Source: a virus (Duplodnaviria; Caudoviricetes). Taken from it: a DNA stretch of 30,988 nt. The stretch lies in the IMG/VR virus record IMGVR_UViG_3300037791_000048, positions 1 to 30,988 of that record, one strand, 5' to 3'. A program made the translations under genes and the position numbers. This document shows, one piece after another, positions 1 through 30,988 of this stretch (positions within the stretch are counted from its first letter, which is position 1; every line of letters begins with the position of its first letter). The notes under the pieces were generated by a model, which did not search any database, was not told the origin of the DNA, and worked only from the letters and a program-made list of their open reading frames with translations.

Positions 1-1728
1 ATGATTCTTGGTATATATTGCAGAAAATCAGTTGATTCCAAAGATAGGGACTCATCCTCCATTGATGACCAAAAACAGGCAGGTATCAACCTTGCAAGGT
101 CATTGGGCATGGAACACAAGCTCTACATCGAGCAGACGAGTTCGGGAAAGCTGGAACTGAAGGATAGACCCAAGATGGTTCAGATGTTAAAGGACATCGA
201 CCAAAAGAAACCCAAGATACAAGCCGTTTTTGCCTATGACCCAAGTAGGCTCTACAGAAACGATGACACCAAAATCCAGTTCCTTTCCATTATCAAGAAA
301 AGGGAAATAGAACTCTACTTCCAGTCAGGGAAATTCGATTGGAACGACCCCACTTCAAAACTTGTACACAACATCCTATCAGCCACTAATGAATTCTTTG
401 TGGACTTGACTTCCATGAAGATTAAGGATACACTCAGGAGAAAGGCCAAACAGGGAAAAGTCAATGGTGCAGTACTGCCCTACGGTTATAAGGCCAACAG
501 TGAGAAGTATTTGGTTATCGATGAACAGGAGGCCGAGGTTGTGAGATACATCTTTGATGGTTTCATGGAGGGCAAAACATCCACCCAAATCAGGAACTAT
601 CTTATAGATAATGAAATACCCACACGCTACAACAAGATTGGTGGAACTAAGGATTATGTCCACAAGGAGCGTGATGAGGTCAGGACTACCAAGAAAAGTG
701 ATAGCAGGTGGACAAATGGAACTATCCTACAGATTCTCAGGAATCCAGTTTATAAAGGTGAGCGCAAATGGGGCGAGGAAGTTTTTGATTCCCCTATCAT
801 CATTGACCCCGTTAAATGGGAAAAGGTAAACCAAAGCTACCTCAACAGGAACAAGGGCAGCCTTAGGGGAAAGAATACGGAACATAAGTACCTTCTTACC
901 CCAATGCTACAATGTGGTTGTGGGAAGTCGCTCATAGGCCGTTCCAACAAGCTCGAAAACTACTATGGTTGTGCAGGGAAACGCTACAAGGAAACCAAGT
1001 GCAATAGCAAGTACATACCTGTAAGGGTGCTGGATGAGCTAATAACCAACATAGTATATGGAAATCTCTACCAAACCGTCAAACAAAGTGGTTCGGGGGA
1101 TGTTGTCAAAAAACGTGAGCAACTTGAAAAAAGGATTGCAGATTATGACACGGAACTTGCTTCCATCAAAAGAAACCTCAATAAACTTGATGACCATCTC
1201 ACTGATGGCAGGTTCACCACGGAACAGTACGATAGGCAGAAAAAAAGGCTCTCAGCCCAAACCAGTGACCTACAGATAAAGAAATCCAACCTGCAAGAAC
1301 AACTTTCAGCCTTGAAGGGGGATGTGAACCAATTGGAGCAGATTGAGAATGACATTATCAAGCCCATGATGGATAAAATGGAATATCCACAGCATCCTGA
1401 CAGCTACAATCCTTTTGAACCATTGCTATTGAAGATATTCCAATCTACGGTTGGTCGGGCGCAACCTTTTGAAGAAAAACAGAAGGTCATCAGAAAATAC
1501 GTAAAGAACATCAAGGTAGATTACAAGAAAGAACATAAGCTACACGAGATAACCCTAAGCTATAGATTGCCCATAGAGGATGAAACCTATTATATGGATG
1601 TCCACACCCTCCACGCCATTGATTCAAGGAGCAGACAGCCCGTATGGGTCAATGAAGAAAGGTATGAAAAGCACAGGGAGAAAGTAATCCAAGAAACCGA
1701 GGCACGTTTAAGGGAATACCAAGGTTAA
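1..1728 (+). CDS. Large serine recombinase (integrase)
   Basis: N-terminal IYCRKS catalytic motif, D-PSRL-R, PYGY recombinase domain, ILRNPVYKG, Cys ribbon (CGCG...C...C), coiled coil; 575 aa. Confidence 0.95.
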   Translation: MILGIYCRKSVDSKDRDSSSIDDQKQAGINLARSLGMEHKLYIEQTSSGKLELKDRPKMVQMLKDIDQKKPKIQAVFAYDPSRLYRNDDTKIQFLSIIKKREIELYFQSGKFDWNDPTSKLVHNILSATNEFFVDLTSMKIKDTLRRKAKQGKVNGAVLPYGYKANSEKYLVIDEQEAEVVRYIFDGFMEGKTSTQIRNYLIDNEIPTRYNKIGGTKDYVHKERDEVRTTKKSDSRWTNGTILQILRNPVYKGERKWGEEVFDSPIIIDPVKWEKVNQSYLNRNKGSLRGKNTEHKYLLTPMLQCGCGKSLIGRSNKLENYYGCAGKRYKETKCNSKYIPVRVLDELITNIVYGNLYQTVKQSGSGDVVKKREQLEKRIADYDTELASIKRNLNKLDDHLTDGRFTTEQYDRQKKRLSAQTSDLQIKKSNLQEQLSALKGDVNQLEQIENDIIKPMMDKMEYPQHPDSYNPFEPLLLKIFQSTVGRAQPFEEKQKVIRKYVKNIKVDYKKEHKLHEITLSYRLPIEDETYYMDVHTLHAIDSRSRQPVWVNEERYEKHREKVIQETEARLREYQG

Positions 1729-2056
1729 AGTTGCGCTTTTTGAACATAACCCCACCATAGCCCATTCCACTATACACATATAGGAACAACCAACACCCCT
1801 TACCCATCATGTAACATTCAACCCCAATAACAAGGGTCTACCGTTACATAAGCGGTAAAACACCCCAACATCTCCATAAACAATTGTTTTTCAATCATCT
1901 AATATCATTATTCTATCGTTTATGTTGGGGGTGCTGAATAAACAAAACCAACCGATACCAACGAACATACACGTACACGGGAAAGAAATGTCCTACAAAA
2001 TGACTATCTTTTACCCTGTCATCACTTGAAAACTGGTAATTTACACTTCGATGGCA

Positions 2057-2085
2057 GCCCCTTGGATTCTTTCAGGGGGTTTTTT
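2057..2085 (+). terminator. Intrinsic terminator
   Basis: gccccttgga-ttct-ttcagggggt stem followed by a T run. Confidence 0.75.
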
Positions 2086-2351
2086 ATACCCAAAACCAAC
2101 GTTTCTTTAAACTATCCTCAATATTGTCTACTTATCATTGAATTATTATCATTCCACCTCCGAGTCGGTATGAGAATCTTTCAATATTTCATTTTTGATG
2201 TACTATAAAATTTATTATGTAAAGTAGATGGTTAATCAACTGATAATCAGCGTGTGTTGTTTTGGTGAGTAGGTCAAATGTGACTGTATGATGTTAAATA
2301 TTGGAAATCGGTTACAATTTGGAAGGGGGAGGATAGGTATTTTGGAGCTTT

Positions 2352-2873
2352 CTAAAACAACACGATTGCACCTGTAAAACAGACCGCCATCGAAAGTATT
2401 CCCAAGGCAATCGGGACATAAATATCAATTGTTTTCATAAGCCACTCATTTGACTTAAAATGGTATTTCATGGTGTTCCTGACCTTTTCTGCAACTTCCT
2501 TTTCAAAGTTTTCTAGGTTGGGGTAATTCTCATGTCCGTACCAATCATCGAGTTCCTTAGTTATTTTTTTCTTGTATATCTTGGGAAGTTCATCATTCCT
2601 GAACTTGATTATGAAGGAAATCCAAAAGTAAAGCACAATACATCCCAACAACTTTGTTATTATTGTAGCTTTCCCCGATGTTTCAAAATTAAACCCGAAA
2701 AAGGAAACGATACCAGTACTGTATTCTATCATGTAGGCAATGGTGATACCGATGACAGAGGTTATCAGCAAGCTCTTGCGAAGCTGCTTGACCGTTTCAA
2801 ATTCCAAGTTGTCCAAAGGGGTTGACATGTTCTTTTTATCTAGTGGTTTAATTTGATGAGGCTTTGTGGACAA
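2352..2873 (-). CDS. Hypothetical membrane protein (~3 TM); start may be a downstream ATG (MSTPLD)
   Basis: 173-aa ORF with hydrophobic segments LLITSVIGITIAYMI, LLGCIVLYFWISFII and IALGILSMAVCFTGAIVLF. Confidence 0.75.
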   Translation of the reverse strand: MSTKPHQIKPLDKKNMSTPLDNLEFETVKQLRKSLLITSVIGITIAYMIEYSTGIVSFFGFNFETSGKATIITKLLGCIVLYFWISFIIKFRNDELPKIYKKKITKELDDWYGHENYPNLENFEKEVAEKVRNTMKYHFKSNEWLMKTIDIYVPIALGILSMAVCFTGAIVLF

Positions 2874-2892
2874 TTGGCATATTCCTTATACC

Positions 2893-3249
2893 TTAGAAAC
2901 AGCTTACCCATTGTTTGCCATTACTGTTAAAACTCAACGCTGCCCACTTAATATTTCCTTTCTTGTATTCGTTGTACTCGGCATCAAATTTATCTGCCAA
3001 TTCCCTTGCCTCTTGGAACGTATCAAACTCCACGAACTTATATCTACGGGGTTTCATATAATGGCCTGACAAGCCACCTGCTTTATCCTTTACTTCATCA
3101 TAGCCTTTAGACCAATCAATCCATTGTGAACGAAAAGCACATCTTTCATCTTTCTTCAAAATCAAAGTGTGGTTAAAGTAATCGGGGCTAAAATCAGACC
3201 AATCGTTTAAGCCAATACGCCTAGGTGGAATAAGAATAAACTTGTTCAT
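2893..3249 (-). CDS. Hypothetical protein
   Basis: 118-aa ORF, tightly packed and co-oriented with both neighbours. Confidence 0.7.
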   Translation of the reverse strand: MNKFILIPPRRIGLNDWSDFSPDYFNHTLILKKDERCAFRSQWIDWSKGYDEVKDKAGGLSGHYMKPRRYKFVEFDTFQEARELADKFDAEYNEYKKGNIKWAALSFNSNGKQWVSCF

Positions 3250-3270
3250 AATGGTGGCGTGCTTGGTACT

Positions 3271-3630
3271 CTATCTCATCCTCAATTCGATTATCCTGTC
3301 AGGCTCCCTATAATTACCCATTTTAATAAACTTTGAGCATGAGCCAGTAGCCCCCCTAGTATCTGCCAACGTTACCGTATAGTTCAATTTTTCGACAAGC
3401 TTACCTTCATAGAAGAACAGGGCTAGGAATTCATCTGAATTGAATCCAGTTCTACAATAGTGCCATTCTTCAACATTCTGTTTGAAGTCACTCTTGGCAG
3501 GTGCGCCCATAATGTTTTCCACCTCTGCCTTGGTCATCCCTGAAGATAGTTTATAGGATACCTTTAGGTTCTGCTGCACTCCACAACAGACAAAACATAG
3601 ACAGGCCATTAGGGTAATAGTTTGTTTCAT
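3271..3630 (-). CDS. Lipoprotein with SmpA/OmlA (BamE-like) domain
   Basis: Signal peptide with lipobox-like LCFVCCG; L-x-x-GMTKAEVENIMGAP...EEWHY motif. Confidence 0.8.
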   Translation of the reverse strand: MKQTITLMACLCFVCCGVQQNLKVSYKLSSGMTKAEVENIMGAPAKSDFKQNVEEWHYCRTGFNSDEFLALFFYEGKLVEKLNYTVTLADTRGATGSCSKFIKMGNYREPDRIIELRMR

Positions 3631-3792
3631 AATTGGATTTTAGCTTTCCCAAAGGGGTCATTCATTTTATCGGGGGAGGTCATAAATATATGATAATTGG
3701 TCATAAATAACTACAGTAACCGACCACCGTATGGAACTTTTCCCACAATCTGTAAAATGGATTATCTTTCTAAAAAATAAAAAGTTAATAAT

Positions 3793-4362
3793 ATGGAAGG
3801 ATTGGAGAGAGCCAAATTGAAGGATAGCATTTTACTGTTCTTGCTCGAAAAAGGAGGTGGTTGGGGTGAGGACGGTATATATTTAGGTTTGGGAAAACCG
3901 ACCAAAACAGAAAACCATATCAGTGAAATACTTAATGAGATGAACCTTGAAGCCTCAAAGTACTTCTACTATAATGACGATGACGGTTATGTTTTGGTTT
4001 CAGCAAACGATTTTACACAAGAGTTCTTGGACAAAGGAGGTTTTGTCAGTGAATACAATAAACAGGTTGTAGCAGCCCGAAAGCTGAACGAAAATATCAA
4101 ACGTGAAAACAATGTCAAAGAACTCAAAGAGATTGATTTGAAACTGAATATTAGAAACAGCAAATTTGCTTTGCCACTTTCAATCATAAGTATCCTTATT
4201 GCTCTTGGGTCATTACTCTATACCATCTCAAAACCCCAAAAGATAAACGATGGACAGCTTAAGGCAATTCAAGAGCGATTGGATTATTTGGAAGGTACAT
4301 TGGTAAAGGAGAATGATTCGATGAGGTTGATAATCGATAAAATTAAGGACACCATAAAATGA
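3793..4362 (+). CDS. Hypothetical single-TM protein (soluble N-domain, coiled coil, TM)
   Basis: 189 aa; TM FALPLSIISILIALGSLLYTI; ATGA overlap with the next gene. Confidence 0.8.
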   Translation: MEGLERAKLKDSILLFLLEKGGGWGEDGIYLGLGKPTKTENHISEILNEMNLEASKYFYYNDDDGYVLVSANDFTQEFLDKGGFVSEYNKQVVAARKLNENIKRENNVKELKEIDLKLNIRNSKFALPLSIISILIALGSLLYTISKPQKINDGQLKAIQERLDYLEGTLVKENDSMRLIIDKIKDTIK

Positions 4363-5015
4363 ACAGGTACATCAAAGCAATGGAAATCGGGTTAGCCCAT
4401 GAGAATGTAGGCATAACTTACAACGACTTGATTAGTAAAATACAGGAGGATTCAGGTAGGATGACGATTTACGCTGAATCTACCTTTTATTATTGGTTCG
4501 TGGACAACTTCTCGGCTACAAACATCGAATCAAAGCTTTATTCGGGATGGAAAACAAACTTTGAGTATTACTATTATTTCAAACATAGTATAAATAAACC
4601 GAAAGGCAACTTGACTGAAAGTGGGGAAGTATTGTACAGACAATTGGACAGTGTAAAGTGGTTCCTCAATGGGGAGGCATCCAAACAATATTTGGACTAT
4701 TTGGAATTACAGGAATCCAGACAGACCGCCCAAGATGCCCGTAAAGCTTCCAAGGAGGCAAATGAGAAAGCTTCTAAATCGATAAGGCTTGCTATTTGGG
4801 CAATTGTGGTCAGTGCAGCCGTTGGTTTATTCAGTATCATTGTCGATTTGGTGGCTTTCAGCAAATCCCCCGTACCACCATACGATGTCAAGGTCATTGA
4901 GAACGACGCCCAAACAAAAGAACTGGAAGAAGTAAAGGAAAGGCTATACAAGGCAGAAATGATGTTAGAGGTCTATGAATCTGATTTGGATTCAGTATCG
5001 GATTCAGGCTCTTGA
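4359..5015 (+). CDS. Hypothetical single-TM protein (soluble N-domain, coiled coil, TM)
   Basis: 218 aa; coil ELQESRQTAQDARKASKEA, then TM LAIWAIVVSAAVGLFSIIV. Confidence 0.8.
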   Translation: MNRYIKAMEIGLAHENVGITYNDLISKIQEDSGRMTIYAESTFYYWFVDNFSATNIESKLYSGWKTNFEYYYYFKHSINKPKGNLTESGEVLYRQLDSVKWFLNGEASKQYLDYLELQESRQTAQDARKASKEANEKASKSIRLAIWAIVVSAAVGLFSIIVDLVAFSKSPVPPYDVKVIENDAQTKELEEVKERLYKAEMMLEVYESDLDSVSDSGS

Positions 5016-5614
5016 CTTTCGGATTTGGATTTAGTTTCAGTTTCGGTTTCCTTTTTCTCCTTTTCCTGCTGCTCTTTTTTCTTAAATTTATCAGCATATA
5101 TCATGCCCTTCCACCTTCTTTCAATATCGATATACCTTTGATGCAGATAATACCATAAGAGAAAGCCCACCAAAATAAATGCGCCACCAGTCCTTTGTAA
5201 AAAAGTACTTAAAGCATCTATATTGTGCTTCTTTAAGCTTATAAAATTGATGACATCTTGGGATTTTTCGTATTCACCTCTGAGTAATTCAAATTGCTTC
5301 AATTTATCTTTAAAAACTTCTATTTCGGCATGCAATTCTTCATCTTTTTCTATAAATTTTTCGCTATTAGCATTTTTATTCAACTTGAACTGTTCATGGA
5401 AATTGTCCATTTCCTCAACCAAACTTTGAGAATATTCCCTTAAATAATTTGATTCTATGTACACTTTGTTCAATTGATTGCTAGACTCAATTCTTTTTTC
5501 AGTGTACATGCCGAATGATGAATAGTCAAGATAAACCCCTAGGGAAAACAGAACAAGCCCAAATATGGCTATGAACTTATATAGATTGTCCGTAGGTAAT
5601 GTTGGTATGTTCAT
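4973..5614 (-). CDS. Hypothetical 2-TM protein with inter-TM coiled coil
   Basis: 213 aa; TMs FIAIFGLVLFSLGVYL and GAFILVGFLLWYYL; low-complexity charged tail. Confidence 0.8.
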   Translation of the reverse strand: MNIPTLPTDNLYKFIAIFGLVLFSLGVYLDYSSFGMYTEKRIESSNQLNKVYIESNYLREYSQSLVEEMDNFHEQFKLNKNANSEKFIEKDEELHAEIEVFKDKLKQFELLRGEYEKSQDVINFISLKKHNIDALSTFLQRTGGAFILVGFLLWYYLHQRYIDIERRWKGMIYADKFKKKEQQEKEKKETETETKSKSESQEPESDTESKSDS

Positions 5615-5641
5615 ATTAAAGCATATTGGTATTCTTGGTTC

Positions 5642-5672
5642 AAAAAACCCCCTCCAAATAGTTGGAAGGGGC
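5642..5672 (-). terminator. Intrinsic terminator downstream of the small peptide gene
   Basis: Minus strand reads gccccttccaa-ctat-ttggagggggtttttt. Confidence 0.8.
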
Positions 5673-5716
5673 TACTACTTATCATTCCATTGATTAATGT
5701 TTAGACAATTTACGAA

Positions 5717-5821
5717 TCATAGCTTCTTCCTGATATAATCTACCAAGAGTCCTGCCATGATGCCAAGCAGTACCACACCTGGTGCAGTTCCCACAAGGGC
5801 TTCATTAAATTGCTCTAACAT
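5717..5821 (-). CDS. Small hydrophobic peptide (34 aa), type I toxin-like; absent from the ORF track
   Basis: Hand translation MLEQFNEALVGTAPGVVLLGIMAGLLVDYIRKKL; one TM with a basic C-terminus; flanked by a consensus promoter and a terminator. Confidence 0.7.
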   Translation of the reverse strand: MLEQFNEALVGTAPGVVLLGIMAGLLVDYIRKKL

Positions 5822-5827
5822 AGTCCC

Positions 5828-5859
5828 CAAATTTAAAACGACTCCTTACATCCTGCAAA
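5828..5859 (-). promoter_or_regulatory. Bacteroidota primary-sigma promoter
   Basis: Minus strand TTTG-N20-TAAATTTG, 6 nt before the ATG at 5821. Confidence 0.75.
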
Positions 5860-5887
5860 TCAAGTTATTGGGAATTATTAACATTGA

Positions 5888-6247
5888 TTACAGTTTCTCC
5901 TTCAACCACAGGCCAAAACTCTCATTGTGATAGAGGTTTCCATCGTACTCGAAATGTTTATACTTTTCTATGAGTCCCAACAAAACGTCCGAGATTTTAT
6001 CCCTTGGTAACGCTGAACCTTGGATGTCATATACCCCATTCTTCTTCAACATGTATTTGCCATTGTCAATGATGGCCTTGTCACCGTTTTTGCCATGGAC
6101 AACCAACCGAGCATACCCATAAACGGCATTGCAGACCATGGAGTCCAGTTTGCTTGTATTTATCTCTATCCGTTCGGACATGATTTGGAAAAAATCTGCC
6201 CCAAACCAAAACGTTGTTTTGTGGGGGCTTTTTTTAAACAGTTTCAC
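5888..6247 (-). CDS. Hypothetical protein
   Basis: 119-aa ORF with GTG start; TAATTTTG (-7-like) upstream at 6267-6274. Confidence 0.65.
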   Translation of the reverse strand: MKLFKKSPHKTTFWFGADFFQIMSERIEINTSKLDSMVCNAVYGYARLVVHGKNGDKAIIDNGKYMLKKNGVYDIQGSALPRDKISDVLLGLIEKYKHFEYDGNLYHNESFGLWLKEKL

Positions 6248-6398
6248 CTTAAAACTGGATTAAATCCAAAATTACGGAATATATCCAATAAAATAGTGCC
6301 TGTTGATAAGTTTAAGGCTATTTACAGACGTTTTAAGGAACTATTATAAAAAATATTACACAATACACCATAAAAAGAAGAAATGCTCTTAAAAAGCT

Positions 6399-6683
6399 TT
6401 AAAATACGTTATAGAATATAACGTAAAGTAGATTCATTGTGCCTGTTAACAAAAATATAGCCAATGCAAAAGCACCTCCCGTCAAAAAGAATGCAGGGTA
6501 AATCGGTGCATCTTTCCATTTGTTGATTAGGATGTAGGACAGGAATGACAAGAGTGCCATCGCAATGAAAAAGGGCAACCTGCCCATGCTATCCTGAAGG
6601 TATTTGAACAGACCGCCAAATGCAAACATCCCCACTATGCTCAGGAACAATACAAGAGAAGGGTTGGAATCCTTTTTTTCCAT
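6399..6683 (-). CDS. Small membrane protein (3 TM)
   Basis: Almost entirely hydrophobic; ATG at 6683 (MEKKDSN) preferred over the TTG at 6701. Confidence 0.7.
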   Translation of the reverse strand: MEKKDSNPSLVLFLSIVGMFAFGGLFKYLQDSMGRLPFFIAMALLSFLSYILINKWKDAPIYPAFFLTGGAFALAIFLLTGTMNLLYVIFYNVF

Positions 6684-7072
6684 ACCACTAAAACGGGTCA
6701 AAATGCGGAAAATTGCAGTTTTCGCCCAAAATACGCCTAAACCTACGTGGTTACTAAGCTCATAGTGGATTTACACCCAACCAAAAAGGTGTAGACATAT
6801 TGGTATTATGTAGAAGAGGAGAAGAAGAAATAGAGAAGAAAGTAGAGAGAACCAACCAGTATCCCAACGGCCTCGACCACTTTCCGAACGGTTTTACCCT
6901 TTTCGGCTGTTTTTGTGCAGGGGGCGAAACAATTCCATACGCATAATCTGACGTTTTTCAAAGTTTTTCGACAACTTTAACACTTTTATTATTGGATTTC
7001 AAAACACTTCAACCTTTGGTAGTGCCAGTGTTTATAGGGTCTAAGAGCCGAAATTTCCTGAGAGTTTATCTA

Positions 7073-7104
7073 TTTGGTGAATCCAAATATTATTTCTATC
7101 TTTG
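7073..7104 (+). promoter_or_regulatory. Early rightward promoter (Bacteroidota consensus)
   Basis: TTTG(7073-76)-N20-TATCTTTG(7097-7104). Confidence 0.75.
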
Positions 7105-7118
7105 TAAAATAAAATTTG

Positions 7119-7151
7119 CAAAGGTACAAATAAAACAAATACAAAAACAAA
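7119..7151 (-). promoter_or_regulatory. Leftward promoter opposing the early promoter
   Basis: Minus strand TTTG-N21-TACCTTTG. Confidence 0.55.
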
Positions 7152-7190
7152 TTAATCGATGAAATACATCAAACTTTAACATTTAACCAA

Positions 7191-7236
7191 TAAAAACCCC
7201 ACCGTTAGGCAGGGAAGAAAGTTCTTTTTGTATGTG
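7191..7236 (-). ncRNA. Putative ~45-nt antisense (countertranscript) RNA
   Basis: Lies between a minus-strand consensus promoter (7243-7273) and a minus-strand terminator ccctgcc-taac-ggtgggg-ttttt (7192-7214); 5' end estimated. Confidence 0.5.
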
Positions 7237-7242
7237 AGAATT

Positions 7243-7273
7243 CAAAAGTACAAAATCTTTCCAAGATGTCAAA
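7243..7273 (-). promoter_or_regulatory. Antisense promoter inside the early leader
   Basis: Minus strand TTTG-N19-TACTTTTG. Confidence 0.65.
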
Positions 7274-7300
7274 AGGTGGTGGTTGTCCCAAATCACCATA

Positions 7301-8623
7301 ATGGCAAAATTACCCAAACTAAAAGGTTCAACACCTCAATACAAGCAGGTTGTACTTCCCACTCAACTTTTCGATGACATCGAGGGGCTTGGCCTCACCA
7401 ACATCCAAAAGAACAAGGCATATCACTTCATCGACTACCTAATGGTACAGTCCGATAGAAAATACGGTATGCCCTACTGCTTCACATCTTTCAGCTACGG
7501 TCTGTTCTTGGAAATCTTCAACTCCAAGTACATGAAGTTTGTCAGACCATTGAAGGAATTGGGCATTATCGATTGTGACGAGGTTTTTTCCGTTGATGGA
7601 AACAAGCCACACAACTATAGGGTACACAAGGATTACTTTACAACCGATGACACCACTACAAAGGTTCAGGTAGCTTACTATTCCAATAAATATGATGATT
7701 CGGATGGAGTCATCACCAAATCCGTGGATTTTATCAAGTCATTGTATATCCCCTATGATGGACTTAGAGAGGCTTTGGAACAAAAGTTATATGACATTGC
7801 CGTTGCCGAGTATGTGACCAACCACGGCATCAAGGAAGAGTCTATCAAGGTGTTCGATGGTGAGAGGCACTACTACATTGGAAAGGACAAAGCAATTGAA
7901 AAGGCAACCAAGTTGGGTGTGGAGGTTTTTGAAGATGGTGGCAAATACTTTTTGATGGACAAGTCCGAGTATAAAAAGATGAAGCTCAACCACATTAAAC
8001 GCTCTTACCAAACTGTAATCGAGAACTTAAGGACTGGGAATATCCATGTGGGCAGGAACAGAACCAACAACCGATTGGACACCAACTTGACCAACATGCC
8101 GAGCTGCCTCTACAATGTCATTGCCGAAGCCAATAACCTTATGCAGGTGGATGCTGTCAACAGCCAATACGCAATCCTTGCGGATATTATGAAAAATGAG
8201 GGCATCGAGAGCGATTTCATCAAGGATGCCCAAGATGGCAACCTCTATGAGAACGTGGAGGAAAAACTCAATTTGAAGGATAGGGATGCAGCCAAGAAGG
8301 GATTGATGCAGGTCATTTTTGCCCCATCGTTTTATGGTGGTGGTTTCAAGGATGGTCTGAAGAAACTCTACCCCGAACTGATTGCTTTTTCCGATGGGTA
8401 TAAGGAAGATAAAGGCCACAACCAACTTGCCATCATGCTTCAAAAGTTCGAGTCGGGAATGTATATCGATGAAATTTCCAATGAACTACAGCAAAACGGT
8501 GTGGAATGTACCTCGAAGCATGATTCGATTATCTGTAGGGCTAGTGATGTTGATGTGGTGTTGGATACGATGAAAGAAAAAATGATGTTGAACGGCTTTG
8601 TATGCCAACTAAAGGCAAGCTAA
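7301..8623 (+). CDS. Minimal single-subunit polymerase-fold protein (T7 RNAP/PolA-like); candidate replication initiator or primase
   Basis: Ordered motifs NNRL-T, QVDAVNSQ (A), RDAAKKGLMQVIF (B), KHDSII (C); ATG at 7301 preferred over the TTG at 7283. Confidence 0.7.
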   Translation: MAKLPKLKGSTPQYKQVVLPTQLFDDIEGLGLTNIQKNKAYHFIDYLMVQSDRKYGMPYCFTSFSYGLFLEIFNSKYMKFVRPLKELGIIDCDEVFSVDGNKPHNYRVHKDYFTTDDTTTKVQVAYYSNKYDDSDGVITKSVDFIKSLYIPYDGLREALEQKLYDIAVAEYVTNHGIKEESIKVFDGERHYYIGKDKAIEKATKLGVEVFEDGGKYFLMDKSEYKKMKLNHIKRSYQTVIENLRTGNIHVGRNRTNNRLDTNLTNMPSCLYNVIAEANNLMQVDAVNSQYAILADIMKNEGIESDFIKDAQDGNLYENVEEKLNLKDRDAAKKGLMQVIFAPSFYGGGFKDGLKKLYPELIAFSDGYKEDKGHNQLAIMLQKFESGMYIDEISNELQQNGVECTSKHDSIICRASDVDVVLDTMKEKMMLNGFVCQLKAS

Positions 8624-8793
8624 TGGACACACCCAAGGAACTATTCACAGAAATCAAGAGGATAACCAAGATGGATTTGGATGTCGATGAAAGGAATGAA
8701 GCGATTTATGATGAAATCAACTGCTTCATAAAAAGGTATCCCGAACACACGAAATACATCGAAAACTACTTGAAGAAAACAAATAACAACTAA
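8623..8793 (+). CDS. Hypothetical protein (56 aa)
   Basis: TAATG coupling to the upstream stop; begins MDTPKELF. Confidence 0.65.
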   Translation: MDTPKELFTEIKRITKMDLDVDERNEAIYDEINCFIKRYPEHTKYIENYLKKTNNN

Positions 8794-8805
8794 ACAAACC
8801 TAGAA

Positions 8806-9321
8806 ATGGAAAACGAAAACTGGAAGGATATACCAAACTTCCCCAATTACCAAATCAGCACCCTTGGAAGGGTCAAATCAAAGAAGAGAACTGCTAGAAG
8901 TAGGGAAAAATTGCTTAAACAACAAAAGCATCCTAAAGGATACCGTATCGTAAGGTTGTTCAAGGATGGTGAGGGAACTCAGTTCCTAGTCCATAGGCTT
9001 ATGGGGATTGTTTTCTTTGGAGTCCATACCGAGCTGGGCAAAACCACCATTGACCATGACAATGGAATCAAGAGTGACAACAGGCTTTCCAACCTAAAGG
9101 TAATGAGCCATAGGTCAAACATCTCCAAAGGCTATTTGGAAAAGGAAACAACCAGTAAATACACTGGTGTCAGTAGACTCCCAAATGGAAGCTATTCGGC
9201 AAGGATATGCAACAACGGTGTGCAGAACTATATTGGGACATTCCCAAATGAAGAGGATGCACATTTGGCCTACCAATTGGAACTCAACAAAATCATCGAA
9301 CCCAAAAGAGTTGCTGCATAA
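8806..9321 (+). CDS. NUMOD4-HNH-AP2 endonuclease
   Basis: WKDIPNFPNYQISTLGRVKS (NUMOD4); VHRL...IDHDNGIKSDNRLSNL (HNH); SKYTGV...IGTFPNEEDAHLAY (AP2-like). Confidence 0.9.
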   Translation: MENENWKDIPNFPNYQISTLGRVKSKKRTARSREKLLKQQKHPKGYRIVRLFKDGEGTQFLVHRLMGIVFFGVHTELGKTTIDHDNGIKSDNRLSNLKVMSHRSNISKGYLEKETTSKYTGVSRLPNGSYSARICNNGVQNYIGTFPNEEDAHLAYQLELNKIIEPKRVAA

Positions 9322-9821
9322 TGGACTTTAATGAGCTTACCACCACAAAGAAAGGAACATTGGGTGAGATGATATGCAAGAACCATTTTGAAGATAAGGG
9401 GCTTGTTGTGATGATTCCCGTCACAGAGGCTGCACACGCTTTTGACATGATGGTTTGGGAAGGGAAAACAAACCCGATTATAGTGGACATCAAAACCAAG
9501 GCTTCTAGGCTGCACTACCCTGATACTGGATTCGATACTCCTGACTTTGAAAAGTACTTGGAGGTTTCCGAGAAGCACAACATGAGGGTGGTGATATTCT
9601 TTGTTGATGAGGTAAGGAAAGAAATCTACTATGCACCACTGGACAAACTGGTTGAGCCTGTGACCATAGTACATAAGGGCAAGGAACTGCATTACCCATT
9701 TGAAAAGTGGGGCATCACATTCTTCCCTTTGGAATCCATGAAAAAGCTATGTGATTTGACCGATGAACAGGTCAAGGAGCTTAAAGAACTGACCAACAGC
9801 AACTACAACTATGCAGCATAA
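9321..9821 (+). CDS. PD-(D/E)XK family nuclease
   Basis: KGTLGE...AFD...IVDIKTK motif. Confidence 0.75.
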   Translation: MDFNELTTTKKGTLGEMICKNHFEDKGLVVMIPVTEAAHAFDMMVWEGKTNPIIVDIKTKASRLHYPDTGFDTPDFEKYLEVSEKHNMRVVIFFVDEVRKEIYYAPLDKLVEPVTIVHKGKELHYPFEKWGITFFPLESMKKLCDLTDEQVKELKELTNSNYNYAA

Positions 9822-9955
9822 TGAGTGAACTGACCGAACAAAAACAAAAGAACGAAAAAATGATTGACCAAATCTTCAAGAAACTAGATGCACTGGAAGC
9901 GAAGCTGAGTTTGGTAATCCAATCAATCAATGAACAATTAACCAAAGAACGATGA
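9821..9955 (+). CDS. Small coiled-coil protein (44 aa); absent from the ORF track
   Basis: MSELTEQKQKNEKMIDQIFKKLDALEAKLSLVIQSINEQLTKER; TAATG and ATGA overlaps on both sides. Confidence 0.7.
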   Translation: MSELTEQKQKNEKMIDQIFKKLDALEAKLSLVIQSINEQLTKER

Positions 9956-10449
9956 ACGAATACTGGTATGATATTGAAGGGTTTCCCAATTACCAAATAA
10001 GCGACCAAAAGAGAGTGAGAATGGTGGAGCATGAAAGCACATGCACCTACAACTATCCTGAAAGGATTTGGGAGCGTAAGAAAACCCATGCCCTATTCCT
10101 TGATGGCAAACTATTCAACAGGAGCAGCAATAGGTTGTTGAAGGAAAACTTTACCGATGTGGAACTAGAATCCATGGAAGAGCTTTGGAAGCCTGTACAG
10201 GGCTTTGAAGGTTTTGAGGTGTCCAACCGTGGGAGGCTGAAAAGATTGTCCCGTACAACCGAATTCAAAAGGCACAAGGCCGAAAGCATTCTGACCCAAA
10301 CCCCAATAGGTACAGTGGGAATGGTTGGGGGCAATCCTAGAAAACTGCACACGAGGTCAGTGGAAAAACTATACAGGCAAATAGTTTTAAATCAAGATGT
10401 TACACCAAAACAGAGCAAACATAGAAGAGTGAGAAAAATCCATTTCTAA
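9952..10449 (+). CDS. Tandem NUMOD4-motif protein
   Basis: WYDIEGFPNYQISDQKRVR and WKPVQGFEGFEVSNRGRLKR; no HNH motif seen. Confidence 0.8.
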   Translation: MNEYWYDIEGFPNYQISDQKRVRMVEHESTCTYNYPERIWERKKTHALFLDGKLFNRSSNRLLKENFTDVELESMEELWKPVQGFEGFEVSNRGRLKRLSRTTEFKRHKAESILTQTPIGTVGMVGGNPRKLHTRSVEKLYRQIVLNQDVTPKQSKHRRVRKIHF

Positions 10450-10492
10450 AAATATCAAACCAATCCCAAATCAAATAAACGAGAACCACAAC

Positions 10493-10750
10493 ATGCGAAA
10501 AATCAATGAGTTAGAGAGCTTTGAGAAGCCTCAACATGTAATCAACCTACTTAGTTACCAAAAATCATTTGAAACCTTCATTGCGACCATCAAGAACATC
10601 ATAGGGGCTTCCCTATATGTCCACAGGGATGGGGAAACATCAATTGCCTTTAGAGGTAAAGTTATTGATGGTACTAAAAAGAAGAGATTCGATAACCCTG
10701 AAGAGCTTGACCTACTGCTAAGAATGGCAGGGTTGAATCAATCCAAATAG
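10493..10750 (+). CDS. Hypothetical protein
   Basis: 85-aa ORF in operon orientation. Confidence 0.65.
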   Translation: MRKINELESFEKPQHVINLLSYQKSFETFIATIKNIIGASLYVHRDGETSIAFRGKVIDGTKKKRFDNPEELDLLLRMAGLNQSK

Positions 10751-10828
10751 CACTCCATTATTAATTAGTTGTTGATTGTGGGCTGGGTAGCCTCTGAGCG
10801 TAAAATCCCAGCCCTATAATAAATCCAT

Positions 10829-10849
10829 CCCAAATCCAACCGAAAATGA
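10829..10849 (+). repeat. 21-bp direct repeat, copy 1 (CCCAAATCCAACCGAAAATGA)
   Basis: Identical to 11810-11830; contains the start codon. Confidence 0.85.
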
Positions 10850-11382
10850 AAGAAACCGAAATCTCCCAAAAAAGCCCCAAATCTGTTCCTTTATTAGAGC
10901 CAAATCTTAGTAGCCTGAGCCAATACCATGAGGTTTGGTTCAAAATGGCATGTAAGATTATCAGTAAGAAAGATTGTGAGGATGAAGCCAATGAGCTTCT
11001 TCAAGAAACATATCTGAAACTGCATGAACACTTTAAAAAGAATGAGGTTGATTCCATTTCCAGCCTATTTGTATACAAGTCCATACGAAATCTTTACTAC
11101 AACCTTCAAACAAAAAAGCAGTATGAGTTTGCAACTGATGAAATGGCAGTATTTGAATCAATTGATGAGTCCACGGAATCATTGGAACTCAGAAAAATGA
11201 TGGTTGAGGCTCTTGATGAAATCCCATATCTCGAAAGGGAGGTACTACTACAGCATCAGGAAAAGTCACAAAGGCAACTACAGCGTGAAACAGGTGTTTG
11301 CAGGGACAGGTTGAGAGTCCACAAGAACCGTGGAATGAACAAACTAAAGAAAATCGTAAAGGAAAAACTTAAAACAGCTTAA
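10846..11382 (+). CDS. ECF-like sigma-70 factor (phage late sigma candidate)
   Basis: Region 2-like EANELLQETYLKL...IRNLYYN; region 4-like ALDEIPYLEREVL...SQRQLQRETGV helix-turn-helix. Confidence 0.8.
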   Translation: MKETEISQKSPKSVPLLEPNLSSLSQYHEVWFKMACKIISKKDCEDEANELLQETYLKLHEHFKKNEVDSISSLFVYKSIRNLYYNLQTKKQYEFATDEMAVFESIDESTESLELRKMMVEALDEIPYLEREVLLQHQEKSQRQLQRETGVCRDRLRVHKNRGMNKLKKIVKEKLKTA

Positions 11383-11384
11383 AG

Positions 11385-11801
11385 ATGGCAACGAAACGAA
11401 AAATGAAGAGAACCAAAAAACCTACAAAACCAAGTCAGGGTCTAGGAGATGACATTGAGAAAATCACTGAGGCCACTGGTATCAAGAAAGTGGTGGAACT
11501 GTTCACCCCTGAAGGAAAGGATTGCGGTTGTGAGAAGAGAAAAGAGAAGTTGAACAAGATGTTCCCAAAGAACAAGCCCAACTGTTTCAACCAAGAGCAG
11601 TTTGAAGATTGGACATCGGCCTCCAAAGAAATTGAAGAAACCAATACCATATCAGCAGAAACCCAAAACAAGATAATCTTCTACCTAAGAATGATTCTGA
11701 ACATGAGTGTTTCTGCCAACAACTGCAAATCTTGCAGTCCTAGTATTTGGAAGCGATATATATCCATGCTGAATGATGTGGCCTCAACCTACGAACAATA
11801 A
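11385..11801 (+). CDS. Cys-rich hypothetical phage protein
   Basis: GLGDDIEKITEATGIK, DCGC and CKSC motifs. Confidence 0.8.
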   Translation: MATKRKMKRTKKPTKPSQGLGDDIEKITEATGIKKVVELFTPEGKDCGCEKRKEKLNKMFPKNKPNCFNQEQFEDWTSASKEIEETNTISAETQNKIIFYLRMILNMSVSANNCKSCSPSIWKRYISMLNDVASTYEQ

Positions 11802-11809
11802 GAGAATAC

Positions 11810-11830
11810 CCCAAATCCAACCGAAAATGA
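11810..11830 (+). repeat. 21-bp direct repeat, copy 2
   Basis: Identical to 10829-10849. Confidence 0.85.
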
Positions 11831-12288
11831 GCAAGCAAAATAAAACCAAAGGAATTCAGGATAAGAAAACAGGGCAAATGAATGGTTCTGAAAAGAACAA
11901 TACCCCTGAAGAGATTCTTGAAGCCTTTCACGCCTATATGGAAGTCACAAAGGCCAATCCGAAAATCAAACAAGTCCCTAATACCAAAACAAACTCCATT
12001 ATCACTTTAGAAATGGAAGTCCCATTCACAAAAACTGGATTTATCATCTATTTGGCAAAAAAGGGTATCACAAAAAATGGCAGGGAGATTCTTTACAACA
12101 GGGATAACAGATATTCCGAGTTCAAAGAAGTAATCGATTACATTGACCTTGTGACCTACGATGACCAATTGAGTGGAGCAATTGCAGGTGTGTTCAACAA
12201 CAATGTGGTTATCAGAAACTTGGGTCTGAGCGATAAGCAGGAGGTCAAGTCAGAGGAAAAAATTGTGGTTGACTTTAATGAAGATTAG
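11827..12288 (+). CDS. terS: Terminase small subunit (P22 gp3-like)
   Basis: QLSGAIAGVFNNNVVIRNLGLSDKQE motif; immediately precedes TerL; start moved to ATG 11827. Confidence 0.8.
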   Translation: MSKQNKTKGIQDKKTGQMNGSEKNNTPEEILEAFHAYMEVTKANPKIKQVPNTKTNSIITLEMEVPFTKTGFIIYLAKKGITKNGREILYNRDNRYSEFKEVIDYIDLVTYDDQLSGAIAGVFNNNVVIRNLGLSDKQEVKSEEKIVVDFNED

Positions 12289-13549
12289 TGTAAACAAACC
12301 ACGCCTTACCGATTACCAAAAATCCTTCCTATACAACAATTCCCGATTTACGATAATAACTGCCTCCACCAAAGTAGGGAAAACCTTTAGCTGTATATGG
12401 TGGCTTTTTGAACAGGCACACCTCCCAACAGCCAAGGAAGGGTTTAACTACTGGTGGATTGCACCGACTTACAGTCAAGCCCAAATTGCATTCAACAGGA
12501 TGAAGCGAAAGGTGAATAAATCCAAGGCTTACACGGTCAATAAGAACGAACTTATCATTTACTGCCCTAACGGTGCAGAAATCCACTTTAAAACAGCTTC
12601 TGACCCCGATAACCTTTATGGAGAAGATGTACATGCATTGGTATTCGATGAATGTGGTAGGGCAAGTGAAGAAGCATGGTTCGCATTGCGTTCCACCATC
12701 ACTGCCACAAATGCCCCTGCCAAACTGATAGGGAACTTTGGTGGAGCATCAAATTGGGTGACCAAACTGGTTGAAAGAACCAAGGATGACCCCAATTATT
12801 CCTTCCACAAAATCACTGCCTACGATGCTGTTGATGCTGGAATCCTTTCACTGGAAGAAGTGGAACAGGCCAAAAGGGATTTGCCTGAAGAAGTGTTTAA
12901 ATCCCTGTATCTAGCCGAGGGTGGAAATGATGAGAGCAGATTGATACAGGATGAAAGCCTTAAAAAGTTACCATACAACGATGGTGCCGATGGCATCAAA
13001 TATCTTACTGGTGACATTGCGAGGTTTGGAGCAGATAAAACCGTCCTTTTTGTGTGGTCAGGTCTAAAGGTTATTGATTGGGTGGTAATCGATAAATCCA
13101 GCCTTACAGATGTTGCATCCCAAATCCAACTTTTGAGAACCAAGTACAATATCAACCTACAGAACATCATACTGGATGAGAATGGTATTGGTGGTGGTGT
13201 AATCGATATGATTGGTTGTCGAGGCTTTGTGAACAATGCCCGTCCAGTAGAGGTCAATGGTGAGATGAAAAACTTCGATAGCCTTAAATCACAATGCTAC
13301 ATCAAATTGGCTGAAATGATTAATGCCAACATGTTGAACGTATCCCTTCCCCACACAATTATGAAGGATTTGATTCAGGAACTGGAACAGGTCAAGCTTG
13401 CAGCCATGCCCGATATACAGAAGTTGAAGATTATCAGTAAAGAGGTAATCAAAAAAATCATAGGCCGTTCACCTGACTTTTCCGATGCACTTATGATGCG
13501 TATGTTCTTTGAACTCAACCCAAACTATGGGATGTACCACATACGCTAA
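12278..13549 (+). CDS. terL: Terminase large subunit
   Basis: Walker A ASTKVGKT, Walker B LVFDE, nuclease motifs GDIARFGAD and SPDFSDA. Confidence 0.93.
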   Translation: MKISVNKPRLTDYQKSFLYNNSRFTIITASTKVGKTFSCIWWLFEQAHLPTAKEGFNYWWIAPTYSQAQIAFNRMKRKVNKSKAYTVNKNELIIYCPNGAEIHFKTASDPDNLYGEDVHALVFDECGRASEEAWFALRSTITATNAPAKLIGNFGGASNWVTKLVERTKDDPNYSFHKITAYDAVDAGILSLEEVEQAKRDLPEEVFKSLYLAEGGNDESRLIQDESLKKLPYNDGADGIKYLTGDIARFGADKTVLFVWSGLKVIDWVVIDKSSLTDVASQIQLLRTKYNINLQNIILDENGIGGGVIDMIGCRGFVNNARPVEVNGEMKNFDSLKSQCYIKLAEMINANMLNVSLPHTIMKDLIQELEQVKLAAMPDIQKLKIISKEVIKKIIGRSPDFSDALMMRMFFELNPNYGMYHIR

Positions 13550-13566
13550 TACACTTCCCCAAAACT

Positions 13567-13597
13567 CTTCCAAATTACAACCGATTTTGTTTCCTAT
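13567..13597 (+). promoter_or_regulatory. Putative late promoter 1 (CTTCCA-N15-TGTTTCCTAT)
   Basis: One of three copies with identical boxes and spacing; 2 nt before ATG 13600. Confidence 0.75.
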
Positions 13598-13599
13598 GT

Positions 13600-14289
13600 A
13601 TGAAGCAAAAGATAACCATACCCGAAAGTTTGAGCGATTTGACCTTGGAGCAGTACCAAAAGTTCCTAAAGGTGGTCGATACAAATACGGATGAAGTATT
13701 CATTGGTCAAAAAATGGTACAAATCTTCTGTGATGTACCCTTATTGAGTGTTGAACACATGGCAAAAAAGGATTTTGAAGAAATCACAGCCATATTGACC
13801 AACATACTCAACCAAACACCTGAATTTAAACCAACATTTGAGTTCAAAGGTGAAGAATATGGGTTCATTCCCAACTTGAACGATGACATCAAGATGGGTG
13901 AGTTTGTTGATTTGGACAACCTTGCAGGGGATTGGGATGAAATGGTTCAGTTTATGAGCATCATATACCGTCCCATTACCAAGAAAATGGGTAAAAAGTA
14001 CCTCATAGAGCCTTATGAGGCCAAGAAATTCGATGAATTCAAAGATTTGCCTTTGGACATTGTGATTTCCACACAGCTTTTTTTTTGGAGTTTAGGGAGC
14101 AAATTACTTCAACATACACTCAACTCTGGACAAAATCTTCTACAGAACAAGAGGGTACGGGAGAAATTACAGAATCATTTGGAACTCGATGGGGCTGGTA
14201 CAGCTCAATTACTGAACTCGCTGGAAATGACTTCACAAAAATTGATGCAATCCTTGAATCAAAGCTTCATCCCTGCCTATTTCATCTAA
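13600..14289 (+). CDS. Probable tail assembly chaperone (0-frame product)
   Basis: 229 aa; first gene of the tail block; contains a T9 slippery run at 14078-14086. Confidence 0.65.
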   Translation: MKQKITIPESLSDLTLEQYQKFLKVVDTNTDEVFIGQKMVQIFCDVPLLSVEHMAKKDFEEITAILTNILNQTPEFKPTFEFKGEEYGFIPNLNDDIKMGEFVDLDNLAGDWDEMVQFMSIIYRPITKKMGKKYLIEPYEAKKFDEFKDLPLDIVISTQLFFWSLGSKLLQHTLNSGQNLLQNKRVREKLQNHLELDGAGTAQLLNSLEMTSQKLMQSLNQSFIPAYFI

Positions 14290-14357
14290 CCTACCTAAAG
14301 GATAAGGCCGAAACAGAGGCAGCACTATTTAACAATCAAAGAAAACAAAGGAAATAA
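14085..14357 (+). CDS. -1 frame extension of the tail chaperone (GT-like fusion C-terminus)
   Basis: Its only candidate start is a TTG inside the T9 run; FGTRWGWYSSI...YLKDK; stop overlaps the next ATG. Confidence 0.7.
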   Translation: MEFREQITSTYTQLWTKSSTEQEGTGEITESFGTRWGWYSSITELAGNDFTKIDAILESKLHPCLFHLTYLKDKAETEAALFNNQRKQRK

Positions 14358-14806
14358 TGAGGAATTACTATCAAGTACTAGAAATGTTGAAGGGCTTTTT
14401 GGAAGCTGACCCTTTGGTCAATACCATTACCAATGTGGATGAAGAGGTTTTCGATTTGGACAAAAAGAACATCTACCCAATAGTGGACATATTGTGTGAA
14501 AATGCAGTGATTGACCTTCAAACGGTAACCTTCAATTTCACCATCACAGTATTGGACATCAGGGATATTAGCAACAAGCCAAGGGAAAGCAAATTCTATG
14601 GTAACGATAACAAACAGGATAACCTAAATACAACTTTGGCAATCCTCAACAGGCTGTACAAGAACATTGCAAAGCTTGGAGATGAATTTACAATTGTGAA
14701 TGAACCAACACCCGAACCAAGGGTGTACCAGCATCAGAACCTCTTGGATGGATGGCAGATGACCCTTGAAATAGAAACCCCAAATACCGAATTGGCTGTA
14801 TGCTAA
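14357..14806 (+). CDS. Virion protein, possible tail terminator
   Basis: 149 aa; size, acidity and position. Confidence 0.5.
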   Translation: MRNYYQVLEMLKGFLEADPLVNTITNVDEEVFDLDKKNIYPIVDILCENAVIDLQTVTFNFTITVLDIRDISNKPRESKFYGNDNKQDNLNTTLAILNRLYKNIAKLGDEFTIVNEPTPEPRVYQHQNLLDGWQMTLEIETPNTELAVC

Positions 14807-15309
14807 AGGTTGTTCCCGAACATACTGAGAAAGTACTGTCCCGATTTGGAAAAGAGGTCGTAAGGGAATCCAAGAAGAAGCTTAAACAAAAGAAAAAGAA
14901 CGCTTCAGGTAAGCTTTCCAAGTCGATTGGATATGATTTGAACGTTTCCAAAAACTCCTTTGGGATGTCCTTTGAAATGGAGGATTATGGAGAATACCAG
15001 GACAGAGGTGTATCGGGATTCCTAAAAAAATATGACACCCCCTTTAGTTATAGGGACAAACGCCCACCATTATCGGCACTGGATAAGTGGATTGTAAGAA
15101 GGGGAATTGCACCAAAGGATGAAAAAGGGAGGTTCATGTCAAGGAAATCCATTCAGTTCCTGATTTCAAGAAAGATATTCTTCGAGGGTATTGAGCCAAG
15201 TCTATTCTTCACAGAGCCTTTTGAGAAAGCTTTCAAAGGGTTGCCCAATGAGATTGTTGAAGCATTTGGTTTGGATGTCGAAACCTTTTTAAAACAAACA
15301 CTTAAATGA
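14800..15309 (+). CDS. Tail completion/neck protein (HK97 gp10-like)
   Basis: Basic protein with ASGKLSKSI, YGEYQDRG and P-x-x-FFTEPF motifs. Confidence 0.55.
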   Translation: MLKVVPEHTEKVLSRFGKEVVRESKKKLKQKKKNASGKLSKSIGYDLNVSKNSFGMSFEMEDYGEYQDRGVSGFLKKYDTPFSYRDKRPPLSALDKWIVRRGIAPKDEKGRFMSRKSIQFLISRKIFFEGIEPSLFFTEPFEKAFKGLPNEIVEAFGLDVETFLKQTLK

Positions 15310-16340
15310 TTCTAAGTAGAAGCCCATATTATATTACTGCCCCAATGGAAACGGGAACTGAGAGCATCACACTCACGATGAAAGTCAATCAGATTACCCA
15401 AAATACCTCTATGGTGAATACTGACTACACGGTGGTCAAAAATCCTGTAAGTACCGAAATTGATTCCATTGATTTCGAGGTCAGCAATATACTTAGGGAT
15501 TATCTTGACCCAAGGCCACCCGAAACGGTGACCACAACGGGTTTGGAGGATAGCCGACCCAACAGTGTTATATCACTCAACTATGTTTTGGATTATCAGG
15601 GCATTACAAATACCGTAACATCCACTATGAACACTGTTTTGGATGGTTATGGTTACTTCAAAGAAGGGGCAAATCCACAAACAACGAAAAAGATTCTACT
15701 GACCAACAACCATTATTTGGTGAACAAGAATGGTTTCTTCCTAGTACCTATACTCAATGATGGTACATACAGTGAGGTCACAATCGATGGGCATGTACAT
15801 TCACTCAACACTTCTTCAGCACTTACCGATAAGGTCAAATATTTGGTGGTGAATGTAAGTGAGTTCTCAGGAACTGTTTTGGTAAAGGTAGGAAGTGAGG
15901 AAGTAACCTTGGAGGTCATTGAAGAATGCAAGTATCCTCCTTTTGATGTCTGTTTCCTTAATAGATATGGGGTTTTTGAGATAATGACCTTCTTCAAACA
16001 GTCCCAAGTCAGCACAAAACTGGATAGCAAAGTTTTTAAAAACAACTACATATCCAATGGTCAATACGATACCACTAGGCACACCTACAAAGAAATGAAC
16101 AAAAATGGGCAAGAGTCCCTAAAGCTCAATTCAGGTTGGGTCAGTGAACAATACAATGAAACCATCAGGGAACTTTTGCTTTCTGAAAAGGTATACCTAT
16201 GGAAAAATGGTGATGAAGATTACCTGACTCCAATGGTGGTGGAAACATCAAGTTTGGAATACAAAACAAGGGTCAAGGACAAGCTTATTTCCTATGAAAT
16301 AGACCTCAAATATGCCAACGACATAATCAACAATATTTAA
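15306..16340 (+). CDS. Tail/baseplate structural protein
   Basis: 344 aa, beta-rich; FLNRYG and LNSGWV motifs; position. Confidence 0.55.
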   Translation: MILSRSPYYITAPMETGTESITLTMKVNQITQNTSMVNTDYTVVKNPVSTEIDSIDFEVSNILRDYLDPRPPETVTTTGLEDSRPNSVISLNYVLDYQGITNTVTSTMNTVLDGYGYFKEGANPQTTKKILLTNNHYLVNKNGFFLVPILNDGTYSEVTIDGHVHSLNTSSALTDKVKYLVVNVSEFSGTVLVKVGSEEVTLEVIEECKYPPFDVCFLNRYGVFEIMTFFKQSQVSTKLDSKVFKNNYISNGQYDTTRHTYKEMNKNGQESLKLNSGWVSEQYNETIRELLLSEKVYLWKNGDEDYLTPMVVETSSLEYKTRVKDKLISYEIDLKYANDIINNI

Positions 16341-18910
16341 TGAACGGGAACTTGGACATATATATCGAGGGTGAACGATTGGATTTATTTGAAGATGAGA
16401 ACATCGTAATAAATTCATCTGTTCAGAACATCAATGATATTTCTAAGGTGTTCACGGACTATTCACAAAGCTTCACATTACCTGCATCACCTAAGAACAA
16501 TAGGATTTTCAAGCATTGGTACAATGCAGATATAATCAATGGCTTTGATTCAAGAACCAAAAAAAGAACGGTCATTGAGATTGGAAAACTACCGTTCAAG
16601 GTGGGCAAAATGCAACTGGAATCGGTTTCCATCAAGAACAACCGACCTGAAAACTATAAAGTTGTTTTTGTGGGCAATCTAGTGAGCCTCAGTGAGCTTA
16701 TTGGAGATGATATGCTGACCAATCTTGACTTCTCAGAGTATGACTTCAACTACAACTCTGCAAATGTCAGGACAGGGCTTACAACGGGCTTTCTTGGTTC
16801 GGGAAACTATGTTTTTCCATTGATTAGTACGGACAAACAATGGTATTACAATTCGGATGCAGGAGATTTTACAAATACCGATGAGCTATCAAACATAGCT
16901 TACAACGGTAACTCAGAACCCCATGGTGTCCATTGGCAATCACTTAGACCAGCATTGAAGGTCAGTAAAATCATCGAAAAAATCGAAGCCCGATATGGTT
17001 TTACCTTTTCCGATGATTTCTTTGGAACATCTGTTTTTGACAACCTCTTTTTGTGGTTGGAAAGAGATGATGTGATTGATTCTTTGAGTACTGACAACGT
17101 TGTGGTTGATTATGATAATGTTGGTTGGTATCAACCTGCAATTGGAAGCTACAACAACAGTACGGGAACTTACTCAACAACCGAATCAGGTTCTGACAAT
17201 TTAAGGGCAATAGATGTGAGGGTTGGTTCTACAGATGGGAAACCATATACCATCCAAGTGGTAAACAATGGGGATGTTATGGAAGAAAGAACCATAGCAG
17301 GAAACGATACGGAATACTTCTTTGCATTTGATTTACCATCGGGAGTCCCGATTGGGAGCAACATTTATCTAAGATTCGTAACATCCACCAGCAAGGCTTT
17401 TGATTTTGTCTATTGGAGAATAAAGGAGTTTTCTGAAGATACGGTTCTTTACGTTCAAAAATTTGATTTCTCTTATGGTGAGGTTTCAGCAGGTACGGAC
17501 ATATTCCTCCCTGAGTTAAAGGTCATCGATTTTCTTACCAGCATTATCAAAATGTACAATCTGACCATACTGCCCAACAGTACTACCGATTTCAGCATCA
17601 AACAACTTGATGATTGGTATTCTGAGGGCAACACTTATGATGTTTCAGGGTATGTTGATAGGTCTGAACATCAAATCAATAGACCTGAAGTGTACAGGGA
17701 AATCAGTTTCAACTTTGAAGAGCCTACCACAATACTTGCTGACCAATTCAAGAGCCAAACAGGAACGGCCTATGGTGATTTGGGTGCAGAATTGACCGAT
17801 GGCAACGGTAAGCCTTTGGAAGGTGACACCTATGAAATCAGTGTGGATTTTGAACAAATGGTTTATGAAAGGCTGACTGACCAACAAACAGAGAGCTTTA
17901 CCAACATTGTCTATGGATTGACACTTGATAAGGATTTGCAACAAAACACTCCTTCATCACACCTTTTTTATGTGAAAAATGTGAATGTTTCATCCAACTC
18001 AATCAGCTTCATTGATGATACTGAGGATAATATTGAATTAGATGGTAATGTTTACATGCCCTCACACTTTAGTTCTGATGGCCTCAACTCCACGGTATTT
18101 GGATTGGAAATCGATGAACATACAGGAAATACAAATGAAAACAGCCTGTACTCGAACTTTTATAAGGATTACATCACGGATACTTTCAGTAGTAAGAGAA
18201 GGGTCTATAAATACAGTGGAATCTTCCCAACCAAATTGATTTCGGACTTACAGCTCAATGATAAATTGGTGATAGATGGCACAAGGTATCTGATAAACGA
18301 AATGCAGACCAATTTGAGTACCAATGAGGTTGAATTGGAGCTTCTTAATGATATATATACAGTAACCTATGAAGTGCCACCAGTTACCACTAAAATCGTA
18401 ACACTGGCCTATGATTCCAGTAGCCAATCAAATGCTTGTAAAGCTTATGGGCTTGGTAATACAGCACCATTCTACATACAACAAACAGCTACTTTCAGTA
18501 ATGCCTCAGAATTATACAGCAATGCAAATGAAGCCCCTGCATCAACAGGATGGTACTCTAATGGTTCTATTGCAAGGTATTGGAATGGAACATCGTTCAC
18601 ATTGACTTCTCCCTGTAAAACTGGTGGAGGTGGTGGAACTGTTGAACCTGCTGATTCATTCAACATTTCGGGAACAGGGGCAGTAAACAATTCTTCTGCC
18701 TGTGAACTCATAGCTTCATCGACCAAGTATTGGGATGGATTACAGAATCATCCTACCCTTGCGGACATCATTTACAACGATTCCTCAAAAACAAGTGTAT
18801 TCAATGGAGGTAACCTTCACTATAAGATTGATGGTGACCTCACCATAAGAATCACAACAGGTGGTGTAGTGAATGATGTATATGACTGCACGGCACAAGC
18901 AAACCAATAA
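16340..18910 (+). CDS. Large tail tip/hub protein with C-terminal Cys-bounded modules
   Basis: 856 aa; LDLFEDE...YSQSFTLPAS N-terminus typical of Bacteroidota phage tail proteins. Confidence 0.65.
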   Translation: MNGNLDIYIEGERLDLFEDENIVINSSVQNINDISKVFTDYSQSFTLPASPKNNRIFKHWYNADIINGFDSRTKKRTVIEIGKLPFKVGKMQLESVSIKNNRPENYKVVFVGNLVSLSELIGDDMLTNLDFSEYDFNYNSANVRTGLTTGFLGSGNYVFPLISTDKQWYYNSDAGDFTNTDELSNIAYNGNSEPHGVHWQSLRPALKVSKIIEKIEARYGFTFSDDFFGTSVFDNLFLWLERDDVIDSLSTDNVVVDYDNVGWYQPAIGSYNNSTGTYSTTESGSDNLRAIDVRVGSTDGKPYTIQVVNNGDVMEERTIAGNDTEYFFAFDLPSGVPIGSNIYLRFVTSTSKAFDFVYWRIKEFSEDTVLYVQKFDFSYGEVSAGTDIFLPELKVIDFLTSIIKMYNLTILPNSTTDFSIKQLDDWYSEGNTYDVSGYVDRSEHQINRPEVYREISFNFEEPTTILADQFKSQTGTAYGDLGAELTDGNGKPLEGDTYEISVDFEQMVYERLTDQQTESFTNIVYGLTLDKDLQQNTPSSHLFYVKNVNVSSNSISFIDDTEDNIELDGNVYMPSHFSSDGLNSTVFGLEIDEHTGNTNENSLYSNFYKDYITDTFSSKRRVYKYSGIFPTKLISDLQLNDKLVIDGTRYLINEMQTNLSTNEVELELLNDIYTVTYEVPPVTTKIVTLAYDSSSQSNACKAYGLGNTAPFYIQQTATFSNASELYSNANEAPASTGWYSNGSIARYWNGTSFTLTSPCKTGGGGGTVEPADSFNISGTGAVNNSSACELIASSTKYWDGLQNHPTLADIIYNDSSKTSVFNGGNLHYKIDGDLTIRITTGGVVNDVYDCTAQANQ

Positions 18911-18919
18911 TACAATGAA

Positions 18920-19084
18920 ATGATAGGTACTATCCTCACACTACTGCAACAAGATAAATACCAAGGTCTATCCATGGAAATTGAGATAGCCAAAGGAAGA
19001 AACAAGATTCCCAAATCTTACAAAGAAACCATAAACCAAGCTAAACGAGAACTTAAATGGCGATTAAGAAAACCATCGACATAG
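18920..19084 (+). CDS. Small basic protein (54 aa); absent from the ORF track
   Basis: MIGTILTLLQQDKYQGLSMEIEIAKGRNKIPKSYKETINQAKRELKWRLRKPST fills the gap and overlaps the start of the next gene. Confidence 0.65.
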   Translation: MIGTILTLLQQDKYQGLSMEIEIAKGRNKIPKSYKETINQAKRELKWRLRKPST

Positions 19085-20991
19085 ATGTACAGACCCAAAA
19101 AGCACAGAAAAATGTAGAAAAATTAGGCGATACCGTTAACGATGAAACCAAAGAAATCAAGGGTTCATTGGATGGCATCACTGGCAGTTTGGACAATGTT
19201 ACTGGTGGCATGGTTTCCAAGTTCAAGGGACTTACTGGAACATTGGGAAGTGTTGCTGGTGGTTTCAAATCTATTGGGGTGGCTATTGCTGCTTCAGGAC
19301 TTGGCCTATTGGTAACAGTAATTGCAGCAGTTGTTTCAGCTTTTAAGAGTTCTGAGGAAGGTCAGAACAAGTTTGCCAAATTAATGGGTGTCATAGGCTC
19401 TGTTGTGGGGAATGTGATGGATGTATTCAGTGATTTTGGTGAAGTTGTCATCGAGGCCATTGAAAACCCCTCAAAAACTTGGGATTCATTTACCAACAAC
19501 CTCAAAAAAGGTTATGAATTCGTAAAAGGTCAGATAATTGACCGTTTCAAAAGCTCATGGACGATACTTTCAGGAGGTGTTGAGGCTGGAATCCTAAAAA
19601 TGCGTATCGCTTGGAACGAATTTACAGGTGATTCAGAGGAAGCCGAACAACTTACCGCACAACTTGAAGATGTCCAAAAGGAGGTTCTTGAAGCCACAGC
19701 AGTAATCCAACAAAGAAACCTTCAAATCATTAATGGCTTCAATGAGGCCATTGATAAGGTCAAAGAATTTGCAGCAGAAGTTAAGGCAGATGCCAAAAGA
19801 GCGCAACAAATAGCAGATGCAAGAGCAGCAGCAGACAAAAAGGAACGTGACCTTGTTATCGAAAGGGCTAGAGCAGATAGACAGGTAGCTGAATTCAGAG
19901 AAAAAGCTGCTGCCAAAGAACTCTATCACGTACAGGAAAGAATTGATTTTCTAGAAAAGGCAAGTGCCATAGAACAGGCCATTACAGCCAAGGAAATAGA
20001 AGCTGCCGTAATCAGAAGGGATGCCAAGATTGCTGAAAATGCCCTTTCCAAGTCAACCAAGGAAGATTTGGATGAGGAAGCAAACCTGAGAGCCAAAGTA
20101 ATCGAACTTGAAACCAAATCATTGACCCTGAAAAGGTCGCTTACAGCGCAAATTTCAGCATATAACAAAGAAGCCGAGGCACAAAGGCAAGCAGAACTTG
20201 CAGCCCAAGAAGCCCAAATTCAAAAAGAGGCCGAAATCGAAAGGAAAAGGCAGGAATCCATCCAAACAATCAGGGATGAGTACAGGACAAAGATTGAAGA
20301 TTTGGAAGCTGAAGATGAACAGGCAAGGCTTGACCTAGAGGAAGAAAGAAAAATAGCAGAGCTGGAAGCCCTTAATGCCTCAGAGCAACAGAAATTAGAG
20401 GTTAGACAGTACTACGATACCCTTCAAACCAAACTGGAAAAGGAACAATCGGATGCTAGGATAGCCAATGCAATGGCTGAAAAAGAAGCCAAGGCACAAA
20501 TATTTGATGCTCAGGCTGGTTTGGCACAAAAATTTGGTTCTCTACTTCAACAAATGGGTGAAGAGAACAAAGCTTTGGCAATCACGGGAATCATCGTGGA
20601 GCAGGTTGCATCCGTTGCAAAGATTATATCCAACACTGGTATTGCTAATGCCAAGGCCGTGGCAGCTTCCCCACTTACAGGAGGTAACCCGTGGGTAGCA
20701 ATTAACACGGTTACAGCAGGGCTTTCCATAGCCTCATCGATTGCCAGTGCATCAAAGGCCATTTCACAACTTGGAGGTGGTGGAAGTGTACAAGGAGGTG
20801 GTAATGATGTAGGTGGTGGTAGAACCCAAGCACCTTCCTTCAACCTAGTTGGTTCAGGGGGCATCAACCAAATAGCCCAATCACTTAACCAAAACTCCAA
20901 TAGACCTGTAAAAACCTATGTTCTTTCCAAGGATGTAACCAGTGAACAGGAATTTGATAGGAATATCAAGCAAGCTGCATCGTTCGGTTAA
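19057..20991 (+). CDS. Tape measure-like protein
   Basis: 644 aa; Ala/Glu/Lys coiled coil with Gly/Ala-rich hydrophobic stretches. Confidence 0.75.
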   Translation: MAIKKTIDIDVQTQKAQKNVEKLGDTVNDETKEIKGSLDGITGSLDNVTGGMVSKFKGLTGTLGSVAGGFKSIGVAIAASGLGLLVTVIAAVVSAFKSSEEGQNKFAKLMGVIGSVVGNVMDVFSDFGEVVIEAIENPSKTWDSFTNNLKKGYEFVKGQIIDRFKSSWTILSGGVEAGILKMRIAWNEFTGDSEEAEQLTAQLEDVQKEVLEATAVIQQRNLQIINGFNEAIDKVKEFAAEVKADAKRAQQIADARAAADKKERDLVIERARADRQVAEFREKAAAKELYHVQERIDFLEKASAIEQAITAKEIEAAVIRRDAKIAENALSKSTKEDLDEEANLRAKVIELETKSLTLKRSLTAQISAYNKEAEAQRQAELAAQEAQIQKEAEIERKRQESIQTIRDEYRTKIEDLEAEDEQARLDLEEERKIAELEALNASEQQKLEVRQYYDTLQTKLEKEQSDARIANAMAEKEAKAQIFDAQAGLAQKFGSLLQQMGEENKALAITGIIVEQVASVAKIISNTGIANAKAVAASPLTGGNPWVAINTVTAGLSIASSIASASKAISQLGGGGSVQGGGNDVGGGRTQAPSFNLVGSGGINQIAQSLNQNSNRPVKTYVLSKDVTSEQEFDRNIKQAASFG

Positions 20992-21014
20992 CCACTTCAA
21001 AAACAGCTACCCAA

Positions 21015-21045
21015 CTTCCACTTTTTAAGGTTTTCTGTTTCCTAT
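21015..21045 (+). promoter_or_regulatory. Putative late promoter 2
   Basis: CTTCCA-N15-TGTTTCCTAT directly followed by ATGATG. Confidence 0.75.
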
Positions 21046-22134
21046 ATGATGGAATTGTACGAAGTAATATTTGACCCCAAGAAAGATAGAGGCATTTACG
21101 CACTCAGTGTTGTGAATGACCCTGCCATGGAATCCATGTTCGTTGCATTGAACAAGGATGAACAACCTAAGGAGGCCGAAATCAAATTGGCCGAGGTGAA
21201 CAAAGAGCAGCGTATTCTTTTGGGTGTCGCACTCATTCCCGATAAACCTATTTATAGGAATCAAGAAGGAAGGGAATTCTATATCACTTTTCCAAAGGAA
21301 ACCATCAAGGCTGCTGCCCATTCATTTCTACAGAACCAGCACAACAACAATTCCAGTATTGAGCATGAGATAAAACTATCAGGTGTTTCCGTGGTGGAAT
21401 CTTGGATAGTTGAGGACACTGATAACGATAAGTCCAAAAAATACGGTTTGGAAGCACCAGTTGGAAGCTGGGTCGCTTCGATGAAGGTGGAAAATGATGA
21501 ACTGTGGAACGATTACGTGAAAACAGGAAAAATCAAGGGATTCAGTATCGATGGCCTATTCAGCTTGAACAAACTAGAACTAAATAAAGAACAACCTATG
21601 AGCGATAACAAATCAATCATGGCAGAATTGAAAAATGGTTTTGCCGAATTAAAAGCACTCTTCTCAAAAGAAGAAACAAAAGTGGAACTCGCTTCAGCGA
21701 AATTGGCCGATGGTGAAACCATGGTGGAATTTGAAGGAGAGGAAATCAAAGTAGGAACAGCATTGTTCATTGGTGGTGAACCTGCCCCCGATGGAGTACA
21801 CGAATTGGAAGATGGTAGAAAATTGACCGTTTCCGAGGGTGTTGTTTCCGAAATGTCCATTGAAGTGGATGAGGATGCTTCCCAAGAGGAAATCCAAGAG
21901 GCACTTGCCAAGCTCAAAGAAACCTTCAAATCATTGGAAGCTGAAATGAAAACTGCCAAGGAAGGATTTGAAACAGAATTGGCTAAAAAAGATGATGAAA
22001 TAGCTGATTTGAAAACTGAGCTTTCTGCCACTCCTGCCACAAAACCAATCAAACACACATCGGTAGACCTTTCCACCGATAAACCCAAGAACAGAACGGA
22101 AAGATTAAAACTAGCATTACTAAAAAACAGATAA
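21046..22134 (+). CDS. Prohead protease (XkdF-like) fused to a scaffold region
   Basis: G-ALIPDKPIYR, IEH, VESW, GSW, KGFSIDG; acidic coiled-coil C-terminus; precedes the capsid gene. Confidence 0.85.
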   Translation: MMELYEVIFDPKKDRGIYALSVVNDPAMESMFVALNKDEQPKEAEIKLAEVNKEQRILLGVALIPDKPIYRNQEGREFYITFPKETIKAAAHSFLQNQHNNNSSIEHEIKLSGVSVVESWIVEDTDNDKSKKYGLEAPVGSWVASMKVENDELWNDYVKTGKIKGFSIDGLFSLNKLELNKEQPMSDNKSIMAELKNGFAELKALFSKEETKVELASAKLADGETMVEFEGEEIKVGTALFIGGEPAPDGVHELEDGRKLTVSEGVVSEMSIEVDEDASQEEIQEALAKLKETFKSLEAEMKTAKEGFETELAKKDDEIADLKTELSATPATKPIKHTSVDLSTDKPKNRTERLKLALLKNR

Positions 22135-22137
22135 ACT

Positions 22138-23037
22138 ATGCCTACTACTACAACTGTAAACTCAAATTATAGCGGTGAAGCTGCTGGACTAATCTTCCAA
22201 GAAGCTTTTAACGAAACCGATTCTGTACAGAGAGGGTTGATAACATACTACCCTGATGTCAGACATGAACTTAGCCTTAGAAAAATCCAAGGGGCAGATG
22301 GAACTACCGATTATGCATGTGGATTTACACCAGCAGGTGCAATCTCTTTGAGCGAGAACAAACTTACCATCAAGATGTTGAAGCATGACTTCGAGGTCTG
22401 TAAAGATGACTTTAGGGTCACTTGGAACGGTGAGGGTGACATCCTTGAAGCTATCCAAGTAAACAAGCTTGGAGCGCAAATCGACAAATGGGAAGATGAC
22501 ATGTGGAATGGTGCAACGGCAAATGATGGTGAATTCAGGGGTATCATACCTCAATTGGATGCTGATGGTGATGTTATCAAGGCCAACAACGGAATTGTTC
22601 CATTGGAAGCTGCTATCACTAAGGATAACGTCCTTGCAGAGCTTGAAAAAGTAACTGCTGTATTCCCTGTGAAAATCAGAAAGAAAAAAGATTTCAAAGT
22701 CGTTGTTTCCTCAAATGTGGCTGATGCCTATGAAAAGTACTTGATTGCCCAAGGATTGGCAAACGGTATGGGAGGTGAAGGAAGTCCATTGAAATATGGA
22801 AAATATACGATTGAAGAAGTTGCCGAACTTCCTGACAACACAATCGTAGCCTACAGAGCATCCAACTTGGTTGTTGCAACCTACAAAAGCAATGACAAGA
22901 ACGAACTTACAATGGTTGATACATCCGAAACCCTTTTGGATGGCAACGTAAGAGGAAAAATAGTCTATGGTGCTGACACTGGTTACCATGACGGTTCTGA
23001 AGTGGTGTATTACGTGTCTACTACTGCCGTAGCATAA
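22138..23037 (+). CDS. Major capsid protein
   Basis: 299 aa; follows protease/scaffold and is followed by a strong terminator. Confidence 0.8.
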   Translation: MPTTTTVNSNYSGEAAGLIFQEAFNETDSVQRGLITYYPDVRHELSLRKIQGADGTTDYACGFTPAGAISLSENKLTIKMLKHDFEVCKDDFRVTWNGEGDILEAIQVNKLGAQIDKWEDDMWNGATANDGEFRGIIPQLDADGDVIKANNGIVPLEAAITKDNVLAELEKVTAVFPVKIRKKKDFKVVVSSNVADAYEKYLIAQGLANGMGGEGSPLKYGKYTIEEVAELPDNTIVAYRASNLVVATYKSNDKNELTMVDTSETLLDGNVRGKIVYGADTGYHDGSEVVYYVSTTAVA

Positions 23038-23060
23038 TCGATAACCATATTAACTAACTA

Positions 23061-23096
23061 AAAAAGAGGGGTTGGGATTCATCCCGACCCTTTTTT
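23061..23096 (+). terminator. Intrinsic terminator
   Basis: gggttggga-ttca-tcccgaccc-tttttt with an upstream A tract. Confidence 0.85.
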
Positions 23097-23114
23097 CATA
23101 AAACACATAACAAA

Positions 23115-23654
23115 ATGGCATGTTTAATAAATTCAGGTAGAAAAATACCATGCAAGGATACCTTGGGTGGATTGGTAGCTGCCTACTTCATAAACTTTGT
23201 TGAGAATTCCTTCACTGTAGCAGCAGGTGAGGCCACTGCTATTGATGTGGCTGTCACAGAGGTGTTCAAATACGAACTTAGGAACGATGGGAACAACTTC
23301 TCAGAATCCGAGGTTTCCGACCCTAATACAGGAACGACAACCAACACACAAACCTTGACTTTGGCACTCCCAAAACTTGATAAGGACACTGCACTTCAGG
23401 TTGATTTGCTTGCAAAAGGCAGACCTGTGATAGTGGTAAAGGATAGAAACGGTAACCATCAGGTTGCTGGAATCACGGAAGGATGTGACTTGACAGGTTC
23501 TGACCTTAACAGTGGTGGTGGTAAATCCGATTTCAACGGATATAACTTGACCTTTACAGCAGTAGAAGGTTCAACTGCCCCATTCTTGGATGAATCAACA
23601 GTAACTGCATTGGAAGCTTTGGTTTCTGCAACCAATATACATGATGCCCCCTAA
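23115..23654 (+). CDS. Probable major tail tube protein
   Basis: 179 aa, beta-rich; PCKDTLGG...FNGYNLTF; function inferred. Confidence 0.6.
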   Translation: MACLINSGRKIPCKDTLGGLVAAYFINFVENSFTVAAGEATAIDVAVTEVFKYELRNDGNNFSESEVSDPNTGTTTNTQTLTLALPKLDKDTALQVDLLAKGRPVIVVKDRNGNHQVAGITEGCDLTGSDLNSGGGKSDFNGYNLTFTAVEGSTAPFLDESTVTALEALVSATNIHDAP

Positions 23655-23701
23655 TAGAAATTCCTAAAAACTACCCTTCCCAAAGGGAGATACTGTTTTA
23701 T

Positions 23702-23730
23702 GCCCTGCAACGTCCGTTGTGGGGCTTTTT
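23702..23730 (+). terminator. Intrinsic terminator
   Basis: gccctgcaac-gtcc-gttgtggggc-ttttt. Confidence 0.85.
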
Positions 23731-23744
23731 GTTATGGAACAACT

Positions 23745-23775
23745 CTTCCAATTTACACATCATTTTGTTTCCTAT
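23745..23775 (+). promoter_or_regulatory. Putative late promoter 3
   Basis: CTTCCA-N15-TGTTTCCTAT just after a terminator and 2 nt before ATG 23778. Confidence 0.75.
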
Positions 23776-23777
23776 AT

Positions 23778-24083
23778 ATGAGAGTATTACAACCCATAGA
23801 CACGCCTCAGGCACTGATTTTCATACCCCGATTCGATACCGATACGGTCAGCATCATATTGACCCATGAGGTAAAACAATTGGACTATAACTATGAGTTG
23901 GCTACAACCTACACAAATGGACTTATGCAAGTGGAAATCACCCATGACTTCAAAGAGGGTGAAAGTTATTCCTTCCAAGTTGAGGATTTGTCCAATGAAC
24001 TAATGTACAGGGGCAAAATCTTCATCACTGCCCAAACTGACCTACAGGATTACAGAACCAACCCCGATTTCCTTTACGCATAG
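23778..24083 (+). CDS. Small virion protein (101 aa)
   Basis: Start reassigned to MRVLQP because the upstream extension spans the terminator and promoter. Confidence 0.7.
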   Translation: MRVLQPIDTPQALIFIPRFDTDTVSIILTHEVKQLDYNYELATTYTNGLMQVEITHDFKEGESYSFQVEDLSNELMYRGKIFITAQTDLQDYRTNPDFLYA

Positions 24084-24104
24084 TCCCAACCAACCTACTA
24101 GAAA

Positions 24105-25859
24105 ATGGCAAACAAAACAATACAAAAAGCTAGGGCAAGAACAGCCAATAAACCAGCCACACCACCACAATCCCATGTGCATGTTTTTCAACTGAACAAC
24201 TATGTGAAACCAGTTGTGAAAGAGGAATATGGAAAGGATTGGGTACTCAATGGTAAGAACAACAGCTTTTTCAAGGATATTATTGAATTCTACAACGGTT
24301 CACCCACCAATGCTGCCATCATAAATGGTTATACCCAACTTATCTATGGTAAGGGTCTGACCATCAAGAACGATGTAAAGGGCGTTTTGGGTCTATTCCC
24401 CAAAAAGGAGGTCAAAAAAATAATCAGTGACTTCAAACTTTTTGGTTCATCCTCTTTCCAAGTGGTCTATTCCAAGGGAAAAGGAGCTTTGAGAAAGGTC
24501 ACTGGTGTATATCATGTACCAAGGGAAACGATTGCACCCAACAAAATGGATGAAGATGGTGAGATAACCAACTATTGGTACTGTAAGGATTGGAGCAACA
24601 CAACAAAGAACAAACCTATCCCATATCCAGCATTCGGGACTTCCAAAGAGGATATTGAAATATATGTCATCGAACCCTACAAGGCTGGTAAAATGTACTA
24701 TGCCGACCCTGATTATTTGGCAGGTCTGCAATATGCAAAATTGGAAGAGGAAATTTCCAACTACTTCATCAACCACATCCAAAACGGATTCAGTGCAGGT
24801 TTTGTCATCAACTTCAACAATGGTATTCCCGAAAAGGAAGTACAGGATGAAATGGAGCGTGACATCAACAAAAGAACCACTGGTTCATCTGCTGCTGGAA
24901 ACGTGATAATCTCCTTCAACAACAATTCGGATACAAAAACAACGGTTGAATCATTCCCCACAAACACAAGCCATAAGAATTGGGAATCACTCACTGGTGA
25001 GGCAAGAACACAATTGTTTGTAGCCCACAGGGTAACAAGTCCGATGCTTTTCGGCATCAAGGATAAAACAGGTTTGGGAAACAACGCTGAAGAGCTTGAA
25101 ACGGCCTCAAAACTGTTGTACGGTACTGTAATCAGCCCGATGCAGGAAGAGATACTGGATGCATTCCATGAAGTGGTCGCATTCAATGGCCTAGATGTGG
25201 AAATGGAGTTCAAGCCCCTAATTGACTTTACCAAAGAGGATGGAACTACAACCAACGTTGGTGAGAACGTGGAACTAAAAAAAAAATCCAATAACGACCT
25301 AGATACCATCACTGCAAATGCACTGATTGAGCAGGGTGAGGATGAAAGTTCCATGGAGGATTACACCTTGATACATGAATCAAAAGTGGATGGTATACCC
25401 CAAAGCTCTCTTGATACCAAATTGGCCTCCACATTGAATGGAAAACCAAGTACAAGGAGCGAACAGGACAACCCCCTTTTCAGGGTAAGATATGTCTACA
25501 GCCCCAATAAGGTAAGTGACAATTCTAGGGAGTTCTGTAGGAAGATGGTACAGGCCAACAAAGTCTACAGGAAAGAAGATATAGTTGCAGCAGAGCAGCA
25601 AATTGTAAATGCTGGATTGGGAGCAAATGGCTCTGACACCTATTCAATATGGCTCTATAAAGGTGGTGTGAACTGCAAGCACTTTTGGCAAAGAAGGGTG
25701 TATTTGAAAACCAATAATTCAATCATTTCAGTAAGTGAGGCACAAAGGAAAATATTGGAACTCGAACCCGAACAAAGAAACGCTGTAAGGCTTCCCGTAA
25801 ACGAAAGGGAGGTAGCCCAATCTGCTTCAGAATCAAACAACAACTGGAAACTAAACTAA
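24105..25859 (+). CDS. Portal protein with C-terminal MuF-like extension
   Basis: SPTNAAII, NGF, HRVTSPMLFG portal-type motifs; C-terminal SREFC...GGVNCKHFW. Confidence 0.85.
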   Translation: MANKTIQKARARTANKPATPPQSHVHVFQLNNYVKPVVKEEYGKDWVLNGKNNSFFKDIIEFYNGSPTNAAIINGYTQLIYGKGLTIKNDVKGVLGLFPKKEVKKIISDFKLFGSSSFQVVYSKGKGALRKVTGVYHVPRETIAPNKMDEDGEITNYWYCKDWSNTTKNKPIPYPAFGTSKEDIEIYVIEPYKAGKMYYADPDYLAGLQYAKLEEEISNYFINHIQNGFSAGFVINFNNGIPEKEVQDEMERDINKRTTGSSAAGNVIISFNNNSDTKTTVESFPTNTSHKNWESLTGEARTQLFVAHRVTSPMLFGIKDKTGLGNNAEELETASKLLYGTVISPMQEEILDAFHEVVAFNGLDVEMEFKPLIDFTKEDGTTTNVGENVELKKKSNNDLDTITANALIEQGEDESSMEDYTLIHESKVDGIPQSSLDTKLASTLNGKPSTRSEQDNPLFRVRYVYSPNKVSDNSREFCRKMVQANKVYRKEDIVAAEQQIVNAGLGANGSDTYSIWLYKGGVNCKHFWQRRVYLKTNNSIISVSEAQRKILELEPEQRNAVRLPVNEREVAQSASESNNNWKLN

Positions 25860-25863
25860 TACA

Positions 25864-26409
25864 ATGACCACACTACTCATAACAGCTTCAGACCTAACAA
25901 AGAACAGCATTCTTGGAGGCAATATCGATGCACAAAAGTATGTCCATGTCATCAAAGAGGCTCAGATTTTCGTGATTGAGCCAATATTGGGAACAAAGCT
26001 GTACAAAAAGCTCATTGAGGATTATGAGAGCAGTTCCCTTGCAGATGACTATCTCACAATTGTGGAGGATTATATCAAGCCAATCTTGATATATGCAGTG
26101 GCAGCAGAGTTCATCTTGACCCACTCCTACAACATCTCTAATGGTGGAGTGTACAAGTCAAGCCCCGAAAACAGCGAACCAGTTTCAAAGTCCGAGGTGG
26201 ATTTCTTGGTACAGGAACAGCACAACAAATCGGATGCATACATACAGAGATTGAAGAAATACCTATGTACCGTGAACATTCCCGAATACACGAGCAGTCA
26301 GGACAACGATTATGACCTCTATCCCGATAGAACGATGCAGTACTCAGGAGGGTGGAAACTAAATGGGGGCAACAAAAGAAACGATTTTCTCAAACCAAAT
26401 GAAATGTAA
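25864..26409 (+). CDS. Probable head-tail adaptor
   Basis: 181 aa, helical; directly follows the portal. Confidence 0.55.
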   Translation: MTTLLITASDLTKNSILGGNIDAQKYVHVIKEAQIFVIEPILGTKLYKKLIEDYESSSLADDYLTIVEDYIKPILIYAVAAEFILTHSYNISNGGVYKSSPENSEPVSKSEVDFLVQEQHNKSDAYIQRLKKYLCTVNIPEYTSSQDNDYDLYPDRTMQYSGGWKLNGGNKRNDFLKPNEM

Positions 26410-26981
26410 TGCCAAACCTACTCACATCAGGGTGGAAAGTACCGTGTAAGGATACCATGGGTGGTATAAGGAAGGTCTATTTGGCTGCTTATACATACTA
26501 CCCAAGGGGCATGTTCGGTTTTGATGGTTCGGTACTTACCTCCATACCAGCAACTTTTGTACACGAGTTTGAGCTTAATGGAAGCAATAATTCCTTCAAT
26601 GACAATTACGATGGTGAAAGCTACTCGCAATCACTCACATTGGAGTTTAAAAAGAAGGATGCAGAAACATCCTTTGAAATGGAAAGGCTCAACTATTTGG
26701 AGTTAAGGGCTTTGGTGTTGGACAGGAATGGGAACTATGTGGTTCTTGGCCTTGACAACGGGCTATCCTGTGACTCACTTGATATTGATTCAGGTGGGAG
26801 CAAATCCGATTTCAATGGGTACAAACTTTCCTTCTCAGGGAAAGAACAACATCCAGCCCCTTTGGTTCGTGACCCCTTTGAAAATGGGTTCATAATCGAA
26901 GATGGAATAACAGAATATTACCAGTTCCAAAACTTGGTCGCTTTCCACTTCCAAGATGGAACAATTTACGAATTCAACTAA
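26409..26981 (+). CDS. Paralogue of the tail-tube-like protein at 23115
   Basis: Shares PCKDT-GG, Q-LTL, DRNGN and SGG-KSDFNGY-L-F. Confidence 0.8.
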   Translation: MPNLLTSGWKVPCKDTMGGIRKVYLAAYTYYPRGMFGFDGSVLTSIPATFVHEFELNGSNNSFNDNYDGESYSQSLTLEFKKKDAETSFEMERLNYLELRALVLDRNGNYVVLGLDNGLSCDSLDIDSGGSKSDFNGYKLSFSGKEQHPAPLVRDPFENGFIIEDGITEYYQFQNLVAFHFQDGTIYEFN

Positions 26982-26989
26982 AGAAACAA

Positions 26990-28900
26990 ATGTCAGTATT
27001 AACAACTAGGAACGAACTTTTAACCGCTTCAGGATTGGATTGGGTACACATTGTCGATGTATCCGATACATCTTCAAGCCCTCAGGGGACATCCAAGAAA
27101 ATCAAGTTGGACAACCTATTCGCCAACTATTTGGGATTCGATTACAGGTACTACACCAAAACCGAGGTGAACAACTTCTATTCAGGAGTGACCAACATTG
27201 CAGGTTACAACAAAAACCAATGGGATTCTGCTCTGACACCTGATGAGAACGGTGACTATACGATAGATGGTGATTTGACTTTGAACGGTAATACCTATTC
27301 ACAGGATATTTTTGTAAATGGGTTTGTGGATGCACAAATAGAACTTGTGTCCCGTGATGACGTAACAGCTTACCACAACTTAGTTTCCCTTAATGGTGAA
27401 CTTTTTTTGAACGGTGTAAGGATTTTCAATTCTGACCTTACCGAGAACCAAGGCCACATGAACCTAGAATCAGGTACAGGTGGTTTCACTTTCTCAATTC
27501 CAACCTTTGGTGATGTAATGACCATCGATACAGGGGGTAATGTTGTTGCAAACTCGTTTCAGGGGGATGGGACAAACTTGACAGGGGTTGAACTATTATC
27601 GAACAAGGGTCAGGCAAATGGGTATGTACCATTGAATGGTTCCAGTTTGATAGAAGCAGTATATCTACCTTCCTACGTTGATGATGTTTTAGAATATGCA
27701 GACTTTGCATCGTTTCCTCTAACAGGTGAAACAGGTAAAATTTACATAGACTTAGACCAAAATGATATTTACAGATGGTCAGGTTCGGTATATGTTGAAG
27801 TGGCAGGAACAGCACCTACCAATTGGGGAAGCATCACGGGAACACTTTTGAACCAAACCGATTTACAGACTGCTTTGAATGGTAAGGTGGATGTTTCAGG
27901 AGATACCATGACAGGTACATTGACAGTCCCACAATTGGAAATGAACCAATCAGCTAACTATTTCCAACCGACTACAAACGATGACAAGATTCTATTTATA
28001 GGCGGTAACGGTTCAGGTGTAAGGGATTGGAGCAATATCTTCTTTTATACTGGTGGTGTATTCAGGATGAACGGTGAGGACATAGTGACAATGAGCGAAA
28101 ATACTGGAAGGGTCAATCAGGGGAATATTGAATTTAATGGTGTTGTTACTGCAACAGGTTCCGAATCCTTTAAATCAATTGGCACTGGCACAGGAAACTC
28201 AAACATTGTTTACAATGGATTCTATACATCCGATGGCTCAACTAGACAAGGGTATATAGGATTTCCAAGTGGCACAAATGGGGATTTACTTTTAAAAAAT
28301 GATATTTCTGGTCAAAATATAGCTCTTATTGGTTTAGGAGGAAATAATGGATTGAGGTTTTATGATGGTACTTCTACTAAAACTGTTTGGCATAGTGGAA
28401 ACTCCTTCACAATGTCAGGTGATGAGGCCATATTCTCAGGGTATGTGAGGCTGGGTACAAACGAACGCTTGATACTAAACAATAAAATGAAGTTTGAGAG
28501 TGGCACTCAATCTGTATTGGATATTGTTGACAGCGACTTTATAATTCGTGATTGGGATAGGGACGGCACAGATTTGGCAACTGCTAGATTTACTTTTGGA
28601 CGTACAACAGGAAATCTTACAGCAACTGGAAATGTGATAGCCGATGACTTCATCCAATCCTCTGATGAAAGGTTGAAATCCAATATTCAACCACTTGAAT
28701 CCAAACCAATCAAAGCAGATTGGAAATCCTTCGAGATGAAGGACAGGAAAAGAGTTGGGGTCATTGCCCAAGAACTTGAACAGAACCACCCTGAATTTGT
28801 CCACACCAATGAAGAGGGCTATAAGGCCGTAAGCTACATTGATTTGTTGGTTGCCAAAATACACGAACTGGAAAACAGAATCAAACAACTTGAAGGATAA
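26990..28900 (+). CDS. Tail fibre with C-terminal intramolecular chaperone (peptidase S74-type)
   Basis: SDERLK, GVIAQE, terminal coiled coil; fibre modules LPSYVDDVLE and GDTMTG. Confidence 0.9.
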   Translation: MSVLTTRNELLTASGLDWVHIVDVSDTSSSPQGTSKKIKLDNLFANYLGFDYRYYTKTEVNNFYSGVTNIAGYNKNQWDSALTPDENGDYTIDGDLTLNGNTYSQDIFVNGFVDAQIELVSRDDVTAYHNLVSLNGELFLNGVRIFNSDLTENQGHMNLESGTGGFTFSIPTFGDVMTIDTGGNVVANSFQGDGTNLTGVELLSNKGQANGYVPLNGSSLIEAVYLPSYVDDVLEYADFASFPLTGETGKIYIDLDQNDIYRWSGSVYVEVAGTAPTNWGSITGTLLNQTDLQTALNGKVDVSGDTMTGTLTVPQLEMNQSANYFQPTTNDDKILFIGGNGSGVRDWSNIFFYTGGVFRMNGEDIVTMSENTGRVNQGNIEFNGVVTATGSESFKSIGTGTGNSNIVYNGFYTSDGSTRQGYIGFPSGTNGDLLLKNDISGQNIALIGLGGNNGLRFYDGTSTKTVWHSGNSFTMSGDEAIFSGYVRLGTNERLILNNKMKFESGTQSVLDIVDSDFIIRDWDRDGTDLATARFTFGRTTGNLTATGNVIADDFIQSSDERLKSNIQPLESKPIKADWKSFEMKDRKRVGVIAQELEQNHPEFVHTNEEGYKAVSYIDLLVAKIHELENRIKQLEG

Positions 28901-29316
28901 TGGCAGTACCAAACACAACAACATTCAGCTTGGATGACGTAAGGGTTGAGCTTGGTCTATCTGCACCAACTTCCCTTAGTGCCTGTTTTGCAGCAGCAAA
29001 CTCAGGAGGTTTTGACCCTTCCTATGAGGGCGCAAAGGATAGGCTCTCAAACTTTAGGAACTACCAACATACAATTGCAACAACTGCAATTACCATAGTT
29101 GATGAAAAAAGTTCAAGTAATGCATGTACACGTTGGACTGCAAGCCCTGAGCTTAGATACACCCTTTACATTCCCGATGGTCAAACTTTTTCCACTGCCA
29201 CGGCACTTTATTCAACTTCTGATGGACTTACACTCGCACCTGCTGATTGGTATTCAAATGGTACACATGCAAGGGCTTGGAGTGGTTCAGCATTTACAGT
29301 GACAAACCTTTGTTAA
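28900..29316 (+). CDS. Fibre-associated protein, candidate tip adhesin
   Basis: Coupled to the fibre gene; SLDDVRVELG...LSNF N-terminus; C-terminal Cys-bounded module. Confidence 0.6.
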   Translation: MAVPNTTTFSLDDVRVELGLSAPTSLSACFAAANSGGFDPSYEGAKDRLSNFRNYQHTIATTAITIVDEKSSSNACTRWTASPELRYTLYIPDGQTFSTATALYSTSDGLTLAPADWYSNGTHARAWSGSAFTVTNLC

Positions 29317-29891
29317 TGAGAAAATACATTCGATACATAATCATTGCCATACTGTTGGCCTTATTGGTATTCAGGAAAAATGAAACCACCATCATAACGA
29401 TTCCCGAAAAGAAAGGAAGCTTTGAGAAGGTAGACCCTGACCCAATTGTCCACTATGACACCATATATGAGGCAGGTGAAACCAAAATAAAGGAAGTACC
29501 CAATCCCATCAACCAAGAGCTTTTAGCCGAGTACAACAGCTTAAAAGATTCAATAGCTAAACAGGAGTTCGTTGAGGATGCAATCACTGAAAGAACCTAC
29601 AGGGAAACCTATCAGGATTCTAACCAAGAGATAACCGTGGAAACCGAGGTAATCGGTACGATGAAAAGTCAAAAGGTTGATTACACGGTATTTGAGCAAC
29701 AAACTGAAATAAGCACTTCTAAGAGCAGTTTGAGATTGGATGGAGGTGTATTCACATCAATTCCAACAAACGCCACTACAGCACCATCAATAGGGGTCAA
29801 ACTGAACCTTATGACTCCCAAACAAACCTACTCAATTGGATATGATAACCAAAAAAACATTGTGGCTGGAATAGCCTTTAAAATTTTCTAA
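29316..29891 (+). CDS. Membrane-anchored lysis-cassette protein, spanin candidate
   Basis: TAATG start; N-terminal TM IIIAILLALLVF; C-terminal amphipathic strands ending in Phe. Confidence 0.55.
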   Translation: MRKYIRYIIIAILLALLVFRKNETTIITIPEKKGSFEKVDPDPIVHYDTIYEAGETKIKEVPNPINQELLAEYNSLKDSIAKQEFVEDAITERTYRETYQDSNQEITVETEVIGTMKSQKVDYTVFEQQTEISTSKSSLRLDGGVFTSIPTNATTAPSIGVKLNLMTPKQTYSIGYDNQKNIVAGIAFKIF

Positions 29892-29907
29892 AATATAGCA
29901 TATAATT

Positions 29908-30309
29908 ATGTGGGATACAATCAAAGAAATATTGCCTTGGGCATTAGGGATAATTGGAACTATAACAGCTTTGAAAAAAGATTGGATTCAAAACCAGCTA
30001 TCCAAGGATAAGAACGAAATAGCATTGGAAGTAAACAAAGAGGAACTTGAAGCAGCCAATTTGGACAACGTGGAAAAATCACTCAACATCTTCAAAGAAA
30101 TGCTAGATACGAACACTGTTCATTATCAGAACAGGATAAAAGAATTGGAACAGACCTTTGACTCCACCATCACTAAGTTGAAGGGGGAGATTGATGAGTT
30201 ACAGACCTTGGTTGAAAATCAGAAAAAGTTCATCGTGAAGCAATCCAAGTCATTGGATTATTATGAACGAAAATACGGTAAGAGAACTGACCAATCAGAA
30301 TCAAAATAA
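29908..30309 (+). CDS. Holin-like protein (N-terminal TM plus coiled coil)
   Basis: ILPWALGIIGTITAL; directly before the endolysin. Confidence 0.5.
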   Translation: MWDTIKEILPWALGIIGTITALKKDWIQNQLSKDKNEIALEVNKEELEAANLDNVEKSLNIFKEMLDTNTVHYQNRIKELEQTFDSTITKLKGEIDELQTLVENQKKFIVKQSKSLDYYERKYGKRTDQSESK

Positions 30310-30315
30310 AAACCG

Positions 30316-30858
30316 ATGAAAAATCTTAGCCTATACATAAGGAACAGGGAACAGTACCCAATTGAGTACCAAGCTTTCAAGCAGATGTTCAAGCATACCT
30401 TGAAGTGGGAAGGTGGAAGCAAGCTTCACAAAGTTGATGGTGATTCGGGTGGATGGACACTTTACGGTGTAGCCTACAGCAAGAACAAACACTTGTTTGA
30501 ATCCTTGGATGACTTCTTTGATACAACCTATGATGAAGCTGTACTGGTGGCATTTACAGAGTATTACTTGGCAATCAAAGCCCATCTTCTTCCAAAGGAT
30601 GCACAACTGATGTATTTTGATATGGCCTACAACTTGGGAGCATACAGAGCGACAAGATACATGCAACGTTGTGCAGGTGTAATTGATGATGGTATCATCG
30701 GGAAGATTACCATTTCAAAGATGCATTGTGTTACAAAGGAATGCCTATATGAGCAAAGAAACAACTGGTACAACTATTTGGCTAGAACCAAATCATGGGC
30801 AAAGAAATTCATAAAGGGTTGGCTCAACCGTTCCAAGGCGATTTTGCAAATCGGGTAG
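30316..30858 (+). CDS. Endolysin, glycosyl hydrolase family 108
   Basis: EGG...D-GG-T-YGV; FDMAYN-G; DGIIG; F-KGWLNR. Confidence 0.9.
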   Translation: MKNLSLYIRNREQYPIEYQAFKQMFKHTLKWEGGSKLHKVDGDSGGWTLYGVAYSKNKHLFESLDDFFDTTYDEAVLVAFTEYYLAIKAHLLPKDAQLMYFDMAYNLGAYRATRYMQRCAGVIDDGIIGKITISKMHCVTKECLYEQRNNWYNYLARTKSWAKKFIKGWLNRSKAILQIG

Positions 30859-30877
30859 AAAATTGTATCTTTAAATT

Positions 30878-30988
30878 ATGGAAATTGCAAAGGCAATCAT
30901 AGAATTGATAAGTGAGCTGCTCGTCTTCGGAGCTGCTGGATTCACTTTTTCCTCTTCCCTAAAAAAAAATCTTACTTCACTTGCATAG
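30878..30988 (+). CDS. Small hydrophobic peptide (36 aa); absent from the ORF track
   Basis: MEIAKAIIELISELLVFGAAGFTFSSSLKKNLTSLA; preceded by TTTG-N19-TATCTTTA. Confidence 0.4.
   Translation: MEIAKAIIELISELLVFGAAGFTFSSSLKKNLTSLA

What the first reader, a model, noticed from the sequence alone, without database searches (positions are those of the whole stretch)
7191..7303. Antisense-RNA-controlled leader switch on the first early gene
Seen: a minus-strand promoter (7243-7273) and terminator (7192-7214) define a ~45-nt countertranscript. In the + leader, ggtggtggtt (7275-7284) can pair with aaccccacc (7195-7203; 9 bp, one bulge, supported by inner stems gggaaga/tctttcc and ttttgta/tacaaaa). 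Alternatively it pairs with aatcacca (7291-7298; 8 bp), just before ATG 7301. Inference: antisense binding removes the upstream partner and locks the start-occluding hairpin. Established analogues are plasmid countertranscript control (pT181, ColIb-P9) and P4 CI RNA immunity. This may be an RNA-only immunity or copy-number switch.
Basis: partly seen in the sequence, partly recalled or inferred. Interest (0 to 1): 0.85.

Follow-up and report, generated by a model that had tools for sequence, protein, structure and literature searches.

The report
Portable antisense switch gating prophage replication
Three related prophages and three small integrated elements of marine Flavobacteriaceae carry the same short leader cassette, predicted to make a ~50-base antisense RNA that likely refolds the messenger to hide the start codon of the first lytic-arm (probably replication) gene, a plasmid-style control that would give these viruses an RNA off-switch.

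Summary
The window is a temperate Flavobacteriaceae-type phage. The leader of ORF 7301-8623, a PolA-fold protein, carries a consensus Bacteroidota sense promoter (7073-7104), a reverse promoter (7273-7243) and a reverse terminator, predicting a 46-47-nt counter-transcript. The cassette recurs in six lineages: three syntenic prophages, plus non-virion integrated elements and fragments. It was absent from 308 host genes and from 42 other polA-like loci. One copy, found after the model was fixed, precedes a non-homologous gene, so the cassette is portable. In all six, the nascent mRNA is predicted to fold into a long rod (0-9 of 1000 shuffles as stable) that sequesters the 5' arm of a hairpin burying the AUG. 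Correction: on full-length mRNA the AUG hairpin wins or ties without antisense RNA, so the switch must be kinetic. The 9-bp outer helix is only 4-6 bp elsewhere. It works like pSK41/pT181 counter-transcript control, translational rather than attenuating. No expression data exist. 'RNA-only immunity' is unproven: one syntenic prophage also has an XRE repressor candidate. New variant of a known kind.

The parts
7073..7104 (+). Sense promoter, Bacteroidota -33/-7 consensus (TTTG-20 nt-TATCTTTG); start predicted at about 7109-7110, giving a leader of about 190 nt. It is the only plus-strand TAHHTTTG box between 5134 and 27306.
   Evidence: consensus and 4-5 nt spacing from PMC6847099 passages
7119..7151 (-). 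Second reverse consensus promoter, face to face with the sense promoter; would transcribe leftwards. Similar reverse boxes occur in L015, L016 and G002.
7243..7273 (-). Counter-transcript promoter (TTTG-19 nt-TACTTTTG); reverse -7 box 42-51 nt before the ATG in all six lineages.
7192..7238 (-). Predicted antisense RNA of 46-47 nt: single-stranded 5' tail, weak AU hairpin, terminator hairpin with G-U wobbles, U tail (52-59 nt in homologs). Expression not shown.
7192..7214 (-). Intrinsic terminator. Three different stem sequences across lineages all fold on the antisense strand (-11 to -17.5 kcal/mol for the RNA) and more weakly on the sense strand (-7 to -10).
   Evidence: the same hairpin sequence occurs at 97 viral loci
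7195..7284 (+). Predicted ON rod of the nascent mRNA: ACC/GGU outer helix, GGCA/UGUC, GGGAAGA/UCUUUCC and UUUUGUA/UACAAAA stems; sequesters the 5' arm of the AUG hairpin.
   Evidence: (1 of 1000 shuffles in the window)
7267..7306 (+). Predicted OFF hairpin burying the -10 to +6 region including the AUG; not followed by a U-tract.
7301..8623 (+). Controlled gene, 440 aa: family-A polymerase fold with R258, D284, R328xxxK332, H407-D408 conserved; N-terminal helical/wing domain (winged helix inferred from secondary structure only). Likely a primase/replication initiator.
   Evidence: no Pfam, PHROG or NCBIfam hit
8602..11382 (+). Downstream early genes (63-aa ORF, HNH/NUMOD4 proteins, PD-(D/E)XK-like ORF, 85-aa ORF, sigma factor), likely on the same transcript.
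6783..6809 (.). Conserved upstream motif followed by a purine-rich tract, about 350-520 nt before the gene in the window, L014 (two copies), L015, L016 and L018, weaker in G002; candidate origin, untested.
5888..6247 (-). Orphan ORF conserved upstream of the cassette in the window, L015, G413/L018 and G100; no family; possible regulator, unresolved.

Best explanation
A conserved leader cassette is predicted to make a ~47-nt cis-antisense RNA that likely shuts off translation of the first lytic-arm gene, a PolA-fold protein that probably initiates replication, by a kinetic folding switch. Shown by sequence and computation: the promoters, terminator, spacing and both folds in six lineages. Inferred sequence of events: as the sense mRNA is made from 7073-7104, bases 7195-7284 fold into a rod that holds the 5' arm (UGUCA...GGUGG) of the start hairpin, leaving the AUG free for ribosomes, which in this phylum read unstructured start regions rather than a Shine-Dalgarno. 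The antisense RNA would enter through its free 5' tail at the rod's apical loop and pair with 7192-7238 (full duplex -85.6 kcal/mol), so the rod cannot form and the 7267-7306 hairpin buries the AUG at once. Unbound mRNA would also relax to this state later, limiting each mRNA to a short burst of translation. Because no other plus-strand housekeeping promoter box precedes the sigma-factor gene, loss of translation could also silence downstream genes by polarity (inferred). The likely role is negative control of replication in the integrated or low-copy state, as in plasmid counter-transcript systems.
For: Cassette present in the window/L015, L014 (G001), L007 (G002), L016, L018/L050 (G413), and in G100, found by a sequence-only model at E 3e-12. 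The reverse -7 box plus terminator occurs before 0 of 308 host genes, before 1 of 30 window genes and 1 of 28 G002 genes (the polA-like gene each time), and before 0 of 42 other scorable polA-like loci. ON-rod duplex as stable as observed in 1, 4, 0, 8, 9 of 1000 shuffles for five lineages and 0 of 1000 for G100; cognate pairing of the 5' and 3' halves ranks 1 of 120 permutations. The GGU core pairs upstream with probability 0.72-1.0 while the transcript ends before the AUG in all six. AUG hairpin: 23, 5, 18, 226, 9 and 2 of 1000 shuffles. Anchors keep their spacing (ACC -95 to -108, GGU -18 to -26). All six genes start ATG-GC, the 3' arm of the hairpin, even the non-homologous G100 gene, against 17 of 226 family proteins starting Met-Ala. 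Top Foldseek hits are T7 DNA polymerase and other family-A polymerases (E about 1e-6). The cassette also lies in integrated elements without virion genes (L015, G001, G413).
Against: No RNA evidence. At equilibrium the full-length leader is OFF without antisense RNA in L014, L007, L018 and G100 and about even in the window and L016; forcing the target unpaired changes AUG-region accessibility little (for example 0.45 to 0.39 in the window, 0.42 to 0.44 in L007), so the model depends on an untested metastable state. The outer helix alone is no better than shuffles (176-496 of 1000), and its cognate ranking is 16 of 120; the OFF arms rank 14 of 120. Only two positions of the outer helix change on both sides. 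L016 fails the AUG-hairpin criterion. RNAalifold on MAFFT alignments recovers little consensus structure. The scoring criteria were drawn from the positives. The predicted antisense start is a pyrimidine in 3 of the 5 lineages inspected. The replication function of the protein is inferred from fold and context.
Confidence: 0.62

Rival explanations
1. The antisense RNA is real but acts mainly by duplex-triggered decay of the leader (RNase III type) or by blocking a ribosome standby site; the AUG hairpin is a constitutive damper, not a switched element.
For: The AUG hairpin is the equilibrium fold with or without the RNA. A 47-bp perfect duplex would be a nuclease substrate (general knowledge; see PMC7067206 passage).
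Against: Does not explain why a rod that sequesters the hairpin's 5' arm is kept in six lineages with changed sequence.
Confidence: 0.17
2. Repression comes from the act of convergent transcription (collision or occlusion between the sense promoter and the two reverse promoters); the RNA is a by-product.
For: Two reverse consensus promoters face the sense promoter, and a second reverse box recurs in L015, L016 and G002.
Against: The terminator stops antisense transcription about 85 nt short of the sense promoter, and a conserved RNA shape and leader rod are not needed for interference.
Confidence: 0.1
3. Antisense-induced transcription attenuation as in pT181/pIP501, with the AUG hairpin acting as terminator or Rho-loading pause.
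For: Same pre-emptor logic as pT181 (PMC5703833 passage); a co-transcriptional decision fits the kinetics.
Against: No U-tract after the hairpin; no plus-strand terminator found from ATG-200 to ATG+5200 in three prophages or.
Confidence: 0.07
4. The elements are DNA-level signals (origin or primer site for the PolA-fold protein) or a chance assembly of a generic terminator and a promoter box, with no regulatory RNA.
For: The hairpin sequence is a common phage terminator (97 loci); reverse boxes occur before 10 of 308 host genes.
Against: Fixed order and spacing in six lineages, retention before a non-homologous gene, and strand asymmetry from G-U pairs, which matters for RNA.
Confidence: 0.04

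Closest known systems
pSK41 RNAI control of Rep (staphylococcal RepA_N plasmids)
   Same: Counter-transcript complementary to the leader upstream of the start region; binding is proposed to induce a stem-loop that sequesters the initiation region without attenuation (PMC5703833 passages).
   Different: Here the RNA is 46-59 nt rather than ~83 nt, the host reads no Shine-Dalgarno, the carriers are prophages and integrated elements, the target is a PolA-fold protein or an unrelated HTH protein, and no sequence relationship was found (Rfam blank).
pT181 RNAI / pIP501 RNAIII attenuation
   Same: An upstream 'pre-emptor' pairs with the 5' arm of a hairpin next to the start codon unless the antisense RNA binds.
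   Different: The hairpin here has no U-tract and includes the AUG, so it is predicted to block translation rather than terminate.
repABC ctRNA (alphaproteobacteria)
   Same: Small counter-transcribed RNA in front of the initiator gene that lowers its expression (PMC4492784 passage); similar size and a downstream stem-loop partner (recalled, plus a reference title).
   Different: Different phylum, promoter type and initiator; no partition operon here.
ColIb-P9 Inc RNA and P4 CI RNA
   Same: Long-range activating pairing that opens an occluded start (ColIb-P9); small-RNA control of an integrated element's early operon (P4).
   Different: No conserved leader peptide is seen here. P4 CI is, from recall, processed from the sense transcript and causes termination, whereas this is a true antisense gene with its own promoter.
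TV-Pol family / CcPol (for the controlled protein)
   Same: Minimal family-A polymerase core with conserved Arg, two Asp and RxxxK, no nuclease domain, next to a recombinase (PMC2579912 parts 1-2; PMC10061031 passages).
   Different: No D5 helicase or SSB partner was recognised among the ORFs scanned; no direct profile comparison with TV-Pol was made.

Membership tests
Counter-transcript (cis-antisense) control of a replication gene | Own antisense promoter and terminator inside the target leader | tested here: met
   (sequence level)
Counter-transcript (cis-antisense) control of a replication gene | The small RNA is expressed and represses in trans | not testable with these tools
   no RNA run was listed
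Counter-transcript (cis-antisense) control of a replication gene | Target is a replication initiator | tested here: inconclusive
   PolA fold and mobile-element context; the G100 gene has only weak rep/PriCT leads
pSK41-type induced occlusion of the start region | Two exclusive leader folds, start open without RNA and closed with it | tested here: inconclusive
   met for nascent RNA in 6 of 6 lineages; not met at full-length equilibrium
pT181/pIP501 attenuation | Induced hairpin is an intrinsic terminator with a U-tract | tested here: not met
Any Rfam family | Covariance-model score above the gathering threshold | tested here: not met
   0 hits; best E 0.1
RNA-only phage immunity (P4 CI-like) | No protein repressor in the element | tested here: inconclusive
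   no HTH repressor hit among the window ORFs scanned and none evident in the G100 ORF list (most not scanned); G002 has an XRE candidate; the conserved orphan ORF 5888-6247 is unexplained
RNA-only phage immunity (P4 CI-like) | The RNA alone confers superinfection immunity | not testable with these tools
   needs infection experiments
TV-Pol | Conserved Arg hairpin, two palm Asp, RxxxK | tested here: met
   R258, D284, D408, K332 invariant in 51 sequences; R328 invariant in the closer sets
TV-Pol | Profile match to the published TV-Pol alignment | not tested
   no TV-Pol profile on hand
TV-Pol | Linked D5 helicase, or linked resolvase/integrase | tested here: inconclusive
   serine recombinase present in the elements with left-side context; no helicase hit in the 27 window ORFs scanned

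The most novel reading that the evidence does not exclude
In the window's phage and in G100, which show no recognisable cI, this ~50-nt RNA is the main lysogeny and superinfection gate: it closes the only housekeeping-promoter entry to the lytic arm, and its sequence sets the immunity or incompatibility group. It is a plug-in module under which unrelated replication genes have been swapped, and it is shared between prophages and small integrative elements of a phylum that does not use Shine-Dalgarno pairing.
Probability: 0.25. Interest if true: 0.86.

Novelty: new variant of a known kind. Interest (0 to 1): 0.68.

Why it matters
How temperate phages of Bacteroidota hold lysogeny is poorly described, and my searches found no counter-transcript control for a Bacteroidota phage or element. 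This gives a concrete 120-nt, six-lineage candidate with testable pairings. It would be a plasmid-type RNA control on integrating phages, acting on an uncharacterised, large PolA-fold family (5555 representatives at E up to 1e-10). It is portable across non-homologous genes, must work without Shine-Dalgarno occlusion, and appears to need kinetic folding. It could also serve as a compact RNA switch for Flavobacteriaceae genetics.

Full report
Setting. The window is a 30,988-base virus record: serine integrase at 1-1728, accessory ORFs, then a plus-strand arm from 7301 with HNH/NUMOD4 genes, a sigma factor, terminase, virion genes and an endolysin. Its relatives lie in Flavobacteriaceae, so promoters must be read with the Bacteroidota consensus TTTG / TANNTTTG, start 4-5 nt after the -7 box, in a phylum that lacks Shine-Dalgarno use and in which start-region structure tunes initiation (PMC6847099, passages).

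Observation. The window has 5 full promoter matches with 19-21 nt spacing against 0.97 expected, and three cluster here: plus 7073-7104, minus 7151-7119 and minus 7273-7243. A minus-strand terminator sits at 7214-7192. The predicted RNA is 46-47 nt, with a free 5' tail, a weak AU hairpin and the terminator. Its two G-U wobbles become mismatches on the sense strand, which leaves both arms of that hairpin weakly paired in the mRNA (-11.2 against -7.2 kcal/mol for the same stretch). Folding 7191-7303 gives the long rod (z -3.6). Folding 7111-7320 gives instead the hairpin 7267-7306 over the AUG.

The gene. The 440-aa product has no Pfam, PHROG or NCBIfam match. A confident model (pLDDT 90) matches T7 DNA polymerase and other family-A polymerases (E about 1e-6, query TM about 0.4), with the catalytic motifs conserved. 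It resembles the TV-Pol primase-polymerases proposed by Iyer et al. (PMC2579912, parts 1-2 of 3 read), of which CcPol primes DNA synthesis with a partner protein (PMC10061031, passages). Membership was not tested directly. The family is large and matched 33 of 401 sampled Flavobacteriaceae genomes.

Conservation. The leader plan (sense -7 box, A-run plus hairpin, reverse -7 box 42-51 nt before the ATG, AUG hairpin) is present in L015 (95% protein identity), L016 (59%), L014/G001 (57%), L018 and L050/G413 (about 50%) and L007/G002 (26-27%). G002 is a syntenic 31-kb prophage. L015, G001 and G413 are recombinase-bearing integrated elements without virion genes in the stretches read; L016 and L018 are short fragments. 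In the quick tree the G002 protein lies outside the well-supported clade of the others. A sequence-only model built from these leaders found one new strong hit among 69 genomes, G100 (E 3e-12; next best new hit 5e-4). G100 is a third syntenic prophage in which the cassette precedes a 298-aa protein unrelated to the PolA-fold family (hhalign probability 0.1%), with a C-terminal HTH and only weak leads to replication initiators. Every predicted feature holds there. Controls: reverse box plus terminator before 0 of 308 host genes (reverse box alone 10, AUG hairpin alone 14), and before 0 of 42 other scorable polA-like loci, three of them duplicates; 2 of 52 loci could not be scored. These criteria were drawn from the positives. 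The terminator hairpin by itself is generic (97 viral loci), which supports its reading as a terminator and shows that the combination is what is special. Further searches of 302 genome slots and 80 phage loci found no more copies, so the cassette is uncommon in what was searched.

Folding. The 5' and 3' halves of the leader pair better than shuffles in all six lineages (1, 4, 0, 8, 9, 0 of 1000), and cognate halves rank first of 120 permutations, though several non-cognate pairs are as stable. While the transcript ends before the AUG, the GGU core pairs upstream with probability 0.72-1.0. After about ATG+5 it switches to the AUG hairpin in L014, L007, L018 and G100 and is mixed in the window and L016. 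Blocking the target region therefore changes predicted AUG accessibility clearly only for transcripts cut at ATG+3 (window 0.65 to 0.39, L015 0.76 to 0.40, L014 0.91 to 0.56, L007 0.75 to 0.50, L018 0.49 to 0.41, and the wrong way in L016, 0.45 to 0.60) and hardly at all for longer ones. The strength lies in the whole rod.

Mechanism. I commit to kinetic, translational control (confidence 0.62): the rod forms first and exposes the AUG; the antisense RNA prevents or opens the rod; the AUG hairpin then closes. Shown: sequence elements, conservation, computed folds. Inferred: expression, binding route, lifetime of the rod, effect on translation, polarity. No plus-strand TAHHTTTG box lies between 7105 and 27306 in the window, none after the leader in G100, and one in G002, so the leader promoter looks like the main host-sigma entry to the lytic arm; the A-rich plus strand lowers the chance rate of such boxes. 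No plus-strand terminator was found there, which argues against attenuation.

Immunity or copy control. The cassette's presence in elements without virion genes points to control of replication. G002 has a divergent XRE-type ORF (HTH_3 E 2.5e-4, below the curated cut-off; PHROG regulators and repressors E 1e-7 to 4e-6) and three repeats of an operator-like word near its promoters, so there the RNA would work beside a protein repressor. The window has no such ORF and one copy of the word (7156); G100 shows none by ORF list. Both keep an orphan ORF (window 5888-6247) of unknown role. The window's 5643-8768 is 86-93% identical, in blocks, to L015, so recent module exchange or loss of a repressor is possible. 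RNA-only immunity stays open at about 0.25.

Comparison and novelty. It works most like pSK41 RNAI (induced occlusion without attenuation) and shares the pre-emptor logic of pT181 (PMC5703833, passages); repABC ctRNA is similar in size and position (PMC4492784, passages; mechanism recalled). ColIb-P9 and P4 details are recalled, not read. It matches no Rfam family. Literature searches (open-licence library only, listings seen, supplements not read) showed no such system in a Bacteroidota phage or element. Verdict: a real, conserved cassette; new variant of a known kind; interest 0.68, limited by the lack of expression data and by the dependence on kinetic folding.

Noticed in passing
window 6783-6809; L014 7481-7503 and 7581-7600; L016 272-292; L018 3549-3572: Conserved motif plus purine-rich tract upstream of the cassette; a similar reversed word precedes distant polA-like genes L031, L033, L034, L036 and L037. 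Candidate origin or binding site of the protein family.
   Followed up: partly
window 7073-7151: Face-to-face overlapping consensus promoters, repeated in L015, L016 and G002 (where the reverse one points to the XRE gene): a possible classical genetic switch layered on the RNA switch.
   Followed up: partly
window 7156-7170; G002 (L153) 6728, 6824, 6887: Operator-like word, three copies near G002's promoters and one (with an inverted repeat) in the window leader, although the window has no XRE gene.
   Followed up: partly
window 5888-6247 (-): Orphan ORF of about 100-119 aa conserved upstream of the cassette in the window, L015, G413/L018 and G100, absent in G002; no family or PDB match; fold job unfinished.
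   Followed up: partly
window 1707-2186 and 5643-8768 against L015: Blocks 86-96% identical to an integrated element that has a different serine recombinase (35%) and no virion genes: recent module exchange between phage and small element.
   Followed up: partly
G100:C4 98640-97744 (L230 611-1507, -): Singleton 298-aa protein with C-terminal HTH replaces the PolA-fold gene at the same site of a syntenic prophage: non-homologous displacement under a kept leader.
   Followed up: partly
window 10829-10849 and 11810-11830: Exact 21-base direct repeat, each copy ending just past an ATG (sigma-factor gene; likely true start of the small terminase); not found in G002 or G100 at up to 4 mismatches.
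   Followed up: partly
L003, L008, L009, L010, L013, L027, L030 upstream of the polA-like gene: Strong GC-rich hairpins shortly before the start codon (two with the same loop word), without a reverse promoter: possibly other control or origin elements of this family.
   Followed up: no
97 viral loci: One near-invariant unidirectional terminator hairpin with two G-U pairs is reused across many unrelated phages.
   Followed up: partly
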